Virus record (IMG/VR): IMGVR_UViG_3300049988_000124
Location: 64,001-128,000 of that record
Reading direction: 5' to 3' (one strand)
From: a virus
Taxonomy: Duplodnaviria; Caudoviricetes
DNA length: 64,000 nt
Shown: positions 1 to 64,000 of the stretch, one piece after another
Layout of the letters: every line of letters starts with the position of its first letter
How positions within the stretch are numbered: position 1 is the first letter of the stretch
The notes under the pieces: model-generated
Seen by the model: the letters and a program-made list of their open reading frames with translations, nothing else
Told to the model about the DNA's origin: nothing
Database searches by the model: none
Translations under genes and position numbers: made by a program

Positions 1-1210
1 GAGTGGTGAGGTTACCATCTTCGGCGGTAAGGCAGCGAGTGCTCCTGTTATCGTTGAGGCGACCGCGCAGGAATATCGCTCAGCAGTTGCTGGCAAGGTG
101 GTCACGCCGGATAAGGTGTGGATTGCAAACCAGGTAGCCCCGATCACTGAGGCATCCCTTGTCACCGGTGTCAATTTCAACAACTTCATCAATGCCAGTG
201 TGACGCTGACAGGTAACCGCGTGATCGGTAACCCGGTCGGTGGCATGAAGCCTGGTCAGTCAGGTTGCATCACCTTCACCATGGGTGGTAGTGGTGGTTA
301 CACACTCACCTTCGGGGATCAGTGGTTCTCCTCAGGCAGTGTTGTTCCAATGCTTCCCGCCGCTGTTGGCGGTGTGCACCGGATGTACTACACGATCACT
401 GATACCAATTCGATCGACTTCTTCTTCGGCGTGAACATGGGTCGTACGTACGATCCTGACGTGCAGGCTTATTTCACCGCCATGACGAGCCAGCCCACAG
501 CTACCCGCAAGGCGTTGATCAACAACTTCATCTTGGGGTTGAAGACTGACGGTATCTGGACGCTTCTGGATAACCTGTGGCTCCTTGCCAGTCATGATGA
601 GCAATCATCACGGGTTAACCTGATTCGTCCCTCAAAGCTCCTGGTGAAGATTGGTACTCCCGTCTTCATCGCTGATCTTGGTTGGCAGCAGGATGCAACT
701 GGCGGTGCTACGGCCAACAACCAGCTTCAGAGCCCTGATGCTTACTTCGGTCCGAACCTGCGTCGCACAGCCCTCCACAGCCTGTCCTACGGTATCTGGC
801 AGAACACTGCCTTTACCGAGACGCAGAACGGCTACTTGTGCGGTGAGGCTAGCAATAGCTTCTACGATTACCTGCTCTGCAACAACACAGCCACGGTTGG
901 TCGCATTGCCTCTTCGTCAGCATCAATTAACTCTGGTCAGGTGAAGGGCTTTAAAGCCGTTACGCACGTGGTGGGTGATGCCAACATGTTCGTGACGCAG
1001 AATAACACGTCTGGCTCGGGTGCGTATAACAACACGAACAACAATTCGTCCTCAACGTTTGCTCTTCTGGGTGCAGGCGCATCGAGTGCTTACCCTGGTA
1101 CCAATAACCGTCAGGCCGCAGGCTTCACAGGCACGGGTCTCACGACCGCGCAGTTGACCAGTCTCTACAATCGTCTTAACACGTATCTCACAGCCATTGG
1201 TGCAAACTAA
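1..1210 (+). CDS. Tail fibre protein, C-terminal part (5' truncated by window)
   Basis: Frame is open from base 2 (SGEVTIFGGK...ATAQEYRSAVAGKVVTPDKVW). Fibre-type VTLTGNRVIGNP...GQSG...TLTFG module; C-terminal domain paralogous to 3376-4125. Confidence 0.75.
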   Translation, partial: SGEVTIFGGKAASAPVIVEATAQEYRSAVAGKVVTPDKVWIANQVAPITEASLVTGVNFNNFINASVTLTGNRVIGNPVGGMKPGQSGCITFTMGGSGGYTLTFGDQWFSSGSVVPMLPAAVGGVHRMYYTITDTNSIDFFFGVNMGRTYDPDVQAYFTAMTSQPTATRKALINNFILGLKTDGIWTLLDNLWLLASHDEQSSRVNLIRPSKLLVKIGTPVFIADLGWQQDATGGATANNQLQSPDAYFGPNLRRTALHSLSYGIWQNTAFTETQNGYLCGEASNSFYDYLLCNNTATVGRIASSSASINSGQVKGFKAVTHVVGDANMFVTQNNTSGSGAYNNTNNNSSSTFALLGAGASSAYPGTNNRQAAGFTGTGLTTAQLTSLYNRLNTYLTAIGAN

Positions 1211-1962
1211 TGTTTGCCGGGATGACGAGTGTCCTTGGAATTGCTAGTTCCAGGGTAGGGGGTGGGTTCAGTTCAGAGCCCATCACCGATTGGTTCACGA
1301 CGGATTCGAGGGGACAGACCCAGACGATCTTTATTCCGAAACGACCCGGTTTCACAATCGCCAGGATCACGTGCATTGGTCCCGGAGAGAAAGAATCATC
1401 CAGTGTCTTTTACCAAACAGAAGGCACCTACTACAGTGGTCGAGGTGGTACTGGTGGAAACTGTTCCACCTCGATTGTAGAGCTGGGTGTCAATGATAGT
1501 CTCTCTGCTTACTTTGATCCCAGCCACGCATTCTTTCGTAAAGATGCAGTTAACGTAGTTGGGGCAAGTTACGGTAGTGTCAGTATGCCGGACAATCTGG
1601 GAGACGTGATCTTCCGAGGTGGTCGTGGTAGTGGCTACAACGCTTACTATCCCAACGGTAGTTCTCAGTCAGGTGCTTTCTTGGCAACGGCTGGTGGCTC
1701 TCCTGCCGGTGTGTTCGGCGATGCCATCAACGGCACTAGCGGTTCAGGTACTGGTAGTGACCGTCTGGGAACAGCTGGTTCTCGTGGTCCAGGTTTCATC
1801 TGGACTGATGCCTCCACTGGTAAAACAGCAACCAATGGTACTGGTTTCAGTGGCGGCGTTACCGATGCTCAGCTTGACTTCGGCGGCGGTTCCGGTAGCG
1901 GTGGTAAAACCGGACGAGGACTCGTTGTCGTCGAATGGGGTACCAGAGATCTGTTTATCTAA
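1210..1962 (+). CDS. Glycine-rich tail-associated adhesin-like protein
   Basis: TAATG coupling to fibre gene; Gly-rich blocks; RITCIGPG and GRGLVVVEWG shared with 2705-3352. Confidence 0.6.
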   Translation: MFAGMTSVLGIASSRVGGGFSSEPITDWFTTDSRGQTQTIFIPKRPGFTIARITCIGPGEKESSSVFYQTEGTYYSGRGGTGGNCSTSIVELGVNDSLSAYFDPSHAFFRKDAVNVVGASYGSVSMPDNLGDVIFRGGRGSGYNAYYPNGSSQSGAFLATAGGSPAGVFGDAINGTSGSGTGSDRLGTAGSRGPGFIWTDASTGKTATNGTGFSGGVTDAQLDFGGGSGSGGKTGRGLVVVEWGTRDLFI

Positions 1963-1966
1963 AGAG

Positions 1967-1996
1967 CATAGGGGAGGGGGAGACCCTTCCCCTATG
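1967..1996. terminator. Intergenic GC-rich hairpin
   Basis: cataggggaggg / cccttcccctatg inverted repeat after stop. Confidence 0.65.
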
Positions 1997-2005
1997 GCTT
2001 CATTT

Positions 2006-2014
2006 TATGACCCC
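2006..2014 (+). promoter_or_regulatory. Putative late promoter (TATGACCCC)
   Basis: TATG core as in phiKZ late promoters; recurs before structural genes. Confidence 0.45.
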
Positions 2015-2051
2015 ATTCTAGCACGATCGTGCTTTGTTTTAATGAAGGATA

Positions 2052-2699
2052 ATGATCATGAGCTATGCGTACAAGCATGACGGTGAGTGGATTCCGATCA
2101 CCGGTGAGTTCACGATTGGTAACCAAGCCTATATCGGCGACTGGTTGCACAATGAGACGCCAGAGTCTCTGGCTGAGGACGGTATCTATTTCATCGGTGA
2201 AGAGGACAATCCCAAGCCCGGTATTCGCGGTGCTCGCCATATTGAAGAGCGTGACGGTAAGCCTGTTTGGGTATACAAGATCCTGCCCGTCTTCAACGAC
2301 GCTGAGCGGGCTGCCAGGAAAGCAGAGATCAACGGTCACATTGCGGCCGCTTTCTTTCGTGGTTTTGTTCCCGATCATCCTGCGTTCATCGGCGAGCGTC
2401 TCCAGGTTCGCGACAACGATGACAAGACCAATTGGATGGAGGCCCTGCGCCGTTACTCCAAGAAGGTAGAGGCAGGAGACGGTGACCTCGTTGAGGCTAA
2501 GTTCCGTACTGAGGGTAACAAGACCATCTACGTGTCGTATAATGACGCAGTAGTTATCCTTGAGGCACTCTCTGATTGGGCGTTTGTCATTACCGAGCGT
2601 GGTTGGGCGTTGAAGGATGCAGAAGCTGAGGGTGAGGAATACGACGTCACCACAGGCTGGCCCACTGAGACGGTTGTTGTTTCATCAGATCCGGAGTGA
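2052..2699 (+). CDS. Tail fibre assembly-type protein (DUF4376-like C-terminus)
   Basis: GERLQVRDNDDKTNW...WALKDA...YDVTTGWP; paralog of 4753-5394; tail locus. Confidence 0.55.
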   Translation: MIMSYAYKHDGEWIPITGEFTIGNQAYIGDWLHNETPESLAEDGIYFIGEEDNPKPGIRGARHIEERDGKPVWVYKILPVFNDAERAARKAEINGHIAAAFFRGFVPDHPAFIGERLQVRDNDDKTNWMEALRRYSKKVEAGDGDLVEAKFRTEGNKTIYVSYNDAVVILEALSDWAFVITERGWALKDAEAEGEEYDVTTGWPTETVVVSSDPE

Positions 2700-2704
2700 C
2701 ATCA

Positions 2705-3352
2705 ATGCTTCCAGGTATGACATGTTTGTCCGGAATAGTGACTCCCGGACTTATTCTTCCCGTTGACTGGTACACCAGTGTTGGTACTGGTGGTTCATCT
2801 GAGACCATCCAGATTGTCAATCGACCAGGTTTCAGTAAGGTTCGTATTACATGTATCGGCCCAGGTGGTGCTGGTCAAGCTTATTACTACTACGAGCAAA
2901 GTAACGACACGGAGTATTACGATGTTTACGGAGGCGCCGGTGGTAACATCGCCACTAGTCTTCTAACTATCGGATCAAGTGCCAGCCTGAGCGTTTTGTT
3001 CAACAATGCCAACACTTACTTTCAGGTAGATTCCTCTCAACCTGTTTCTGCCGCAACATCTGGTCAAGGTGGTAACAGCGGTACCGTAATCTATAATGGT
3101 GGCGGCGGTGGATATGTGAGTGATGGTGGGTCAGTTGCGAACGGTGGTGGCGCTGCTGGTGTTTATGGTGCTACTAGTGGTCCTACTCGTGGTAGTGGTG
3201 TCACTTGGACAGACACCGTTAAGAAACTGACAGCTACCAATGGCAATGCTAATCAAGACTTCGGTGGCGGAGAAAGCAGAAGCTACAGTAATACTGGTAC
3301 CAGAGGTCGTGGTCTTGTTGTGCTTGAATGGGGCATTGAGAAGCTTTACTGA
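2705..3352 (+). CDS. Glycine-rich tail-associated adhesin-like protein (second copy)
   Basis: ATG at 2705 after GGAG; MLPGMTCLSG leader; RITCIGPGG, GRGLVVLEWG. Confidence 0.6.
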   Translation: MLPGMTCLSGIVTPGLILPVDWYTSVGTGGSSETIQIVNRPGFSKVRITCIGPGGAGQAYYYYEQSNDTEYYDVYGGAGGNIATSLLTIGSSASLSVLFNNANTYFQVDSSQPVSAATSGQGGNSGTVIYNGGGGGYVSDGGSVANGGGAAGVYGATSGPTRGSGVTWTDTVKKLTATNGNANQDFGGGESRSYSNTGTRGRGLVVLEWGIEKLY

Positions 3353-3375
3353 TTTAACATATTAGGAGAACAATC

Positions 3376-4125
3376 ATGCTTCCGGGTATGACATGTTTAT
3401 CGGGGTTAGCTGGCGGGATTCTATTAGATCCAAGCGCACTAGCCTACATCAATGCGATGTCGGTAAAACCCGACGACAACAGAGCAGTGGTGATCAACAA
3501 TCTCGTTGTTGGTCTAAAGAAAGCTGGTTTCTGGAATCCACTCAATCAGCTCTATCTTCTTGCAGCACATTCCATTGATGCAGCACAGTTGAATCTGTTC
3601 AATCCAGCCTCTGCTGGTACGTTTCACCCTAGTAACTTCACCAAGAACAGAGGCTTGGCTTACGCTGGTGTTGCTTACAACACCGTTCCAAAAGTCAACT
3701 ACACCGCGAATCAATCGACGCTGGGTCTTTACCTGAACAATGGCTACACTTCTGGATACAGTTTGGTTGCTCCATCAAGTGCTGATGGAAATAATCCTAA
3801 CGCTTATTCAGGTGACGATTATCTGTATATCTACGTCTCGAGGGCCGGGGGCGGGGGTACGGGTACGAGTGGTTTCAAAGCCCACTATGCTCTGTCTGCC
3901 CTAAGCGCCACGACGTGGAAGTTCTACAAAAGTGGAATCTCACTTGGAGGAACAACGAATGCTGACGGCGATGCTAGCATCTCTACTAGTCCGCTGTACA
4001 TCGCTAGTGACAATCAACAAGGTATGTCCTTCTTTTACACACTGGTGACTAGTACTTCAGACGCAGACATGGTTATCCTTGACAAACTTCTCAATGACTA
4101 TCTAGCTGCTGTGGGTGGTCTGTAG
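3376..4125 (+). CDS. Stand-alone paralog of the tail fibre C-terminal domain
   Basis: AGGAG RBS; DPSALAYINAM...INNLVVGLKKAGFWNPLNQLYLLAAH aligns with fibre DPDVQAYFTAM...INNFILGLKTDGIWTLLDNLWLLASH. Confidence 0.65.
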   Translation: MLPGMTCLSGLAGGILLDPSALAYINAMSVKPDDNRAVVINNLVVGLKKAGFWNPLNQLYLLAAHSIDAAQLNLFNPASAGTFHPSNFTKNRGLAYAGVAYNTVPKVNYTANQSTLGLYLNNGYTSGYSLVAPSSADGNNPNAYSGDDYLYIYVSRAGGGGTGTSGFKAHYALSALSATTWKFYKSGISLGGTTNADGDASISTSPLYIASDNQQGMSFFYTLVTSTSDADMVILDKLLNDYLAAVGGL

Positions 4126-4136
4126 AACTTCTGGTT

Positions 4137-4166
4137 AGTAAGGGAGTCCTTCGGGGCTTCCTTACT
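4137..4166 (+). terminator. Terminator hairpin with UUCG tetraloop
   Basis: agtaagggagtcc-TTCG-gggcttccttact. Confidence 0.8.
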
Positions 4167-4188
4167 GATCTTTATAAAATGCCAATCT

Positions 4189-4198
4189 TATGACACCC
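4189..4198 (+). promoter_or_regulatory. Putative late promoter (TATGACACCC)
   Basis: Same extended TATG motif, after terminator, 48 nt before ATG. Confidence 0.45.
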
Positions 4199-4245
4199 TT
4201 AGCGATGGTGATAAGTCGCTAGCTGGATAAGGATTATTGTTAGTG

Positions 4246-4725
4246 ATGGCAATTGTTCAACCTCCCCCTACCGAACCTGTTAGCCTTTTTACCACCGCTC
4301 GGTTCGTCGACACTGAAGAGTTCCGATACGGAAGGCGTCTGCGCGCCGTCTATGACTTACATTACGAGCTTTTCTACAAAGGATCTAGGCTCGCCATCCG
4401 TGTTCCAGATGGCTTCAAGACCGATGGACCATCATGGCCTATCTGGGTAGATCATCTCTTGGCGATCATCAAATCGATCATGCGATTGATTGGCTTAGAA
4501 GCGTACATCCCTTCGCTACCTGATCTCCACATGGTGCGTTCTAGTGCCTTGCACGACTTCTTGCGTGAGCGTCTTCTTGTTCCCAAGATCGTGGGAGATT
4601 ACATCTTCTTGTCGGCGCTAAAGGCTGAAGGATGTTCGCTCGTCTTTCGCTGGCTCGCATTTCTTGCAGTCCTGTGTAATGTTAGTCGCAAGCGTGGGAC
4701 GACCCTACCCATTCCATTAAATTGA
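4246..4725 (+). CDS. DUF1353-family phage protein
   Basis: IRVPDGFKTDGPSWP...SALHDFL motif. Confidence 0.7.
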   Translation: MAIVQPPPTEPVSLFTTARFVDTEEFRYGRRLRAVYDLHYELFYKGSRLAIRVPDGFKTDGPSWPIWVDHLLAIIKSIMRLIGLEAYIPSLPDLHMVRSSALHDFLRERLLVPKIVGDYIFLSALKAEGCSLVFRWLAFLAVLCNVSRKRGTTLPIPLN

Positions 4726-4752
4726 ATAGTTTTTGAACACGAGGAATAACCC

Positions 4753-5394
4753 ATGGCATTTGCCTATTTTGACAATGACAAGTGGAACGAGATCACCGGT
4801 GACTTTACACTAGGTGAGGATTCCTACACTCTGGAAGACGTTATCTCTTCCTCAGAAGAGGCTCTTGATGATCTCGGTATCAAGGTTATCCAAGAGCCAA
4901 CTGAATCGTTCAAGGGTGCACGCGGTGAGCGTCACATCGAAGATCAGGAAGGTGTTCCTTTCTGGAAGTACGAGATCCTTCCTGAAATTGATCCCCTGGA
5001 AGATGCTCGTAAAGCAGCTGAATTAGCTGCCGCTAAACAAGCCATTGAGAATCGTATTCAGCAGGCTTTCAATCGAGGTTATCTCGTTGATCCGGTTAAG
5101 TATCCGGACTTCATTGGTGAGCGCCTTCAGTGCCGTGATGATTCCGATCGCACCAACTGGTTGGTGGCTGAGAAAGAATATGTCAAGGCTGTAGATGCCG
5201 GGGCAGGTGCAATAAAGTCGGCTGAGTTCCGGGTCATGTCAAACAAGACCATCAAAGCTACCTTCGACGATGCTGTCTCCATTCTCAGTGATCTGACCGC
5301 CTGGGGTTTCATCATCATGAAGCGTGGTTGGGCCTTGAAGGATGCACTGGCTGCTGGTGACGAATATGATCTCGAGGCTGGTTGGCCCGCGTAA
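4753..5394 (+). CDS. Tail fibre assembly-type protein (DUF4376-like), paralog
   Basis: GERLQCRDDSDRTNW...WALKDA...YDLEAGWP; GAGG RBS. Confidence 0.55.
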   Translation: MAFAYFDNDKWNEITGDFTLGEDSYTLEDVISSSEEALDDLGIKVIQEPTESFKGARGERHIEDQEGVPFWKYEILPEIDPLEDARKAAELAAAKQAIENRIQQAFNRGYLVDPVKYPDFIGERLQCRDDSDRTNWLVAEKEYVKAVDAGAGAIKSAEFRVMSNKTIKATFDDAVSILSDLTAWGFIIMKRGWALKDALAAGDEYDLEAGWPA

Positions 5395-5419
5395 CTTTTA
5401 GACAAAAAAGAAATAGGAG

Positions 5420-5451
5420 AAGAGTGAGGGGGCATCTGCCCCCTCACTCTT
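5420..5451. terminator. Bidirectional hairpin between convergent genes
   Basis: aagagtgagggggca-tc-tgccccctcactctt. Confidence 0.75.
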
Positions 5452-5725
5452 TCTTTGTAGATTTCCACCCGGGATCATTCACCGCTCTCCACGTGGGTTT
5501 TGGAACCGAGTGTACCGGTGTACTCCCTTCCCCTCTCATGACCTTGGTGAGATTACTGACAAGGGCTTCAGCTCCTTCAGCGCTAATGACTAGTCTTGTT
5601 TTTAATCCGTCCTTGTTCACGAATTGAAGACCGTAACTACCGTCACTAAGTGCCACAGTAGTAACAGTTGATCCTTCGATTGGTTCGCTATGAACTTCTC
5701 TCAGCCCTACGATCCGATCACCCAT
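5444..5725 (-). CDS. Hypothetical protein
   Basis: ORF; likely start MGDRIVG coupled to upstream stop. Confidence 0.5.
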   Translation of the reverse strand: MGDRIVGLREVHSEPIEGSTVTTVALSDGSYGLQFVNKDGLKTRLVISAEGAEALVSNLTKVMRGEGSTPVHSVPKPTWRAVNDPGWKSTKKE

Positions 5726-6071
5726 TTTTGTGCTCAACCCGGTCAATGGAGATACTGCTCGGCCTGATGGTGTAGTGAAGAACATCAACGTGTGCAGTAC
5801 CTTCCTTCATGGTAGGGACGACCTGGCGATAATCCTCTTCGAAGACCTGATTAGTAACGACGATCTCGCGATCATCCTCGTACTTGATGATCCAATCACC
5901 ATCCGCGATTGGCGAGGTGAGCGTGCCGGATCGAAGATAATGGGTGATGCCCGTTGGCGTTGACATATTGGTACTGAGAGGGTGAACGCTGGGATGGGTA
6001 TCACCAAGGTGCCACTGGGTGGCAGTGGCGAGATGTCGCTTACTAACGTAGCGAGTAGGAAAGAGTTCCAT
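5718..6071 (-). CDS. Hypothetical phage protein
   Basis: GDWIIK...FEEDY motif common in small phage proteins. Confidence 0.55.
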   Translation of the reverse strand: MELFPTRYVSKRHLATATQWHLGDTHPSVHPLSTNMSTPTGITHYLRSGTLTSPIADGDWIIKYEDDREIVVTNQVFEEDYRQVVPTMKEGTAHVDVLHYTIRPSSISIDRVEHKNG

Positions 6072-6517
6072 TAAACTTTCTCCGGATCAAAGTTAAGAAA
6101 GAGTAGGTTAGCCTCGAAGTCAGCCCTGGTCTCATGCGCTAGGTGAACAACGTCGTCTGACAAATGAGCAGTAGGCCCAAGCTTACTGTACCCGCCGTAG
6201 CGGTGACGAAGGGTACCAGGTAAAACTTCTGAGGGAACCATGTTGCCGAAGTAATCATCCAGACACTGTGTCGGATTAGTCACCCGGTCAACGTGAGTGA
6301 ACAAGCAGATCCAACTAGGACCCTTTGCTCCTGCGGGAAAGACCGATCGGTTGTTACTGTGTCGAAGAGCATCCAAGGTCATCGAGCACAATGCAAATTG
6401 TCGGTACATCCTCAGAACAACGGGACAATGGTTAAGGATAGCTTCTAGAATGTTGGGCGCGTCTCCACGCCCAACCGATAGCGGCTTGATAACGACCAAG
6501 CCAAACGGCACGCTCAC
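6071..6517 (-). CDS. Hypothetical protein
   Basis: Coupled ORF in operon. Confidence 0.55.
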   Translation of the reverse strand: MSVPFGLVVIKPLSVGRGDAPNILEAILNHCPVVLRMYRQFALCSMTLDALRHSNNRSVFPAGAKGPSWICLFTHVDRVTNPTQCLDDYFGNMVPSEVLPGTLRHRYGGYSKLGPTAHLSDDVVHLAHETRADFEANLLFLNFDPEKV

Positions 6518-7218
6518 GGTGTTGGTAGTTGAGAGGTGATGGGAACATCCTCCTCCCGCTCCTCGTTGAGCTCGATGTCACCAGTAATTCCAGGCTCCTT
6601 CATGCGCACCGGATTGTCCATGGCAAACTTCTCGAACTCGTCGATCCGGTCCTGTACCGCTTTCTTGTGGTGATCGTCGTGGATGAGGTAGAGGTAATCC
6701 TTCAAGACTGCCAGGCTATGGAAGTCTCGTGCCCGAAGGATAAAGGTCGGCTCATCCTTGGGGATGGGCTCGCCGGAGATCCGGTTAACGAACTGACCGT
6801 TCTCGAACTTGTACTTGCGGTCCTGACCACCTGGATCAGTTGAGTGTGATTCCTCTTTGATTTCCTTCAAGGCGTTCTGAAGAATCTCCCACGGATTACC
6901 ACAATCGTAGATGATGTGCGGCTCATCAAAACCATCATTACCCGTCGACACACTGGGCGTACATTTCAGCGCACTCTCGATGGCATCACTGAGAATCTTC
7001 ATACCCTTGGTTGTGTAGATGGGGTACAGTTGCGTCATGGAACCGGTGAACCATTCCACCAACGAGTCGAAAGTCTCAAATGTTTCATCGAACGCTTTGA
7101 TCTCGTGGCTGTAATAGCCGCTCCCGTTATCGTCGTCGGTCTGGGTCTTCAGTTTCTCTAACGCTCCGCGCCAAGCGTCACGGTGCGTCTTTACATTCAG
7201 CAGTCTATCCATGATCAT
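6514..7218 (-). CDS. Hypothetical protein
   Basis: 234 aa ORF; IPKDEPTFILRARD motif seen in phage proteins. Confidence 0.6.
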   Translation of the reverse strand: MIMDRLLNVKTHRDAWRGALEKLKTQTDDDNGSGYYSHEIKAFDETFETFDSLVEWFTGSMTQLYPIYTTKGMKILSDAIESALKCTPSVSTGNDGFDEPHIIYDCGNPWEILQNALKEIKEESHSTDPGGQDRKYKFENGQFVNRISGEPIPKDEPTFILRARDFHSLAVLKDYLYLIHDDHHKKAVQDRIDEFEKFAMDNPVRMKEPGITGDIELNEEREEDVPITSQLPTP

Positions 7219-7231
7219 CGTTTCTTCTCCT

Positions 7232-8200
7232 TTAGTAGGGCATGTCTTCTTCGATCATGAGATCCTCGGTCTCAATGTCGGTTCCAGGATCACCGAAGAT
7301 TGCTACCCGCCTGGTGCGCATACCAATCTTTTCCTGACTAGCCAACCACACTTGCATGGCGGACAGTCGGTTGTTGTTGTGACCCTTGGGTTTGATCAAG
7401 ATAACGTCGTCGGCCATCTCGCACATCAAGTTACCCTGATGTAGATTAGCACCAATCCCGTTCTTGGCCTTGTTGGGTTTAACAACGAGGCAAGGCTTTC
7501 CTGTCTTGCGGTGAACGTAGGTGGCATCCTGATCCTTTAGAAAGTCAGTACCACCGATATACGCATCGACCCCTGGGTACCCACCAGAGATAATGCCGTC
7601 ATAGTCACTGAGTGACAAGCCCATCTTGACTTCGAGGGACTTCTCAATAGCCCAGTCAATCGCCTCCTGCTCTTTTTCCGTGAGACCATAATCGAGGGGA
7701 CCTGCGATCATGAGGTACTTGGAGCGAATGTCTGTCTTGTCCGGTGACATGGACAGGAAGATCGTGGCATCGAGATCACCTAGGAACTCGATCATCATCG
7801 GGTAAACCGTGTCGTAGGTCTGCTTCCCCAGACCACAACCGAGCATCGGCATACCAACGGCGGCGTAGCGATATTGATCTTGCAAGAGAACTTCACGCAA
7901 AGCAATAAGCCCGCGCTTGATATCTGCTTCCTCCGACTTGTTGACGTAGTGATCCTTGGTGGGAAAGTTAATAATCCCCCACGGCTGATCAGTGTCGGTG
8001 ATGATCTGAACCGTGCCGATGCGCAGTTCCTTACTGCGACACGCTGCCCGGTACACTTCGATGTGGTTGGGAGCCTTGTCCCTGAAGACGGCGGCGAGGC
8101 CTGCACCCGATACACCCCTGAGGTTAACCGGGTTGACCATGAAGTCCATGACTGATTCGAACTCGAACATGTCGTGAGTCACGCGGTGAATAAGCGGCAT
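7232..8200 (-). CDS. DarG/TARG1-type macrodomain fused to SLOG/YspA-like domain
   Basis: VNPVNLRGVSGAGLAAVF, IINFPTK, LGCGLG; C-terminal IISGGYPGVD. Confidence 0.8.
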   Translation of the reverse strand: MPLIHRVTHDMFEFESVMDFMVNPVNLRGVSGAGLAAVFRDKAPNHIEVYRAACRSKELRIGTVQIITDTDQPWGIINFPTKDHYVNKSEEADIKRGLIALREVLLQDQYRYAAVGMPMLGCGLGKQTYDTVYPMMIEFLGDLDATIFLSMSPDKTDIRSKYLMIAGPLDYGLTEKEQEAIDWAIEKSLEVKMGLSLSDYDGIISGGYPGVDAYIGGTDFLKDQDATYVHRKTGKPCLVVKPNKAKNGIGANLHQGNLMCEMADDVILIKPKGHNNNRLSAMQVWLASQEKIGMRTRRVAIFGDPGTDIETEDLMIEEDMPY

Positions 8201-8217
8201 AACACCTCCTAATTAGG

Positions 8218-8574
8218 TTACCCGAAGATGTCGGAAAACCCCGATTCATGAGTCGCGATGTGAATGATGGCATCCACTGGATCAGTCTCGCAACGAGAGA
8301 TCTCGTAATTACGAACACTAACGCCGCGCCGCTGATATTGAAACAAGACGTAATTAACAGCATCGTCAGAACGCTCACTGACTACCCGGTGAGTTTTAAC
8401 GTGACCTGGTTCGTACTGAGCATCGGTAATCGACTTTTTCTCTTCTTCCGATTTGTCTAGAAACATCCTTGACTGGAAAATATCTTCACGCTGATGACGC
8501 AGTCGCTCGAACGTGACATCGATGGTGTGAATAAACAAACGCTGTTTTGCCATGGTAGATACTCCATCACTCAT
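8218..8574 (-). CDS. Hypothetical protein
   Basis: 118 aa ORF in operon. Confidence 0.5.
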   Translation of the reverse strand: MSDGVSTMAKQRLFIHTIDVTFERLRHQREDIFQSRMFLDKSEEEKKSITDAQYEPGHVKTHRVVSERSDDAVNYVLFQYQRRGVSVRNYEISRCETDPVDAIIHIATHESGFSDIFG

Positions 8575-8603
8575 ACCGAGTGTGCTAAAGGGTATTAATG
8601 ATA

Positions 8604-8633
8604 ATCAGAGGAAGGGTCGCCCCCTCCTCTGAT
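8604..8633. terminator. Intergenic hairpin
   Basis: atcagaggaaggg / cccctcctctgat, one mismatch. Confidence 0.55.
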
Positions 8634-8666
8634 ACCAGTAACAACCACTTATGTGTGAAAAGATAC

Positions 8667-9086
8667 TTACGCAGCTTGATCGAGTTCACGGGGATCATTA
8701 CCCCAGGCCTGGATGATGTCGATACTGGCCGCATCCAAGTAGTAACCTCGACCCCAAGATGTCAGCACTTCAAGACCGTAGTTCTTCATCTTCTTGCGAA
8801 GCTTGCAAACAAAGACGTCGACGATCTTTGGTTCCGGCTGATCTATCTGATCGTAGTAGAGGGCGTAGAAGAGACGCTCTCTAGTAACGACTCCGCCTTT
8901 GGCTACGTAAAGTGCGGCAACGATGCGAGCCTCTTGCGTAGTAAGCCCAATCTCAATAGGTGGTTCCCACTCAGGAGGACGAAGAGTAAGGCGAAGCTGA
9001 GTGATCTCTTCTTCTTTCTCACTGAGAAGAGCTTTCAGTTGTCTGATCTCCTCTCTCAGGAGAACAGGATCATCGACTTTAAGCAT
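8667..9086 (-). CDS. CtrA-like OmpR/PhoB winged-helix protein lacking receiver domain
   Basis: EPKIVDVFVCKLRKK...SWGRGYYL versus CtrA ELKIIDVFICKLRKK...VWGRGYVL; N-terminal coiled-coil-like heptads; start coupled to upstream stop. Confidence 0.8.
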   Translation of the reverse strand: MLKVDDPVLLREEIRQLKALLSEKEEEITQLRLTLRPPEWEPPIEIGLTTQEARIVAALYVAKGGVVTRERLFYALYYDQIDQPEPKIVDVFVCKLRKKMKNYGLEVLTSWGRGYYLDAASIDIIQAWGNDPRELDQAA

Positions 9087-9957
9087 GTTTGTTAATCTCC
9101 TGCTTAATGAATGATGCCAGGTGCCAGAACTGCGCTTCTCGCTGATTACCAGCTTCTCTGGCATGTGCCATCTTGGAGGCGACCTCCAGATCCTTTACCC
9201 CTCCCCGACCAACAGCATTGATGATCTGAAGGTCAACAGTTGCAGGCGCACCCTTTAGCGCTAGTGGACTGTTGGGCTTCAGGGTCAGCTCAGTCAGAGC
9301 CTTGATCCAGAGTTGCGAAACGCCAGGGAGACGGAGCTCTACGGCAAGGCTCATGATTCGCTGAACATAAGGACGACCACCTTGGCTGGCGAGCTCGAGA
9401 AGCGCACCAACGCAAATAGTCTCACCAACGCGCATGTCGCCGTAAGGCTTGGGACGCTTGATGACGGATGCTTCCGCGCGCTGACATCCCTCAACAACTT
9501 CAAGGGCATCCTCGTCCTTAGAGGCAACCATGGCCCAGAAGTTCTCCACCGGCGTCACTGACGTACGCTGATTGTTAAGCTTCACGAACGAGCTAGCACG
9601 GCTCTCCTTGGTCTCGCCGACCCGTCCGGGCCAACACCACAATTCACGAATGTGACCGTTGGTGAGCGCCGCAATCGAGGTGTGCTGACCATCTAGGATC
9701 TCGTAGAGAGGCAGACCTGTAGTCTCATCAGTCTCACCGATAGGCGAGACGACTGGCATGTGGAAAAGTTCCCAATCGAATTCAAGCGCAATCTTGGAGG
9801 CAAGTCTGGAACTGTCGCGACTGAGCTGTCGCTGATATTCATCGTTGATTCGAAGCTGACTAGTTTTCAGGAGGATAGGGGAGGGAGTGGGACCAGGATC
9901 GCGCTTCTCCTTACCCTTGGGAAGGATGAGTGCACGAAGTCTGCGTAGCTGAGTCAT
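9079..9957 (-). CDS. ParB/Srx-like domain protein (DUF6551-like)
   Basis: LRINDEYQR...PVVS...EILDGQHT. Confidence 0.7.
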   Translation of the reverse strand: MTQLRRLRALILPKGKEKRDPGPTPSPILLKTSQLRINDEYQRQLSRDSSRLASKIALEFDWELFHMPVVSPIGETDETTGLPLYEILDGQHTSIAALTNGHIRELWCWPGRVGETKESRASSFVKLNNQRTSVTPVENFWAMVASKDEDALEVVEGCQRAEASVIKRPKPYGDMRVGETICVGALLELASQGGRPYVQRIMSLAVELRLPGVSQLWIKALTELTLKPNSPLALKGAPATVDLQIINAVGRGGVKDLEVASKMAHAREAGNQREAQFWHLASFIKQEINKHA

Positions 9958-10030
9958 GGGCACACATCCTTTCATTCGTGTGAGTGCGTCTATAACAAGA
10001 TTGTTTAAAAGGTTGTAATCTTCTCTGAGT

Positions 10031-10071
10031 AGGAGTGGTACACCTTAGGTTAAGTAAAGTGTACCACTCCT
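10031..10071. terminator. Hairpin downstream of mucR
   Basis: aggagtggtacac ... gtgtaccactcct 13-bp arms. Confidence 0.65.
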
Positions 10072-10076
10072 GGTAA

Positions 10077-10520
10077 TTACTTCTTCTTGGTGATCTTCTG
10101 ACCAGCCTTACGACCCAGGCCCATCTTCTTGGCAGTCTCACTGCGCTGCTTCGAATACGAGGGAGCGACCACCGGATAGTCATCCTTCAGTCCGTAGCGA
10201 GCCCGGTACTCCGCTGCGGTCAGACCGTGACCGGTGAGATGTCGCTTCAACGTACGGTAGGGTTTCCCGTCGATCATGGAGATGATGTAGTCGGGCAGCT
10301 TGGCGAGTGACTGACGCACCGTGACTGCCTTGGTGAACGTCTCCGGTGCTTCCTTGGCAACAGACACGCCTCCGTTACCGATTTGCTGAAGCGTAGTGTC
10401 GATGCTCGTGAGAAGAATAACAGCGTCCTCGGCGGTAGCCTTATTCGATGGGTTCTCGAGGAACGCGGCCGTAATCACTGCTGCTACATTGACACGGTGT
10501 GCAGCGTTAATGGGGAGCAT
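10077..10520 (-). CDS. mucR: MucR/Ros family transcriptional regulator (Cys-free type)
   Basis: YIISMIDGKPYRTLKRHL...YRARYGLKDDYPVVAPSYSKQRSETAKKMGLGRK; GGAGG RBS. Confidence 0.92.
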   Translation of the reverse strand: MLPINAAHRVNVAAVITAAFLENPSNKATAEDAVILLTSIDTTLQQIGNGGVSVAKEAPETFTKAVTVRQSLAKLPDYIISMIDGKPYRTLKRHLTGHGLTAAEYRARYGLKDDYPVVAPSYSKQRSETAKKMGLGRKAGQKITKKK

Positions 10521-10586
10521 AAGAACCTCCTATTGGGTTGTGGAAAACAACAAGGAACAAGGGCACATAGCAACCTGTCCAAGGTA

Positions 10587-10611
10587 GTAATATAAAGGTT
10601 GACTAGCGATG
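10587..10611 (-). promoter_or_regulatory. Putative early promoter CATC-N13-TATATTAC upstream of mucR
   Basis: Matches phiKZ early core; near-identical copy at 47521. Confidence 0.6.
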
Positions 10612-10633
10612 GAAAAAACAATGACCGCCATCG

Positions 10634-10642
10634 TATGACCCC
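10634..10642 (+). promoter_or_regulatory. Putative late promoter (TATGACCCC)
   Basis: 23 nt before virion gene ATG. Confidence 0.45.
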
Positions 10643-10664
10643 TCAAGTTTTATCAAGGTGTACC

Positions 10665-11477
10665 ATGCCACAACCCGCTATGTCCTACGTACTCTCCCAC
10701 GTTATGCAGAACATTCCTCGCCAGCTCCTCGACCTGGCATTTCGCCCTCGCCAGTTCAACACCACTATTGAACAGCGCATCATCTCTGAGGTAGTTGAGG
10801 GACCCGTCCTTCTCGACCTTAACCTGGTCGGTGGTAAGCAGCGCACCATCATCATGAACTCCCAGTGGCAGATGCCGCTCGATCACGTGGAATCATTCGG
10901 GCTAATCGGTGTTGGTATGGAAGCGACCTTCTACGCCATTCCGCCTGAAGCACGCGAGTATCGCAACATCTCTTCTGTATTGGGGGTGAGTGCATTTGCT
11001 GGTGGCGCTGGTTACGGTGCTGGCGCTAACATGAATGGTCAGGATTTCGGTAACACTGCTACCTCACTCCTCAGTGAGATGCTGGGAACTCATACTGGTC
11101 GCAACAACGCGATCATGCCCCAGATGTCGCTGGAGGGATCGAACATCATTCGCTTCTATCCAGAGCTCATCACCGATGGTCTGGCGATCCGTGTCATGTT
11201 GGAACAGGACTCAGAGTTCCTCAACATGAACACCTCAGCGATCTTCGCGCTGCGAAATTTCTGCCTGTGTGCCACCATGCGCTACGTGGTCAACAACCTC
11301 ATCGTTCCGGTTGATGAGACCGAAGTTGTCGCTGGTATGGAGATCGGGGTAATCAAGACGCTGATCATGGAGTATAAGCAGGAAGTCGAGAAGTACAACG
11401 AACTCCTTGTCAAGCTGAAAGGTGCTATGCACTTTGATCAGCAGACCATTGGTCGCATGATGTATTTTGCACTATAA
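10665..11477 (+). CDS. phiKZ-like conserved virion structural protein
   Basis: NIPRQLLDLAF...TIEQRIISEVVEGPVLLDLNLVGG resembles a conserved phiKZ-family gene; start after AAGGTG. Confidence 0.55.
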   Translation: MPQPAMSYVLSHVMQNIPRQLLDLAFRPRQFNTTIEQRIISEVVEGPVLLDLNLVGGKQRTIIMNSQWQMPLDHVESFGLIGVGMEATFYAIPPEAREYRNISSVLGVSAFAGGAGYGAGANMNGQDFGNTATSLLSEMLGTHTGRNNAIMPQMSLEGSNIIRFYPELITDGLAIRVMLEQDSEFLNMNTSAIFALRNFCLCATMRYVVNNLIVPVDETEVVAGMEIGVIKTLIMEYKQEVEKYNELLVKLKGAMHFDQQTIGRMMYFAL

Positions 11478-11487
11478 GCACGAAGAA

Positions 11488-11519
11488 AGTAAGAGGAGGG
11501 CGTCTGCCCTCCTCTTACT
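11488..11519. terminator. Bidirectional hairpin between convergent genes
   Basis: agtaagaggagggc-gtct-gccctcctcttact. Confidence 0.8.
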
Positions 11520-11521
11520 AA

Positions 11522-12127
11522 TCAGTCACGATGTTCAACCGTCCACATTCCGACCACGGCCAGATCAGTCTCTGTCTCTCCTTCGCGAGCAGCCTGCTCC
11601 TGGAGAAGAATAACAGCGTCCAGTGGATCGTTGAGGAGTACAGAGACGAATGCCTTGAGGATCGTCTCGGAGACGCGCTTGACCTGCGGCAAGGGAGGCT
11701 TGGGGGTTAGCTCCAGCGCATTCATGATGGCGGTGTTGAGGGCAATCACGATCGAAGGACGAATCACCTCCATCGTGATATCCTCGTTGATCCCCTGGTT
11801 CACGTTGGCGTAGAAGCCGTTCATGAACTGGTCGATATCAATCGTGCTCTCGAGGCGCACATCGTCCTTGATGCTGAAGATAGCACCATTACCGTTGAGG
11901 CTGGTGATGTTGATCAGGATGCGGGTTGCATCACCGTCCTCATCGGTGCGACGATGTTCCTCAGATAAAAGCTGCGATACCTGCATCTGGGTAGCAGGGT
12001 CTGCTGCCAGGAACCCCATGAAGTTCTCATCAGCATTCAGGCGGTAGAGCTTACTCTCCACGATGAGCGGCTTACTATCTGTTCCCACCAACACTGCGGT
12101 TTCTGCCACCGGGGTTGTGTCTTCCAT
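11522..12127 (-). CDS. Hypothetical protein
   Basis: 201 aa ORF with GGAG RBS. Confidence 0.65.
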   Translation of the reverse strand: MEDTTPVAETAVLVGTDSKPLIVESKLYRLNADENFMGFLAADPATQMQVSQLLSEEHRRTDEDGDATRILINITSLNGNGAIFSIKDDVRLESTIDIDQFMNGFYANVNQGINEDITMEVIRPSIVIALNTAIMNALELTPKPPLPQVKRVSETILKAFVSVLLNDPLDAVILLQEQAAREGETETDLAVVGMWTVEHRD

Positions 12128-12198
12128 GTATAAACTCCACGTCTAAAAGGTTCATAAGTGAGTCGACCAAACGACTACAAAAAAGAAATGGGGAAAGA

Positions 12199-12223
12199 GG
12201 AGAGGGGCATATCGCCCCTCTCC
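12199..12223. terminator. Intergenic hairpin
   Basis: ggagaggggc-atatc-gcccctctcc. Confidence 0.65.
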
Positions 12224-12245
12224 TTACTAAGTTGTGTGAAAGATA

Positions 12246-12530
12246 TTAGGCAGCAGCAAGCGCGAGTTGGGCAGGGTTCTTGGGAGCTTCTTGACGAACG
12301 ACGGTGAACACCGAGGGGCTCTGGAGTTCATTATTAAGCGTCTGCAACATGACGATCATCTCGCTCAGTGCCCTTTCGTCGAGCTTGTCAACGATGGTCC
12401 TGGCAGCGGGCGCGTTGTCGGTCGCCAGCTTGAACCACACGAAGAGCTCATGCCTCAGATACTTGACGTAGTCGGTATGGATCTCACCATCCGAGGACGT
12501 CCACGACGGAACTCCGTTGAAGTTACACAT
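12246..12530 (-). CDS. Hypothetical protein
   Basis: ORF with AAGGA RBS. Confidence 0.55.
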   Translation of the reverse strand: MCNFNGVPSWTSSDGEIHTDYVKYLRHELFVWFKLATDNAPAARTIVDKLDERALSEMIVMLQTLNNELQSPSVFTVVRQEAPKNPAQLALAAA

Positions 12531-12572
12531 AGGTAATCCTTCTTGCTACTAGAGGAAAATAAAGGCTCTTGA

Positions 12573-12950
12573 TTATATTTTCAGCAGTCCAATGACGTAG
12601 ACGAAGATGTGAGCAACGATGACAATAACGTTGAAGATAGTTAGCCCGTGGATTATTCGTTGGCGATGGCCAAATCGAATCCAAATGGCTTTCTGTTCTT
12701 CTTCGTCGACACCGTAAGCCTTCAAGATCTCATCACGACTATGTCCGCGAAGCTTAGTGTGAATGATTTCACTACCGACCATTCGGCGGATTCTGGTCAT
12801 GATGCGAAACTTGGTCTTGTCTCCCATCCTCCCCCACGTCTGGACCGTGAAGTTCTCGTAGTCATACTCGAGACCATGGCTAGTGCCTTCCCAGTCCACA
12901 GGACCAGGAATGTCGATCCCTTCAGGCGGGATGTCATCAAACTTGATCAT
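12573..12950 (-). CDS. Hypothetical protein with C-terminal transmembrane helix
   Basis: Hydrophobic tail IIHGLTIFNVIVIVAHIFVYVIGLLKI. Confidence 0.6.
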   Translation of the reverse strand: MIKFDDIPPEGIDIPGPVDWEGTSHGLEYDYENFTVQTWGRMGDKTKFRIMTRIRRMVGSEIIHTKLRGHSRDEILKAYGVDEEEQKAIWIRFGHRQRIIHGLTIFNVIVIVAHIFVYVIGLLKI

Positions 12951-12966
12951 GTGGACTGGTCCTTTA

Positions 12967-13218
12967 CTAACCGCGTGCTAGTGCACCCAGTGTGCCGGTA
13001 CCGAAGATGAAGCCGAGATTATACGGCCATCCGGTGTTGACGGCTTCGTAGATTCCGACAGTGTTGTCGAAGAACGAGATGATGAACGCCGGAACAAGAA
13101 TGATTCCGTGCCATAGTCCAACCCAGAAACCAGACTGAGCACCGTCCACGGCGGGGATTGCATCTGCACAAGCACTAAGTGCCAGGCAGAGAATCAGAAC
13201 ACAAGCAATCTTCTTCAT
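12967..13218 (-). CDS. Small membrane lipoprotein
   Basis: MKKIACVLILCLALSAC lipobox; GFWVGLWHG motif. Confidence 0.7.
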   Translation of the reverse strand: MKKIACVLILCLALSACADAIPAVDGAQSGFWVGLWHGIILVPAFIISFFDNTVGIYEAVNTGWPYNLGFIFGTGTLGALARG

Positions 13219-13234
13219 AACGCTAATCCTTTCG

Positions 13235-13897
13235 TTAGTAAGGCAGGCGCTTGTAAGCCTGACCCACAGCAGTCGCCAACGTGATCGAATCATCGAGGGA
13301 ATTGTGGAGTACACCGTGACGATGTTTCTTCATCCAAGCGCTGTGATCACCCACAGCGGCTGCATCAAAGATTGTGCGGCTATCGCGCGGTGCGCGGTAG
13401 TGCCAGGGGACAGGTAGTCCCACGACATGGAACCACGCCTCGATGATCGGGGGATCATAGGCACGTCCGTGTCCCCAGACCCGACAGCTGTTCTCATTCT
13501 CCGGGTCAACACCCAAGGAGCGCATCCACTCGGAGAACGCGATGAGACCTTCCTTCAAGTCGACCGGGTTCTCGAACGCAGCTTGTGCTTCTTGTGGTTG
13601 CGCATGCCACCATTTCACCGTATCAGGGTCACGCCACAGACCCGGCCACCGCCTAGGTGAGTTCATCGAGTCGAGGTCGATCTGTGTGTAATGAGTGGGT
13701 GAAAAGAGTCCCTGGAGCGGATTATGGAGAGCAACGTGGAAAGCGTAGCCGTGCTCACCGTCCAGGTCAGAGCGATCGTCATCGGCAACGAACTGCGTGT
13801 GTGGATTGAACACAATCCCGCCGATACTGCGTGCATCGCAGCCAGCGCGCTTACCCCAAGTCTCCGTGTCCAAAGCAATATTGATTGGTGATTTCAT
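13235..13897 (-). CDS. DEDDh 3'-5' exonuclease (Rv2179c/ExoVIII-like)
   Basis: LDTET, WGHGRAYD, RDSRT, HNSLDD. Confidence 0.8.
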   Translation of the reverse strand: MKSPINIALDTETWGKRAGCDARSIGGIVFNPHTQFVADDDRSDLDGEHGYAFHVALHNPLQGLFSPTHYTQIDLDSMNSPRRWPGLWRDPDTVKWWHAQPQEAQAAFENPVDLKEGLIAFSEWMRSLGVDPENENSCRVWGHGRAYDPPIIEAWFHVVGLPVPWHYRAPRDSRTIFDAAAVGDHSAWMKKHRHGVLHNSLDDSITLATAVGQAYKRLPY

Positions 13898-13943
13898 GAC
13901 TTATCCCCTAACTGATTTATCATAGCTTCAACCTAACGTGGAT

Positions 13944-13983
13944 ATTAATAATGGGTAGCCGATCATGGCTACCCATTATTAAT
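13944..13983. terminator. Intergenic hairpin
   Basis: attaataatgggtagcc-gatcat-ggctacccattattaat. Confidence 0.75.
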
Positions 13984-15140
13984 CAATCATTGCCTCCCCA
14001 GCCACCATCGGCACCGCCACCACCGAAACCGTTGTCACTTCCACCACTATCGAAGGTGTCGGACGAAGGAGCCGTGTAGCTGTTGCGATTGGAATCATCA
14101 TTACTGTTGTCAGATGATCCAAACATCGAACCGATGGCAGCACCGGTAATGAAGTCGCTCGCTGAGTCATTGTCATACGAGCGCGATGGCCTAGGCGTCG
14201 GGGTAGGGGCCACCGGCCGTGCCTTCGAGGGGGGAACATACCGAGCGGCCTTAGGTGGCGTCGGGTCTCGGTGAACCTGTCGCTGCGCTGCTTCGAGGGC
14301 AGCAAGATCCGACTTGCTATACCTACCAGGACTTCCGATATGACGGGGGGCTGCTTGAAGACCAGCTGCGCCACGCGGAATGTCGAGATCGAGAGGTGGC
14401 TTGTAGCTCGAACCGGCAGCAGAGTTCTTCCGACGCTCGAGTTGCTCGGCACGAAATACTGCTTCTTTCTCTTCTTCTTCGCGGATCTTCCGAAGACGCT
14501 CAATCTCGAGTTCTTCCTCCTTTCGGCTTTGACGAATGAGAACGGCTCCAGCTGCTCCCAGGATCGCCACCAGACCGATTAAGATCCACCCGAAGCCCGA
14601 ACTATCACTCTTGGTCGACGGGGCTGTAGCAGCCTTCTGGGGCATCACAGCAGGCGGCGGAGCAGTGATGCTCATGATCGCCTCTGATGCTGCAGTCACC
14701 GCTCCCATTGGGTCATTCTCTCTGGCCCGAGGAAGGATCACATCATCGATGATATCTTTGGAGACCGCATCGGTGAGAACGTATTCCAACCCTCGACCGA
14801 CCTCAACACGAGCGATCTTCTCCTTAGGCGCATAAATGATAATCGCGCCGGTGCTCTCACTGGCCATCTGACCATTACCGAGCTTCCAGAATCGACCTAG
14901 CTTATAGCCATAGTCTTTGATGCTGAGTCCTTGGAGCGATGCAGGTACTGCTACAACGAGCTGGCGGCCGGTGCTCTTGTTCCAGGCAACGATGCGATTG
15001 TTGAGGATACGCTCCTCGCTATCGGGAAGGATGTTGGCTTCATCGACGACTGCCAATCCTTTTCGGTCCGGGAAAGTCTGAGCCTGCGCTGCCACAGGCG
15101 AGAGCATCAATGCTAAACACAGCAGAAGTTTCTTGTTCAT
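13983..15140 (-). CDS. TPM domain (YgcG-like) membrane protein
   Basis: Signal peptide; VVDEANIL...RVEVGRGLEYVLTD; TM helix; Gly-rich tail GFGGGGADGGW. Confidence 0.85.
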   Translation of the reverse strand: MNKKLLLCLALMLSPVAAQAQTFPDRKGLAVVDEANILPDSEERILNNRIVAWNKSTGRQLVVAVPASLQGLSIKDYGYKLGRFWKLGNGQMASESTGAIIIYAPKEKIARVEVGRGLEYVLTDAVSKDIIDDVILPRARENDPMGAVTAASEAIMSITAPPPAVMPQKAATAPSTKSDSSGFGWILIGLVAILGAAGAVLIRQSRKEEELEIERLRKIREEEEKEAVFRAEQLERRKNSAAGSSYKPPLDLDIPRGAAGLQAAPRHIGSPGRYSKSDLAALEAAQRQVHRDPTPPKAARYVPPSKARPVAPTPTPRPSRSYDNDSASDFITGAAIGSMFGSSDNSNDDSNRNSYTAPSSDTFDSGGSDNGFGGGGADGGWGGND

Positions 15141-15171
15141 GTGTAAACCCCTTATTCTGTTAGAGCGAACG

Positions 15172-15492
15172 TTAACTTAAGCCTTCCATATACTGCGAGA
15201 GATTGTGACCCCCTCGGTAATTGTCGATCACCCACTGATACGGATGGACCCAACCATCAGGGGTGTCCCGTACTTCGCGAGGATAGATCAACTCCAGGAG
15301 ATGATACATAGCAGCGCCGTGGAAGAAGGGAATATTGTTGTCTTCCCACTTCTGTCGGTACTGGTAGTATTTATCCCCCGAAGAGGTGAAGCTGCCTTCC
15401 AAGCCGATCAGATCGGCTCTTCCCATGTTGGTGAGAATGGTGTGAAAATGGTCGTCGAGGAATTTGTAATGACTGCGTGGACGCTGTAGCAT
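15172..15492 (-). CDS. Hypothetical protein
   Basis: AGGAG RBS. Confidence 0.55.
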   Translation of the reverse strand: MLQRPRSHYKFLDDHFHTILTNMGRADLIGLEGSFTSSGDKYYQYRQKWEDNNIPFFHGAAMYHLLELIYPREVRDTPDGWVHPYQWVIDNYRGGHNLSQYMEGLS

Positions 15493-15682
15493 AACTCAAC
15501 TCCTGTTGCAAGTGGGTGATAGAAAATGGTCTACCCCTCATCTCGCGAAGGGTGACTAGCTGGTGTTGTAGGTCTTTAATGGAGCGGATACGGAAGCTAT
15601 CGGGATTCTTTTCCTTGTGTAGGAATCGAAGTGCCGATATCAGCTTTCTCCGCTTAAAGACGTATACATGTTGATCATGCAC
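15371..15682 (-). CDS. Hypothetical protein (3' end overlaps next ORF by about 120 nt)
   Basis: Strong GGAGGT RBS, but the overlap makes the 3' end doubtful. Confidence 0.35.
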   Translation of the reverse strand: MHDQHVYVFKRRKLISALRFLHKEKNPDSFRIRSIKDLQHQLVTLREMRGRPFSITHLQQELSYATASTQSLQIPRRPFSHHSHQHGKSRSDRLGRQLHLFGG

Positions 15683-15693
15683 GACATACCTCC

Positions 15694-15870
15694 CTATCTG
15701 GTTTGGTTGATGTTCCTATCTGCCCTCTGGATCATAGCCATCGACTCACGCAGTGAGGTGAATACGACACTATCTTGATCAGGCTTCAGTTTAACGAACA
15801 CGTCCTCCACTTTTCGGTAAGCGTCGAACAGCTGTTGACTATTCCAAGCGTGTACTTGGGCTTGGGCCAT
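15694..15870 (-). CDS. Small hypothetical protein (58 aa, not in ORF track)
   Basis: MAQAQVHAWNSQQLFDAYRKVEDVF...; GGAG RBS; fills gap. Confidence 0.55.
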   Translation of the reverse strand: MAQAQVHAWNSQQLFDAYRKVEDVFVKLKPDQDSVVFTSLRESMAMIQRADRNINQTR

Positions 15871-15873
15871 TGA

Positions 15874-16164
15874 TTACTCCTCTGGTCCTAACATGGGCAT
15901 CTCCCAACTAGGATTACCCTTTTGACATTCTTCCCTGGTCTTGGTCGCTTCTAGATTGTCCCCGTAGTCCGAGTCCCCGCATTTGGTGCAGGAGTAGACT
16001 GGAACGGAGCAATCGCAAGCATCACCTAGATCACATGAAGCGTTCTTACCCCCGGCGAACTGCATATCGCATCCTACCTTTCGGCAGTCTTCCGACTTCT
16101 GTTTACGCTCTAGACGGGCTAGATGATCTTTGGCTTTCTCGATTTCTTCTTGCAGAGTATCCAT
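15874..16164 (-). CDS. Cys-rich hypothetical protein
   Basis: CRKVGC...CDCSVPVYSCTKCG...C. Confidence 0.6.
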   Translation of the reverse strand: MDTLQEEIEKAKDHLARLERKQKSEDCRKVGCDMQFAGGKNASCDLGDACDCSVPVYSCTKCGDSDYGDNLEATKTREECQKGNPSWEMPMLGPEE

Positions 16165-16169
16165 GAAAG

Positions 16170-16388
16170 TTACTCCTTAGATGAGTCCATCGTCTCGGCT
16201 GCAAGTTTGAGAGCCAAGAGCTTTGTAATACTGAGCTCCAAGATACCAATTGCGACGTTCGCTTCGCCCGAGGTGACTTGGATTCCGTTAATGATCTTAC
16301 CACCAGCATCGGCAATTTCTTTCCAGGCGAGTTTCATCGCCTCGAGTTCCACTGCCGAAGCCATGATCAAATCTTCTAGTTGCTTCAC
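16170..16388 (-). CDS. Hypothetical protein
   Basis: ORF with GGAG RBS. Confidence 0.5.
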   Translation of the reverse strand: MKQLEDLIMASAVELEAMKLAWKEIADAGGKIINGIQVTSGEANVAIGILELSITKLLALKLAAETMDSSKE

Positions 16389-16456
16389 AGCTACTCTCCA
16401 AATGACTATTCAACAATAGGGTGGAAGCATGACGCCCCCACCCCCAAGTAGACTAG

Positions 16457-16672
16457 TCAGGTGGTGGCACCCGTCATGTCGATGACCAGGTGACCGAACT
16501 GGGGAAAGCGCATGCGCCGCCACGCACCCTTTCGCCAGACGTACGGATCGAGGCCGTATTCCATCTCACAGCGGATCGCTTTGTGGTCACGGTAGACGCA
16601 CAAGAGCTTGCCCCTGGACAACTTCTTTGCGGCCTTCTTCATGATGGCGGGGATATTGGTGATCTCAGTCAT
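16457..16672 (-). CDS. Hypothetical protein
   Basis: ORF with GGAG RBS. Confidence 0.5.
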   Translation of the reverse strand: MTEITNIPAIMKKAAKKLSRGKLLCVYRDHKAIRCEMEYGLDPYVWRKGAWRRMRFPQFGHLVIDMTGATT

Positions 16673-16738
16673 GATTGTGTCTCCGACCCATAATTAGGTC
16701 AATCGTAGAATAACAGTTTCATCTGTTTGTTTCTTCTT

Positions 16739-16945
16739 TTAACTTGGTGTCAAAGATAAGGAATCTTCATAACGAAGATGATCAATCCATTCTTGAGCTT
16801 TTACTTTTGAAGGAAATGATTCCAAGGCACCATGTTTGTCTTCCACAACAAAACACTGTGCTTGAGATTCACCACAATCATACCAACCATTACCTTCTCC
16901 TTTGAGTTCGGCTTGTGGTTGGATGAAATAATCGTCTTTAGCCAT
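16739..16945 (-). CDS. Hypothetical protein
   Basis: AT-rich ORF with AGGA RBS. Confidence 0.5.
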   Translation of the reverse strand: MAKDDYFIQPQAELKGEGNGWYDCGESQAQCFVVEDKHGALESFPSKVKAQEWIDHLRYEDSLSLTPS

Positions 16946-16946
16946 G

Positions 16947-17231
16947 TTAATTCCTTTCCTGGTTGACCAGTTGTTCTCTGATTACTGGCCAGCTATTGAC
17001 TAACTCAGCAACAAAACGAGCATTGGCTTCTTGATCCCATTCGGGCCGACAAGTCGAGTTGCACGAGAAATCAGCAATGGGATGAATGTTGCAGTCATCA
17101 TCACTGTAGATAACGACGTCAGACTTGGTGGGATAGTGGACCTTCTCACCATCGCCACTAGTTACTTCCCATTTACCCTGGGTTGCTTGTTTGGCGAGTT
17201 CATCCAAACGTTCGATATCAACCGTGGTCAT
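16947..17231 (-). CDS. Ead/Ea22-like N-terminal motif protein
   Basis: RLDELAKQATQGKW...ANARFVA. Confidence 0.55.
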   Translation of the reverse strand: MTTVDIERLDELAKQATQGKWEVTSGDGEKVHYPTKSDVVIYSDDDCNIHPIADFSCNSTCRPEWDQEANARFVAELVNSWPVIREQLVNQERN

Positions 17232-17785
17232 GGTAGATTGATCTCAGCGTAGTGGGTCGGCTGATAGATGTCCGAGTAGGCGCGCACTGCTCGCATCTGC
17301 CACACCCAAACCTTCAGCTTCTTGCTCCACTTTCCAATAATGATCCGCTCATGGTAATCCGAGAGAATACCCAAGTCATACTTCAGGAGAACATTGCGTC
17401 CGTCCCTCAGTTCTTCGCGCATCTCCTCAACCGGATGCCAAGTAATGTCACCTGGTTTGTCAGCAACATCGTTCATGGCTGATGAACGAACTATTGGATC
17501 AGAAGATCTTTCCTGATACCCCTCGATGTCAGTTAGGTCGAAGCTAGAAACGATACCAAGACTGGGATTACCCGTGCGCATCATCATCCATCCAGGACCG
17601 ACGTTGGCGTGCTCAGCGAAGTAATATTCCTCACGAGCACGAGTAGTCACGTGGGTAGCCATCACCGTCTGGAAGAGTTCACTAAGGGCAGTGATATGCT
17701 TGTACTCACTGCGCTCCTCTGGGGTCAGTCTAGCGTGAGCATCCTTATCGAGCTGCACCAAATCTACTTCGTTACTGTCGCTCAT
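17228..17785 (-). CDS. Hypothetical protein
   Basis: 185 aa ORF, coupled to next gene. Confidence 0.6.
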   Translation of the reverse strand: MSDSNEVDLVQLDKDAHARLTPEERSEYKHITALSELFQTVMATHVTTRAREEYYFAEHANVGPGWMMMRTGNPSLGIVSSFDLTDIEGYQERSSDPIVRSSAMNDVADKPGDITWHPVEEMREELRDGRNVLLKYDLGILSDYHERIIIGKWSKKLKVWVWQMRAVRAYSDIYQPTHYAEINLP

Positions 17786-17796
17786 GTTTTTATCCT

Positions 17797-18111
17797 TTAA
17801 GCTAGTTGAGAAAGCAGGAGCTCAGCCATGGTTCGTCCCTGATCGGTCGGAGCAAAGCGAGCAACGATATATCCGCCTTCTGTGAAATGGGGATCGAGTT
17901 TCAGCATCTTTTCTGGATCGATGTTCATCACCAGAATTTTACTGCCCTCGAAGTTCGTGCAGCCAGGATAGATCACTTCAGCTAGGAAGTACTGACCTAT
18001 CTGCTTGGAAGACCTAAGCTTGAAGACATAGGGGTTTGGGTTACCGGCATCCCTGCGGGCGGTAGATCCTTCTTCCTCAGTGGATGAACTCAGTCCCATT
18101 TTCATACCCAT
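17797..18111 (-). CDS. Hypothetical protein
   Basis: ORF with GGAGG RBS. Confidence 0.55.
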   Translation of the reverse strand: MGMKMGLSSSTEEEGSTARRDAGNPNPYVFKLRSSKQIGQYFLAEVIYPGCTNFEGSKILVMNIDPEKMLKLDPHFTEGGYIVARFAPTDQGRTMAELLLSQLA

Positions 18112-18129
18112 GATCTTCCTCCTTGAGAT

Positions 18130-18159
18130 ATAGGTCCCTGCGTTATTGCAGGGACCTAT
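18130..18159. terminator. Intergenic hairpin
   Basis: ataggtccctgc-gttatt-gcagggacctat. Confidence 0.7.
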
Positions 18160-18168
18160 CGTTATCCA

Positions 18169-18360
18169 TCAAGGGATCTCATCTTCCTTGATGTACTGGG
18201 GCCAGCGCTGCTGGATCTCCCTCATCCAAGTACGCATGCGCTCGGTCTGCTTGACGTAGAAGTCACCCTCTTTGTCCTTGAATCGCTCGACCCAAGGCTT
18301 CCAGGCGTTGAACGTCCTGAGATCAGACTGCCAGCGCGAGTTCTTGAAATCGTAAGCCAC
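18169..18360 (-). CDS. Hypothetical protein
   Basis: GTG start after AGGA. Confidence 0.5.
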   Translation of the reverse strand: MAYDFKNSRWQSDLRTFNAWKPWVERFKDKEGDFYVKQTERMRTWMREIQQRWPQYIKEDEIP

Positions 18361-18451
18361 GAGATTCCTTCCTTATAGGCGAGATGCCTATATATCGAAA
18401 AGAACCCGATTCCACATCCTGAACTGGATGTTCATGGTGTTTTCCTTTTCG

Positions 18452-18634
18452 TTACATGGATACCTTAGCACAGTGGTAAGTGACGTATCGACTCTCGCCG
18501 ATGCGCTTGACGAAAATATCACCGGTAGCCTTGCAAGCTTTCTCGGTTTCAATTCGCTCCACAGTGAAAGACGTAGTTCCCGACGTCGAGCCCGCGCCAC
18601 CGCCGAGAATCACAACAATGAGAGTCCAAAGCAT
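18452..18634 (-). CDS. Small secreted/membrane protein
   Basis: Hydrophobic N-terminus; AAGGA RBS. Confidence 0.5.
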   Translation of the reverse strand: MLWTLIVVILGGGAGSTSGTTSFTVERIETEKACKATGDIFVKRIGESRYVTYHCAKVSM

Positions 18635-18653
18635 CCGTTAATCCTTCTTCAGA

Positions 18654-18854
18654 TCACGAGTTGTTCTTAACGACCATCTCGAGAGCATTCATCAGACGAT
18701 TGATCCCACTCAGGCTGAGATCAACACGACTACCATCGATGTCGACCGAGACAATAGCTCCGTCGCGAAGCTGTTGATCTTCTTCATCAGACACGGTGAT
18801 ATGATTAGAGTGATCAGACCTAAGTTGACCAACCCCGCTAATAATAACAGCCAT
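18654..18854 (-). CDS. Hypothetical protein
   Basis: ORF in operon. Confidence 0.45.
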   Translation of the reverse strand: MAVIISGVGQLRSDHSNHITVSDEEDQQLRDGAIVSVDIDGSRVDLSLSGINRLMNALEMVVKNNS

Positions 18855-18857
18855 CGG

Positions 18858-19079
18858 TTACCCTTTCTGAAGTTTGTCTTGTATTTTCTGCCTGATGACA
18901 GAGGGATCAGCAGCTCCGCCCGCAATCTTCATTCCCAAACCCACTAGCACGTTTATGGCGTTTGGGCTCGACTGCACTCGTTTAACTAAGTCAGGATTAT
19001 CTGCAAAGATGTGATCCAGCGCTGCGTCAATATCGAATGGTCGCATTTGCTTAAGTTCTTTTGGATCAGAATTAACCAC
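18858..19079 (-). CDS. Stand-alone GatB/YqeY C-terminal-like helical domain
   Basis: DHIFADNPDLVK...LVGLGMKIAGGAADPSVIRQKIQDKL resembles GatB tail (xNP...VGQVMK...GKADP...KL). Confidence 0.55.
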   Translation of the reverse strand: MVNSDPKELKQMRPFDIDAALDHIFADNPDLVKRVQSSPNAINVLVGLGMKIAGGAADPSVIRQKIQDKLQKG

Positions 19080-19093
19080 GTTAATTCTACTCC

Positions 19094-19486
19094 TTACTTC
19101 TGAGCAACGTCCATGACAGCGGGGAGCGGTTCTGCGCGCTTACCAACAGGAACGCTTACCTTCTCGGTGTAAGCATCTTCGAAAGCTCGCTGCCCATCGG
19201 GAGGAATATACCCTTTGGTATAACGAGTTAAGTACAAGTCGAGTTTTCGCTCAACTTGATTGACCTTTCGCACCATATCAGCGGCAACGTCGGCCACCTT
19301 TTCACCAGGTTTGACGTTGATGTTACCGAACCATGTCGCGAGTTCGCCGTCTGTTGTCTGAAATTCGGCCCTGATGTGCCACCAATTGGATGGTTCTTCC
19401 ATCACCGAGTCGTCCGGCATAAAGCCTCCATCCTCGTCAATTGTACCAATGCTACCCACTGATGATCTCCTCAGTATACCGAACAA
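19094..19486 (-). CDS. Hypothetical protein
   Basis: 130 aa ORF. Confidence 0.5.
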   Translation of the reverse strand: MFGILRRSSVGSIGTIDEDGGFMPDDSVMEEPSNWWHIRAEFQTTDGELATWFGNINVKPGEKVADVAADMVRKVNQVERKLDLYLTRYTKGYIPPDGQRAFEDAYTEKVSVPVGKRAEPLPAVMDVAQK

Positions 19487-20019
19487 CCGTACTCATCGAT
19501 CGAACCCCAACGAATCCGTTCCAAGAGTCGCTGAACCTTCTGCTCGAGAACAGCGAAGCCAATGAGGTAACGCTGCTCGGATAGAGGTGCATTGCGAAAG
19601 GGGGTGTATTCGCTTGGTGTGTACAAAGACCGACCTCGGTAAGGCTTTGCGTAACGACGACAGGTACGATCCGACTCGGATGCATCGATCGACTTTTGGC
19701 GTAGCCTAGCAGCTAGCTCAGGCGAGCACTCGCGGTGCGACTCTTGTGCCTCGCGGGCTACCTGATTGTGTTCGTACTGCTTGCCCTTGGTGTGGCTCTT
19801 CCAGTTCTTGTGATCGTCCTTGCGACCACGACCACCCCAGCGACCGCCGCGCCAGTTGCCAGTGGGATGAGCACCGGTCCGAAGACCCATCGCTACTTCC
19901 TTACCGCCGGAGAGAAAGTGGCTAGCACCTCGCTCTTCGATGTTGGTCATCTCAGCATCCGGATTATACCGGAGGCCATCGGACGGCGTGATCCGCCTTC
20001 TTCCTGACCCTTTACTCAT
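19471..20019 (-). CDS. Basic hypothetical protein
   Basis: AGGA RBS; R/G-rich segment. Confidence 0.5.
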   Translation of the reverse strand: MSKGSGRRRITPSDGLRYNPDAEMTNIEERGASHFLSGGKEVAMGLRTGAHPTGNWRGGRWGGRGRKDDHKNWKSHTKGKQYEHNQVAREAQESHRECSPELAARLRQKSIDASESDRTCRRYAKPYRGRSLYTPSEYTPFRNAPLSEQRYLIGFAVLEQKVQRLLERIRWGSIDEYGCSVY

Positions 20020-20022
20020 GAT

Positions 20023-20463
20023 TCATTCCTTTCTTGGAAACAGTTTGGGGTTCGCTTTCTTCCAGCACGGAATACAGAGAAAACCCGGAAAGCGCTTACT
20101 GCGAATACCTAGCCACAAGAATCCTCCACGGACCTCACGGACGTTGCGTAGGTGAACGTTCTCGGTCGTACCGCAGTCCTCGCACCTGATCGGGGGAACA
20201 GGGCCGTCGGTAAACCCTAGAACGAAGAGCTCATCCTTGGGCATTCCGTCGAGACGACCACGAACGATGTGGGTGTCATTCCACCCGATCCGATCATCGC
20301 TAGCGTAAGGCTCCACGACAATAGAGTCTCGGATGAGTACCGCGTTGAAGGATGCGAGATCGGAGGCCAAGTAGGCCTCTAGGCGATGACGATCCCTGAA
20401 ATACTGAACCGTCTTCATGCTGTCATCGAGACTACCACGATGATCTCTGTAGAGAAAGCCCAT
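20023..20463 (-). CDS. Hypothetical protein with C-terminal Zn ribbon
   Basis: CEDCG...CIPC. Confidence 0.55.
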   Translation of the reverse strand: MGFLYRDHRGSLDDSMKTVQYFRDRHRLEAYLASDLASFNAVLIRDSIVVEPYASDDRIGWNDTHIVRGRLDGMPKDELFVLGFTDGPVPPIRCEDCGTTENVHLRNVREVRGGFLWLGIRSKRFPGFLCIPCWKKANPKLFPRKE

Positions 20464-20478
20464 GGCTTTATCCTTTTC

Positions 20479-20703
20479 TTATCGCTGACCAGCGTAGCGG
20501 TCGAAGCGGCGAAGCCAGACACCGAACATCTCATTGTCTCGCGTGTCCCGCACAGGGAGCTCCTGTAGCTCACCCGCCTGGTCATAGAGCTTCAGGATCA
20601 AGGCATCACCTCGGCGCTCGAATGGATGGGAGGGAACCATGGCTCCAGCCACGAACTCCACGGTACCCTCATCATCGGCCGTTAGGTGAAGATCACCCTT
20701 CAT
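20479..20703 (-). CDS. Hypothetical protein
   Basis: Coupled ORF. Confidence 0.5.
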   Translation of the reverse strand: MKGDLHLTADDEGTVEFVAGAMVPSHPFERRGDALILKLYDQAGELQELPVRDTRDNEMFGVWLRRFDRYAGQR

Positions 20704-20930
20704 CGCACAGGGCGATCTGTTACGTTAACGATGGCGACTCCCACGCTACCCTGAGGCATGATCGAGGCTATGGAACTGGAACGATTCCAATCCCAGCCGG
20801 AAAGCTTGAGGTCTTTATCCATGCTGTTGAGCGCCATGGAAACCTTGCCGAGTTCGGCGACTGCTGCCTTGGCGCGGTTCTCAAGTGCGATGAGCTTGCG
20901 AGCGTTTTCCAGTTCTACTGCTGCCGACAT
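20700..20930 (-). CDS. Hypothetical protein
   Basis: Start MSAAVELE by TAATG coupling. Confidence 0.5.
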   Translation of the reverse strand: MSAAVELENARKLIALENRAKAAVAELGKVSMALNSMDKDLKLSGWDWNRSSSIASIMPQGSVGVAIVNVTDRPVR

Positions 20931-21043
20931 TACGAATGTCCTTTCCAAATAAAGAGATAGATCACGAGAATGAGAACAATCCCGATGATCGACAAGGAAA
21001 ACACAGGGGAATGTTTTTGATCTGGGTCTTTCAAGTTAACCAT
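20930..21043 (-). CDS. Small single-pass membrane peptide (37 aa, not in ORF track)
   Basis: MVNLKDPDQKHSPVFSLSIIGIVLILVIYLFIWKGHS; AAAGGA RBS. Confidence 0.5.
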   Translation of the reverse strand: MVNLKDPDQKHSPVFSLSIIGIVLILVIYLFIWKGHS

Positions 21044-21173
21044 CGGGATAATCCTTTATTAGTTATCTTTGGAGGAGCAAGGACATCATTTCTGCTAGCA
21101 TAATGAATGACAGCAGAAACAAAGCCCAATCTCTTTTGGTGACCGATTTAAACTCTTCAGTCATTGATATCTC

Positions 21174-21938
21174 CTACCGATGACGCTTGTTGATGGGATG
21201 CACAGCCTTGCGCTGACGCTTGCGCTGCTTGCGCGTCTTTTCCTTGCAGAACATGTGACCAAACATCACGCCGATGATGGTCATGTCGTTGATCCAATAC
21301 GGGTAAGGCCGCATGCTCTCTGCGAAGTAGAAGGTCGCACCACCGGTCATGTCCTTGCTGATTCCAGCGAGGATTTCCCCGGCGATCTTGTCGGCCTTCA
21401 TGAACGCGATCCAGTCAGGATTATTCTCATCCATCGTGGGCAGCTTGGTCATGTGAAGCTTGTTGGGATCGTTCTTGTTGTGGCAGCTGAACTGCTTACG
21501 CTTGTAGCAAACGCCGTGAATGCCGAAGCCGAAGCGCTTCTTATCAGCCTTGACCCGGTTCATGATCACGTGACCCACAGCACGCATGCCGTTGGTACCG
21601 TAGCCACGCGCCTCACCCCAGATGGTGAGGGCCAGGTCCCGGCGATTACCCGGCGTGTCATAGGTGCGCTGAGCACGCAGACTGCGTGACTTCAGACGCG
21701 TCTTGTGCTTGGTCTTGGACCCTTTGGTCCGCTTCCGCCACTGATCCTGTGACCGCTTATAAGGCGGCTGTGCCCGCAGTAAACGCTGACGGTTACGAGG
21801 AGGAACAATCTGGGTACGACACGGATGATTGGTGTCGCACGCCTTCGCGAACGCTTCAGTGGAAATCAGAGCAACGGCTCCGACTGCGACGCCTGTCCCC
21901 ATGCGAGCAAGGAGCATACGGCGAGAAAGCATAGTCAT
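21174..21938 (-). CDS. SleB/Hydrolase_2 cell wall hydrolase with twin-arginine signal
   Basis: LALTIWGEARG...AVGHVIMNRV...QFSC...GATFY...GHMF; N-terminal LSRRMLL...AFA. Confidence 0.85.
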   Translation of the reverse strand: MTMLSRRMLLARMGTGVAVGAVALISTEAFAKACDTNHPCRTQIVPPRNRQRLLRAQPPYKRSQDQWRKRTKGSKTKHKTRLKSRSLRAQRTYDTPGNRRDLALTIWGEARGYGTNGMRAVGHVIMNRVKADKKRFGFGIHGVCYKRKQFSCHNKNDPNKLHMTKLPTMDENNPDWIAFMKADKIAGEILAGISKDMTGGATFYFAESMRPYPYWINDMTIIGVMFGHMFCKEKTRKQRKRQRKAVHPINKRHR

Positions 21939-21999
21939 GTGTAAAAACCCTTTGGTATAGGCGTCGATGTAGATAGTCGACGCAGATTGGAACGAGCGC

Positions 22000-22308
22000 T
22001 TACTTGCGCTTCTTTTCCTTCAGTTCGAGATCGTAACCGTAGACCCGGAGGATCTCGCCGAGGTCCTTGATTCTGATGTCGGCATCGTCCGCGAAGAAGC
22101 GCTTGACCTTCTTCTTGGACCAGCCCATCTTGACAGCGAAGTGCTTGCGCTGTACTTTGAACAGGCGACGCGTCTGCTTGGGATCGGTTTCCTCGCACTC
22201 GCGAGGATTACCGTGCGCTTGATTGAGCACCTTCTGGACGAGCACTTGTGCATCGACCAAGGCGGTCTCACGAGCGTAGAGACGCTGGTCAATAGGGAAT
22301 TCAGTCAT
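22000..22308 (-). CDS. Putative XRE-like HTH DNA-binding protein
   Basis: RKHFAVKMGWSKKKVKRFF...IRIKDLGEILRVYGYDLEL. Confidence 0.55.
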   Translation of the reverse strand: MTEFPIDQRLYARETALVDAQVLVQKVLNQAHGNPRECEETDPKQTRRLFKVQRKHFAVKMGWSKKKVKRFFADDADIRIKDLGEILRVYGYDLELKEKKRK

Positions 22309-22321
22309 GGCGGAAATACCC

Positions 22322-22852
22322 TTACGAGAACAGATCGAGCTCGAGGCTGACCGGTTTGTCGGTGATGATCACGGTTGCTCCGCGATCTACGATTGCGTAG
22401 AGCTTCTCGGCGAAAGCATGGGGGAGATGGACACAGCCATGGCTGGTCGTGCGACCAGGCGTCGAGCCGCTGTGAAGAGCAACACCGTCGTTGTTGATCC
22501 ACATCGTCCAGGGCATGTCAGCCTTGTACTTCTTGGACCAGTGATTGTCTTCCTTGCCCAGGATGGTGAAACGCCCGGTCGGGGTCTCATAGCCGTCCTT
22601 GCCCGAGGAGATGTTGGTGATGCCGACCAGGATGTTGCCACGCATGACGTAGGCCATCTGGGTTAGGAGATTGATGCGCACGGTGACCTTACCGGTGAGA
22701 CCGGCATCATCGTCCCAGCCGAAATCACCGGGAGCCAGGATCGAGCGCTCGTGGAGCGTGCCCATCATGTCCTCGGAGACCGGACGGGCAGATGCCACCG
22801 TCGCGGTGAGCGACAGGGCAATGGTAGCGGCAATGGCGAAAAACTTGTTCAT
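22322..22852 (-). CDS. L,D-transpeptidase (YkuD family), secreted
   Basis: Sec signal; ISSGKDGYETPTGRF; ALHSG...SHGCVHL catalytic motif. Confidence 0.9.
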   Translation of the reverse strand: MNKFFAIAATIALSLTATVASARPVSEDMMGTLHERSILAPGDFGWDDDAGLTGKVTVRINLLTQMAYVMRGNILVGITNISSGKDGYETPTGRFTILGKEDNHWSKKYKADMPWTMWINNDGVALHSGSTPGRTTSHGCVHLPHAFAEKLYAIVDRGATVIITDKPVSLELDLFS

Positions 22853-22891
22853 AGGAAAACCCTTTCTAGGTTATTAATGATTTACAAAGGT

Positions 22892-22924
22892 GGTAACCCC
22901 AGGGCCTTAAGCCCTGAGGGTACC
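22892..22924. terminator. Intergenic hairpin
   Basis: ggtaaccccagggc / gccctgagggtacc, imperfect. Confidence 0.55.
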
Positions 22925-22939
22925 GGATGAGTGATGATG

Positions 22940-23389
22940 TTAATACATCCGCTCGACGCGGACACGAAAGCGAGTACCACTGTGATCTTCCAGAACGAAT
23001 GAAGGACACGGTCCCTCGCTCTTGAAGACTTGGTAATGCTCACTGGTCTGCGGATTGGTGTTGATGACATTCGCGATTCGCTCCGCGAGCGCGCTTGTCT
23101 CAGGGTTGGGGGTGTCGTCGTTCCTGACAGCTGGAGGCGTGAGTGTCTTGGGAATACCAAGTGCATCACACAACTCACTAGCAGAGCGGTACCCGACACC
23201 AGGAGTGCGCATGAGCTCACGCCAGGTGAGTCGTTGTTCTTCGTCCTGAATCGGATAGCGAAGGATGGCGGTGTTGATACGGCGACACGTGGTACCCGAC
23301 AGCGTCACCAGACGATCAGGTGTGACCCCGATCGTCTTGGCTAGTCTTGCACGCTTCTGCGCATCATTCTCTTTGGGATGAAGGCTCAT
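22940..23389 (-). CDS. Protein with RNA polymerase alpha-CTD-like domain
   Basis: CRRINTAI...IQD...ELMRTPGVGYRSASELCDAL versus alpha-CTD VRSANCL...IGD...[20 protein letters not shown]. Confidence 0.6.
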   Translation of the reverse strand: MSLHPKENDAQKRARLAKTIGVTPDRLVTLSGTTCRRINTAILRYPIQDEEQRLTWRELMRTPGVGYRSASELCDALGIPKTLTPPAVRNDDTPNPETSALAERIANVINTNPQTSEHYQVFKSEGPCPSFVLEDHSGTRFRVRVERMY

Positions 23390-23820
23390 CGTGAAACCTT
23401 CTTGGTCAGTCGATCATCTACCCAGAGTTGGAGAGCGAGCAAGACGCCGATGAGTGCCCCCGTGAATGCTGCAACGATCGTCAAGACACCGAATGCCAGC
23501 ATGGCTTGTCCAGCGCTCATGTCAGCGAACATCCATTTACCCGGTTGTACCACGAAAGTGAAGATCAGCCACATGAAGAGGCCAACAACAGCACCGACCG
23601 ATCCGTAACTCCACTGAATCTCAGACTTCGACACTGCCGTTGTTTGTTTCCTAGTCAGTGCCTTTCTGACCTGTTCCTCGGCGTAATTCTCCATGGCCGG
23701 AAGAACCATGCCAGGAGAAAGATAACATTCTAGATCATGAGTCTTGTCCATGATCTTACCGGTGTTCATCATGTCCTGAAGGACATAACGGGCTTCTTCG
23801 TGAGAAATCTTCTCAGGCAT
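23386..23820 (-). CDS. Membrane protein (2 TM)
   Basis: Two C-terminal hydrophobic segments. Confidence 0.6.
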   Translation of the reverse strand: MPEKISHEEARYVLQDMMNTGKIMDKTHDLECYLSPGMVLPAMENYAEEQVRKALTRKQTTAVSKSEIQWSYGSVGAVVGLFMWLIFTFVVQPGKWMFADMSAGQAMLAFGVLTIVAAFTGALIGVLLALQLWVDDRLTKKVSR

Positions 23821-23832
23821 TGAAATATCCTC

Positions 23833-24495
23833 TCATTGATCATAGGCAAAAGCAAACGAGTCCCAGAAGTAAGAACGCTCTTCTCCCTTGACTGGTTTCC
23901 ATTCGCCCTTGGGAAGTTTACCGAAGTGCTTCTCTGCTTCTTCCTGAGCTTCAGCGCGATAGGATCTGATAACCGCGAACTCAACTTTCCACTGTCCCTC
24001 GACACGAAATCGAAATTCGACAGGATCAGGAGCCGACAGATCATCGGGCTCACCTACCGGAGAAAGTACGCCTCCTTTGCTAACTTTCTGGAGGCCGTAG
24101 TTGCTGTTACTCCCACTTCCGTAGGTTCCTCCTACTTCGTGTACGATCTCACCGGTGTAGAGATCAACCACGTGCCACCAGTGAAATGCGTCATAATTCT
24201 CTTTGTATTCTTCGGTTAGTTCGACACCGATTTCGATTGCTCGTTCCTGGGTGTCGGCACTACCGACTAGATCATTGAAGCCACCACGGGAGTAGTAATT
24301 GGCTCCACCCAAAATAGCAAAACGCTTCATGGGACGCTCGCGGTCGATGAGACCTTTGTGAGCGAGGATGGCAGCAATCCCGGCGCGTTGACTGTACTCA
24401 CTGCGATTACCAGCCACGGCGATGAGTGAAGCCTGAGCGCGTTTGCGCTCAGGATCAGTCTCGATAGGTTTGGGGTTGAGGTTGAAGTCAGTCAT
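23833..24495 (-). CDS. Hypothetical protein
   Basis: NYYSRGGFNDL...WWHVVD phage-type motif. Confidence 0.6.
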   Translation of the reverse strand: MTDFNLNPKPIETDPERKRAQASLIAVAGNRSEYSQRAGIAAILAHKGLIDRERPMKRFAILGGANYYSRGGFNDLVGSADTQERAIEIGVELTEEYKENYDAFHWWHVVDLYTGEIVHEVGGTYGSGSNSNYGLQKVSKGGVLSPVGEPDDLSAPDPVEFRFRVEGQWKVEFAVIRSYRAEAQEEAEKHFGKLPKGEWKPVKGEERSYFWDSFAFAYDQ

Positions 24496-24540
24496 AGCTA
24501 GTGACCTCCGAAGATGTGGGATGAGGTAGTTATTCTTTAA

Positions 24541-25134
24541 TCAATACTGGCAAGTGTGCTCAATCGTCGTGATCCGGTCGAACTCGAAGGGACCAGGACG
24601 CTCGAAACGCTTGGTCATGTTACCAACAACCAACCGCGAGAAAGGACGACCCGTCTCATCGAAGCGCGCTTGGAGGCGCTCGTAGAGAAGGTTCATGGGG
24701 CATGTGAAAATAAGACCGATCTTCTGGTACGTGTCAGGCAAGCGCAAGAGGAGATCACTGCGATCATCCTCGGTCAGGTTGTGGCGATCGATGATGATGT
24801 CGCGGCGCACGCCGAGGGCTGCACTAAAGAGTTCCTGACTCATGCGCTGCTGCTCCTCGCGGTCGACGCGCTCGACGACCTCGGCGTAGCTCTCACCAGT
24901 GCGACGACATTCCTGATCGATCAGGTCATCCTCGCAAATAAGGGTGGGATAGACGCCCTTCCATTTACGAAGAGCAGAGCTTACCCAGCGGGACTTACCA
25001 GAACCAGGCAGTCCCATGAGAACGTAGCAGCGATTGGTGAAGCGACCATCGGTCTCCACCGGGGTGGGATCAGCGCGCGGTGCTTCAATAATCTTGTTAA
25101 CCGGACGCCGGAGCGTCAGTGTACCTTTACTCAT
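24541..25134 (-). CDS. P-loop kinase (AAA_33 / polynucleotide kinase-like)
   Basis: LMGLPGSGKS; IIIDRHN; ERLQAR; FERP...EFD. Confidence 0.8.
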   Translation of the reverse strand: MSKGTLTLRRPVNKIIEAPRADPTPVETDGRFTNRCYVLMGLPGSGKSRWVSSALRKWKGVYPTLICEDDLIDQECRRTGESYAEVVERVDREEQQRMSQELFSAALGVRRDIIIDRHNLTEDDRSDLLLRLPDTYQKIGLIFTCPMNLLYERLQARFDETGRPFSRLVVGNMTKRFERPGPFEFDRITTIEHTCQY

Positions 25135-25231
25135 GGCGTGTTACTCCTTCTGTAGAATGGTTAACAAACATGTTAAATTATACTTGGTACATTCTAGCAT
25201 CAAGTATGATCAAATATGTCTGCACGGGGAG

Positions 25232-25259
25232 ACTAGGGGTGCTTGACTGCACCCCTAGT
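25232..25259. terminator. Intergenic hairpin
   Basis: actaggggtgc-ttgact-gcacccctagt. Confidence 0.7.
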
Positions 25260-25262
25260 AAC

Positions 25263-25787
25263 TTAGACCTTGATGATGTCCCGTTGACGTGGAACCTCGA
25301 GCACCGGCACGGGGTCAAGAGAAGAGACGTCCAGCGGCTGGAGGTGGAGGTCGATGATCGCATTTTCACTATGGCGGGTCACCTCCACGAGGAGGAGCTG
25401 CCAGTAGAAGCGCCACATGTACTGCACGTCCTGGACGTGCTTGCTGTGAAGATCGGCCCGGTCAAGAATTGATTTCACGATGACATCATTGTGACGAGCT
25501 CGCAGTACCCACTTACCACCGGCTCTCTCGCCCAAGTAGGACTCGGGTCCGTGGAGCCAGTAGTTATTACCCCAGTCAGTGAAGCACTGATCCTTGGCGT
25601 TCCAGTGGACTTCCTTGTCGCCCGAGGAACCGTCGGGAAACGTGAGGGTGATGTGGGAGCCGATCGCGAGGCGGTGCTGTGCGGCCCAGAGAATGTCTTT
25701 CTTGGCCCCCATTGCTTCGATCGAGTATGCGCCGGTCTTACCGTGCGCTTCCGAGTAGCGCATCGTAGCTGCGGTGATGCTCTTCAT
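25263..25787 (-). CDS. Hypothetical protein
   Basis: GGAG RBS; follows early-type motif. Confidence 0.6.
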   Translation of the reverse strand: MKSITAATMRYSEAHGKTGAYSIEAMGAKKDILWAAQHRLAIGSHITLTFPDGSSGDKEVHWNAKDQCFTDWGNNYWLHGPESYLGERAGGKWVLRARHNDVIVKSILDRADLHSKHVQDVQYMWRFYWQLLLVEVTRHSENAIIDLHLQPLDVSSLDPVPVLEVPRQRDIIKV

Positions 25788-25844
25788 GATAGTTCTCCTT
25801 GGAAAAACAAAGATAATAAGGAAGGTAGACTCCCTATCACGTGA

Positions 25845-25868
25845 GTAATATATCGACCAATCTAGATG
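25845..25868 (-). promoter_or_regulatory. Putative early promoter CATC-N12-TATATTAC
   Basis: 58 nt upstream of 25787 start. Confidence 0.5.
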
Positions 25869-25870
25869 AA

Positions 25871-26236
25871 CTAGCCACCGTAATCGACAGCAACGATACG
25901 ACCATCCAAGAGACCAAAGCTATCGGCTTTCATCTCGATAGGTAGACCTTGTCGAAACTCAAGTACATCTAAGTTCTTGAACAGATCAAGAGGCAGCGGT
26001 TCTGCTCGTCTCGCAATTAGCACCGATCCGTCTTTCTTTGACCACAACACTGGACAAAGCTTGTCGGGATGAAGAACAGAAAGCCGCGCTTCTGTGAGGT
26101 TAGCTCGTCTACCGTGATTATTCTTCAGAAGAACACCGTCATCGGGTCTGGCTATCTTTACTACCGTGTGTTCCAGCAAGATCACTATTCTGGTAAGACC
26201 AGAGGTGATCCGGCGTGGTTTGAACTCAGGTTGCAT
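25871..26236 (-). CDS. Minimal protein-kinase-like fold protein
   Basis: VVKIA, NxxE, EMKADSFG, VDYG in kinase order. Confidence 0.45.
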   Translation of the reverse strand: MQPEFKPRRITSGLTRIVILLEHTVVKIARPDDGVLLKNNHGRRANLTEARLSVLHPDKLCPVLWSKKDGSVLIARRAEPLPLDLFKNLDVLEFRQGLPIEMKADSFGLLDGRIVAVDYGG

Positions 26237-26597
26237 CAGCGAGGTGACGAGTGACGACGTCAACCGCTTTCAGCGCACCCCTCGATGTAGGAGTGACCAT
26301 GGTGGGTTGTCCAGCCATATACGCCTTGGCGGATAGGACATTGATCACCCACCCGATCTGCTGCTCCCGCATACTGAAATAGGGAAGTCGGTCATCTTGA
26401 TCCATGCGAAGATCGTTGGTGATGGACTTGGCTTTGAAGAAGAGTTCCTCGAGCTCAGCGTCTGACTTACCTCGACATTCCTCGAAGCCTTTCAGTCCAC
26501 CTTCTTTCTTCAGCTGTTGATCAGGTCTGGTATACGTGTCGTTGATTTCCTTGATGCCGTCATCAATGACAGCGGTGAGAAAGATTACGCGGTCCAT
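26226..26597 (-). CDS. Hypothetical protein
   Basis: 123 aa ORF. Confidence 0.55.
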   Translation of the reverse strand: MDRVIFLTAVIDDGIKEINDTYTRPDQQLKKEGGLKGFEECRGKSDAELEELFFKAKSITNDLRMDQDDRLPYFSMREQQIGWVINVLSAKAYMAGQPTMVTPTSRGALKAVDVVTRHLADAT

Positions 26598-26640
26598 CTC
26601 TAAGCTATCCTCTCTCTTGTTGAAAAAAACGGTGACAAAG

Positions 26641-26705
26641 TAGGTAGGTCGGAATTCCGACCTACCTATAACAAGCTAGGGTCCCTTGGAATTTCAAGGG
26701 ACCTA
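26641..26705. terminator. Tandem hairpins
   Basis: taggtaggtcgg-aatt-ccgacctaccta then tcccttg-gaattt-caaggga. Confidence 0.65.
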
Positions 26706-26715
26706 AGTGTTACCA

Positions 26716-28032
26716 TCAGGCAGCTTTCTTCATTCGTCCTGCCTCATATGCATCTTCAGCATCGAACAATCGCTGAAGATCAGCATCTTGCTCGCGCTGT
26801 GTCATCTTGGCTAGTCGCCACGCCCTCATCCTGGCAGCTTTCTCTTTCTTCTCCGATTCAGTGAGGGGCTTGTACTTCTTGCGCGTTTCTGGATCACGCG
26901 GTTTACGAGGAACGTAGATCTTCTCCAGTTCCTTCATCTCAGGGCGACGACGCAGGATCAGAACAGAAACTGGTCCAGCGCAATACTTCTTACCCGTCCG
27001 CTCGAACAGCAAGCGACCGCACTCACCGTACGTCCACTTGACTGGATCACTACGGCGAAGCTCAATGATCTCGTCGATGAGCTCATCGGGAAGATCTGAC
27101 TTCCACTTACGCTTGGTCTTGGTCGGCGCACGCCCCTTGGGAGCACTACGCGCATCAGCATCAGTGATCGGCGCTACCTGATCGTTGAGCCGACGAAACG
27201 TAATACCCTTAGCAGCGTAGGCGACACTCGATGGTGCGACCCGGTATTCCTTAGCAAGCTTCACCCAGTCCTTGATACCCGATGCCCGAACCCGACGCCT
27301 AATCTCTAGGACCTGCTCGTCAGTGAGAAGCTGGGGCCTACCGGGCCTAGCTGCCTGCTTGGCTGCGGTACGCTTCTTTCGCTCACCGTGGCGTGCATCA
27401 ATGAGATCAGCGCACCACGCAGCAACGCGTTCGTTGGAGATCTTCATCTTCTTGGAGATATCGTGGGTGGTGACCCCACCGGCAGCGTAGAGAGTGCGAG
27501 CCTGCTGGCGAAGCTTTTTGTTACTCTCCTCTCGCTCTTGGTTCCTCACCTGAATAAGATCAGACAACCACCGAGAAACAGAAGCACTCGACACCGGCCT
27601 TCCTGCCTTAGCCATCGTCTTCTTGATAAGGCGACAGCCAATCTTCTTCTCGGTATAGAGTCGCCGAACCTCCAAGCGCTCACTGTCTTTCTTGATGTCC
27701 AAACAAACAGGAGCTGCTTTTGAATTCAGGTGAGTGTGCGTAATACCCCGCAGTGCTTTACGAAGGGTGACATCACTCAGCTGGAGCTTGGCCATGTACT
27801 TCTTGATGTCCACCGCTTGGGACTTGGCTACCTCTAGGCGCATCTCTACGATTCCCTGGTCGATCTCCGCTGTTCGCGCATCTGCCTTCTGCCTATTTAA
27901 CGCAATGAGGTCAGGGCACCAGGCTCGTATCGTAGTTTTGGGGATACCTGTTCGCTGGCTGGTCACCACGACGTTACCGGTCTCTATGAGGACCGAACGC
28001 ACTTCCTCCAGCCTGTCGTCCATTCTACTCAT
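26716..28032 (-). CDS. Highly basic multi-HTH DNA-binding protein
   Basis: Three HTH-like units ending RAWCPDL / SRWLSDL / AAWCADL plus LTDEQVLEIRR and LPDELIDEII units. Confidence 0.6.
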   Translation of the reverse strand: MSRMDDRLEEVRSVLIETGNVVVTSQRTGIPKTTIRAWCPDLIALNRQKADARTAEIDQGIVEMRLEVAKSQAVDIKKYMAKLQLSDVTLRKALRGITHTHLNSKAAPVCLDIKKDSERLEVRRLYTEKKIGCRLIKKTMAKAGRPVSSASVSRWLSDLIQVRNQEREESNKKLRQQARTLYAAGGVTTHDISKKMKISNERVAAWCADLIDARHGERKKRTAAKQAARPGRPQLLTDEQVLEIRRRVRASGIKDWVKLAKEYRVAPSSVAYAAKGITFRRLNDQVAPITDADARSAPKGRAPTKTKRKWKSDLPDELIDEIIELRRSDPVKWTYGECGRLLFERTGKKYCAGPVSVLILRRRPEMKELEKIYVPRKPRDPETRKKYKPLTESEKKEKAARMRAWRLAKMTQREQDADLQRLFDAEDAYEAGRMKKAA

Positions 28033-28153
28033 ATCCACAACTCCCTCGAGTTTACGCAAACGCACCGGGCCATTTTGTTCTCAGGTCTCCGATGTGTTCT
28101 CGTGCGTGTGTTTTAACTAACTCTTCTTTTGTCTTTGTGGCCAAAGTAGCTAG

Positions 28154-28615
28154 CTACTTGCGATTGGGTACCATCTCTTTAACTCGCACTTCCTTCGCGG
28201 AAGAGGGAGGAATAATCTTGATGTCTATCGCGTAGAACACCACTAGGTTCGCCACGCTCCTAAATGCCGAGACGTAGCTCATGGTGTTACCAAAAACAAT
28301 GATGTTCTTGATATCGATGATCAACAAGATGTAGAACACTATCCTCATGTAAAAAGACAGGTTGCTTCCACCGCGCCATGTCTTGCCTGTTTTGTATTGA
28401 TAAACGGCAAACAGGATGGAAGCGCCAGTCAGAATGAACAACATGGTCCACATCGGATCAGTGAAGCGCATGAAGCTCATGCCAACGAGGCATTGTAAAA
28501 TAAAGAAGTGATTGGCAAATGAAAATTGGTCAAGACCTGTTACTTGACAGGCTTTAACGATGGGCGGAAAGAACAGATGCTTTCCGATCCATCCATCAAT
28601 CTTTCTGATAATCAT
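28154..28615 (-). CDS. Polytopic membrane protein
   Basis: About four hydrophobic segments; AT-rich. Confidence 0.6.
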   Translation of the reverse strand: MIIRKIDGWIGKHLFFPPIVKACQVTGLDQFSFANHFFILQCLVGMSFMRFTDPMWTMLFILTGASILFAVYQYKTGKTWRGGSNLSFYMRIVFYILLIIDIKNIIVFGNTMSYVSAFRSVANLVVFYAIDIKIIPPSSAKEVRVKEMVPNRK

Positions 28616-28680
28616 GATAGATCTTTTCCTATCCCACGCATGTGCATGGTATTTTAGTGAAATAAGACATAATTTCAAAT

Positions 28681-28712
28681 CGTGAGAGAGGGGCGATTGC
28701 CCCTCTCTCACG
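28681..28712. terminator. Intergenic hairpin
   Basis: cgtgagagaggggc-gatt-gcccctctctcacg. Confidence 0.75.
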
Positions 28713-28718
28713 CATCTG

Positions 28719-28976
28719 TTAGATGAAACGAAGAGCGATGTTCACCACCGCGAGGATGACGAGCACGACGCCGAAACCGACCACGGTGCTCTGAAGGTTA
28801 TCAATCTTGCCGCGAACCTCGTCGATCTCCTGGGCAACCGCCTCGATACCAGCAGCGATCGTCGTCTGCTGCTTGGTAATGGTCGCCAGCGTCTGATCCC
28901 AGACCTCAACCTTCTTCTGAGGGATGATGACGTTGGCAGGAGGCGTGCGCTTGGTGGGTGCTGAATTGTCAGCCAT
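28719..28976 (-). CDS. Coiled-coil protein with C-terminal TM anchor
   Basis: Heptads then VVGFGVVLVILAVVNIALRFI; GGAG RBS. Confidence 0.65.
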   Translation of the reverse strand: MADNSAPTKRTPPANVIIPQKKVEVWDQTLATITKQQTTIAAGIEAVAQEIDEVRGKIDNLQSTVVGFGVVLVILAVVNIALRFI

Positions 28977-29085
28977 GGGTATTCTCCGATGTTTAAACGT
29001 TGTTGTTCACATGTGACATGACCAGACGGATAAACAAAGTATCTGATCACATGATGTCGAAGTTAATATTGATTTTTTATTTCGA

Positions 29086-29424
29086 CTACTTTAGAGGATC
29101 ATAGCCCCAGTTCATCAGCGAATATCGCCACTTACTGTGCTCTTTGTCCTCCTTGGGCCCACCTTGCGCTGTGTGCCTTGCCACGTAGCTGACCGTGCGT
29201 TTCATCTGGTCAAAGTCGGCAGGAGTGTACTGCGACTTATTCTTGCGCAAGATAGCAGCGATGGCACGACCGGACTTGTGTCCGATCGACTCACCATTGT
29301 CACCCCGGCGTTGTCCGACCTTCTTGCTCTCGGGCGTCTTTAGAAACGCTTCAATTGCCCCAGCGGACATGTTAACCTTGCTGTGGAAATCCCGGATTAA
29401 TTGGTCGTTGTTGGTTTGCGGCAT
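29086..29424 (-). CDS. DUF3140 family protein
   Basis: VNMSAGAIEAFLKTPES...GHKSGR...WRYSLMNWGYDP. Confidence 0.8.
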   Translation of the reverse strand: MPQTNNDQLIRDFHSKVNMSAGAIEAFLKTPESKKVGQRRGDNGESIGHKSGRAIAAILRKNKSQYTPADFDQMKRTVSYVARHTAQGGPKEDKEHSKWRYSLMNWGYDPLK

Positions 29425-29469
29425 AAGCCCTTTATCCTTCCTATGTCTCCATAGGAAAGACGCGGTGAC

Positions 29470-29673
29470 TTAATTGTTAGGTAACTTACTGACTTTGCAG
29501 CGGCTGATTGTCTCCGATGCATCATCAGCCATTGCTTGAAGAATATCAAGCGAACCGTTCAGGATCTTGGTGGTATGCTCTTTGTTCTCTGGTGAAACGG
29601 GCCAGACTTTAACGAGAAGATTAATGCACCACAGTGCGATGATCTTCCTGATTTCAATGATAAGGAGTTTCAT
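29470..29673 (-). CDS. Hypothetical protein
   Basis: GAGGT RBS. Confidence 0.5.
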   Translation of the reverse strand: MKLLIIEIRKIIALWCINLLVKVWPVSPENKEHTTKILNGSLDILQAMADDASETISRCKVSKLPNN

Positions 29674-29709
29674 AACTACCTCTTGAGGAGTTTACCTGGG
29701 TGAACAGGA

Positions 29710-29976
29710 TTAAGTGGATTGGTCGTTGACACCACCGTCTCCTTTCTTGATGATCCCACTGTTCAGCATGTCCTCGATCATCGCCAAGCGACTCTTGATT
29801 TCATGAACAGCGAAAGGACCAAAGACCTCAGGAACACATCCCTCGATAGTGAGGTAGTATTTGAGTGGTTGGTTAAGCGGTTTGTTTCGCCTGACCTCGA
29901 CTCTGCGCCCGAGCGTATTACTCAGACTACGAGAGAGGCTTCCGATCAGGGATGTCGTCACTAACGTCGTTGCCAT
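29710..29976 (-). CDS. Hypothetical protein
   Basis: Probable start MATTLV after GGAG; overlaps upstream gene. Confidence 0.4.
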   Translation of the reverse strand: MATTLVTTSLIGSLSRSLSNTLGRRVEVRRNKPLNQPLKYYLTIEGCVPEVFGPFAVHEIKSRLAMIEDMLNSGIIKKGDGGVNDQST

Positions 29977-30211
29977 TGTACTTCTCCGGTAGAGGGTTCT
30001 TCTCGATGGCAATCGCCATCGCACGAGCGAGACCGAGTTTCGATTGCTGGTCAGACAGTTCCTCGATATTCTCAGGCGTCAGCCCACCGAAACCACCCCA
30101 CAGAGCAGTGTAGTCGAGGAAATCTATCGCACGCTTGAACATCAGCTCGAAATGCTCATCTCCTTCACTGAACTCACGGGCATCGCCCCGGTAGTTACTG
30201 GTGGTACCCAT
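29927..30211 (-). CDS. Hypothetical protein
   Basis: Coupled ORF. Confidence 0.5.
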   Translation of the reverse strand: MGTTSNYRGDAREFSEGDEHFELMFKRAIDFLDYTALWGGFGGLTPENIEELSDQQSKLGLARAMAIAIEKNPLPEKYNGNDVSDDIPDRKPLS

Positions 30212-30678
30212 CAGGTTGGACCTTTCTCGTCGAACTGCAAAGGTACCGTGGTTCCCTTGGGGAAGTAGAGACTCTTGACGCGGTACTCCATGTTCGGTAG
30301 GACGTACTCTACCTCCACGATCTCCTTATCCTTCACCATCTGGTTAAGGATGTTGACCGGGTCACTGGTATCATCGTTCAACCCGTTCTCGAACAAGGTG
30401 GTGATGATCTCGGTGACGAGTTCAGTTCCCTTGATGGCGGGTTTGTTGTTGACGAGGTAGGTGATCACGTCCTGCGTGGTCGCCAGGGCCAGCGAGTATA
30501 GCGTACCCTGATCTCCAGTCTGCCTACGCTTGACCTTTCCTTCTTGAACGAGTTCCAGGAGCGGAGAGGCGAGGTGCTCACCTCCTCTCAGGATCAGCTC
30601 AGCGTACCTGATTTCTCCTGAGTGTTTGAGGATGGTGAGGATCTTGTCCTTTTCCAAATCCTCAGGCGTCTTACCCAT
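30211..30678 (-). CDS. Hypothetical protein, possible winged-helix repeats
   Basis: Start MGKTPEDL after GGAG; two LxxLV.EG/DK.V/I segments. Confidence 0.5.
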   Translation of the reverse strand: MGKTPEDLEKDKILTILKHSGEIRYAELILRGGEHLASPLLELVQEGKVKRRQTGDQGTLYSLALATTQDVITYLVNNKPAIKGTELVTEIITTLFENGLNDDTSDPVNILNQMVKDKEIVEVEYVLPNMEYRVKSLYFPKGTTVPLQFDEKGPT

Positions 30679-30901
30679 CGAGTTTCTCCGTGGCGATGAT
30701 GGACACCGACAACGTCCGAAAGGTAGTTGCCAGCATCTTGCATTGCTCTGCGCTGAGTACAGCACCGGTTAGGGTACCAGCACTGAACATGCGTGAGAGC
30801 TCAAAGAATTCATCAGGGGTGGGAAGGAGGTCGACATCAAGCCGACCCTGCCTTTCCTCCATATCTCGAATGATAGCACCAATGTTCATGCCCATGATCA
30901 C
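30671..30901 (-). CDS. Hypothetical protein
   Basis: AAAGGA RBS. Confidence 0.5.
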   Translation of the reverse strand: MIMGMNIGAIIRDMEERQGRLDVDLLPTPDEFFELSRMFSAGTLTGAVLSAEQCKMLATTFRTLSVSIIATEKLDG

Positions 30902-30917
30902 GAATCCTTTCGTTGGC

Positions 30918-31949
30918 TTAGAGTTTATTCACATACCGCTGCATGTGGTCAGACGAGCAAAAGTTAATGCCGTGACTCACCATCTTGGATGACAAGAAAC
31001 GACCGCAACACTTGCAGTGTGAGGGTTTGAACTTCTGCTCTTTCACCGCGTGGGTGAGGAGCGGCATGGATTCCTGCGTTGAGTCTCCGTCGGTCTCTGC
31101 TGCTTGTACGATCAGCCAGTAAATAAACAAGCTAATCGGAAGCTCAGCGAAGTCCTTCCGGGTCATCTTCTGCTCAGCGCAGTAAGCGATGAACTCCTCC
31201 AACAGATCAGAGGCATTCAGGAACTTGTTAAAGCCCCTGGTTGCTTCTGTCCGGTAGAGTTGTCGTCCGTCCTTCTCGTCGATCTCGATGTGATCGTCGG
31301 GAAAGAGGTTGATCTTCACCCCATTGGGTAGGGTAAAGGTAGCGTGCGCGTTAGCGGTTGCAGGAATATGGATGTCACTGAAGTGACAAAAAGCCAGTGC
31401 CTCGTACAAAGAGAGCTTGTCAGAGGTGACGTCAATCACCTTCTCCCTGGCGTTGATGAACTTCTCGACGGTCATGTTGCCGTCGTGGTCGGTCTGCAGA
31501 TACGTCCCATCGGGAAGTTTCAAGGTTGCCCCTGGTCCCAAGATGTGATCAGCATCAGAGAAGTCAATCGTGCCGTAGTGGCTGACCGGTACTGGCCGCA
31601 GCTTCTCCGAGCCCTCTTGGTGACGATGTTCCACCACGGGCTTACCGTCGCGAATCTTCAGTCGTGACCCATCGGGAAGCTCGACACCGGCACCTTCCAG
31701 AATACGGCGAAGCGTGGAATGACCAGTCCCATCGCTGTGGTGCTTTATGTTGTCCTGAACGTCGCTCAAGTATTGGTTGATCAACACCACACTTTGCTGA
31801 AAAGTATTTGTTGTTGCGTTGGTGACCTTGTGAGCGTTGTTATGTATTTGGTTGACGTAGACCGTCGGACAAACAGTAGAATTGCCTGTACTGACGTGGC
31901 TGTTGGTTACCCACACCGAAGGAAGAGTATGCTTTGACTTGGTTGGCAT
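30918..31949 (-). CDS. Hypothetical protein with LP(D/N)G repeats and C-terminal Zn finger
   Basis: LPDGS, LPDGT, LPNGV; HCKCCG...FCSSDH. Confidence 0.65.
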   Translation of the reverse strand: MPTKSKHTLPSVWVTNSHVSTGNSTVCPTVYVNQIHNNAHKVTNATTNTFQQSVVLINQYLSDVQDNIKHHSDGTGHSTLRRILEGAGVELPDGSRLKIRDGKPVVEHRHQEGSEKLRPVPVSHYGTIDFSDADHILGPGATLKLPDGTYLQTDHDGNMTVEKFINAREKVIDVTSDKLSLYEALAFCHFSDIHIPATANAHATFTLPNGVKINLFPDDHIEIDEKDGRQLYRTEATRGFNKFLNASDLLEEFIAYCAEQKMTRKDFAELPISLFIYWLIVQAAETDGDSTQESMPLLTHAVKEQKFKPSHCKCCGRFLSSKMVSHGINFCSSDHMQRYVNKL

Positions 31950-31972
31950 GATACGCCTTCCGATAAGACGAT

Positions 31973-32003
31973 TAGATACAGGGGCTTGCGACCCCTGTAT
32001 CTA
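31973..32003. terminator. Intergenic hairpin
   Basis: tagatacagggg / cccctgtatcta. Confidence 0.7.
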
Positions 32004-32011
32004 GTCATGGT

Positions 32012-32350
32012 CTACCTACCTGGATTGAGCCATCTATCCCTCAAGAACGCCGATGCAGTACTAGCGACGATGGGTACCGTCTCTGACTGCCACGAATCCA
32101 CCCGCGTCACTTTGTGAGTTGGATAGCCGCTCTTGTACCGCTCGCTGGTTACCACGCCGTCCTTGATCACCCGGAAGTGGATATGACCACAGCGGGGACA
32201 CTGGATTTCATGATTACCATCGAGGTCGTGGTTGATGGTGGCGATGAACTTGTCAGGGAGTCCTTGCTCACGACATCCGTGACAGTCCATGTCGGTCCGA
32301 ATGAGACCGGAGCGCTTTAGCAGCGCACTGAGTTCACCCAGAGCAGGCAT
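32012..32350 (-). CDS. Zn-ribbon hypothetical protein
   Basis: CHGC...CPRCGHIH. Confidence 0.6.
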   Translation of the reverse strand: MPALGELSALLKRSGLIRTDMDCHGCREQGLPDKFIATINHDLDGNHEIQCPRCGHIHFRVIKDGVVTSERYKSGYPTHKVTRVDSWQSETVPIVASTASAFLRDRWLNPGR

Positions 32351-32862
32351 CAGGGACGCAGTCCGCCGACTGCATGCTTCAGCTTACCCCAGATCGTCTT
32401 CGCCGTCGAGCCGACTGGCTCCTCGGTCACGCCGGAGCGATCGAGCACGTCCTTCCTGGAGAGTGCCTCCGCCACGCGCAGCTGAAGCGACTCAGCCATC
32501 CGCTGCGCTGCTGTGAAGTTATCCCCCACGTTAGCGAGAACCGGATAGGGCCGCTCGATCTGGCGCATGACCTTGTCCCAGGGCATGGGCGTCTTGTCGT
32601 GCCAGGTCCACTTGACCGTGTCCGCCGCCTTCTTCTTGGGATCGTAGCTGAAGGTCTTCTCGAACTCCTTCAGCGGCATGGCGTGAGGGTAATAGACGGG
32701 CGAACCTGGATCCTTGAAATCATAGATCTCGTAGATCACTCGGTCGTTCTCGTCGATGTCCTTCACGTAGATGAGCGAGCCATCCTCATGCTCTGCCCAA
32801 CATCCGCGAGCAAGTTTGTCGCGGTTCTTCGGGTCTGCGCCCGGAACGGTATCAGTACTCAT
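32350..32862 (-). CDS. Hypothetical protein
   Basis: 170 aa, AAAGGGA RBS. Confidence 0.65.
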   Translation of the reverse strand: MSTDTVPGADPKNRDKLARGCWAEHEDGSLIYVKDIDENDRVIYEIYDFKDPGSPVYYPHAMPLKEFEKTFSYDPKKKAADTVKWTWHDKTPMPWDKVMRQIERPYPVLANVGDNFTAAQRMAESLQLRVAEALSRKDVLDRSGVTEEPVGSTAKTIWGKLKHAVGGLRP

Positions 32863-32872
32863 TGGAGTCCCT

Positions 32873-33439
32873 TTATGTTCGTCTAGTACCTCTTAGGATA
32901 CTTGAAACAAGTTGATGGGAAACACCAAACTCTCTGGCCAATCCACGAGTTGAATCTTTACCGACGACTCGTTGTTTTCCTGAAAGTTTAGCTTCTTGAA
33001 GAGCAACATCGTACCGACTCTTAATCAGTTCGACATCTTTTTCTAACAAAACACACGAAGTGGAAGCTTCACCTTTTGGCATGGCTTTTAATCCGGTGTC
33101 GTGAGCATGCTGAGTGTTTTCAGAAGGCGTACAAGCTTCTAAGTTTTCAAAGTTGTTTTTGGAAGTGTCACCATTTTTGTGGTTTACTTGATGACCAGTT
33201 GGTATTGGTCCGTTGTGAACCAAATGGACTAAACGGTGCTTAGAAGAGTATCTAACTACGCCGTCTTCGTCTTTGCCTTCTATTCCAATGTATCTCTTTG
33301 ATCCCTTATTTTCAAATACCCATTCTTGTTTTAGATTAGACCAAATTCTTCCTTCAGGGGTTACTTGCCAGACTCCCGTTTCGACAAGATTTAGAAAGAA
33401 GTTGTCATTCTTTCCCCAGTCCTCTGAACTGACACCCAC
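32873..33439 (-). mobile_element. Free-standing HNH homing endonuclease gene
   Basis: HRLVHLVHNGPIPTGHQVNHKNGDTSKNNFENLE...SENTQH; C-terminal HTH; AT-rich relative to neighbours. Confidence 0.85.
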
Positions 33440-33522
33440 GACAAACTAACTCACTCTACCGGTATCTGTCGCCATTGTTAGATCCCTTCTCTAAATTCCT
33501 GCACCTTTGATTGACGTCAGTA

Positions 33523-33723
33523 CTAGTTTGCGTAGACCGCCTCGATAACCTCTGCCTTACGCAAACTGATCTTAACTCGCTCGATGTGCTGTGGATTGCA
33601 ATTTCCCTTTCTCGATTCGATCTCGTTTGCCCAAGCTTCCGGATCGATGATCGACGCCACGGTCTCCTTCTTGGTGAGCGTAGGGACTTGCGCTGCTTCT
33701 TCGCGGATAGTATCCGTCGCCAT
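33523..33723 (-). CDS. Hypothetical protein
   Basis: AAGGGA RBS. Confidence 0.55.
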   Translation of the reverse strand: MATDTIREEAAQVPTLTKKETVASIIDPEAWANEIESRKGNCNPQHIERVKISLRKAEVIEAVYAN

Positions 33724-33778
33724 TGTTGAAACTCCCTTACCTCTTGTTCATAACTAGGTCAGGCTGAGGGTTTAAATT

Positions 33779-34363
33779 TCAGACCGTGACCTTCTTGGAA
33801 TCGGTTACCCGCTTCATCTCACTGTCGGAGGTGAGCTGTGGTACGGCCGCGACCTTTGTTATCCGAGCATCGAGGAAGTTAGCGATGATCCCCATGTAGG
33901 CACCAGCATCCAGCCCGAAGTACAAAGGATCCGTGAGGATAGCCTCCTGCTCTGCTCGCCGCTGATTCTCGCGTTCCTTCAGGTTGTGTGCGTGCCTGGC
34001 GGGAAGATCTTCCATCTCCTTGGGGTGGGCGATGCGGTACCGGATACCATCGAGGGTAATGAACGTAGGCTCGTAGTAGCCTGCATCCTCACCGTCACTC
34101 TCGACCCAATCACGGGTCCGCTCGACAGTGGATTCACCGCCGAGATCGATCTTGTGGATCTTGTTCTGACAGCCGTACTGGCTCTGGTACTTGAGCTGGA
34201 CCATTCCGCTCTTGATCGGCTTGATCTTCTCGATGATGATAGAACCGCTCATGTACCGGCTAGCACCGCGCATCGGATATCGACCAAGGGAAATCTTGTC
34301 ACCCTTCTGACACAGACGAAGGGGAATGTTTTCCTTGATCTTCCTGATGAGTTTCTGTTCCAT
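33779..34363 (-). CDS. Hypothetical protein
   Basis: 194 aa ORF. Confidence 0.6.
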   Translation of the reverse strand: MEQKLIRKIKENIPLRLCQKGDKISLGRYPMRGASRYMSGSIIIEKIKPIKSGMVQLKYQSQYGCQNKIHKIDLGGESTVERTRDWVESDGEDAGYYEPTFITLDGIRYRIAHPKEMEDLPARHAHNLKERENQRRAEQEAILTDPLYFGLDAGAYMGIIANFLDARITKVAAVPQLTSDSEMKRVTDSKKVTV

Positions 34364-34377
34364 GACTAAATACCTTT

Positions 34378-35640
34378 CTATTGCTGTTGTTGGTGAAGTT
34401 CCCTCTGATGTGCCTCGACCGCAGTCACCCCGCCAGCTAACAGGAGCTTACGGGTCGTAGAACCGGAGATGGGATAGAAATAAGGAAGCGAGTACGTGGA
34501 CGGATCAACGTCGAACAGTTTAGCCATACCCTCGAACTCAGGTTTTCCTCCGAAAGTGACTTCTACGATCTTGTCGAAACGTCCTGGACGACGCAGCGCT
34601 GGATCAAGCTTTTCCAGATGATTGGTCGTCGCAATGATGATCAGCCCGTCGGGGGTGAGTAGTCCGTCGATACTGTTCAGGAGCGCTGACAAGGTAATGC
34701 CGTTTGCCGTTACGCGCTTTTGTTCCGCATCCTCATCCTCATCACGCTTCAAGGGTACGCCGCTGGCGTCGATATCTTCGATCACTAGAAAAGCGGTGGA
34801 CCAGTCGATCACCCCCGACAAGAGAGAGGACAGTTCGTTCACCTTGTTCAAGGTTAGGTAGAAGATCCGCCTACCGGTCTCTGATGCAATCGCGTGAATG
34901 AGCGACGACTTACCCGTACCAGGAGGTCCTGGCAGAAGGATACCGGTGTGGTTGGGTAGACCTTTGGCTAGATTGAACTCTCGCTTGCTCTCAAAATCCC
35001 TGACGAAGTCGACCAGTTCCTGACCCAAGTTATTGGGCAGAAAGATCGTGTCAATAGAGCGAAGTGGTAGGAGAATGCTGTTGCCCCATTTGTCCTGAGG
35101 AACGTTAGCACGAACGCGGACACCTGGTTCATCGACCTGCTTTGCCTCCACGAAGGCATCCATCTCATCTTTGAAATCAGCGATCAACGCTTTGGAATTG
35201 GTGATGAAGTTACAGGTGCAATATTCCTTAAACTTCTCCGACTGATTAGCAGTATCCTGCCGCCGGTAGATGATCACCAACCTTCGCTTGTAAAAACCAA
35301 TGTGAATACCGTAGCCGATCTCGATGTTGCGACTGGCTAATTCCGTTCGTCTGCGGCCACCAGGAAGTATGGTGACTTTCTCCGTTGACGAGAAAACGTA
35401 GTTGCGACTGAACCGATCACTGATGATCGTGTTGGTGATATACTCCATCGCCTCAGTAAAGATCAGCTGATCACTGTTGAAGCGCACCGTGAGTGTGGAC
35501 CGCCGTTTAATCCACAACCAGATGCGTAACGGAATTTGTCTGATGGTGTAGGTGATTAGGGCTGCGGGCATCGCCAGAATAGCCGCTGAGGCGAACTGAT
35601 TCGTCTTCAGCTGCGTGACGATGAAATCCCATAAACTCAT
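34378..35640 (-). CDS. BCS1-like membrane-anchored AAA+ ATPase
   Basis: N-terminal TM; GPPGTGKS; VIEDID; LSALLNSIDG; TTNHLEKLDPALRRPGRFD. Confidence 0.85.
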   Translation of the reverse strand: MSLWDFIVTQLKTNQFASAAILAMPAALITYTIRQIPLRIWLWIKRRSTLTVRFNSDQLIFTEAMEYITNTIISDRFSRNYVFSSTEKVTILPGGRRRTELASRNIEIGYGIHIGFYKRRLVIIYRRQDTANQSEKFKEYCTCNFITNSKALIADFKDEMDAFVEAKQVDEPGVRVRANVPQDKWGNSILLPLRSIDTIFLPNNLGQELVDFVRDFESKREFNLAKGLPNHTGILLPGPPGTGKSSLIHAIASETGRRIFYLTLNKVNELSSLLSGVIDWSTAFLVIEDIDASGVPLKRDEDEDAEQKRVTANGITLSALLNSIDGLLTPDGLIIIATTNHLEKLDPALRRPGRFDKIVEVTFGGKPEFEGMAKLFDVDPSTYSLPYFYPISGSTTRKLLLAGGVTAVEAHQRELHQQQQ

Positions 35641-35655
35641 GGAGTCCTCCTTTAT

Positions 35656-36003
35656 CTAGAACTCGTTGTAAGACTCGTCGCCGATGGTTTCACGAGTAAA
35701 GACCACCGGGACGCGTGCTGCAAAGGATTCACCGTATACCTGGTAGAGATAGTGCCAGAATAGCAAGAGATCTTGACCACGCCTGGCCCAGAGTGATCCG
35801 CAGTGGTAGCGGAACATCTCAGGGTTATAGCTCTCAAGATGTGCCTTTACCTTGTCGACGTAGTCGAGGTCATCGGTCTCAGCGGCTTCATCACAGTACA
35901 CCACATCACTATTAGTAAGCATTGCAGCAGACGTAATAAAGTCTTTTATCTCTGGCACCCTCTCGATGTTGGCAACACACCGGTAGTATTTGTCGTGGCG
36001 CAT
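35656..36003 (-). CDS. Hypothetical protein
   Basis: TAATG-coupled ORF. Confidence 0.55.
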   Translation of the reverse strand: MRHDKYYRCVANIERVPEIKDFITSAAMLTNSDVVYCDEAAETDDLDYVDKVKAHLESYNPEMFRYHCGSLWARRGQDLLLFWHYLYQVYGESFAARVPVVFTRETIGDESYNEF

Positions 36004-36521
36004 TACTTGTTCGCCCTCTCTTGCTTGCGAAGGACACGCTCCTGATGGGCAAGGCGGTCATACCCGGCCTCCAAGCGCTGCCTCATCTCGTAAGGTGCGT
36101 AACAGACAACGTGGGCGTCGAACTCGGGGCGTTCTTTCAAGTACATCCGAGTCTTACTCGTTCCAGCAACAGCTGCCTCAATGTGACTGATCCGGTCAGC
36201 GACCTTCAGCCTAGCAGCCTCCGGTCTCACGATCAGTCTGTTGTACATGTCGGCATTGCGCCAGCGCCTGAACTTACCCACGCCGTAGCAGGCGTGAACG
36301 GTTGCCCTTACCCATTCCCCGAAGAGACTCCGCAAGGTGTCCTCTGCTACGCCGGGTTCCTCAGGTGTGTCGTGAACCCAACCAGCATCCGACCACCTAC
36401 CGGTGAAACCGAAGTCAGCTAGGATCCCGACTACGTCGCGCAAGTGGTGCCAGTAGGGAACCTCTCCGTACATCTGACCGAGATGGGCATTCTTGGCAAA
36501 TTCTTCTGCGGTGATGTGCAT
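36003..36521 (-). CDS. HD-domain protein, Mesh1/SpoT hydrolase-like
   Basis: AHLGQ.YG.VPY..HL; VHDTPEE; KVADRIS. Confidence 0.75.
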   Translation of the reverse strand: MHITAEEFAKNAHLGQMYGEVPYWHHLRDVVGILADFGFTGRWSDAGWVHDTPEEPGVAEDTLRSLFGEWVRATVHACYGVGKFRRWRNADMYNRLIVRPEAARLKVADRISHIEAAVAGTSKTRMYLKERPEFDAHVVCYAPYEMRQRLEAGYDRLAHQERVLRKQERANK

Positions 36522-36545
36522 GAGTTTTTCCCTTTCTCTCGTTAC

Positions 36546-37388
36546 TCAGCTGAGCATCGCCTCCAGCTTACCAATGGCAGTGGGGGCGAGATCTTCCAGC
36601 TCATCAATCTTGTCGCCGACCTGGTAGAATCGACTTACATCATGCCCGATACCGATGGCATCGAGGTAAATGTCACCGTCTTGATCAATTTGATTGACGA
36701 CCTGGGAAAGATGGTTAATGAGATAACTGAACGTAGTGTTCATTGGTTCGTATACGGTGTGACCTTTGTTATCCTTCCTACCACTGTTTCGCTCAGTAGT
36801 GGACTGGTCGACCGGTTCGCCGTCGGAGATAACCAAGAGAATGCGCCGCTTTGCGTCTTGTTGACGAAGACGACCCGCCGCCCACTCAAGTGCTTCTCCG
36901 TCGATGTTTTCCTTGAGGAGACCCTCGCGCAACATCAAGGCAAGGTTGTTGCGAACATCGGAGAGTTGTTCGTCGAACTCCTTGTAGACGATGTGACGAA
37001 GCACATTTAGTCGTCCAGGATTATCAGGCTTACCCTCGGAGATCCATTTCTCACGAGCATCTCCGCCCTTCCATGCCTTGGTGGTGAAACCAAGAATCTC
37101 ATTGGGAATACCCATGCGATCAAGGTACATGGAGATGATTCCGACCACGCCAACGGCGAATATAATCCGCCGTCCCCGCATGGAACCTGAGTTGTCGACG
37201 AGGAGAGTGACCACCGTCTTCTCAGATGGTACGACCATCTTGTCCAGCCGCTCGCGCAGTGGTTCAAAGTCGTCAACTGGGCATATGGTGTGAAAGGACT
37301 CGGCAAGACTAGCCAGTTCTTCTGGACTGCTGAGATCAAGTGGTCGAACGACCTCATCGAACTCTGTCGTATAGATCTTGTAATCCAT
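36546..37388 (-). CDS. cobT: CobT C-terminal vWA domain protein
   Basis: YKIYTTEFDE; LLVDNSGSMRG; EILGFTTKAWKGG; PGRLN.LRHI; EGLLKENIDGEAL; VISDG. Confidence 0.85.
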   Translation of the reverse strand: MDYKIYTTEFDEVVRPLDLSSPEELASLAESFHTICPVDDFEPLRERLDKMVVPSEKTVVTLLVDNSGSMRGRRIIFAVGVVGIISMYLDRMGIPNEILGFTTKAWKGGDAREKWISEGKPDNPGRLNVLRHIVYKEFDEQLSDVRNNLALMLREGLLKENIDGEALEWAAGRLRQQDAKRRILLVISDGEPVDQSTTERNSGRKDNKGHTVYEPMNTTFSYLINHLSQVVNQIDQDGDIYLDAIGIGHDVSRFYQVGDKIDELEDLAPTAIGKLEAMLS

Positions 37389-37399
37389 GTCTTAACCTC

Positions 37400-37921
37400 C
37401 TAACAGACGTAGTCGTCTTCGAAGAAACCGAAGTCATTCTCATCCTCACGCATGGGAGGAGAGAAAACGTTCGTCACGAAGTCAGCTGAAGTATCGATGT
37501 GAATCATGCGATTGGAATAGGACGTTTGAGCCATCTCCGCTTTGTCGTAGTGCCCTTTACTACTACTCCGATTAGCGAGCGCTTCTTGTCTTTCTGATTT
37601 GGTCCACTTGTGACCACAGTAACGATGTCCACCGAAGTGAGGATTGTAACGCCGCGCAAGCTGCTTTAGGCGACGAAGGGATGTCATAGGCAACCAGCGC
37701 TCCTGCCGCTTGCGACCATGAAACTTGGGCACGTGCCACCTGCCCTTATAATCACACAAGACAAGTTCATCGTCCCGCATGATCTTAACATGTTGACCTA
37801 CTGTGATGATCTGAACCCGGTCTTCATCGATCCGCCGCCAAACACGAGCAGGAGTAAATCCAGCTCGGTCTTTCTCGAGGACAACATCGTTGCGTCTGAG
37901 TTTACGTGGTTGTTCGATCAT
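37400..37921 (-). CDS. Hypothetical basic protein
   Basis: Coupled ORF. Confidence 0.55.
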   Translation of the reverse strand: MIEQPRKLRRNDVVLEKDRAGFTPARVWRRIDEDRVQIITVGQHVKIMRDDELVLCDYKGRWHVPKFHGRKRQERWLPMTSLRRLKQLARRYNPHFGGHRYCGHKWTKSERQEALANRSSSKGHYDKAEMAQTSYSNRMIHIDTSADFVTNVFSPPMREDENDFGFFEDDYVC

Positions 37922-38289
37922 GGTTCTACTTCCTTTTGTCGAATGAGCTCATTGTCTAACCAAGTAGAGCGTACGCTGAGTGGACGAGATGCTGACTTCT
38001 TATCTACCAGGGGCGTACCGTCTTTGTCAACGACACGAAAGCCGCTCTTGTCAATGAGAAAGATACCGACCATCGATTCCTCCACGGTCGTGTCAGTAGC
38101 CGGTATATCTTTCTTAATGTCGATGTCGAGGATACGAGGTGGTCGCATCCAGAAAGGTGTAGTACCAGGATCACGCAGATTGGCCTTGTCACCCCAGTTA
38201 GGTCTCAACCAGAATGCACTGGGAACATCGCGCGCTACTTGACGCTCTAGGCGCTCAGTAGCAGTTCCCTCATCATCAAGGACGCCCAT
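37918..38289 (-). CDS. Hypothetical protein
   Basis: Coupled ORF. Confidence 0.55.
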   Translation of the reverse strand: MGVLDDEGTATERLERQVARDVPSAFWLRPNWGDKANLRDPGTTPFWMRPPRILDIDIKKDIPATDTTVEESMVGIFLIDKSGFRVVDKDGTPLVDKKSASRPLSVRSTWLDNELIRQKEVEP

Positions 38290-38546
38290 CAGGGCTCTTT
38301 CTGATTGATACCAAAGCGACGATCGATGTCACTGGTGCTGGCCAGGCGAATGTCGGTGAGCTCACCCCTCGTGATCTTCCCATCACGATTGGCGATATGG
38401 TAGGCCAAGGCTCCGGCTGGACCTTGACGGGCCAGGACGTCTGCGTCCCGGTACCCTTTGTCGTTCACTTCGATCTGATTGTAGATCCAAGGCAGGTTGA
38501 CGATGATCAACCCACCCAGGAGAATAGCAAGGATGATTTTCTTCAT
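38289..38546 (-). CDS. Small secreted/membrane protein
   Basis: MKKIILAILLGGLIIVNLPW. Confidence 0.6.
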   Translation of the reverse strand: MKKIILAILLGGLIIVNLPWIYNQIEVNDKGYRDADVLARQGPAGALAYHIANRDGKITRGELTDIRLASTSDIDRRFGINQKEP

Positions 38547-38558
38547 GGTAAATCCTTC

Positions 38559-38906
38559 CTAGATGTTGAAACCCTGCGATCGACACAGACGCACGAGCTC
38601 TTCGAAGATTGCTTCGATTGCGTAAGATTCGACTTCCTTGTCGTAACCGATGTCCATGTATTCTCTGACGATTTGCCAGACGTGAACCGACTCGTGGACC
38701 AGAGACAGTCTGATCTCATCGGGTGGTTCGGCCGGATCGATAAATACCAGAACTCGATTATTGACAACGACACTACAAACAGAGCCCGATAGAGCTTTGT
38801 CAGTCAGGTCCAGTTCATGGCCGCTGTCTTTGGCGTACTGCTTATACTCCGCCCGCGACGTGAAGAGCGTGAGCGTCACAGGGGCGGTGATCAACGAAAG
38901 CGGCAA
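38559..38906 (-). CDS. Hypothetical protein with HExxH motif
   Basis: LVHESVHVW...EVESY. Confidence 0.55.
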   Translation of the reverse strand: MPLSLITAPVTLTLFTSRAEYKQYAKDSGHELDLTDKALSGSVCSVVVNNRVLVFIDPAEPPDEIRLSLVHESVHVWQIVREYMDIGYDKEVESYAIEAIFEELVRLCRSQGFNI

Positions 38907-39087
38907 GGTCTCGTTCCTCTTCTACTTGTTCGAGATGATGGATCTCGCACTCTAGACGAGCCAGTGATACGGCACGGACTACGAAAGCAGCCTCGGTTGG
39001 GCCGTAGTAGGAGTCGCTCCATACTCCGTGCATGAACCAAAGGTCGTCTAGTTTGCGGCGAGTTGCAAAAGCACGCGTGTCAGGCAT
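38842..39087 (-). CDS. Hypothetical protein
   Basis: Coupled start; 3' overlap with next gene. Confidence 0.4.
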   Translation of the reverse strand: MPDTRAFATRRKLDDLWFMHGVWSDSYYGPTEAAFVVRAVSLARLECEIHHLEQVEEERDLAAFVDHRPCDAHALHVAGGV

Positions 39088-39479
39088 CAGCTACGCGTCG
39101 TCCGTGCTGCTTCTTCCTGCTCAATCGTCGGTAGTGGAATGTCGATGACATAGTCCCAGTGATCCATTTTGCCGAGCGGCTTCATGCACGTTCCCACCTC
39201 GTCACTGCGATACCAGCACAGCTCTTTTGCGCTCCACTGAGCAACCATCCATGAGCCGTTATCAGCACTACCACTCAGTTGCGGGTTGAACTTCAGCCAG
39301 TGATGACCACAATGACGGATGTGTGATCCAGGCGGGATCGGTTCGTGAGCAGCCTTGCGCTCGGCAATCAGCCGATTGTAATTACCCGGCTGCAAGAGGT
39401 TAGCGCCCGTGATCTCCTCGAGCTCTTCCTTCTTTGTCCCCTTGAGGCTGGTAAGGTGTGCTGCTAGTCCTGCCTTCAT
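39087..39479 (-). CDS. Hypothetical protein
   Basis: Coupled ORF. Confidence 0.5.
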   Translation of the reverse strand: MKAGLAAHLTSLKGTKKEELEEITGANLLQPGNYNRLIAERKAAHEPIPPGSHIRHCGHHWLKFNPQLSGSADNGSWMVAQWSAKELCWYRSDEVGTCMKPLGKMDHWDYVIDIPLPTIEQEEAARTTRS

Positions 39480-39844
39480 GACGGCTTCTCCACTTCGTTG
39501 ACGGAGTTATACTGAACGTATCCCTGGAAATTACCCTCGCACAAAGTCAAGACTCTGACCGTCACCGTCGGAGTCCGGCGTCGCACGAGTTGGACGAAAG
39601 GTTCGCCCATCATGAAGCCATCGAGAATGGCAATGAGATTGTAGCGCGAGTCTCCAGGCTTGCCTTCATTTGCGAAAACAAGCTCGACATTCTTACTATC
39701 TCGAAAGTTACCATCGATCGCGTTGATGATCTTCGTGATGTCGGAATCTTCCACCCGTTTCAGGAGGTCGAGAATCTCCCTGGACACGTTGATTCCCTTA
39801 ACGATCTTGCGCAGTTCTGCGCGGTCTTCTGCTTCGGTGTTCAT
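39476..39844 (-). CDS. Hypothetical protein
   Basis: AAGGG RBS. Confidence 0.55.
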   Translation of the reverse strand: MNTEAEDRAELRKIVKGINVSREILDLLKRVEDSDITKIINAIDGNFRDSKNVELVFANEGKPGDSRYNLIAILDGFMMGEPFVQLVRRRTPTVTVRVLTLCEGNFQGYVQYNSVNEVEKPS

Positions 39845-39858
39845 GTGTAAAAACCCTT

Positions 39859-40197
39859 CTACTGATTGGGGTCGATCCCCTCGACGGCAGTAAAGAGCCG
39901 CTTCCTGGTCTTGGCGTGGAGGAGGAGCTTCAGGGCCGACGTGATCTCCTCGTCCATGACTTCCTCAGCGATCCGCTCGAGACGCTTGGTGAAGCTCTCG
40001 GACAAGATAAGCTCTTCGACGTGCTTCCTGATGATCTCGTGGGCGAGACCCTCGGTGTGACCCTGGTATTGACCCGAGTCGAACAGATTGCGGACCGAAC
40101 GCCTGGCGGCCTGGAGAACTTCGCTCTCGAAGAGGGCCTCAGCCTCCTTCTGGGCCTTTGTAAGTGCGGTCGACATATCGAACTGGACGTTTTGCAT
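39859..40197 (-). CDS. Hypothetical protein
   Basis: AAAGGA RBS. Confidence 0.55.
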   Translation of the reverse strand: MQNVQFDMSTALTKAQKEAEALFESEVLQAARRSVRNLFDSGQYQGHTEGLAHEIIRKHVEELILSESFTKRLERIAEEVMDEEITSALKLLLHAKTRKRLFTAVEGIDPNQ

Positions 40198-40675
40198 GAT
40201 TGAATCCTTTGGGTGGTTTGGACCAGTCGAGGCGTGGTGTGCCCCACTGGACGAACAGCGTATTTCTACGCATGGGGGTAAGAACAGCAGCGAGGACCTT
40301 GTCCATCTGCTGGCACTGGGTACGGCTGATGCCGTGGAGACCGATCGCGATGAGGTTCGGCATGAAGTTCTCGTTCATGGCGAAATAGTCAGCGAGCCGG
40401 TTCATGACCTGGAAGCCGTTCAGGCTGCGAGGTCCAAATGATGTGTCAAATGACAGGTGAGTGATCTGCTCCAGAACTCCTGTGTCTGAGTCCAGTAGCT
40501 TCAAGAACTCCTCTGGTGTTCGCATCACCGTCCAGCCCTCTGGACAAGGACGCGACGTATCGACGTAGATCCTAGCGGGTCCGTCGAGGGGGATAGTGAG
40601 AATCTCAGGCCTGGTCTTGGAGAGGAACTTATCTGAGGCAGGTCCTGCACGCTTGGGTTGCTTGCCAATCTTCAT
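40139..40675 (-). CDS. Cyclic-phosphate-processing receiver-like domain, degenerate copy
   Basis: IYVDTSRPCPEGW...THLSFDTSFG...GLHG. Confidence 0.6.
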   Translation of the reverse strand: MKIGKQPKRAGPASDKFLSKTRPEILTIPLDGPARIYVDTSRPCPEGWTVMRTPEEFLKLLDSDTGVLEQITHLSFDTSFGPRSLNGFQVMNRLADYFAMNENFMPNLIAIGLHGISRTQCQQMDKVLAAVLTPMRRNTLFVQWGTPRLDWSKPPKGFNHAKRPVRYVDRTYKGPEGG

Positions 40676-40700
40676 GGATGATACTCTTTTTTGTGAAAAG

Positions 40701-41240
40701 TTACAGAGACGGGGTACCGATGCGAAGACGAATGTTGTCGCGGTGAGAGAATTCGAGGATTTCCTCGAGGCTGCGACGCATCTTCTTGGCCTGATCGAGG
40801 TCTGAGCTATGAAAGCTCACGACCTTCAGATTGGGCATGTACGGTTGATTGTCGCAGTCGCCGTTGAAGATCATCTGACCAAGAACACCCACTGCTTCGT
40901 GCCCAGTCACCTGATCGCGGTGACCCAAGTACCAGTCGAGGGAAATGTGGGAGACCTGGTCGAGGAACTCTTTGTCCCGCTCGAGCATTTCCTTGAATTG
41001 CCAGAACGTTGTGCACAGCGTCCAGCCCGGCGGGCAGGGCCGCTCGTCGTCCAGGTAGATCTTGATCGAATTGGGAGAATTGTCAGGAACCTCGTCCATG
41101 ACAGATTCGTATACCGGGGCGGGTCGGTACTGGGCTGGACGATCATGAAGACCTACCTGATACTCGCGGTTAGCGCGGGCCTGGAGACCTTTGGCCGAGG
41201 GTTTGTGCCACTTGTTCTTCGGGGGTGGTTTCAACTTCAT
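40701..41240 (-). CDS. Cyclic-phosphate-processing receiver-like domain protein
   Basis: IYLDDERPCPPGW...SHISLDWYLG...TGHE...FHSSD. Confidence 0.7.
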   Translation of the reverse strand: MKLKPPPKNKWHKPSAKGLQARANREYQVGLHDRPAQYRPAPVYESVMDEVPDNSPNSIKIYLDDERPCPPGWTLCTTFWQFKEMLERDKEFLDQVSHISLDWYLGHRDQVTGHEAVGVLGQMIFNGDCDNQPYMPNLKVVSFHSSDLDQAKKMRRSLEEILEFSHRDNIRLRIGTPSL

Positions 41241-41521
41241 GGTAGATATCCTTTCTTATCTAAGTTGGGATAATTCCCGTAGTGGGTGACTTGGTACGTT
41301 TCGTTCTCGCAGTGGATCAAGAAGCGGTCAGGATCACGGTCGTCGATACCGATAACCCGACCAGTCTGAATAATGCTGCTCTTACCCTTCCTGGGAACAG
41401 TGCGAACATACATCACCGAGATCATCTCATTCTGATCATCCCGGAGACCCAGACGACGACGATCTTTCTTGCTGTACCGCTGAACCTTGGCGTAGCGGTA
41501 GTCGGGTTGGATGTCGATCAT
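41237..41521 (-). CDS. Hypothetical protein
   Basis: Coupled ORF. Confidence 0.55.
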   Translation of the reverse strand: MIDIQPDYRYAKVQRYSKKDRRRLGLRDDQNEMISVMYVRTVPRKGKSSIIQTGRVIGIDDRDPDRFLIHCENETYQVTHYGNYPNLDKKGYLP

Positions 41522-41751
41522 GTCTGATCTTTTTTGCCGAAAGGAGGGATGGGGGAGGGAAGATTCATGCCGTGAGCATCCAGACGCTTCATGAAGTAGG
41601 TGATGTCACGGTCAGCATCTTCGTAGTCCTTCTCAGGTCCCTTGGAGTGACAACCGTGACGGCATTTGAAGAACCCACCGATGCCGTGCTCACAAAACTT
41701 ACGCATTCTCCGCAGCCGTTTCCTTGAGCAAGAAAAGAGCCTGCTCTTCAC
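41518..41751 (-). CDS. Hypothetical protein
   Basis: ORF; Cys/His cluster. Confidence 0.4.
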   Translation of the reverse strand: MKSRLFSCSRKRLRRMRKFCEHGIGGFFKCRHGCHSKGPEKDYEDADRDITYFMKRLDAHGMNLPSPIPPFGKKDQT

Positions 41752-42310
41752 GAAGCTTTGAAAGCGACTCGTTGTTCATTCCGTCCCAAGTGGTGTCGTC
41801 GTAGTTCCAGACGATGTTTTCCTTAACAACACTCGTGATCGAGATGATCTTGGTGTCGGCATTTCGGTAATACGGACTAGGATAGACAGGAGGATCGACA
41901 GGAAGCGTTGGTGGATTCAGGATCATGAACTTGGATGGAATGACGCTCAAGTTAGTATCTACACCATTCCAATATTCAGAAGAGAACCGAACATCACTGT
42001 TCTCATGGTGACGATAAAGATAATCGAATATGAAAATATCTGGATCGCCAATATAGCCGTCATCTTGAATGACCCCGTATAGAAGGATCTTCTCAGGTCC
42101 CTCATATCCCTCGAACAGTGGGAGAGACAAGAAATACTTTTTGTCGAACTTATCGATGGGGAGCCAAACGTCGCGCGCGACATCGGGCATCAACGGAGCC
42201 TTTGGTGCTGCTTCTTTTTTCTTCCTGGCGTCTGTCGCTAGGTAATCCAATCCTGCAGCACGAATCTCACCAGCAAGGCGAATTGCATCCAATCTAGATT
42301 GATCAGTCAT
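41699..42310 (-). CDS. Hypothetical protein
   Basis: Start MTDQSRL after GGAG. Confidence 0.6.
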   Translation of the reverse strand: MTDQSRLDAIRLAGEIRAAGLDYLATDARKKKEAAPKAPLMPDVARDVWLPIDKFDKKYFLSLPLFEGYEGPEKILLYGVIQDDGYIGDPDIFIFDYLYRHHENSDVRFSSEYWNGVDTNLSVIPSKFMILNPPTLPVDPPVYPSPYYRNADTKIISITSVVKENIVWNYDDTTWDGMNNESLSKLREEQALFLLKETAAENA

Positions 42311-42361
42311 GTTGTTATCTCCTGTGATTTGAACGCAGATACACACTGCTGCATCAAGTGA

Positions 42362-42369
42362 GTGATATA
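42362..42369 (-). promoter_or_regulatory. Possible early promoter core TATATCAC
   Basis: 52 nt upstream of 42310; upstream CATC absent. Confidence 0.3.
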
Positions 42370-42452
42370 GGGACAAAGCTTTTTGAGGTCGGTTACTCAG
42401 ACGATATCAATAGCTAGGGTATAAACAATGTACAAAAAACAAAAGGAATGAA

Positions 42453-42482
42453 TAGAGAGGAGGGCAATTGCCCTCCTCTCTA
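42453..42482. terminator. Intergenic hairpin
   Basis: tagagaggagggc-aatt-gccctcctctcta. Confidence 0.75.
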
Positions 42483-42484
42483 CC

Positions 42485-43099
42485 TTAGTCATCGAGCTGC
42501 GGAACAACGAGGGTGAGATCATCACCGCATTTATTGGCGATGAGGTTGAGACCTTTGTCGACGCCGCCTATCCCGCCTTGGGAAGCAGCAAACTCCTGGT
42601 GGTCACCCTCGAAGAAGATAAACACATTGTCACCGTGGATACCGTGCTGCTGCCAGTGGAACTTACCAAAGCGTGTTTCCACTAACCAGTCACCATTGTA
42701 ATAGTCGGTGAACTGTCCCATCTCGCCTGAGATCTTCTCGATGCCAATGATCTTGACGAACTCCGCTGCTGGAATCCTGCTCTTGAAGATTCGTTCGGTA
42801 GTCGTCAGTGCCTCGAGATATTCCGGTGATCGGGTAATTGCCGCCTGCTCCCAGGTAAGGGTGGACTCCTGAACACGGACCTCTACGGTACCGTCGGTGT
42901 CCTTCTCCTCTTCAAGGTCGAGGGTCGGGGAGGATCGATAGAGAAGCTCGGCTACTTCTCCCATGGTCCAACCCTCAATGGGGCTAGTGGAAGTAGTGCC
43001 GATGACTTTTAATTTTCCGAGTGCTGCATTACCTTGAGTAAAACCGATGGCATCATCAAGACCTGCTTTCATCATCTCGAATGCTTTGGTCATAAACAC
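42485..43099 (-). CDS. Hypothetical protein
   Basis: 204 aa, GGAG RBS. Confidence 0.6.
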   Translation of the reverse strand: MFMTKAFEMMKAGLDDAIGFTQGNAALGKLKVIGTTSTSPIEGWTMGEVAELLYRSSPTLDLEEEKDTDGTVEVRVQESTLTWEQAAITRSPEYLEALTTTERIFKSRIPAAEFVKIIGIEKISGEMGQFTDYYNGDWLVETRFGKFHWQQHGIHGDNVFIFFEGDHQEFAASQGGIGGVDKGLNLIANKCGDDLTLVVPQLDD

Positions 43100-43147
43100 T
43101 ACTCCTAAGCTTACACGCGACCTAAATAACGCGCCTTCATCACTTTA

Positions 43148-43172
43148 GTGATATAGCGTCACAGGCGTGATG
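43148..43172 (-). promoter_or_regulatory. Putative early promoter CATC-N13-TATATCAC
   Basis: 49 nt upstream of 43099. Confidence 0.5.
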
Positions 43173-43174
43173 AT

Positions 43175-43342
43175 TTATTTCCCGAACAGTTTCTTCTTGC
43201 GCTTCTTCTCAGCCCGTTTCTCATGACGATTGAGAGGTTTACCAAAGGGTGAGTAAGTTCGCTCATTCCCTGGGATCGCTTGATTGTTTTGTGTCAGGAG
43301 AGTCTCACTTGACCCAAAGTTCCACGTCGTTCGTTGACCCAT
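43175..43342 (-). CDS. Small basic protein (55 aa, not in ORF track)
   Basis: MGQRTTWNFG...NRHEKRAEKKRKKKLFGK; GGAG RBS. Confidence 0.55.
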   Translation of the reverse strand: MGQRTTWNFGSSETLLTQNNQAIPGNERTYSPFGKPLNRHEKRAEKKRKKKLFGK

Positions 43343-43354
43343 GGTGCAGAGCTC

Positions 43355-44167
43355 CTATTCTTCTTCGACCCCGCGATCACCGTCGCGCAGACGATGTTCG
43401 AACTGCTCACGTGACTCAGGGTTCATGTGCGCTTTCTTACATCCCTTCAAGTAGAAGTGATGCCAGCGCTCTCTCACGACTGGGATGGGATGATGAAAAC
43501 CGAGCACAGCTGCTGCGTGAAGGAAGTGGAGGATGAAGTGGCTGTTATACTCATCCCACCGACTGTAGAAACGAGCTTGCGTTTGATCCCACAAGTCAGC
43601 ACTGGCGAGAAGATCCATCCGCATGAACAGATCATGTTCGTAATGCTGACCCAGGTCCATGGGCTTGCCATCGATCCCGGAGTTCATCACACAGGCACGA
43701 AATGATCGAAGGGTATCCTTACAAGGGTGCTCCTTGTAAAAGCCGTCAGGGCCTCTTAAACCAAGGATAAGGACACCTTGCTGACGCCTAGTGATCTGAC
43801 CCACCCAATCCTGGAGAACGGGAATAGCGCTGGACGTATTAGCAGCAGGCTTCATGATCTCGTTCATCATGAGGAACCACTCGCGCTGAGCCGCTGTCTT
43901 GACTTCGTCATCGATAGCGGCGTCTACGATCTCACTCCAAGGACTAGTAATTACGTGACCATGCGCGCAACACGAGTAGCGTCCCTGTTTCCGATTGTCG
44001 CTGGTGAAATAGTCAGCATCGCGACCACAAACGGGGCACTTGGGTGTCTTGTGTGCATTAGCGAACATTGCTACGACGTTGTCGAGGTTCTGCTCGTCTT
44101 CTGGTGTAAACTCTCTGGCCAAGTTTCCAACGGTAACAGAGCCACCTAGATAAAGTTTATCGGACAT
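43355..44167 (-). CDS. Hypothetical protein with Zn ribbon
   Basis: CPVCG...CCAHGH. Confidence 0.6.
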   Translation of the reverse strand: MSDKLYLGGSVTVGNLAREFTPEDEQNLDNVVAMFANAHKTPKCPVCGRDADYFTSDNRKQGRYSCCAHGHVITSPWSEIVDAAIDDEVKTAAQREWFLMMNEIMKPAANTSSAIPVLQDWVGQITRRQQGVLILGLRGPDGFYKEHPCKDTLRSFRACVMNSGIDGKPMDLGQHYEHDLFMRMDLLASADLWDQTQARFYSRWDEYNSHFILHFLHAAAVLGFHHPIPVVRERWHHFYLKGCKKAHMNPESREQFEHRLRDGDRGVEEE

Positions 44168-44267
44168 GACTTAGGGTATCCTTTATCTTTAGTCATAGCT
44201 TCACGCTGAACAAAAACGAAATAATAGAAAGGAGTGAGGGTATTACCCCTCACCCCCCTCGATTGTG

Positions 44268-44990
44268 TTAAAACAACTTAACGATGTCACCTACGTTGAC
44301 GACGATGATGAGCCAGAGTAAAATAATGGTACTGACACCCTTCGCGACCACGGTCACTTTGTGTGTCGACCATTTGTTATTCACCCATGACACGGTGTCA
44401 ACAACGATTCGTCCACCATCGAGTGGAAAAAGAGGAATGAGGTTAAAGATACCCAGACCAACGTTGAGAGCAAATAATGACAAGATGAACGTAATGAGGA
44501 GTCCATCTTTTTTCGTTACCTCCCCTAGCACATCATTCGACTGTACTATTCCTGCCAACTCATGCGCCGGATCGGGCGGAATGAGATGAAAGAAGTCAAT
44601 GGATCGACCAAGGGATTTCACGATGGCAACTATGGTGTCGATGTACAAACCCCATCCTGCGGACAGAGTAGCGACAACTCCCAGTATTGGGAAAGTAAGG
44701 AGCATGATGGGAATGAGATTAAACACAGGTCCTGCTAGGGACACCACAATCCGCTTCCATGGATGCTTCTTCTCCAAGCTTTCCACGTCCATGCTGACGT
44801 AACCACCAAGAGGAATTGCTCTCAGGGACCAGTCGTTCTTGACTCCCTTGTGGGTGATCAAGCTGGGACCAAAGCCCACGTTGAAGGAATCAACTTTGAT
44901 CCCGAACACGCGGCACGCCAAGAGGTGACCTAGCTCATGCCAGGCCACAACCAGGAGTACGGCGAAGAGAAAAACAACGGTTGACAACAT
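44268..44990 (-). CDS. Site-2 (M50) intramembrane zinc protease, RseP-like, no PDZ
   Basis: HELGH; FNVGFG; IPLGGYV; AGPVFN; FNLIPLFPLDGG. Confidence 0.9.
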   Translation of the reverse strand: MLSTVVFLFAVLLVVAWHELGHLLACRVFGIKVDSFNVGFGPSLITHKGVKNDWSLRAIPLGGYVSMDVESLEKKHPWKRIVVSLAGPVFNLIPIMLLTFPILGVVATLSAGWGLYIDTIVAIVKSLGRSIDFFHLIPPDPAHELAGIVQSNDVLGEVTKKDGLLITFILSLFALNVGLGIFNLIPLFPLDGGRIVVDTVSWVNNKWSTHKVTVVAKGVSTIILLWLIIVVNVGDIVKLF

Positions 44991-44994
44991 TCGC

Positions 44995-45747
44995 CTACTC
45001 CTTTAGTGGCTTCATCAGCTGACCAGGCTCACCGGCACCAAAGTTATTGGCATCGAATTTGGGGCTAGCCTCGACCATCACTCGAAACAGTTCCACTGCG
45101 ACTTCCCTTGCGCTATCGGCTGGGAAATTACGATGCTCTGCCAGGAACTTCTCTCCAGCATCGAGCATCGCTTGCGGTAGAACACTGTTGCTGGGTTTCA
45201 GTGCTGTGTTGTCAACGGCCACGACTTTGAACTGCGTCTTGCGATCAACGGAAGGGGCGGTGATCATGTGCATCTCACTTGCGGGGATACCATGGCTGAA
45301 CCGCTCAGCCATTGACTTAAAGAACGCCGACGACTTAGCCTTCTCCTTCATCTGCTTGATGTCGGGATTGAGCATTTCCACCGAGGGCATTCCGAAACAC
45401 TCACGAACAACCGCTGCGATCAGGTTGAGATTCGTGATAACGAATCCAGCCTTGGTACCTTCACCGTAGATCACGATGGCCATCAAGCAGTTCATTTCAC
45501 GCGAGTAATAAGGCTCGGAATGAATGTCCCGTACGAAAGTGATCACTTCGCTACACACTACTCGCAGCTTGTCGAAGTTCCAACCAGTGTACGGGTTGAT
45601 CTGCTGGCATGCAAGGAAACGGTGGAGGATGTCCCTAGCGCGTGCTTGTTTAGTGGTATCGAGGAATTCAACACTACCCTTTAGATTACCGGTAAGAAGA
45701 TAATGCAATCCGGGGAAAGTGAAGCTCTTAAATGCGGTGTCGGTCAT
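44995..45747 (-). CDS. Hypothetical protein
   Basis: 250 aa coupled ORF. Confidence 0.6.
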   Translation of the reverse strand: MTDTAFKSFTFPGLHYLLTGNLKGSVEFLDTTKQARARDILHRFLACQQINPYTGWNFDKLRVVCSEVITFVRDIHSEPYYSREMNCLMAIVIYGEGTKAGFVITNLNLIAAVVRECFGMPSVEMLNPDIKQMKEKAKSSAFFKSMAERFSHGIPASEMHMITAPSVDRKTQFKVVAVDNTALKPSNSVLPQAMLDAGEKFLAEHRNFPADSAREVAVELFRVMVEASPKFDANNFGAGEPGQLMKPLKE

Positions 45748-46460
45748 GATTTGCTACCTTTCGGTTTTCGCTTAAGCGGAAGGTCTGGTAGATGGGGCTC
45801 ACCAGGTAAGTCCACCCGACCAGTGATGAAGCAAGCAGTGATCCAACTAACATGGTCAAGGTGATACTTAACCAGAGGAATATTCTCCTCCATGCTCGCT
45901 AATTCAAGATCAACTACTAACTGAGCTAGAAGAAACTCGAGTGCCCTGAGGGGAGGATCCCATTGACGACACATGACGAGTACGTGACCAATCTCCATCT
46001 TAACTTCTTCGGAATAGAGAAACATCCCGAAATAATCATCGATAGAGACTTTCTGAACTTTCTCTTGGAGTGACTTAAGAGCAAGTCTTAGATCTTCCAT
46101 GAGGTAGTTCACGACAGATTTGCTGTAGTCACGACCCGCCATCCGAGATGACAGGACGTGCAAGAAATTGTCTCCGTGGCATCCAATCACGCGCTTGGGT
46201 TGTTTACACCAGCAAGCAAGGTCACGTCCTCCCAGGTCCGCTCGCAATTGAGGAAGCCTGAGAGGATCGTCGATCAGTGACCGGTAGAGGTCGATGCGAT
46301 GAAGAGCAATACATTCCTCCCTTGTCCGTTTACCGGAGGTAGAGGAATGAGGATTCCCGAAGGGGGAGGGTCGTCCAATATAGACGGTATTAGGGGGAAG
46401 TTTGTCAGGCCCACCGAACCAGTGAGCATTGACTACCTTGGGGACATGCTCTTCTGACAC
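45744..46460 (-). CDS. DUF4326 domain protein
   Basis: VYIGRPSPFGNP...LGGRDLACWC...CHGD. Confidence 0.8.
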   Translation of the reverse strand: MSEEHVPKVVNAHWFGGPDKLPPNTVYIGRPSPFGNPHSSTSGKRTREECIALHRIDLYRSLIDDPLRLPQLRADLGGRDLACWCKQPKRVIGCHGDNFLHVLSSRMAGRDYSKSVVNYLMEDLRLALKSLQEKVQKVSIDDYFGMFLYSEEVKMEIGHVLVMCRQWDPPLRALEFLLAQLVVDLELASMEENIPLVKYHLDHVSWITACFITGRVDLPGEPHLPDLPLKRKPKGSKS

Positions 46461-46466
46461 ATCGTA

Positions 46467-46673
46467 TTACCTCATGTCCTCAGTTGACAGCGTTCTGAAA
46501 CCTGCAGGGATATCCTCAACGAAACTGGCCTCGCCACCAACCTCGATGCAAGCACCAGTCGGTAGATTGAACTGATCGAATCCTCCGAGCATCAGTCCTC
46601 CATCATCGATTGCGATGCTGTGACTGTCGTCAATCATAGCGAGCCATTTCTTAAGTTGCGCTGCGTTGATCAT
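46467..46673 (-). CDS. Hypothetical protein
   Basis: GAGGA RBS. Confidence 0.5.
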   Translation of the reverse strand: MINAAQLKKWLAMIDDSHSIAIDDGGLMLGGFDQFNLPTGACIEVGGEASFVEDIPAGFRTLSTEDMR

Positions 46674-46685
46674 CGTGCTATCCTC

Positions 46686-47477
46686 TCAGTTCTTGCCCGA
46701 GATCCCTTCTGCGAAAGCCGTGGCGTTGAAGCCCGATCCGATCATCTTCAGGGTCATCTCATTGTGCAGACGCTCCTGGGCACCCTTGGCGTACTTCCAG
46801 TAACTCTGCACTAGCTCAGAGTCCGGGTACTGGTAGAAGTGTGCCTTTCCTTCGCTGAACTCACTGGAGAGCGCATCGTTGAAGTCAGAGTCACGCACCA
46901 AGGCGTTCATGGACTCCACGAACTCACCGCGAGGATCGTTCAGAACGTCGGTGAACCGGTAGAGGTCAGCTGGATCGAGCTTGTCGTTGGCAGCAAGAGC
47001 CACCATGATCTTCAACGTCATGATGAGCTTGTGAACGCGTGCGTCGTTCTGCTTACCCCAGCGCTTGCGGTAGGGCAGCTTCTCCACGATACCACCCTCA
47101 ACTTCAACGGGGGCAATGTACGCATCCATCAGCGTTTCGCGCGCATGACTCATCCAGTAAGGCACCAGGAGCTGCATGATGGTTGCATTGATCTTCTGAT
47201 ACGCGTCAAAGAAGTCACGGTAGAAGTTGAGCTCTTCTTGCGTCTCAGTACCGATGAAAGGAATGAACCGAGCAACCATGGTACCAGTCTTCGTGACTTC
47301 GAGTCGCATGTCCTCGAAGTCCTGGTAACCGCGAGAACCGATCATCCCGCTGACGAGCTCGTGCTTCCACGCCTCGATGATCTCATCCATGAACCGCTGT
47401 CGCCGCGTGAGCACTTTGTAGGCGAAACGATCGAGGGGAGCGGGGTACTTCACGTTGAATACTTCAGAGCGCTTCAT
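46686..47477 (-). CDS. Hypothetical protein
   Basis: 263 aa; follows early-type motif. Confidence 0.65.
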   Translation of the reverse strand: MKRSEVFNVKYPAPLDRFAYKVLTRRQRFMDEIIEAWKHELVSGMIGSRGYQDFEDMRLEVTKTGTMVARFIPFIGTETQEELNFYRDFFDAYQKINATIMQLLVPYWMSHARETLMDAYIAPVEVEGGIVEKLPYRKRWGKQNDARVHKLIMTLKIMVALAANDKLDPADLYRFTDVLNDPRGEFVESMNALVRDSDFNDALSSEFSEGKAHFYQYPDSELVQSYWKYAKGAQERLHNEMTLKMIGSGFNATAFAEGISGKN

Positions 47478-47520
47478 GATGTAAACCCTTTCGTGTTAAA
47501 AACCAACCAAGTCCATCTGG

Positions 47521-47545
47521 GTAATATAACGTTGATTAGCCGATG
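47521..47545 (-). promoter_or_regulatory. Putative early promoter CATC-N13-TATATTAC
   Basis: 44 nt upstream of 47477; spacer resembles the 10587 copy. Confidence 0.6.
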
Positions 47546-48046
47546 GATCTGAAAAACAATAGACATTGGCGTAATATCTATAGAGTGACTTCGACAAGAT
47601 CAACAATTTCATTCGCCCATTACCTCGTTTCAACAAGAAAGGTGTTGTTTCCCATGCTAGATGGTTACCGCGTATCCCGCACCGATGATCGCAATCACCA
47701 GGTCGCTGTTGGTAGTGACAGCCACGTCATTCACCTGACCAACGATCAGAAGCAGTATGTCAGCTTCGTTGTTTGTCCAGACGTACCAGACTTTGAGCAG
47801 TCCGTCTCCTCCAAGGTCATCTTCGCGACGCCAATTGGTCGCCTGGTTCTCGACAGCAACGTTGTTCTAGCGCCTGAAGCATTTGAGCAGATCAAAGACT
47901 TTGATTACAGTTTTTTTCGACACACTGACAAGTCACCCACCACAGTAGTACTGCCTCCCACTGTTGACCGTATTGGTCTGGAGGTCTTTAGTGACGACAA
48001 GGGCCGCACCTGGTCTGTTAACAACCTGACGCTCTTTCACGACTAA
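47543..48046 (+). CDS. Hypothetical protein (start uncertain)
   Basis: Only long ORF between divergent gap and convergent hairpin. Confidence 0.5.
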   Translation: MDLKNNRHWRNIYRVTSTRSTISFAHYLVSTRKVLFPMLDGYRVSRTDDRNHQVAVGSDSHVIHLTNDQKQYVSFVVCPDVPDFEQSVSSKVIFATPIGRLVLDSNVVLAPEAFEQIKDFDYSFFRHTDKSPTTVVLPPTVDRIGLEVFSDDKGRTWSVNNLTLFHD

Positions 48047-48057
48047 ACGATAAGGAA

Positions 48058-48087
48058 TAGAGAGGAGGGCTGATGCCCTCCTCTCTA
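48058..48087. terminator. Bidirectional hairpin between convergent genes
   Basis: tagagaggagggc-tgat-gccctcctctcta. Confidence 0.8.
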
Positions 48088-48106
48088 CTCATCTACTCAC
48101 TGGTGT

Positions 48107-48346
48107 TTACGACTTGGTACGCAGTTGAACGACCCAACCAGGATTACCCAGCGGATTCGTTGCGGGCTGAACCACCACGCCGTTGTAGGACAGGTAAGAC
48201 TTCACCTCGAGTTTGTCCCAGCCATCCTGAGCTTTCATCCAGGTATAGCAGGCATCGATCACTGATGACTCAGCAACCGCGACCACGGTCATGTCAAGCT
48301 TCGCAGCCTGGACCTGGTCGATCTTGGTAAGCAGATCGGGCTTCAT
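48107..48346 (-). CDS. Hypothetical protein
   Basis: AAGGA RBS, follows tailspike. Confidence 0.55.
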   Translation of the reverse strand: MKPDLLTKIDQVQAAKLDMTVVAVAESSVIDACYTWMKAQDGWDKLEVKSYLSYNGVVVQPATNPLGNPGWVVQLRTKS

Positions 48347-48355
48347 GACTTATCC

Positions 48356-50845
48356 TTAATTGTAGATACGAAGGTATTCGTTGGCCGTGGTGAAACGAGC
48401 CATCTGGTACATACCAGCACCGGTCGCCGAGGTTCCATTGGAACTGATGACGATCTCTGCCTTGGTCTCAGGATGTGTCAGAAGAACACGACCTTCACCT
48501 GTCTGCACGTTGAACACGATGGTGACGATCACGTTCAAGAACACCTGATCAAAACCAATAATGGCCCTGACAAGTGAATTAGGAATGTAACCGGCAAATG
48601 CACCACCGACAATCACGCGCAAGTTACCACCATCGAACAGAACGCCGTACTTCACGGTACCAAGACCGGAATTATTGGTGATCCAATTCTCAGGATAGTC
48701 ACTGTTGTAGGTGAGCCCTGCAATAATGCCACCAGTGATCATGGACGGCGCTGCAACGCGGCATGTTGCCCAAGGATAACCGAGTGACGAGGTGTATCCA
48801 GTCTGGTTCTGACTACGCCAGAATGCTTCGCTGTTCTTGGTGGCCATGAGACGGTTGTTGTCATCGAAGACCACGCCCGGTGGCGTACTTGTCTCAGTCT
48901 TAGCGCCCGGTGCCACAAAGCCAGTCGGCAGAACCGTTGACAAGATCGGCAAACTACCTGCAGCAAAAGACGGCGTCCAACGATCAGCAGGCGAGGGACC
49001 AGTAAAGGTACCAGTCTTGCGGATCGTCTCGAACTCACCACGAGGAATGTCGTAGCGCGTTGTTACCGAGGCACCATTTGGCCACGCTGAGGTATTCTGC
49101 GGAATCCGGTTAACGCGAGCACCAACCGCAACGAGTCCCTCGGCCTGGAGGGTGTTGCTCGGGTGATAGGTCACAAAGACGCTCTCGCCACGAATGTCAG
49201 GCTTGCCGCTATTGGGGGCTGGGAACGGTGACTGATCGTAGACCCGCATCGTGAGCGTCATCGCGGGCGATGTCGGATTGGTGTTCACGATCTTGTTCTG
49301 GTCAATGATCAGGTTGCGCGTAATACCTGGGCCACGCCAGGTAAAGTCAGCGCCACCGCAATCTTCGAAGGTGTTGTAAGAGATTTCTCCGGAAGCACCA
49401 ATGATCGAGAATGCACCAAGGTTTGCCCAACCAACACGGCGGAAGATGTTGTCAGTCAGGACCACGTGGCTAGCAGTAGCCATGATCGCACCCTGAACGT
49501 ACTCAGCACCACCGACGACTTCGTTACCGATCTCACCGTTACGGTCGCAATCAGAAAAGAGGTTGCCGGTCATCTGAATGCCGTTCATTCCAGCCAGCTG
49601 GAACGGGAAGCGACAACCAACGACCTTGTTGTTGATAAAGGAGGCGTGATACTCAGCCCCTGCGTAGGATGAACCGGTGGTAACCAGACCACCCTTCAGT
49701 CGCTCGAAGGTGTTTCCATCAGCCGTGATGAACTGAACAGGATTGACTGCCTGACGCGCATCGGTGTTAGCATTGAAGAACCAAGCAAGGCCTGCTGCAC
49801 CACCATCACGCGACGTCGAATCCTTGATGGTGACGTTGCGCATGATCGAGACTGACACCAGCTGGTTCTGCTTCAGTGCCAGGAACGAGGCGAGCATCGG
49901 ATTGCCGCTGTTGGGATTGAAGTTGTCCTGGGTAGAACCAGTAAACGTCTTACCCGACTTAGCACAATTGCTGGTGTGAACGTTCTCGATGGTGAGATAG
50001 TCAACGTCCGTTACCACGATCGCGGAGGCGTTATTCTGGTTGGCCCCATTGATGTTGGTGTCACGAATGATGACGTGACGGTTGTGACGATTCTGCTGAC
50101 CACCATCGATGTGACCGTTAGCGATCTGAATAGCCACACCCCGGTGACCTAGGATCTCGCAATTCTCGAACAAGAAATGCTCAACGGCACTGGCGTGAAT
50201 CTGTGCTTGATACTCAGAGAAGCCGTCGGACTGAACGTTACTAACAAGGGTGATACCGTTGAAGTGAATGTTCTTAAAGACGTAGGCCTGACGGTCTTCG
50301 CCGTTCGTCGTGGTACCAGGAGTGTTAACGGGATTGCATGTGAAAATATACGGCTTGTTACGATCAGCACGGCGGAAGCGGGAGAGACCCTTCACACCGT
50401 AGACGGTCATTCCTGACCACATATTGCCCGAGTCATTGGGATTGGGCAGAGCGTTGTTGGTAGGGGCAGTAAGTGTGCCACCGTTCGCAGTGTCACTGGC
50501 CTGCGACCAGCTGTCCACCAGATAGTCACCGACCTGGTCACGGAAGCGAACGATGATGGCAGCGTTCGTACCCTTGTCGACGCCGTCGTCGCGCGTCGTA
50601 CCGCTACCCTTACCAGGAGTAGCCCAGATCGGGAAACCCTTGTCGATCTGGATTACCTTGGCACGCTGGAGCGCCAGCTTGTCATCGAGCTCACCTGCAC
50701 GGCGCAGTTCGTTTAGGTAGATATAGCCCTTATAGTCGTCGGTGACCGTACCAAGATTAGCAGTCTTGGCTTCGAGGGCTGCTGTTCGGCTTTTCAGAGA
50801 GATAATGTCGTTGGTATCACGCAGATACCTATTTGTCGCACCCAT
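48356..50845 (-). CDS. Tailspike / right-handed beta-helix depolymerase-like protein
   Basis: Short N-terminal anchor; repeated parallel beta-helix turns (ITADGNTFER, MTGNLFSDC, LTDNIFRRV, ISYNTFEDC). Confidence 0.7.
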   Translation of the reverse strand: MGATNRYLRDTNDIISLKSRTAALEAKTANLGTVTDDYKGYIYLNELRRAGELDDKLALQRAKVIQIDKGFPIWATPGKGSGTTRDDGVDKGTNAAIIVRFRDQVGDYLVDSWSQASDTANGGTLTAPTNNALPNPNDSGNMWSGMTVYGVKGLSRFRRADRNKPYIFTCNPVNTPGTTTNGEDRQAYVFKNIHFNGITLVSNVQSDGFSEYQAQIHASAVEHFLFENCEILGHRGVAIQIANGHIDGGQQNRHNRHVIIRDTNINGANQNNASAIVVTDVDYLTIENVHTSNCAKSGKTFTGSTQDNFNPNSGNPMLASFLALKQNQLVSVSIMRNVTIKDSTSRDGGAAGLAWFFNANTDARQAVNPVQFITADGNTFERLKGGLVTTGSSYAGAEYHASFINNKVVGCRFPFQLAGMNGIQMTGNLFSDCDRNGEIGNEVVGGAEYVQGAIMATASHVVLTDNIFRRVGWANLGAFSIIGASGEISYNTFEDCGGADFTWRGPGITRNLIIDQNKIVNTNPTSPAMTLTMRVYDQSPFPAPNSGKPDIRGESVFVTYHPSNTLQAEGLVAVGARVNRIPQNTSAWPNGASVTTRYDIPRGEFETIRKTGTFTGPSPADRWTPSFAAGSLPILSTVLPTGFVAPGAKTETSTPPGVVFDDNNRLMATKNSEAFWRSQNQTGYTSSLGYPWATCRVAAPSMITGGIIAGLTYNSDYPENWITNNSGLGTVKYGVLFDGGNLRVIVGGAFAGYIPNSLVRAIIGFDQVFLNVIVTIVFNVQTGEGRVLLTHPETKAEIVISSNGTSATGAGMYQMARFTTANEYLRIYN

Positions 50846-50893
50846 GTTTAAACTTTCTCAAACAAGAAGAACAGTGGTTGAGATGTTCAACCA

Positions 50894-51448
50894 TTAGGCA
50901 TTCAGCGTGCGCAGTGCCTTGACTTCGTTTGCCGGATCAACCTGCGCAAACGCCTGATAGAGAACTGCCTTCAGGACCGAGATCACGGTCTTCAGCGCAT
51001 TGTTGATGAGCTGAATACGGTTAAGGGTCGAGCCGGGAACCAGACCAGGGCTCGCAATCAGAGTCAGGATCACCGAACCAATGAACGTCGAGAGCTTCGT
51101 GAAAAGGGTGAGAATGGAATCGGTAACCGTACGAACACTCTCGGTGTTATACTCAATCGTTACCTTGCCCTCGGAGACCTTGTTGAACTCCGATGAAACA
51201 ATCGTCAACTGCTCGATGAACTCAGAGGCCAGACCCACGCCCTTCTCCATACCAGGTACCTGGCTCAGGATGGTCATGATGGTGTTGGCGCTGTTCAACG
51301 TTGCCTCGAGGTAGGCGTTGATCTTCCCGACGTTCAAGACGATTGTGGTAGCGGTTCCCTCACGTGTGGTCATACAACCGCCAGTGGCGGCAATAAGAGC
51401 GCCAGCACTCAATAATGAGAACAGGCGACGACGGTTAAACGTCTGCAT
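50894..51448 (-). CDS. Putative Tat-exported lipoprotein
   Basis: NRRRLFSLL...ATGG-C. Confidence 0.65.
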   Translation of the reverse strand: MQTFNRRRLFSLLSAGALIAATGGCMTTREGTATTIVLNVGKINAYLEATLNSANTIMTILSQVPGMEKGVGLASEFIEQLTIVSSEFNKVSEGKVTIEYNTESVRTVTDSILTLFTKLSTFIGSVILTLIASPGLVPGSTLNRIQLINNALKTVISVLKAVLYQAFAQVDPANEVKALRTLNA

Positions 51449-51507
51449 ATAAAACTCCTAATGGTATAAAATAACTGTAGGTAAAACCCGTCCATACCAT
51501 CACAAGG

Positions 51508-51543
51508 GATATACCCTAGGGCCAATTGGCCCTAGGGTATATC
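51508..51543. terminator. Perfect 36-bp palindrome downstream of nrdB
   Basis: gatataccctagggccaa|ttggccctagggtatatc. Confidence 0.7.
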
Positions 51544-51565
51544 TGTCTTTCTCGTTTGTTCTAAC

Positions 51566-52708
51566 TCAGTTAGCCCATGCCTCTTCCCAGGTGCCCTTGG
51601 TGGCTGCCTTGGAATAGTCAGTGCCGGTCTGCTCGAAGAAGTTAACGTGCTCAATGCCGCCCATCATGTCGTTGACGAACTCACCGATCACCGGATCCAT
51701 CTCGGTATTGAAGAGCTTCTTCAGACCGAACTGCGTCATGCGCAAGTCAGCGATGTTCTCGATGTAGTTCTTGACGTTCTGAGCCTCCAGACCCTCAACA
51801 CCGCCCAGCTGGAAAGCGAGGTCGGTGAAGCGGTGCTCACCCTTAACGATGGTGCGGCACGCCTTCTCGAAACGATCCATGAGGAGGTCGAGGTCGAGGA
51901 GGTGACCATATTCCTGAAGGAAAGCCTTGAAGAGGCGAGCAACGAAGGAGACGTGGAGTGACTCATCACGCACTGACCAGCTGACAACCGTACCCATGCC
52001 CTTCAGCTTACCGAAGCGGGTAAAGTTGAACATCGTCACGAAGGAAGCGAAGAGCTGCACGCCCTCAGTCAGACCACCGAAGATGAGAAGAGCAAGAGCA
52101 ATCCCCATCAAGCTGTCCATCCGGAAGCCTGCGGTGAAATTGTACTTGTCCGACATCTCGGCATATTCCATGAACACGGAATAATGATCAGCCGAGAAAC
52201 CAAGACCATCCAGGAGATGCGAGTAGGCAACCTGGTGAATGCCTTCCTGGTTCATGATCGCGCTGATCGCCAGCTGCAACTCAACGGGACGGAAGATCTT
52301 GTAATATTGGTCGCCGTACGCGTTACCGACCAGGACGTCATTCTGCACAAAAAGCGGGAACATGTGCGTCATGAGATTCTGTTCGGCTTTGCTCATCTTG
52401 GTCTTCCAGTCACGAAGATCAAGCTCAACATCGATCTTGTGCCAGAGCCAGTGCAGCTGATTCTGCCGCTCGAACATCTTAAAGCCGAAGTCGTAGCGGA
52501 ACGGCTTGAAGCACGCAGACGGCGTCATGATGTTCGCCTCAGGTACCCCTGGCAGACGCGTCAAGTCGAGATACTTCAGCGGAATGTCAGCGATCTCTTT
52601 CTGGGGGATACGCCCTGAGATGATGTCCGACATGATGGACTCTCGCTTGGAAGCGAGGTTCTCATACTGCTCCTTGTCATACGTCATCAGCTGGGAGAAG
52701 ATCGACAT
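51566..52708 (-). CDS. nrdB: Class Ia ribonucleotide reductase beta subunit
   Basis: EGIHQVAY, TEGVQLFASF, RDESLH, NFFEQ. Confidence 0.95.
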   Translation of the reverse strand: MSIFSQLMTYDKEQYENLASKRESIMSDIISGRIPQKEIADIPLKYLDLTRLPGVPEANIMTPSACFKPFRYDFGFKMFERQNQLHWLWHKIDVELDLRDWKTKMSKAEQNLMTHMFPLFVQNDVLVGNAYGDQYYKIFRPVELQLAISAIMNQEGIHQVAYSHLLDGLGFSADHYSVFMEYAEMSDKYNFTAGFRMDSLMGIALALLIFGGLTEGVQLFASFVTMFNFTRFGKLKGMGTVVSWSVRDESLHVSFVARLFKAFLQEYGHLLDLDLLMDRFEKACRTIVKGEHRFTDLAFQLGGVEGLEAQNVKNYIENIADLRMTQFGLKKLFNTEMDPVIGEFVNDMMGGIEHVNFFEQTGTDYSKAATKGTWEEAWAN

Positions 52709-52746
52709 CGGTAATCCTTCTTTCTTGTGCAAATAGAAATGGACTA

Positions 52747-52776
52747 ACAGGAGAGGGGAACCAGCCCCTCTCCTGT
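52747..52776. terminator. Hairpin between nrdA and nrdB
   Basis: acaggagagggg / cccctctcctgt. Confidence 0.7.
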
Positions 52777-52847
52777 GAACTTGGGGTCTATATAGTGTTT
52801 AAACGAAGAGGCAGAAAAGGTTTTATCTGTCTAGGAGACAAGTAGGT

Positions 52848-54809
52848 TCATTGACAAGCGAGACACTCATCATAGTCAATCTTCTTGTACTCAGTCTGGA
52901 TCTCAGCGCGATTACCACCAGTGGTCGTATCAGCACGCTGAATGGAGAAGGAGCGCAGGTAGTACATCGACTTGATACCGAGCTTCCAAGCCATCTCGTG
53001 GATCTTCCAAAGATCACGCTTGTGGCAATCAGGCGTCATCGCGATGTTCAGAGACTGCGATTGTGAGATGTAGGGAGTACGGTCGGCTGCAAGCTCGATC
53101 AGCCAACGCTGGTCAATCTCGAAGGACGTCTTATAGGTGAGTAGTTCATTCTCGTCGAGGAAGTCGAGATGCTGAACAGAGCCATTGTTATCAAGGATGC
53201 TATCCCAGACTACAGCGGTATTCTGACCCTTGGCTTCTAGAAGCTTCTCGAGGTGGAGGTTCTTTACCTTAAAGGAACCATCCAGCGTCTTTTGCGTGTA
53301 GACGTTAGCTGGGATCGCATCGATACCTGCTGACACACCACCACAGATGATGGAGACAGAAGCAGTAGGAGCAATCGCGGTCTTGTTAGAGAAGCGCTCC
53401 ATGATGCCGTGTTCATTTGCGTCAGGGCAAGCACCACGCTCTTCGGCAATGAGGCGTGAGGCTTCATTTACTTTGGCGTCGATGTGCTTGAACATCCTGA
53501 GGTTCCAGGACTTCGCCATGGCACCCTCGATGGGTAGACCCTTGCCCTGCAGGAAGCTGTGGAAGCCCATGACACCCAGGCCAACCGAACGCTCGCGCAT
53601 CGCTGAGTAGCGTGACTTCTCGAACTCAGGACCTGCATTGACGATGAAGTCTTCCAGCACGTTGTCGAGGAAGTACATGATGTCCAGGATGAACTGGGGA
53701 TCCTTGCTCCACTCTTCGAACTTCTCCAGATTGGTCTGGAAGAGGCAGCAGACAGCCGTGCGGTCAATGCCGTGGTGATCGCGCCCAGTTGGCAGCGTAA
53801 TCTCCACGCACAGGTTGCTGGTCTTGACGAGCAGACCCGACTTCTTGTGGTGCTCCGGAATGCGCTTGTTCACGTTGTCGATGAACAAGAGGTAAGGCTC
53901 ACCGTGCTCGAGACGCTCGATAAGGATAGCCTGCATCAGCTCACGGGCATCAACGGTCTCGACGACCTCGCCGGTCTTGGGGCAGATAAGCTCCCAACCG
54001 ATACCCTGCTGGACGGCTTCCATGAACGCATCGGGAATGGTAATCCCGTGGTGAAGGAAGAGAGCCTTGCGCTTGGGATCACCACCGGTGTCGTTGCGCA
54101 TGTGGATATAGGTGACGATCTCGGGATGGTTGATCGGCACGTAGACGGCAGCAGCGCCGCGACGGTTGGTCCCTTGCGAGATACAGGCGGTCAGCGAATC
54201 CATGACCTTGGTAAAGGAGAACGCACCGGAGGTCTTACCGTTCAGCTTGGCCTTGGCACCGATGCCGCGCACGTTGCCCCAGTAGGTACCGATACCACCA
54301 CCTGCAGCACCCATCCAGATGTTGTCGTTCCAGGTATCGACGATCCCACCCTTGCCCTTGAGCGAGTCATTGACTTCGTTCAGGAAGCACGAGATGAGGT
54401 TGCCCTTCATGTTGCCGCCATTCGACAGGATCGGTGTCGCAGGCATGCACCAGAGCTTGGAGATATAACCGTACATCCGCTGTGCATGGGCTGCATCATT
54501 GGCATAGTAGCGCACGCAATTGGCGAAGCGGTCCTGGGGTGTCTCATCCTCGATGAGGTAGCGGTCCTTCATGGTCGACAGACCAAAAGGCGTCAGGAGA
54601 CTGTTCATGCTATCATCAACGATGACCTGGGGAACAGGCATCGTGCGGGCGACCGCATTCTCGTTGTCACGAGCGTAGCGCTGGTTGCCCGTCAGTACGG
54701 ATTCGGCGACACTCGTGACCGACTTGGCGGCGACGTAGGTCGGCTCGTCGTAGGCAGCTGGAACGGAATCTGCGCTTGCAGGGTCGAAGGACCCACTGAA
54801 ATCCATCAT
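52848..54809 (-). CDS. nrdA: Class Ia ribonucleotide reductase alpha subunit (no ATP cone)
   Basis: PATPILSN, SCFL, SNLCVEI, VCCL, TAIAPTAS, MYYLRS, CLACQ. Confidence 0.95.
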   Translation of the reverse strand: MMDFSGSFDPASADSVPAAYDEPTYVAAKSVTSVAESVLTGNQRYARDNENAVARTMPVPQVIVDDSMNSLLTPFGLSTMKDRYLIEDETPQDRFANCVRYYANDAAHAQRMYGYISKLWCMPATPILSNGGNMKGNLISCFLNEVNDSLKGKGGIVDTWNDNIWMGAAGGGIGTYWGNVRGIGAKAKLNGKTSGAFSFTKVMDSLTACISQGTNRRGAAAVYVPINHPEIVTYIHMRNDTGGDPKRKALFLHHGITIPDAFMEAVQQGIGWELICPKTGEVVETVDARELMQAILIERLEHGEPYLLFIDNVNKRIPEHHKKSGLLVKTSNLCVEITLPTGRDHHGIDRTAVCCLFQTNLEKFEEWSKDPQFILDIMYFLDNVLEDFIVNAGPEFEKSRYSAMRERSVGLGVMGFHSFLQGKGLPIEGAMAKSWNLRMFKHIDAKVNEASRLIAEERGACPDANEHGIMERFSNKTAIAPTASVSIICGGVSAGIDAIPANVYTQKTLDGSFKVKNLHLEKLLEAKGQNTAVVWDSILDNNGSVQHLDFLDENELLTYKTSFEIDQRWLIELAADRTPYISQSQSLNIAMTPDCHKRDLWKIHEMAWKLGIKSMYYLRSFSIQRADTTTGGNRAEIQTEYKKIDYDECLACQ

Positions 54810-54982
54810 AAAAAGTGTTCCGTTGCTTGTGTAAAAGGAAACTGGTAACCGGTTCTAAGAGAAGTATTCGGCATACAATCTAGCTCTTGAACCTGATCAC
54901 AAATTAGCCTCTTACTATGTCAAAATCGTCATGTCATGACACCCAAAAGCAACGTAAATATTTTCACTGAGCACCATTTCTT

Positions 54983-55246
54983 ATGGTTCCACAATGTTTA
55001 TACAACAGAGGATGGTTCGTTATGGTAATTTCACCCATCGCCACCGGGCGAAAGCAGTGGCAGGTCCATGTCGGCTGCTACGCTAAGCATGACTTGAGTG
55101 AATTGAGTAGGCACAGCTACGGTCCTTTCAAGCATCGCTGGATTGCAGCCATGGTCGGATGGTCTCTTTCCTGGGACTCATGTGGCGGAATCATCTGTAA
55201 CTACTGGACAGAAGAAGTACCATTGTCATCACTTGATGCTATGTAA
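54983..55246 (+). CDS. Hypothetical protein
   Basis: Only ORF over 60 aa in the gap; start uncertain (GAGGA precedes second ATG). Confidence 0.4.
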   Translation: MVPQCLYNRGWFVMVISPIATGRKQWQVHVGCYAKHDLSELSRHSYGPFKHRWIAAMVGWSLSWDSCGGIICNYWTEEVPLSSLDAM

Positions 55247-55450
55247 AGGGCAAGCGGTGAGTATTTGATACATGATAGCAAGTATATTTAAAGTCGACTC
55301 TGAAACCAGGACTCCTAAAGAAGACTGGATCAGAGACGTTCAAGAATTTCAGATACTCAGTCGCGGCGGTGAAGCACCTGACAGTGCTGAATCTTTGTCA
55401 ATTGAATATGACAAACAAGTAGCAGCGTCTTAGTTACCATATCTAACACT

Positions 55451-55484
55451 AGTAAGAGAGGGTGCACATGCACCCTCTCTTACT
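55451..55484. terminator. Intergenic hairpin
   Basis: agtaagagagggtgca-ca-tgcaccctctcttact. Confidence 0.75.
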
Positions 55485-55490
55485 GTGCTG

Positions 55491-56732
55491 TTATTTCATC
55501 TTCTGGATCATGCGGTAGATCATGTAATAGATTACCGCCAGACGAAGGGCTGAGCGACTGGCATCATTCACCGTGATGTTGAATGAATCTACCAAGAGCG
55601 ATACTGACCGCTTCACTGCAACGATGTCGACGTCGGTGTTCCTTGATGAGGAATAAGCATTCTTCATCTCGCGAAAGACTAGAACGCGGTTACCCATGTT
55701 GATGCGTCGTTCCCGGCAGATCCGAATCATTGAGCGAATGATCTGAATCGTAAGGGCACGCACACCAATGTAGAGGGTTCCCTCCTTGTCGGTCTTGACC
55801 TGGTCGAACGTTCTGGCTGTAGTCTGGAGCACCGCTGTCTCGTTGATACGAAGAAGCGCTGTCTTTAGCATGCGAGGAGAGATCGTCTGGAAGAGCCCGG
55901 CTGTGTCATTCACCGAGATATCGTGAACGAACATGTTGGGGTTCAGAAGCTCTGTTGCCATGGCCGCCGACGCTGATTCAATGACTGAAGCCGTCTGTGC
56001 AACAATCTTCTCGCCGTCTGCATTCTGTGACACAGAAGAGCGTGAACCAATCGAGTCACCTGCTGCATGGGCTTCGTAATAAGCTTGAGCAAAGGTCACG
56101 ATCTTGGCACGAAGCGAGGTCTGCGTCTCTGAGATTACCTGGAGGAACTGCTCATCAGGCTGGCCATCGATCAAGGTCTGGTAGAAGCGGTCATTTGGAT
56201 CCAGGATCTTCTCGACGTGGGAGTCAATGAGTTTCCTCCATGACTCGAAGCGCACGATGTCTGACTTCTTGGAGAGGCCAGCAACAGTTGCAAACATGAT
56301 GCCTTCGTTGGTACCATGGCGAAACGAGTTGTTCACGACCGAGCAGAAGATCTTGTACAAGTAGAGACGCAAGACATTCATCTGAAAGTCACGCGCTACC
56401 TTCTTGTCCTTGATGTAGGTAGGAGCCAGATGCACCAGCCACATCGAGAGCAGGTTGTAGGGATCAGACTGCACCATGAAGCTACGATTGATCGTAGGGG
56501 TGGCCGCAATCTTTAGCTCCACATCTTGTTTCCTGATATCGAAGAGCTCGAACAAGGCGTTGGTGTCGGACGGTAGCCAGGAAACAGGATGGACCCCGAG
56601 ATAGGGTCCATTAAAGGTTAAGGGGTGAACCTTTCGGAACACGAAGTGAGCTGCTAGTTTCTCGATCTCGGCGATCTGCCTACTGGAGATCGTGAGGGCA
56701 AGATTACCAAAGTTCTCTAGAATGGTACCCAT
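55491..56732 (-). CDS. Conserved phiKZ-like protein of unknown function
   Basis: FNGPYLGVHPV...PTINRSFMVQSDPYNLLSMWLVH resembles a conserved phiKZ-family gene; follows terminase. Confidence 0.55.
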   Translation of the reverse strand: MGTILENFGNLALTISSRQIAEIEKLAAHFVFRKVHPLTFNGPYLGVHPVSWLPSDTNALFELFDIRKQDVELKIAATPTINRSFMVQSDPYNLLSMWLVHLAPTYIKDKKVARDFQMNVLRLYLYKIFCSVVNNSFRHGTNEGIMFATVAGLSKKSDIVRFESWRKLIDSHVEKILDPNDRFYQTLIDGQPDEQFLQVISETQTSLRAKIVTFAQAYYEAHAAGDSIGSRSSVSQNADGEKIVAQTASVIESASAAMATELLNPNMFVHDISVNDTAGLFQTISPRMLKTALLRINETAVLQTTARTFDQVKTDKEGTLYIGVRALTIQIIRSMIRICRERRINMGNRVLVFREMKNAYSSSRNTDVDIVAVKRSVSLLVDSFNITVNDASRSALRLAVIYYMIYRMIQKMK

Positions 56733-56789
56733 GTGTAAAAACCATATCCTTGATTCTATCTATCACAACATGGTAGCTTGAAAACAAGC

Positions 56790-59390
56790 TCAGTTGATCC
56801 CCATGACAGCCCGCAAGGTATTGGCCATCTCATCCTGGTTCACGGGACGCTGTGCCTGTTCTGCGGTGTTGGGGTTCACGAACCGACGAGGATCACGCTG
56901 AAGCTCATCAGCAGTGGTCGGGATCGGGACGGCTGAGCGGTCAACCATGGTGCCCAAGAACTTCAAATCAGCCTCGATGATCTTGCGCATGGCTGGATCA
57001 TGCGTGCGCTTGAGTGCGCTAGACAATTCCTCGATACGCTCGCGGATCTTGTTCTGCTTCTCCTCAATCAAATGAGCCTTGTCGTGCATGTTGGCACCAT
57101 TCAAGCTCATCACACTTCCTGGTTTAATACCGTAGAAGTCATGATGCTTGGCATGAAGAATGAACCAGAGTGCCAGGAGCCAGGCAACCGTGGTATCATC
57201 GTGGCCACCCACTGCATGGTCAACACGACCATTGCGCACCGTCAGGGAGTTCAGTTCACGAATGAGCGTCTGATCCTTGATGCGCGTCTGGGCACGCTCT
57301 GCTCCTTCGAGAAGAACATCACCGTAGAGCTTATCGCGGGCAGACTTATCGGTCTTGATACCAAAGTAGCGCTTGGCTTGTGTGTCGAGAAGATTCAAGT
57401 CACGAATGTCGAAGCGGGCATATTCTGCCTCGTGGCGATTGTTGGCAATCCAGTTAAAGATGCGGGTGAAAGGATTCTGCCCGTGCTTTCTCAAGAAAAG
57501 TGCCACGATGTCGATGAGCGAGGTACCTGAACTCTTATTCTCCGGGATCCAGACGATCTTGGGATATCTGAGCATCAAGTCTGCAATCATCACACCGAGC
57601 TTGTTGATGTTACCCTCAGTACAGTGGAAGGTGAACATCGTGTCCAGACTGCGTGGGTCAATACCCACGAGCGTGGTCGCATCTCGGCCGATCATCTCAG
57701 AAGAATCGCAACCAACAACGATGGACTTTTCCTTGAACGCGGCACTGCGTACTACTGATTCTGGAACGTACCAGTAGATGGCAAACTTATCGCTCAAGAT
57801 CTCGACCCAGTCAGGATCACGCTGACACTGGTTGATCATCGCCAGAACGTGCTTGGGAATGATCGGGGTCTCAGCAATCGACACGCGCTGGTTCAAGAAG
57901 TCGCGCTTCACCTGATCCTCAGTCATGCGACCACGGCGGATACGCTCGCGCAACCATTCATTGTCGTAGCCGAGCTGGAGGTGCGAGAACACACCCAGGA
58001 TCATCTTCTGCGGTGAGCGACCAGCAACCAGGTCATGGAGGATCTCACGATTCTCCACATCGTAGAGCTGCTCGGTAAAGGGCATCGCCCCCTCTAGGAT
58101 GGCGGCTGCCTCCTTACACGGCTGGGTCATGGGATCACCAGCGGTGGTCGTGATCAGGTTGGAGTGAGGCTTGCCGTTCTTCTTAGCGTTCTCACGCGCC
58201 GTAGAACCCGATGACATGATCGTCGGGTAAGACGTTCCGATGTTGGCGGTATACTCAAGCTCGTCCCAGTGGAACATGGGCATCGAGCCACCGCGACCCT
58301 GCTTATCGGCTGCTGCCTTCTCCTTCTGCGCCACGAACGTTTGATAGTGCGTGCGGTACTGGTTGTAGTAGATCTCCTCGGCGTTGAACTTGTCCTTGAA
58401 CTTGTCTTTGAGGAGCCACCAAGAGGGAAGGTTATCACCGAACGCCTTGACGCGCTTCACGTTCTCCTGGCGAAGATCGTTGTCCTTGGCCATCATGCCA
58501 ACGACGTACTCGAGGCCTGAGCTGTACATGATGGATGCGGTCAGACTCAGCGCACACACGGTGTTGTGGGTGACAATGTAGTCGTCGGTGATGTAGAGGT
58601 GGTCAGGGTGATCAATAACGATACACTGCGCTTCCTCATTGGCAACGAAGTCGTAGGACTCGATCTTAGCCCGGTCGATCTCAGGCGTGTTGGGGTCAGA
58701 TACCGGCAAGTAGATATCGAACCCGAAGTTCATGAGGTCATTCAACTCGAACACATCGTAGATGTCGTGCTCGGGGTGAACATAGGCTTTCCACATATGG
58801 TCAGCGGTTGACTCAGCACTGCGACCACCAGCAAGGTTGACCTTGAAGATGTCCTGCAAGCCTTGAGGATGGACCTCCAAGACCTTGGCTTCAGATCCAT
58901 CGGGTGTGATCACCCAGTGGTCCGTCGTGATCTCACCCATCGTTACCCAACCAACCGTGGTCAAGATACGAGCCCGCAACGGCTGGGGCTTACCAGTCTG
59001 GCGAGGCTGCATGGAGGTATAGTCAAGACCATTCAACCAGCACCAGGTCATGGCGCACGAACCACGGTCCAGACGGAAGGGCACAGGGTTACCACCCTGC
59101 TCGTAGATGCGCAGGCATTCACGAAGGAAGTACCAGGTGTTACGACGAGCCTCCACCTGCACCTTGGTGCGCAGGATGTTGTTCTCGGGCGTATTCTCCT
59201 CTAGCGCATGAACGTCAACATCGACGAGGTCAGGATCGTAGAGGGTGAGAGGAAAGGCGTAGTTCTTGATACCCATCCGCTTTAGCAGATGGCAAGTACG
59301 AAGGAATGACTCGTTCTTGGTGGTGGCGTGGGGGATGGCGCGCCAATGACCCTTGGGAGTCTTCCACTGGTTCTGGAAGGTGATAGCCAT
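56790..59390 (-). CDS. terL: Terminase large subunit (intein-interrupted)
   Basis: Walker A PRQTGK|T, Walker B FHWDE, nuclease VGCDSSE...RDAT and HDD. Confidence 0.9.
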   Translation of the reverse strand: MAITFQNQWKTPKGHWRAIPHATTKNESFLRTCHLLKRMGIKNYAFPLTLYDPDLVDVDVHALEENTPENNILRTKVQVEARRNTWYFLRECLRIYEQGGNPVPFRLDRGSCAMTWCWLNGLDYTSMQPRQTGKPQPLRARILTTVGWVTMGEITTDHWVITPDGSEAKVLEVHPQGLQDIFKVNLAGGRSAESTADHMWKAYVHPEHDIYDVFELNDLMNFGFDIYLPVSDPNTPEIDRAKIESYDFVANEEAQCIVIDHPDHLYITDDYIVTHNTVCALSLTASIMYSSGLEYVVGMMAKDNDLRQENVKRVKAFGDNLPSWWLLKDKFKDKFNAEEIYYNQYRTHYQTFVAQKEKAAADKQGRGGSMPMFHWDELEYTANIGTSYPTIMSSGSTARENAKKNGKPHSNLITTTAGDPMTQPCKEAAAILEGAMPFTEQLYDVENREILHDLVAGRSPQKMILGVFSHLQLGYDNEWLRERIRRGRMTEDQVKRDFLNQRVSIAETPIIPKHVLAMINQCQRDPDWVEILSDKFAIYWYVPESVVRSAAFKEKSIVVGCDSSEMIGRDATTLVGIDPRSLDTMFTFHCTEGNINKLGVMIADLMLRYPKIVWIPENKSSGTSLIDIVALFLRKHGQNPFTRIFNWIANNRHEAEYARFDIRDLNLLDTQAKRYFGIKTDKSARDKLYGDVLLEGAERAQTRIKDQTLIRELNSLTVRNGRVDHAVGGHDDTTVAWLLALWFILHAKHHDFYGIKPGSVMSLNGANMHDKAHLIEEKQNKIRERIEELSSALKRTHDPAMRKIIEADLKFLGTMVDRSAVPIPTTADELQRDPRRFVNPNTAEQAQRPVNQDEMANTLRAVMGIN
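58563..58988 (-). mobile_element. Class 3 mini-intein (142 aa) in terminase Walker A
   Basis: Begins PQPL; block B TADHMW; block F Cys (EAQCIVID); ends VTHN followed by Thr; no endonuclease domain. Confidence 0.9.
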
Positions 59391-59474
59391 GATGGACTCG
59401 GTTTGTATAAAAAGATGACGGGGAGGCATGACATAGACAGAAGTTATTTCGTTCTTTATGTCAGCAACAATCAG

Positions 59475-59502
59475 TGTAGAGAGAGCTTTCGCCCTCTCTA
59501 CA
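59475..59502. terminator. Intergenic hairpin
   Basis: tgtagagagagc-tttc-gccctctctaca. Confidence 0.6.
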
Positions 59503-59506
59503 CACT

Positions 59507-59515
59507 GGTGTCATA
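59507..59515 (-). promoter_or_regulatory. Putative late promoter (TATGACACC) upstream of terL
   Basis: Same motif; a hairpin lies between it and terL. Confidence 0.35.
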
Positions 59516-59529
59516 GTAAAGTAGGTGTT

Positions 59530-60156
59530 TTACGCCTTACGAGCGTCCTTGAAGCGAGAATCGGGTACTGCAACGTGTGAACCACGGTCCAGACGATCAC
59601 CCTCCTCAGCGGTCAGCAGACCGCGCTCTACGGCCTTCGAGACCATCCACTTGAAGTAATCATGGATAGCCTTGATCGGACCCGATGCATCCTCGGAGCG
59701 ATGCGTCATGTAGGAGGGAATGAACAGTGCGCCCTCGGTTCCCTTGATGATGGTCTCGGGAATGAGGTAGAAGTAAGCGAGGCCGTCGTAGACCACGTTG
59801 TCGAGCTGGATGCTGAGCTTGGCCTTCGTGGAGGTAAGCGCTGTCATCAGGTTGATGAGGGCACCGGGCGGAATGTCGGCCATGACCGAGAGCACGGTGA
59901 GACGAACGACGTTGGTCTCATTTAGACCAGCCAGCCAGATGGCAAGCTGCTGTGCTTCAGTCTCACCGTCCATGCAGTGACACACGTAGATAGTTGCATA
60001 GAACACGCCGTTATCAACAACGATGTTCAGAGGCTTGAAGTTACTGGGACCCTTCTGACCAGACCCCATGGTAAGGTCAGGGGTAAATGACTCCAGCGCC
60101 ATGCTGGTGTCTGATGCAGGGAGGTCATCGCCCCAAGGAATGATGTCGCCAATCAT
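59530..60156 (-). CDS. Degenerate, probably inactive ClpP-like protein
   Basis: ALTSTKAKL and VERGLLTAEE align with AINRTKAKV and VKTGLFTEAE of neighbour; catalytic Ser and His positions replaced. Confidence 0.6.
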   Translation of the reverse strand: MIGDIIPWGDDLPASDTSMALESFTPDLTMGSGQKGPSNFKPLNIVVDNGVFYATIYVCHCMDGETEAQQLAIWLAGLNETNVVRLTVLSVMADIPPGALINLMTALTSTKAKLSIQLDNVVYDGLAYFYLIPETIIKGTEGALFIPSYMTHRSEDASGPIKAIHDYFKWMVSKAVERGLLTAEEGDRLDRGSHVAVPDSRFKDARKA

Positions 60157-60180
60157 GATGTTGTATCCTAAAACAAACAA

Positions 60181-61338
60181 TTACGCGCCAGTGGTCTCGC
60201 CGCTGATTTCACCCACGCGACTGATGGCTTCACGCCCTGAGATGTAGACGTCCGACGACTTGTCAATCATGTCACGCATCTCAGCCTCGGTGAAGAGACC
60301 CGTCTTAACCAGCGTCTCCAAACGCTGCGTGATGTAGTTGACGCAGAACACGGCCTTGGCCTGAATGTCGGTGGTCTTACCAGCCAGGAGCTGCGATGAC
60401 ATGTGCTGCATGAAGTAAGCACCGGGACGAATCCGACGCTGATGTCCAGCAGCCCAGATTGCGGTAGCAGCCGATGCAACGCAGCCCTCAGCGATGGTGA
60501 TAACTTTGGCCTTGGTGCGATTGATCGCCGAGATCAGACGACCCATCAGAATCACTGACCCGCCGGGCGAAGCGATATGGATGTAGGCGGTGTCCTTCTC
60601 GGTAGCCATCTCCAAGATGCGACAGTAAATGTCGATCGGGTTCGACCACACGTCGTGGCAGAGGGCTGAGTAGAAGTACATGTGGTACTTGAACGCATTC
60701 TCACCAGCCACCGAGGTCTTGATCTTGGGACCCTTGGAGAGATCAGGGAGTTCGACAATCACACCACCGACCTCGTCGCGAGGTGCTGGCATGTCACCGC
60801 CGGGGCGGAAGAACGCCTGGATACCCTGAACCTTCTGGAAGCTCACACCCTTGCCGGTGAACTGCGAGGAGGGACGAATGGTGTTACCCTCACCCTTGAT
60901 CCAGCTAGCGAATGCCTCCGCTGTAAAGGTCGTGATCGCACCGATGCGATTACCGCCTGAGCCATCGGAGAAGACCTGGCTATAGGTGTGGATCACTTCA
61001 CCCACTGAGCTAAAGCCCAGCATGACCTTGTGCTCATCGAAATAGCCGGTCTGCGGATTGATCTGGTCAATGACGTAGATCTCACCCTTATCATCAGGAG
61101 AGGACGCCAGGTAGAAGTCGAGCTCTTCACCGTGTGAGTCAGTGGTACCCAGGATACGACCGTAAGCGACCGGGAACTCGTTGGCGATAACGATACCAGC
61201 GATTGTCTTGCGACGGATTTCGCCTGCGAGGAACTCGATCACCAGAGTCAGGCAACCGAAGGTATAAGGAACTTCTGTTTCCCAGTCATGGTCGAAGCTC
61301 GGCAGAGCCACGGGCGTAGTAGCAGATGCAGTGCGCAT
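60181..61338 (-). CDS. clpP: InPase-like domain fused to ClpP protease domain
   Basis: N-terminal YGRILGT...DFYL...YVIDQ...FDEHKVMLGF; C-terminal IHIASPGG, GCVASAAT, FMQH, DVYISGREA. Confidence 0.85.
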   Translation of the reverse strand: MRTASATTPVALPSFDHDWETEVPYTFGCLTLVIEFLAGEIRRKTIAGIVIANEFPVAYGRILGTTDSHGEELDFYLASSPDDKGEIYVIDQINPQTGYFDEHKVMLGFSSVGEVIHTYSQVFSDGSGGNRIGAITTFTAEAFASWIKGEGNTIRPSSQFTGKGVSFQKVQGIQAFFRPGGDMPAPRDEVGGVIVELPDLSKGPKIKTSVAGENAFKYHMYFYSALCHDVWSNPIDIYCRILEMATEKDTAYIHIASPGGSVILMGRLISAINRTKAKVITIAEGCVASAATAIWAAGHQRRIRPGAYFMQHMSSQLLAGKTTDIQAKAVFCVNYITQRLETLVKTGLFTEAEMRDMIDKSSDVYISGREAISRVGEISGETTGA

Positions 61339-61419
61339 GAACTAATCTTTCTTCGTGTAAAAAGATACCAAGCCTTGGTTAAGGGCTCAAACAAGTGTGC
61401 ATAACATTTCGCTAGAACA

Positions 61420-61449
61420 TACCTAGGAGGGCATCAGCCCTCCTAGGTA
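61420..61449. terminator. Intergenic hairpin
   Basis: tacctaggagggc-atca-gccctcctaggta. Confidence 0.75.
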
Positions 61450-61457
61450 CATGAGTC

Positions 61458-62732
61458 TTAGTGACCTGCCAGACGCAGGAGAACAGAAGCGATCAGATGG
61501 TAACCACCACCGATGTAGGTCTTAGCCAGACGATAGGTCGCCCAGAAGAGACTGGTGATGATCGTGTGCGAGACACGCTTGGAGACACCGGGGACCTGAA
61601 GAGCCTCGGTGGCAGCCACGTCCTTGGCACTGCTCAGATAAGTCGTTGCACCCTTCACGAAGGTAGCGATAGCCGACTGTACCTTACCCGTCACTGTGAT
61701 GATGTTGTTGCTCAGCGAGACGATGTTCTGCTGTGTCCAACCGAGCTCCTGGAGGGTCCCAACGGTTGGGACATCACCCACCATATGGGCAGCTCCTGCC
61801 TTCTCGGCATGGAACTTGGCTGTGCGGTAAAGAGCATTAACCTCGACTTGTGCTTTGGACACGCCGTGTACATTAACACCCTGAAGAAGTTTATCTGCGC
61901 CCGCGTTGTCGAATTTGGTAAACATGGAGAAGCCGCGTGCTGACCCGTCAGCACTTTGTGTTTTGTTTACCAACTGCTGTGCTTCGAAAATGATCTTCTC
62001 GATGTCAGCATTGTGCTGACCCAGACGCTGGCCAATGAGCGCAATAGCAGCTGCAGCTGCAGCAATGCCACCGACTGCAATCAGAGCAGACTTATAGGGA
62101 TGCGCCTTGATGGTGCGACCGACGGACTTGGTCGTGTCGGCAACCTTCTGTGCCGCTACCTTCGCTGAAGCTACGATCTTTCCGCTGACGTCCTTGAAAG
62201 AGATATCACCGATGCGCTTGACGAAGTTCAAGATCTTGACTGACCAGGCAGCAGCCTTGTCCTTGATCTTGTCCATGATGCCCTCAAGGGCCATCTTCGA
62301 CTGATAGTCCTCAGGACCAGCAGCGGCCATGTCCTCGACAGCGATCGAGGCAAGTGACGTACCAGCCAGGAGGTTGGTGGCCTGCATCATGCCGAACGAG
62401 GCAGGGCTCACGCCGTGCGCTTCGATGACGTCGCACGCACCGTTCAGCTGATCGATCTCGTTGGTCAGCTGGAAGAGCTCATTGCCCTCGTCCTGCATCT
62501 GCTCATCGAGCGAGGGAAGGCTCTCCAGACCAGCCTCATCCATCGCATCAATCTGAGCGAGCACAGCGTCGTGCTGCGACATGATGTCCATCGACTCGAG
62601 ACCCAGGTTGTCTCCTGAGACCTTGTCGTGGTTAATGAAGGCGATCAGCTGAGCCGAAGGACCCATCGCTGCGGTGATCGCCTTATACGCCAGGCCCATT
62701 TCCTGGCGCTCGAGAGCTTGTTCAAATGACAT
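61458..62732 (-). CDS. phiKZ-like internal head/ejection protein with propeptide
   Basis: Acidic N-terminus with ALE, GLES (twice), ALEG; then GIMDKIKDK...KILNFVK helix. Confidence 0.7.
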   Translation of the reverse strand: MSFEQALERQEMGLAYKAITAAMGPSAQLIAFINHDKVSGDNLGLESMDIMSQHDAVLAQIDAMDEAGLESLPSLDEQMQDEGNELFQLTNEIDQLNGACDVIEAHGVSPASFGMMQATNLLAGTSLASIAVEDMAAAGPEDYQSKMALEGIMDKIKDKAAAWSVKILNFVKRIGDISFKDVSGKIVASAKVAAQKVADTTKSVGRTIKAHPYKSALIAVGGIAAAAAAIALIGQRLGQHNADIEKIIFEAQQLVNKTQSADGSARGFSMFTKFDNAGADKLLQGVNVHGVSKAQVEVNALYRTAKFHAEKAGAAHMVGDVPTVGTLQELGWTQQNIVSLSNNIITVTGKVQSAIATFVKGATTYLSSAKDVAATEALQVPGVSKRVSHTIITSLFWATYRLAKTYIGGGYHLIASVLLRLAGH

Positions 62733-62736
62733 GGTA

Positions 62737-63585
62737 TTAGATTTCCTTGAAGAAGTCGTTGAGGATCCCACGGGTGTAGAGACCCGGGAAGCGATCCATC
62801 ATGGAAGGATCGGGCTTGACAATCGTGGTCGACTGAATGATGCGTGCCACATCACAGGTACCGAACAGTTCGTTCAGGTCACTGTTGTGGAAGCTCTCCA
62901 GCGCTACCTGGTCGATGACGAGGTTGCCGTTCTCCGTGATGTTAACGCTGCACTCGAGGTGATTGTCGGAAGCAAAGGACTCCAGACCAATCGCGTTTGC
63001 CTTGTCAGTCGTCGCATAGCCCGAGGGACCAACGGTGTCGAAGGTGGTGAGCGAGCGCACCGTGCGGTACTTCAGACCATTGGGTTTCACCTGCGTATCA
63101 ACGTAGGCACGAAGTGAGAAGGCGGTGTTCAGGATCGGATCATCAAGGCTGTCCTTGAAGACCTGACCCATGGGTCCGGTAGGCTTTACATTGGCCCGGA
63201 GCACGACGGGTGTTCCAGGGCGAGCATTGTCGTCGGTGTAGAAAGATGTAAAAAGATGCGAGATATTGCGTTCGTCAATCATGGTGAGGCGCTGAAGCTT
63301 CTCACCGTCACTTAGCCCGAGGAAGCTCGGGTGACCGTACTCGCCGTAGGCCTTCTGCTGCGAGAAGATCTTGGCGAACCGGGATTCAGGATTGGTGATC
63401 TGGTTCATGATCGAGGTCGGGTCGTAGTAGGTACGCTGCTGCGTTTCCTCACCCAAGACCATCATCGGTAGACCAGAGTAGATACCGTTGTCGTCGGGGC
63501 GGATGGTACCGACCCGGTTGTTGCGGCGAACGTAGAGTGTTTCCACTCGGAACGAGATGTTCCTTGGAATAGCAAAACTAGACAT
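62737..63585 (-). CDS. Prohead protease (phiKZ gp175 / T4 gp21-like)
   Basis: YGEYGHP, NISH, FSLRA, TFDTV; C-terminal GLES and ALES self-cleavage motifs. Confidence 0.8.
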   Translation of the reverse strand: MSSFAIPRNISFRVETLYVRRNNRVGTIRPDDNGIYSGLPMMVLGEETQQRTYYDPTSIMNQITNPESRFAKIFSQQKAYGEYGHPSFLGLSDGEKLQRLTMIDERNISHLFTSFYTDDNARPGTPVVLRANVKPTGPMGQVFKDSLDDPILNTAFSLRAYVDTQVKPNGLKYRTVRSLTTFDTVGPSGYATTDKANAIGLESFASDNHLECSVNITENGNLVIDQVALESFHNSDLNELFGTCDVARIIQSTTIVKPDPSMMDRFPGLYTRGILNDFFKEI

Positions 63586-63657
63586 GGTATCCTTCTATAT
63601 TCGAATCCTCCTAGGACAAGCACGTCCTGGGCTTTACATAAGATTTAGTGAATACCC

Positions 63658-63685
63658 ACACAGGGAGGCATTTGCCTCCCTGTGT
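63658..63685. terminator. Intergenic hairpin
   Basis: acacagggaggc-attt-gcctccctgtgt. Confidence 0.75.
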
Positions 63686-63696
63686 AAGCATCGTTG

Positions 63697-64000
63697 TTAC
63701 TTCTGATTGGCAAGTTTAGGGGCAATCTTCTTCAGCAATGCCTCTGCCTGATCGGCTGATCCAGCACCGGTGGTGTCCATCCCGTGCATGAGATGAATAG
63801 TGCGGTTGATGATCGCTTCGATCTTGGCCTTGTCCTCGCCAGCATCAGCGAGTGACGCACGCGCAGCAGCGAGCTTTGCCTGGTGACTGGTAACAGTATC
63901 CTTGCTCTGCTTTTGTGCGTTCTTGGTCCAAGCAACAGCCGTGTTGTAATTGGCCTGATTCCAACCGGACGATTCGATATCCTTGGCACCTTTACCCACG
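63697..64000 (-). CDS. C-terminus of a probable virion protein (5' truncated by window)
   Basis: Frame open to window edge; Ala/Lys-rich helical; head locus. Confidence 0.5.
   Translation of the reverse strand, partial: VGKGAKDIESSGWNQANYNTAVAWTKNAQKQSKDTVTSHQAKLAAARASLADAGEDKAKIEAIINRTIHLMHGMDTTGAGSADQAEALLKKIAPKLANQK

What the first reader, a model, noticed from the sequence alone, without database searches (positions are those of the whole stretch)
8667..10611. Phage cluster of cell-cycle regulator mimics: MucR, ParB-like, receiver-less CtrA
Three consecutive minus-strand genes behind a candidate early promoter. Established: in Caulobacter and rhizobia CtrA activates G1/pilus/flagellar genes and blocks replication initiation, MucR represses CtrA targets and silences AT-rich foreign DNA, and ParB drives segregation. 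Inference: a dedicated early module that resets host cell-cycle state, or surface receptor and capsule expression, or relieves xenogeneic silencing. Each family occurs in phages singly; the contiguous triad in a phiKZ-like phage is the notable part. A hairpin after mucR may tune the downstream genes.
Basis: partly seen in the sequence, partly recalled or inferred. Interest (0 to 1): 0.75.

Follow-up and report, generated by a model that had tools for sequence, protein, structure and literature searches.

The report
Phage CtrA mimic paired with ParB-like protein
A giant leaf-dwelling phage carries copies of two bacterial master regulators (MucR and the DNA-binding half of CtrA), but only the CtrA-like gene and its ParB-like neighbour form a widely conserved, uncharacterised phage module; MucR is a local add-on.

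Summary
The three minus-strand genes are real. They are a MucR/Ros protein (10077-10520), a 292-aa ParB/Srx-fold protein of family DUF6551 (9079-9957), and a 139-aa receiver-less protein (8667-9086) whose recognition helix is almost identical to CtrA's. A phiKZ-type TATATTAC promoter motif (10587-10594) lies upstream of mucR, and a strong hairpin (10031-10071) follows it.

The triad is not a conserved module. All relatives of this phage at about 60% identity keep the overlapping ParB-like + CtrA-like pair behind the same promoter motif, and none has mucR. None of more than 100 related loci has MucR nearby.

The pair is the real unit. It is linked in 62 of 86 non-redundant (pro)phage lineages of Alphaproteobacteria. 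It occurs in both gene orders and at least once as a single fused ORF (L075).

My reading is that a leucine-zipper helix replaces the receiver domain. This would give a phosphorylation-independent CtrA-box binder that acts on host DNA together with the ParB-like partner. MucR, of the cysteine-less sphingomonad type, is a lineage-specific early gene in a variable slot.

The mechanism is inferred, not shown. This scan had already noted the same pair in a Methylobacterium prophage.

The parts
10587..10594 (-). TATATTAC core of a phage-specific (phiKZ-type, presumed early) promoter, 67 nt upstream of the mucR ATG
   Evidence: There are 24 copies in the genome against 7.2 expected, all on the minus strand, with extended consensus cgaTATATTACynnnrTGA. 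The same motif and shape occur 7 times, all on the coding strand and intergenic, in the first 50 kb of phiKZ. The motif stands upstream of the ParB-like gene in relatives L014 and L015.
10077..10520 (-). mucR: MucR/Ros family protein, 147 aa, cysteine-less (ISMIDG in place of CxxC) sphingomonad type
   Evidence: Pfam PF05443, 112 bits. It is 50-59% identical to Sphingomonas and Novosphingobium MucR paralogues that share the Ser/Asp replacements. It is absent from this slot in all relatives.
10031..10071 (-). RNA hairpin starting 6 nt after the mucR stop (17-bp stem, 7-nt loop, no U-tract)
   Evidence: strand folding gives -30.8 kcal/mol, z -4.42, with 0 of 200 shuffles as stable. It has no counterpart in the intergenic regions of relatives that lack mucR.
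9079..9957 (-). DUF6551-type ParB/Srx-fold protein, 292 aa (alternative upstream ATG at 9975), motifs LRINDEYQR, DGQHT and LNNQR
8667..9086 (-). Receiver-less CtrA-type winged-helix protein, 139 aa: N-terminal heptad-repeat helix (residues 7-35) followed by the wHTH (recognition helix 88-101). Its start overlaps the ParB-like stop by 8 nt.
   Evidence: The model has pLDDT 82.
8605..8632 (-). GC-rich hairpin (TCAGAGGAGGGG-GCGA-CCCTTCCTCTGA) after the CtrA-like gene, terminator-like
   Evidence: Read from the sequence; the terminator scan is. Similar GAGGGAGG-type hairpins precede many TATATTAC promoters elsewhere in the genome.
8218..8574 (-). 118-aa ORF of unknown family, next gene in the same direction
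   Evidence: No Pfam, PHROG or PADLOC match.
7232..8200 (-). DarG-like macrodomain protein (322 aa). It is a conserved downstream neighbour of the pair in relatives and probably lies in the same leftward early transcription unit.
   Evidence: NCBIfam antitoxin DarG E 1.3e-30; PADLOC DarG E 4e-32. A Macro gene of 329-336 aa follows the pair in L002 and L013.
10635..11477 (+). Divergent DUF7484 gene. Its conserved start region (ATCGTATGA) and the TATATTAC motif define the intergenic region into which mucR is inserted.
   Evidence: Pfam DUF7484 E 2e-33. It is the conserved divergent neighbour in L002, L003, L005, L014 and L015. Alignment A5.

Best explanation
The window comes from a 308-kb phiKZ-like jumbo phage of the phyllosphere. 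Its host is probably a sphingomonad.

A phage-polymerase-type promoter (TATATTAC, presumed early) drives a leftward accessory operon: mucR, hairpin, DUF6551 ParB-like gene, CtrA-type wHTH gene, orf118, DarG-like macrodomain gene.

The ancient functional unit is the translationally coupled pair of ParB-like and CtrA-DBD genes. MucR was inserted later, between the promoter and the pair, in a slot that is empty or holds another small ORF in relatives.

Proposed mechanism (inferred):
- The CtrA-like protein keeps CtrA's DNA-recognition helix.
- It has replaced the receiver domain and the N-terminal beta-platform with a leucine-zipper-like helix.
- It would therefore dimerise constitutively and occupy CtrA boxes (TTAA-N7-TTAA) without the CckA-ChpT phosphorelay.
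- The phage genome has no such box and the phage brings its own RNA polymerases, so the targets are on the host chromosome: the origin and the CtrA regulon (flagellum, pili, division).
- The DUF6551 partner is recruited there and adds a ParB-fold activity, either an NTP-dependent switch or clamp or some other DNA-directed activity.
- The phage MucR independently adds an H-NS-like silencer of the host's own type. It would either reinforce silencing of AT-rich host islands or co-oligomerise with host MucR.

What is shown: gene identities, linkage statistics, the promoter motif, the absence of CtrA boxes, and the insertion of mucR.
What is inferred: DNA specificity, dimerisation, physical interaction of the pair, host targets and timing.
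For: Gene identities.

Recognition helix: KIVDVFVCKLRKKM against CtrA KIIDVFVCKLRKKM, and the WGRGY wing is conserved.

N-terminal helix: it spans residues 7-35 in the model and the OmpR-type N-terminal beta-sheet is missing. The heptad pattern is conserved in relatives.

Pair linkage:
- 59 of 87 loci have a same-strand ParB-like ORF within 60 nt of the wHTH gene, and 10 more have one within about 400 nt.
- 62 of 86 clusters at 90% identity are linked, in both orders.
- L075 is one open frame with ParB-like residues 8-225 and Trans_reg_C residues 292-359.
- The pair lies in the early accessory region of a Mu-like prophage of Cohaesibacter.
- DUF6551 is elsewhere fused to other DNA-binding domains: HTH_3 and DnaA_C.

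mucR is an insertion:
- Relatives have the promoter motif followed by the ParB-like gene.
- The window has the promoter motif, mucR and the hairpin, and then a 5'UTR that aligns with that of L015.
- No locus of the census has MucR.

Host-directed action: TTAA-N7-TTAA occurs 0 times in 308 kb (1.2 expected), and the genome carries phage RNAP genes.

Host clue: the nearest MucR homologues are from Sphingomonas and Novosphingobium and share the Cys-less motif. The phage occurs in leaf and phyllosphere metagenomes of several studies.

NTP binding: phage ParB-fold + DUF6551 proteins bound CTP or ATP in vitro (preprint 10.1101/2025.10.10.680097).
Against: - There are no expression data. No RNA run is available, so 'early' rests on the motif's likeness to phiKZ.
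- The hairpin after mucR could terminate transcription, and no second TATATTAC lies before the ParB-like gene. Co-transcription is therefore unproven.
- The paired ParB-like subfamily has DGQHT in place of the GxxR P-motif (59 of 79 proteins). The arginine-to-alanine mutants were the non-binding controls in the preprint, so NTP binding may be lost.
- Binding between the two proteins was not tested.
- About a quarter of the receiver-less CtrA-like genes have no ParB-like neighbour. Annotated examples are RDJL Phi 1, RcGingersnap and vB_PmaS-R3.
- The phage nucleus is not confirmed: the chimallin candidate has no Pfam or PHROG hit.
- The host is not identified directly.
Confidence: 0.55

Rival explanations
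1. One reading: the three genes are one dedicated, co-evolved early module that resets the host cell-cycle state. MucR, ParB and CtrA mimics would act together on the CtrA/MucR/ParB network.
For: The three genes lie in one orientation behind one promoter motif. In Caulobacter, MucR and CtrA regulate overlapping G1 promoters (PMC4083442, listed). The arrangement is stable in at least three leaf-metagenome studies.
Against: mucR is missing from every relative that keeps the pair and from all of the more than 100 CtrA-like loci. The slot holds nothing, or in one relative an unrelated 109-aa ORF. The ParB-like protein lacks the features of a partition ParB. A strong hairpin separates mucR from the pair.
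Confidence: 0.1
2. The pair works on the phage's own DNA. It could be a phage regulator, replication or partition factor, or a lysis-lysogeny switch. Its wHTH would descend from CtrA but now read phage sites, or it would replace host CtrA at phage promoters that carry CtrA boxes in temperate phages.
For: Host CtrA binds and regulates promoters of several alphaproteobacterial phages (PMC9437464; Jorvik, PMC10589892). Most carriers of the pair are prophage-like contigs of 20-70 kb, including a Mu-like prophage. ParB-fold proteins with a DNA-binding partner regulate their own element, as KorB-KorA do (structures hit).
Against: This jumbo phage has no full CtrA box and only scattered half-sites, mostly inside ORFs or at start codons. 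It transcribes from its own promoter classes. The recognition helix is under CtrA-like conservation, which argues against a change of specificity.
Confidence: 0.2
3. The pair is a counter-defence or DNA-modification-related unit. The DUF6551 protein, a DndB/GmrSD-N-like branch of the ParB/Srx fold, would be the effector, and the wHTH would merely target or regulate it. It sits in an anti-defence island beside a DarG-like macrodomain.
For: A DarG-like gene is conserved just downstream. There is a weak GmrSD_N similarity in the Mu-like homologue. In L006 the pair follows an 845-aa SMC/AAA-like protein with weak PADLOC hits. The preprint suggests anti-defence roles for phage ParB-fold fusions.
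Against: Neither protein of the pair has a PADLOC hit. No nuclease or methyltransferase domain was detected. This reading does not explain why the DNA-binding partner is specifically a CtrA-derived domain confined to Alphaproteobacteria.
Confidence: 0.15

Closest known systems
CtrA (alphaproteobacterial OmpR-family cell-cycle response regulator; NCBIfam NF045991)
   Same: The wHTH is 44-50% identical. The recognition helix and wing are almost identical (KI[VI]DVF[VI]CKLRKK, WGRGY). All named full-length hits are CtrA.
   Different: There is no receiver domain and no Asp51. The N-terminal beta-sheet of the DNA-binding domain is replaced by a 29-residue heptad-repeat helix. The loop before the wing is shorter. 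The protein is 139 aa against about 235 aa.
Receiver-less 'CtrA'/'CzcR-like' genes annotated in alphaproteobacterial siphophages (Roseobacter phage RDJL Phi 1 gp37, Paracoccus phage vB_PmaS-R3, Rhodobacter phage RcGingersnap gp59)
   Same: They have the same kind of truncated CtrA DNA-binding domain, 38-47% identical.
   Different: Those records show no ParB-like neighbour. RDJL gp38 is unrelated (annotations). They are 40-70-kb siphophages, not a phiKZ-like jumbo phage. No function has been published for them in the library I could search.
DUF6551 (PF20188), a mostly viral branch of the ParB-CTPase / sulfiredoxin fold
   Same: The fold and motifs match (xQR, DGQH, LNxQR). hhalign gives 98.3% to a Pfam-positive member. 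The nearest ESM Atlas clusters are DUF6551. Two phage members bound CTP or ATP in vitro.
   Different: The Pfam score is below the cut-off (16.7 against 26.8 bits). The P-motif arginine is replaced by threonine in the paired subfamily.
ParB-family regulators that work with or as DNA-binding specificity modules (KorB-KorA of RK2, Noc, VirB)
   Same: These are the top structural matches. The logic is similar: a ParB-fold protein acts at specific sites together with a small DNA-binding protein, for regulation rather than segregation.
   Different: There is no sequence-level ParB_N match. The GERR/GxxR motif is not kept. No HTH_ParB or parS was identified. The partner is a CtrA-type wHTH. Clamp or CTPase behaviour is untested.
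MucR/Ros (H-NS-like silencer of Alphaproteobacteria) and phage-borne MucR (Erythrobacter phage vB_EliS_R6L gp61, Mesorhizobium phage Cp1R7A-A1)
   Same: It is a full-length PF05443 protein in which both the N-terminal and the DNA-binding parts are conserved. Phage-borne copies are already known (review PMC7710501).
   Different: Both zinc-binding cysteines are replaced (Ser, Asp), as in a sphingomonad paralogue group. It is only 40-45% identical to the other phage MucRs, so it was acquired independently. This is the first case I found in a phiKZ-like genome.

Membership tests
MucR/Ros (PF05443) | Full-length match to the family profile above the curated cut-off | tested here: met
   112.4 bits against 25.4; profile positions 3-123 of 123. 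Also found by the six-frame search of the genome.
MucR/Ros (PF05443) | Cys2His2 zinc-binding site of the Ros DNA-binding domain | tested here: not met
   The protein has ISMIDGKPYRTLKRHLTGHG. Both Cys positions are Ser and Asp. The same replacement occurs in Sphingomonas and Novosphingobium homologues. Zinc-free Ros homologues that still bind DNA are known (my own knowledge: Baglivo et al. 2009), so this does not exclude function.
MucR/Ros (PF05443) | N-terminal oligomerisation region | tested here: inconclusive
   The N-terminal 60 residues align with conserved positions (A13, T17, A19, L21, N23). Oligomerisation itself cannot be tested here.
CtrA | OmpR-type winged helix (Trans_reg_C) with the CtrA-type recognition helix | tested here: met
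   PF00486 scores 48.5 bits against 26.2. CtrA is the best NCBIfam model by about 24 bits. 13 of 14 recognition-helix residues are identical to CtrA.
CtrA | Receiver domain with the phospho-accepting aspartate; full-length equivalog score | tested here: not met
   No Response_reg match; the protein is 139 aa. NF045991 scores 56.7 bits against a cut-off of 350. The N-terminus is a single helix. It is therefore not a CtrA orthologue but a CtrA-derived DNA-binding protein.
CtrA | Binding to TTAA-N7-TTAA | not testable with these tools
   Only indirect evidence is available: the recognition helix is conserved, and there are no such sites in the phage genome.
ParB (partition / CTPase clamp) | ParB/Srx N-terminal fold | tested here: met
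   Ranks 1-31 of the Foldseek PDB search are all ParB, KorB, Noc or Spo0J chains (probability 0.8-1.0 but TM only 0.2-0.4). AFDB clusters are named ParB/Sulfiredoxin.
ParB (partition / CTPase clamp) | P-motif GxxR (GERR) for triphosphate binding | tested here: not met
   DGQHT is invariant in the 11 closest homologues and in 59 of 79 paired homologues. DGQHR is present in 11 others.
ParB (partition / CTPase clamp) | Sequence match to ParB_N, and a ParA partner or parS | tested here: not met
   The genome has no PF02195 match. No ParA stood beside the gene in the Pfam lists of the tabulated loci; no direct ParA or parS search was run.
DUF6551 (PF20188) | Match to the family profile | tested here: inconclusive
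   The direct Pfam score is 16.7 bits, below 26.8. Profile-profile comparison gives 98.3% to L017 DUF6551, which itself scores 47 bits. Paired homologues L103 and L017 pass the cut-off. Atlas feature score is 0.97 and structure TM 0.84 to DUF6551 clusters. I file it as a divergent member.
phiKZ-like jumbo phages (Chimalliviridae) | Two multisubunit RNAP sets, PhuZ tubulin, chimallin shell, TATATTAC-type promoters | tested here: inconclusive
   There are RNAP-beta-like matches in two ORFs, a phrog_2987 RNAP beta subunit, a tubulin match below the cut-off, and a promoter motif shared with phiKZ. The chimallin candidate has no Pfam or PHROG hit. No Rpb1_2 match was found.

The most novel reading that the evidence does not exclude
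The DUF6551 + CtrA-DBD pair is a 'split ParB'. The constitutively dimeric CtrA mimic would serve as the loading or specificity module at the host's CtrA boxes. The ParB-fold partner would then switch, spread or bridge DNA from those sites. Phages of Alphaproteobacteria, from Mu-like prophages to a phiKZ-like jumbo phage, would thereby shut the host origin and rewire the CtrA regulon (receptors, division) independently of the phosphorelay. This would be a new class of phage take-over device aimed at a master regulator's binding sites.
Probability: 0.15. Interest if true: 0.85.

Novelty: new variant of a known kind. Interest (0 to 1): 0.55.

Why it matters
CtrA controls replication, division, and flagellum and pilus synthesis across Alphaproteobacteria. 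Several of their phages depend on it. A phage-encoded, phosphorylation-independent CtrA look-alike would be a direct way to override the host cell cycle or to change receptor display.

The census shows that this look-alike almost always travels with an uncharacterised ParB-fold protein, in hundreds of viral contigs and in at least one fused form. This defines a testable two-protein module for which I found no published function. Cultivable carriers exist (prophages of Methylobacterium, Shinella, Stappia).

The module also gives a biological context to DUF6551, a ParB-CTPase-fold family recently shown to bind CTP or ATP.

The finding adds an alphaproteobacterial, phyllosphere member to the phiKZ-like phages. 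It shows that such phages pick up host nucleoid regulators (MucR) as exchangeable early genes.

Tried and rejected
- Expression: no RNA holder was listed for the stretch. All runs laid were DNA contigs, so timing and co-transcription could not be examined.
- Single-sequence scans of viral contigs with the ParB-like and wHTH proteins found nothing. Alignments were needed.
- blastn of the region against GenBank phages gave only a 180-nt mucR-like match.
- A profile search of A2 against PDB sequences found no relative. Only the fold search worked.
- PADLOC gave no hit for MucR, the ParB-like protein or the wHTH.
- CtrA boxes: TTAA-N7-TTAA is absent. The half-site TTAACCAT occurs 12 times against 6.5 +/- 1.9, but the copies are mostly inside ORFs or are ATG-GTT start codons. 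I rejected this as a signal.
- The conserved intergenic element TCATACGAT looked like an operator. It is the start-codon region of the divergent DUF7484 gene (and the ORF).
- RDJL Phi 1 gp38, upstream of its ctrA-like gene, is not ParB-like.
- Chimallin: the 589-aa ORF next to the RNAP beta gene has no Pfam or PHROG match.
- GcrA, a second Trans_reg_C and ParB_N: none elsewhere in the genome.
- Literature: the text search for TATATTAC was uninformative. Ceyssens et al. 2014 is not held, so I checked the motif directly on phiKZ DNA.
It was repeated with A7.
Full report
**What is there**

The window is bases 64001-128000 of a 307,821-bp IMG/VR virus record. Between 8667 and 10611 there are three consecutive minus-strand genes.

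- **mucR**, 10077-10520, 147 aa. Pfam ROS_MUCR E 1.7e-32, 112 bits.
- **A ParB-like gene.** The ORF is 9079-9975. The database gene call and all homologues start at MTQLRRL, which is 9957 and gives 292 aa.
- **A winged-helix gene.** The ORF is 8667-9164. The alignment with relatives shows that the real start is Met27 at 9086, giving 139 aa. Its ATG overlaps the ParB-like stop in ATGCTTAA.

**The CtrA-like protein**

It matches Trans_reg_C (E 1e-12). Among NCBIfam models, CtrA scores 56.7 bits and the next model, PhoB, scores 32. In the 5.8-billion-protein search, every named full-length hit is annotated as CtrA, at 44-50% identity over the DNA-binding domain.

In alignment A4 the recognition helix reads PKIVDVFVCKLRKKM against PKIIDVFVCKLRKKM in CtrA, and the wing motif WGRGY is kept.

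The AlphaFold model (pLDDT 82) shows:
- one long helix (residues 7-35) with a 3-4 hydrophobic repeat;
- then helices at 50-61 and 69-77;
- the recognition helix at 88-101;
- and the wing at 107-117.

The four-stranded N-terminal sheet of OmpR-type domains and the receiver domain are both absent. The protein is therefore a CtrA-derived DNA binder that cannot be phosphorylated. Constitutive dimerisation through a zipper is my inference.

**The ParB-like protein**

By sequence it gives only a sub-threshold DUF6551 hit. Other evidence places it in that family:
- The model (pLDDT 81) matches pNOB8 ParB, KorB, Noc, Spo0J and ParB chains at all top PDB ranks. Probabilities are near 1 but TM scores are low, because the domains are arranged differently.
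- It matches ParB/Sulfiredoxin clusters in AFDB.
- Profile-profile comparison with a Pfam-positive DUF6551 protein gives 98.3%.
- The ESM Atlas places it among DUF6551 clusters, which are mostly viral.

It is not a partition ParB. The genome has no ParB_N match, and I saw no ParA next to it in any locus, though I ran no direct ParA search. The P-motif GxxR is DGQHT.

A 2025 preprint showed that phage ParB-fold + DUF6551 proteins bind CTP or ATP. It used arginine-to-alanine mutants of GxxR as non-binding controls. Nucleotide binding in this threonine-bearing subfamily is therefore open.

**The triad is not conserved; the pair is**

Relatives of the ParB-like protein at about 60% identity lie on Logan contigs that are syntenic with the window. 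Their order is Rv2179c-like, small ORFs, DUF7484 (divergent), ParB-like, overlapping Trans_reg_C, then a macrodomain gene.
- None has mucR.
- One relative has an unrelated 109-aa ORF in that place.
- A 42%-identical relative keeps the pair behind an 845-aa SMC-like gene.

The DNA alignment of the intergenic regions shows that relatives carry the DUF7484 start region and the TATATTAC motif directly upstream of the ParB-like gene. In the window, the same two elements lie upstream of mucR. The stretch between the hairpin and the ParB-like ATG aligns with the 5' leader of L015. So mucR plus its hairpin sits between an existing promoter and the pair.

I then ran a census.
- An alignment-based scan of IMG/VR found 236 contigs that encode a receiver-less CtrA-type wHTH.
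- Of the 87 loci held, 59 have a same-strand ParB-like ORF within 60 nt, and 10 more have one within about 400 nt.
- After clustering at 90% identity, and using only the unexpanded A2 and A6 profiles, 62 of 86 lineages are linked. The orders are ParB-like then wHTH (52), wHTH then ParB-like (8), or both domains in one ORF (2, of which only L075 is unambiguous; the second, L031, is ambiguous).
- L075 is one open frame with the ParB-like part at residues 8-225 and Trans_reg_C at 292-359.
- A Mu-like prophage in a Cohaesibacter genome has wHTH followed by DUF6551, between the transposition genes and gemA.
- Bacterial genomes with the pair are Shinella, Stappia and Mycoplana. Other wHTH hits come from Methylobacterium, Pleomorphomonas and Phenylobacterium.
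- No locus contains a MucR gene.

The pair is not universal. RDJL Phi 1, RcGingersnap and vB_PmaS-R3 have the CtrA-like gene without an annotated ParB-like neighbour.

My census is independent of it.

**MucR**

Its closest named homologues (50-59% identity) are Sphingomonas and Novosphingobium proteins. They share with it the replacement of both zinc-binding cysteines (ISMIDG for CxxC) and a variable second histidine.

Phage-borne MucR is already known: Erythrobacter phage R6L gp61, Mesorhizobium phage Cp1R7A-A1, and the review PMC7710501. Those are only 40-45% identical to this one, so the acquisition here was independent.

The phage is present in leaf and phyllosphere metagenomes.
- One independent contig is identical over 8706-10446.
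- A ~95% variant bridges the mucR/ParB-like junction.

The arrangement is therefore real and stable within this phage species. Together with the MucR type, this points to a sphingomonad host. That is an inference.

**Promoter and hairpins**

TATATTAC occurs 24 times in the genome against 7 expected. All copies are on the minus strand, with the consensus cgaTATATTACynnnrTGA, and they are often preceded by a GC-rich hairpin. One copy is at 10594-10587.

The first 50 kb of phiKZ hold 7 copies. All are on the coding strand and intergenic, and most show the same TATATTAC-N5-TGA shape. One lies 80 nt upstream of gp54.

phiKZ early promoters are described as AT-rich elements read by the virion RNA polymerase (PMC10914365). 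That their core reads TATATTAC is my recollection of Ceyssens et al. 2014, which I could not open.

The genome has two RNAP-beta-like ORFs, a phrog_2987 RNAP beta subunit and a tubulin-like ORF. 'phiKZ-like' is therefore reasonable. A chimallin was not confirmed.

The hairpin after mucR (10031-10071) is strong (-30.8 kcal/mol, z -4.4) and has no U-tract. A second hairpin (8605-8632) follows the CtrA-like gene. Whether the first one attenuates, terminates or stabilises the transcript cannot be told without RNA data.

**How it most likely works**

Shown:
- a CtrA-type recognition helix without a receiver;
- tight, ancient linkage, and occasional fusion, to a ParB-fold protein;
- no full CtrA box in 308 kb of phage DNA (0 against 1.2 expected);
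- phage-own promoters and polymerases.

Inferred:
- The protein binds host CtrA boxes as a constitutive dimer.
- The ParB-fold partner acts with it at those sites.
- The consequence would be interference with replication initiation and with the CtrA regulon, including flagella and pili. These are receptors for many alphaproteobacterial phages (PMC9437464).
- MucR would be an exchangeable extra. As a copy of the host's H-NS-like silencer made early, it could reinforce silencing of AT-rich host islands, as was proposed for phage-encoded H-NS (Skennerton et al. 2011, cited in PMC7710501). Alternatively it could poison host MucR oligomers.

**Verdict**

The 'triad' interpretation fails its own synteny test. 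What remains is a widespread, uncharacterised two-gene module, DUF6551 plus CtrA-DBD, seen here for the first time in a phiKZ-like phage behind a phiKZ-type promoter, with MucR as a lineage-specific addition.

- Novelty: a new variant of a known kind (phage-borne host-regulator mimics).
- Interest: moderate (0.55). It would be higher if the split-ParB reading holds.

Noticed in passing
window 7232-8200 (-): This 322-aa protein has an N-terminal DarG-like macrodomain (NCBIfam antitoxin DarG E 1.3e-30; PADLOC DarG E 4e-32) and an unassigned C-terminal half. A 329-336-aa homologue follows the ParB-like/CtrA-like pair in relatives L002 and L013. It may be an early counter-defence gene against DarT-type DNA ADP-ribosylation.
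   Followed up: partly
whole genome G000; window copies at 10594, 25852, 47528: There are 24 copies of TATATTAC, and 24 of the 25 TATATTA heptamers in the genome are part of it. All are on the minus strand, with consensus cgaTATATTACynnnrTGA, and many follow a GAGGGAGG-type hairpin. The same motif shape occurs in phiKZ intergenic regions. This is a ready-made map of one promoter class of this phage.
   Followed up: partly
L006:5346-7883 (+): In a 42%-identical relative, the pair is preceded by an 845-aa SMC_N/AAA-like protein with weak PADLOC hits (mad3, mad8, HEC-02A, PtuA). This suggests the pair can sit beside ATPase-type genes in other phages.
   Followed up: no
L075:1-1149 (+): This is a natural fusion in one ORF, truncated at the contig start: the ParB-like part at residues 8-225 and Trans_reg_C at 292-359. 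It is a Rosetta-stone argument that the two proteins act together.
   Followed up: partly
L072:3260-4318 and L069:3227-4288: These 352-353-aa proteins carry the CtrA-type wHTH at the C-terminus. Their 230-residue N-terminal part has no Pfam match and no ParB-like profile match. This is another architecture in which the CtrA DNA-binding domain is attached to something unknown.
   Followed up: no
window 10635-11477 (+): The DUF7484 gene is the constant divergent neighbour of the pair's promoter in all jumbo-phage relatives. The listed TTG start at 10599 is probably wrong, because the conserved ATCGTATGA start region points to Met13.
   Followed up: partly
G000:C1:12186-13955 (-), outside the window: A 589-aa ORF lies next to an RNAP beta-subunit gene (phrog_2987), in the position where another reader expected chimallin. 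It has no Pfam or PHROG match, so the nuclear-shell protein of this phage is either very divergent or absent.
   Followed up: partly
window 10234-10292: In leaf metagenomes many short contigs from other organisms match only this conserved part of mucR, with 4-7 mismatches in about 40 nt. These reflect bacterial MucR genes of the same Cys-less type in the same habitat.
   Followed up: no
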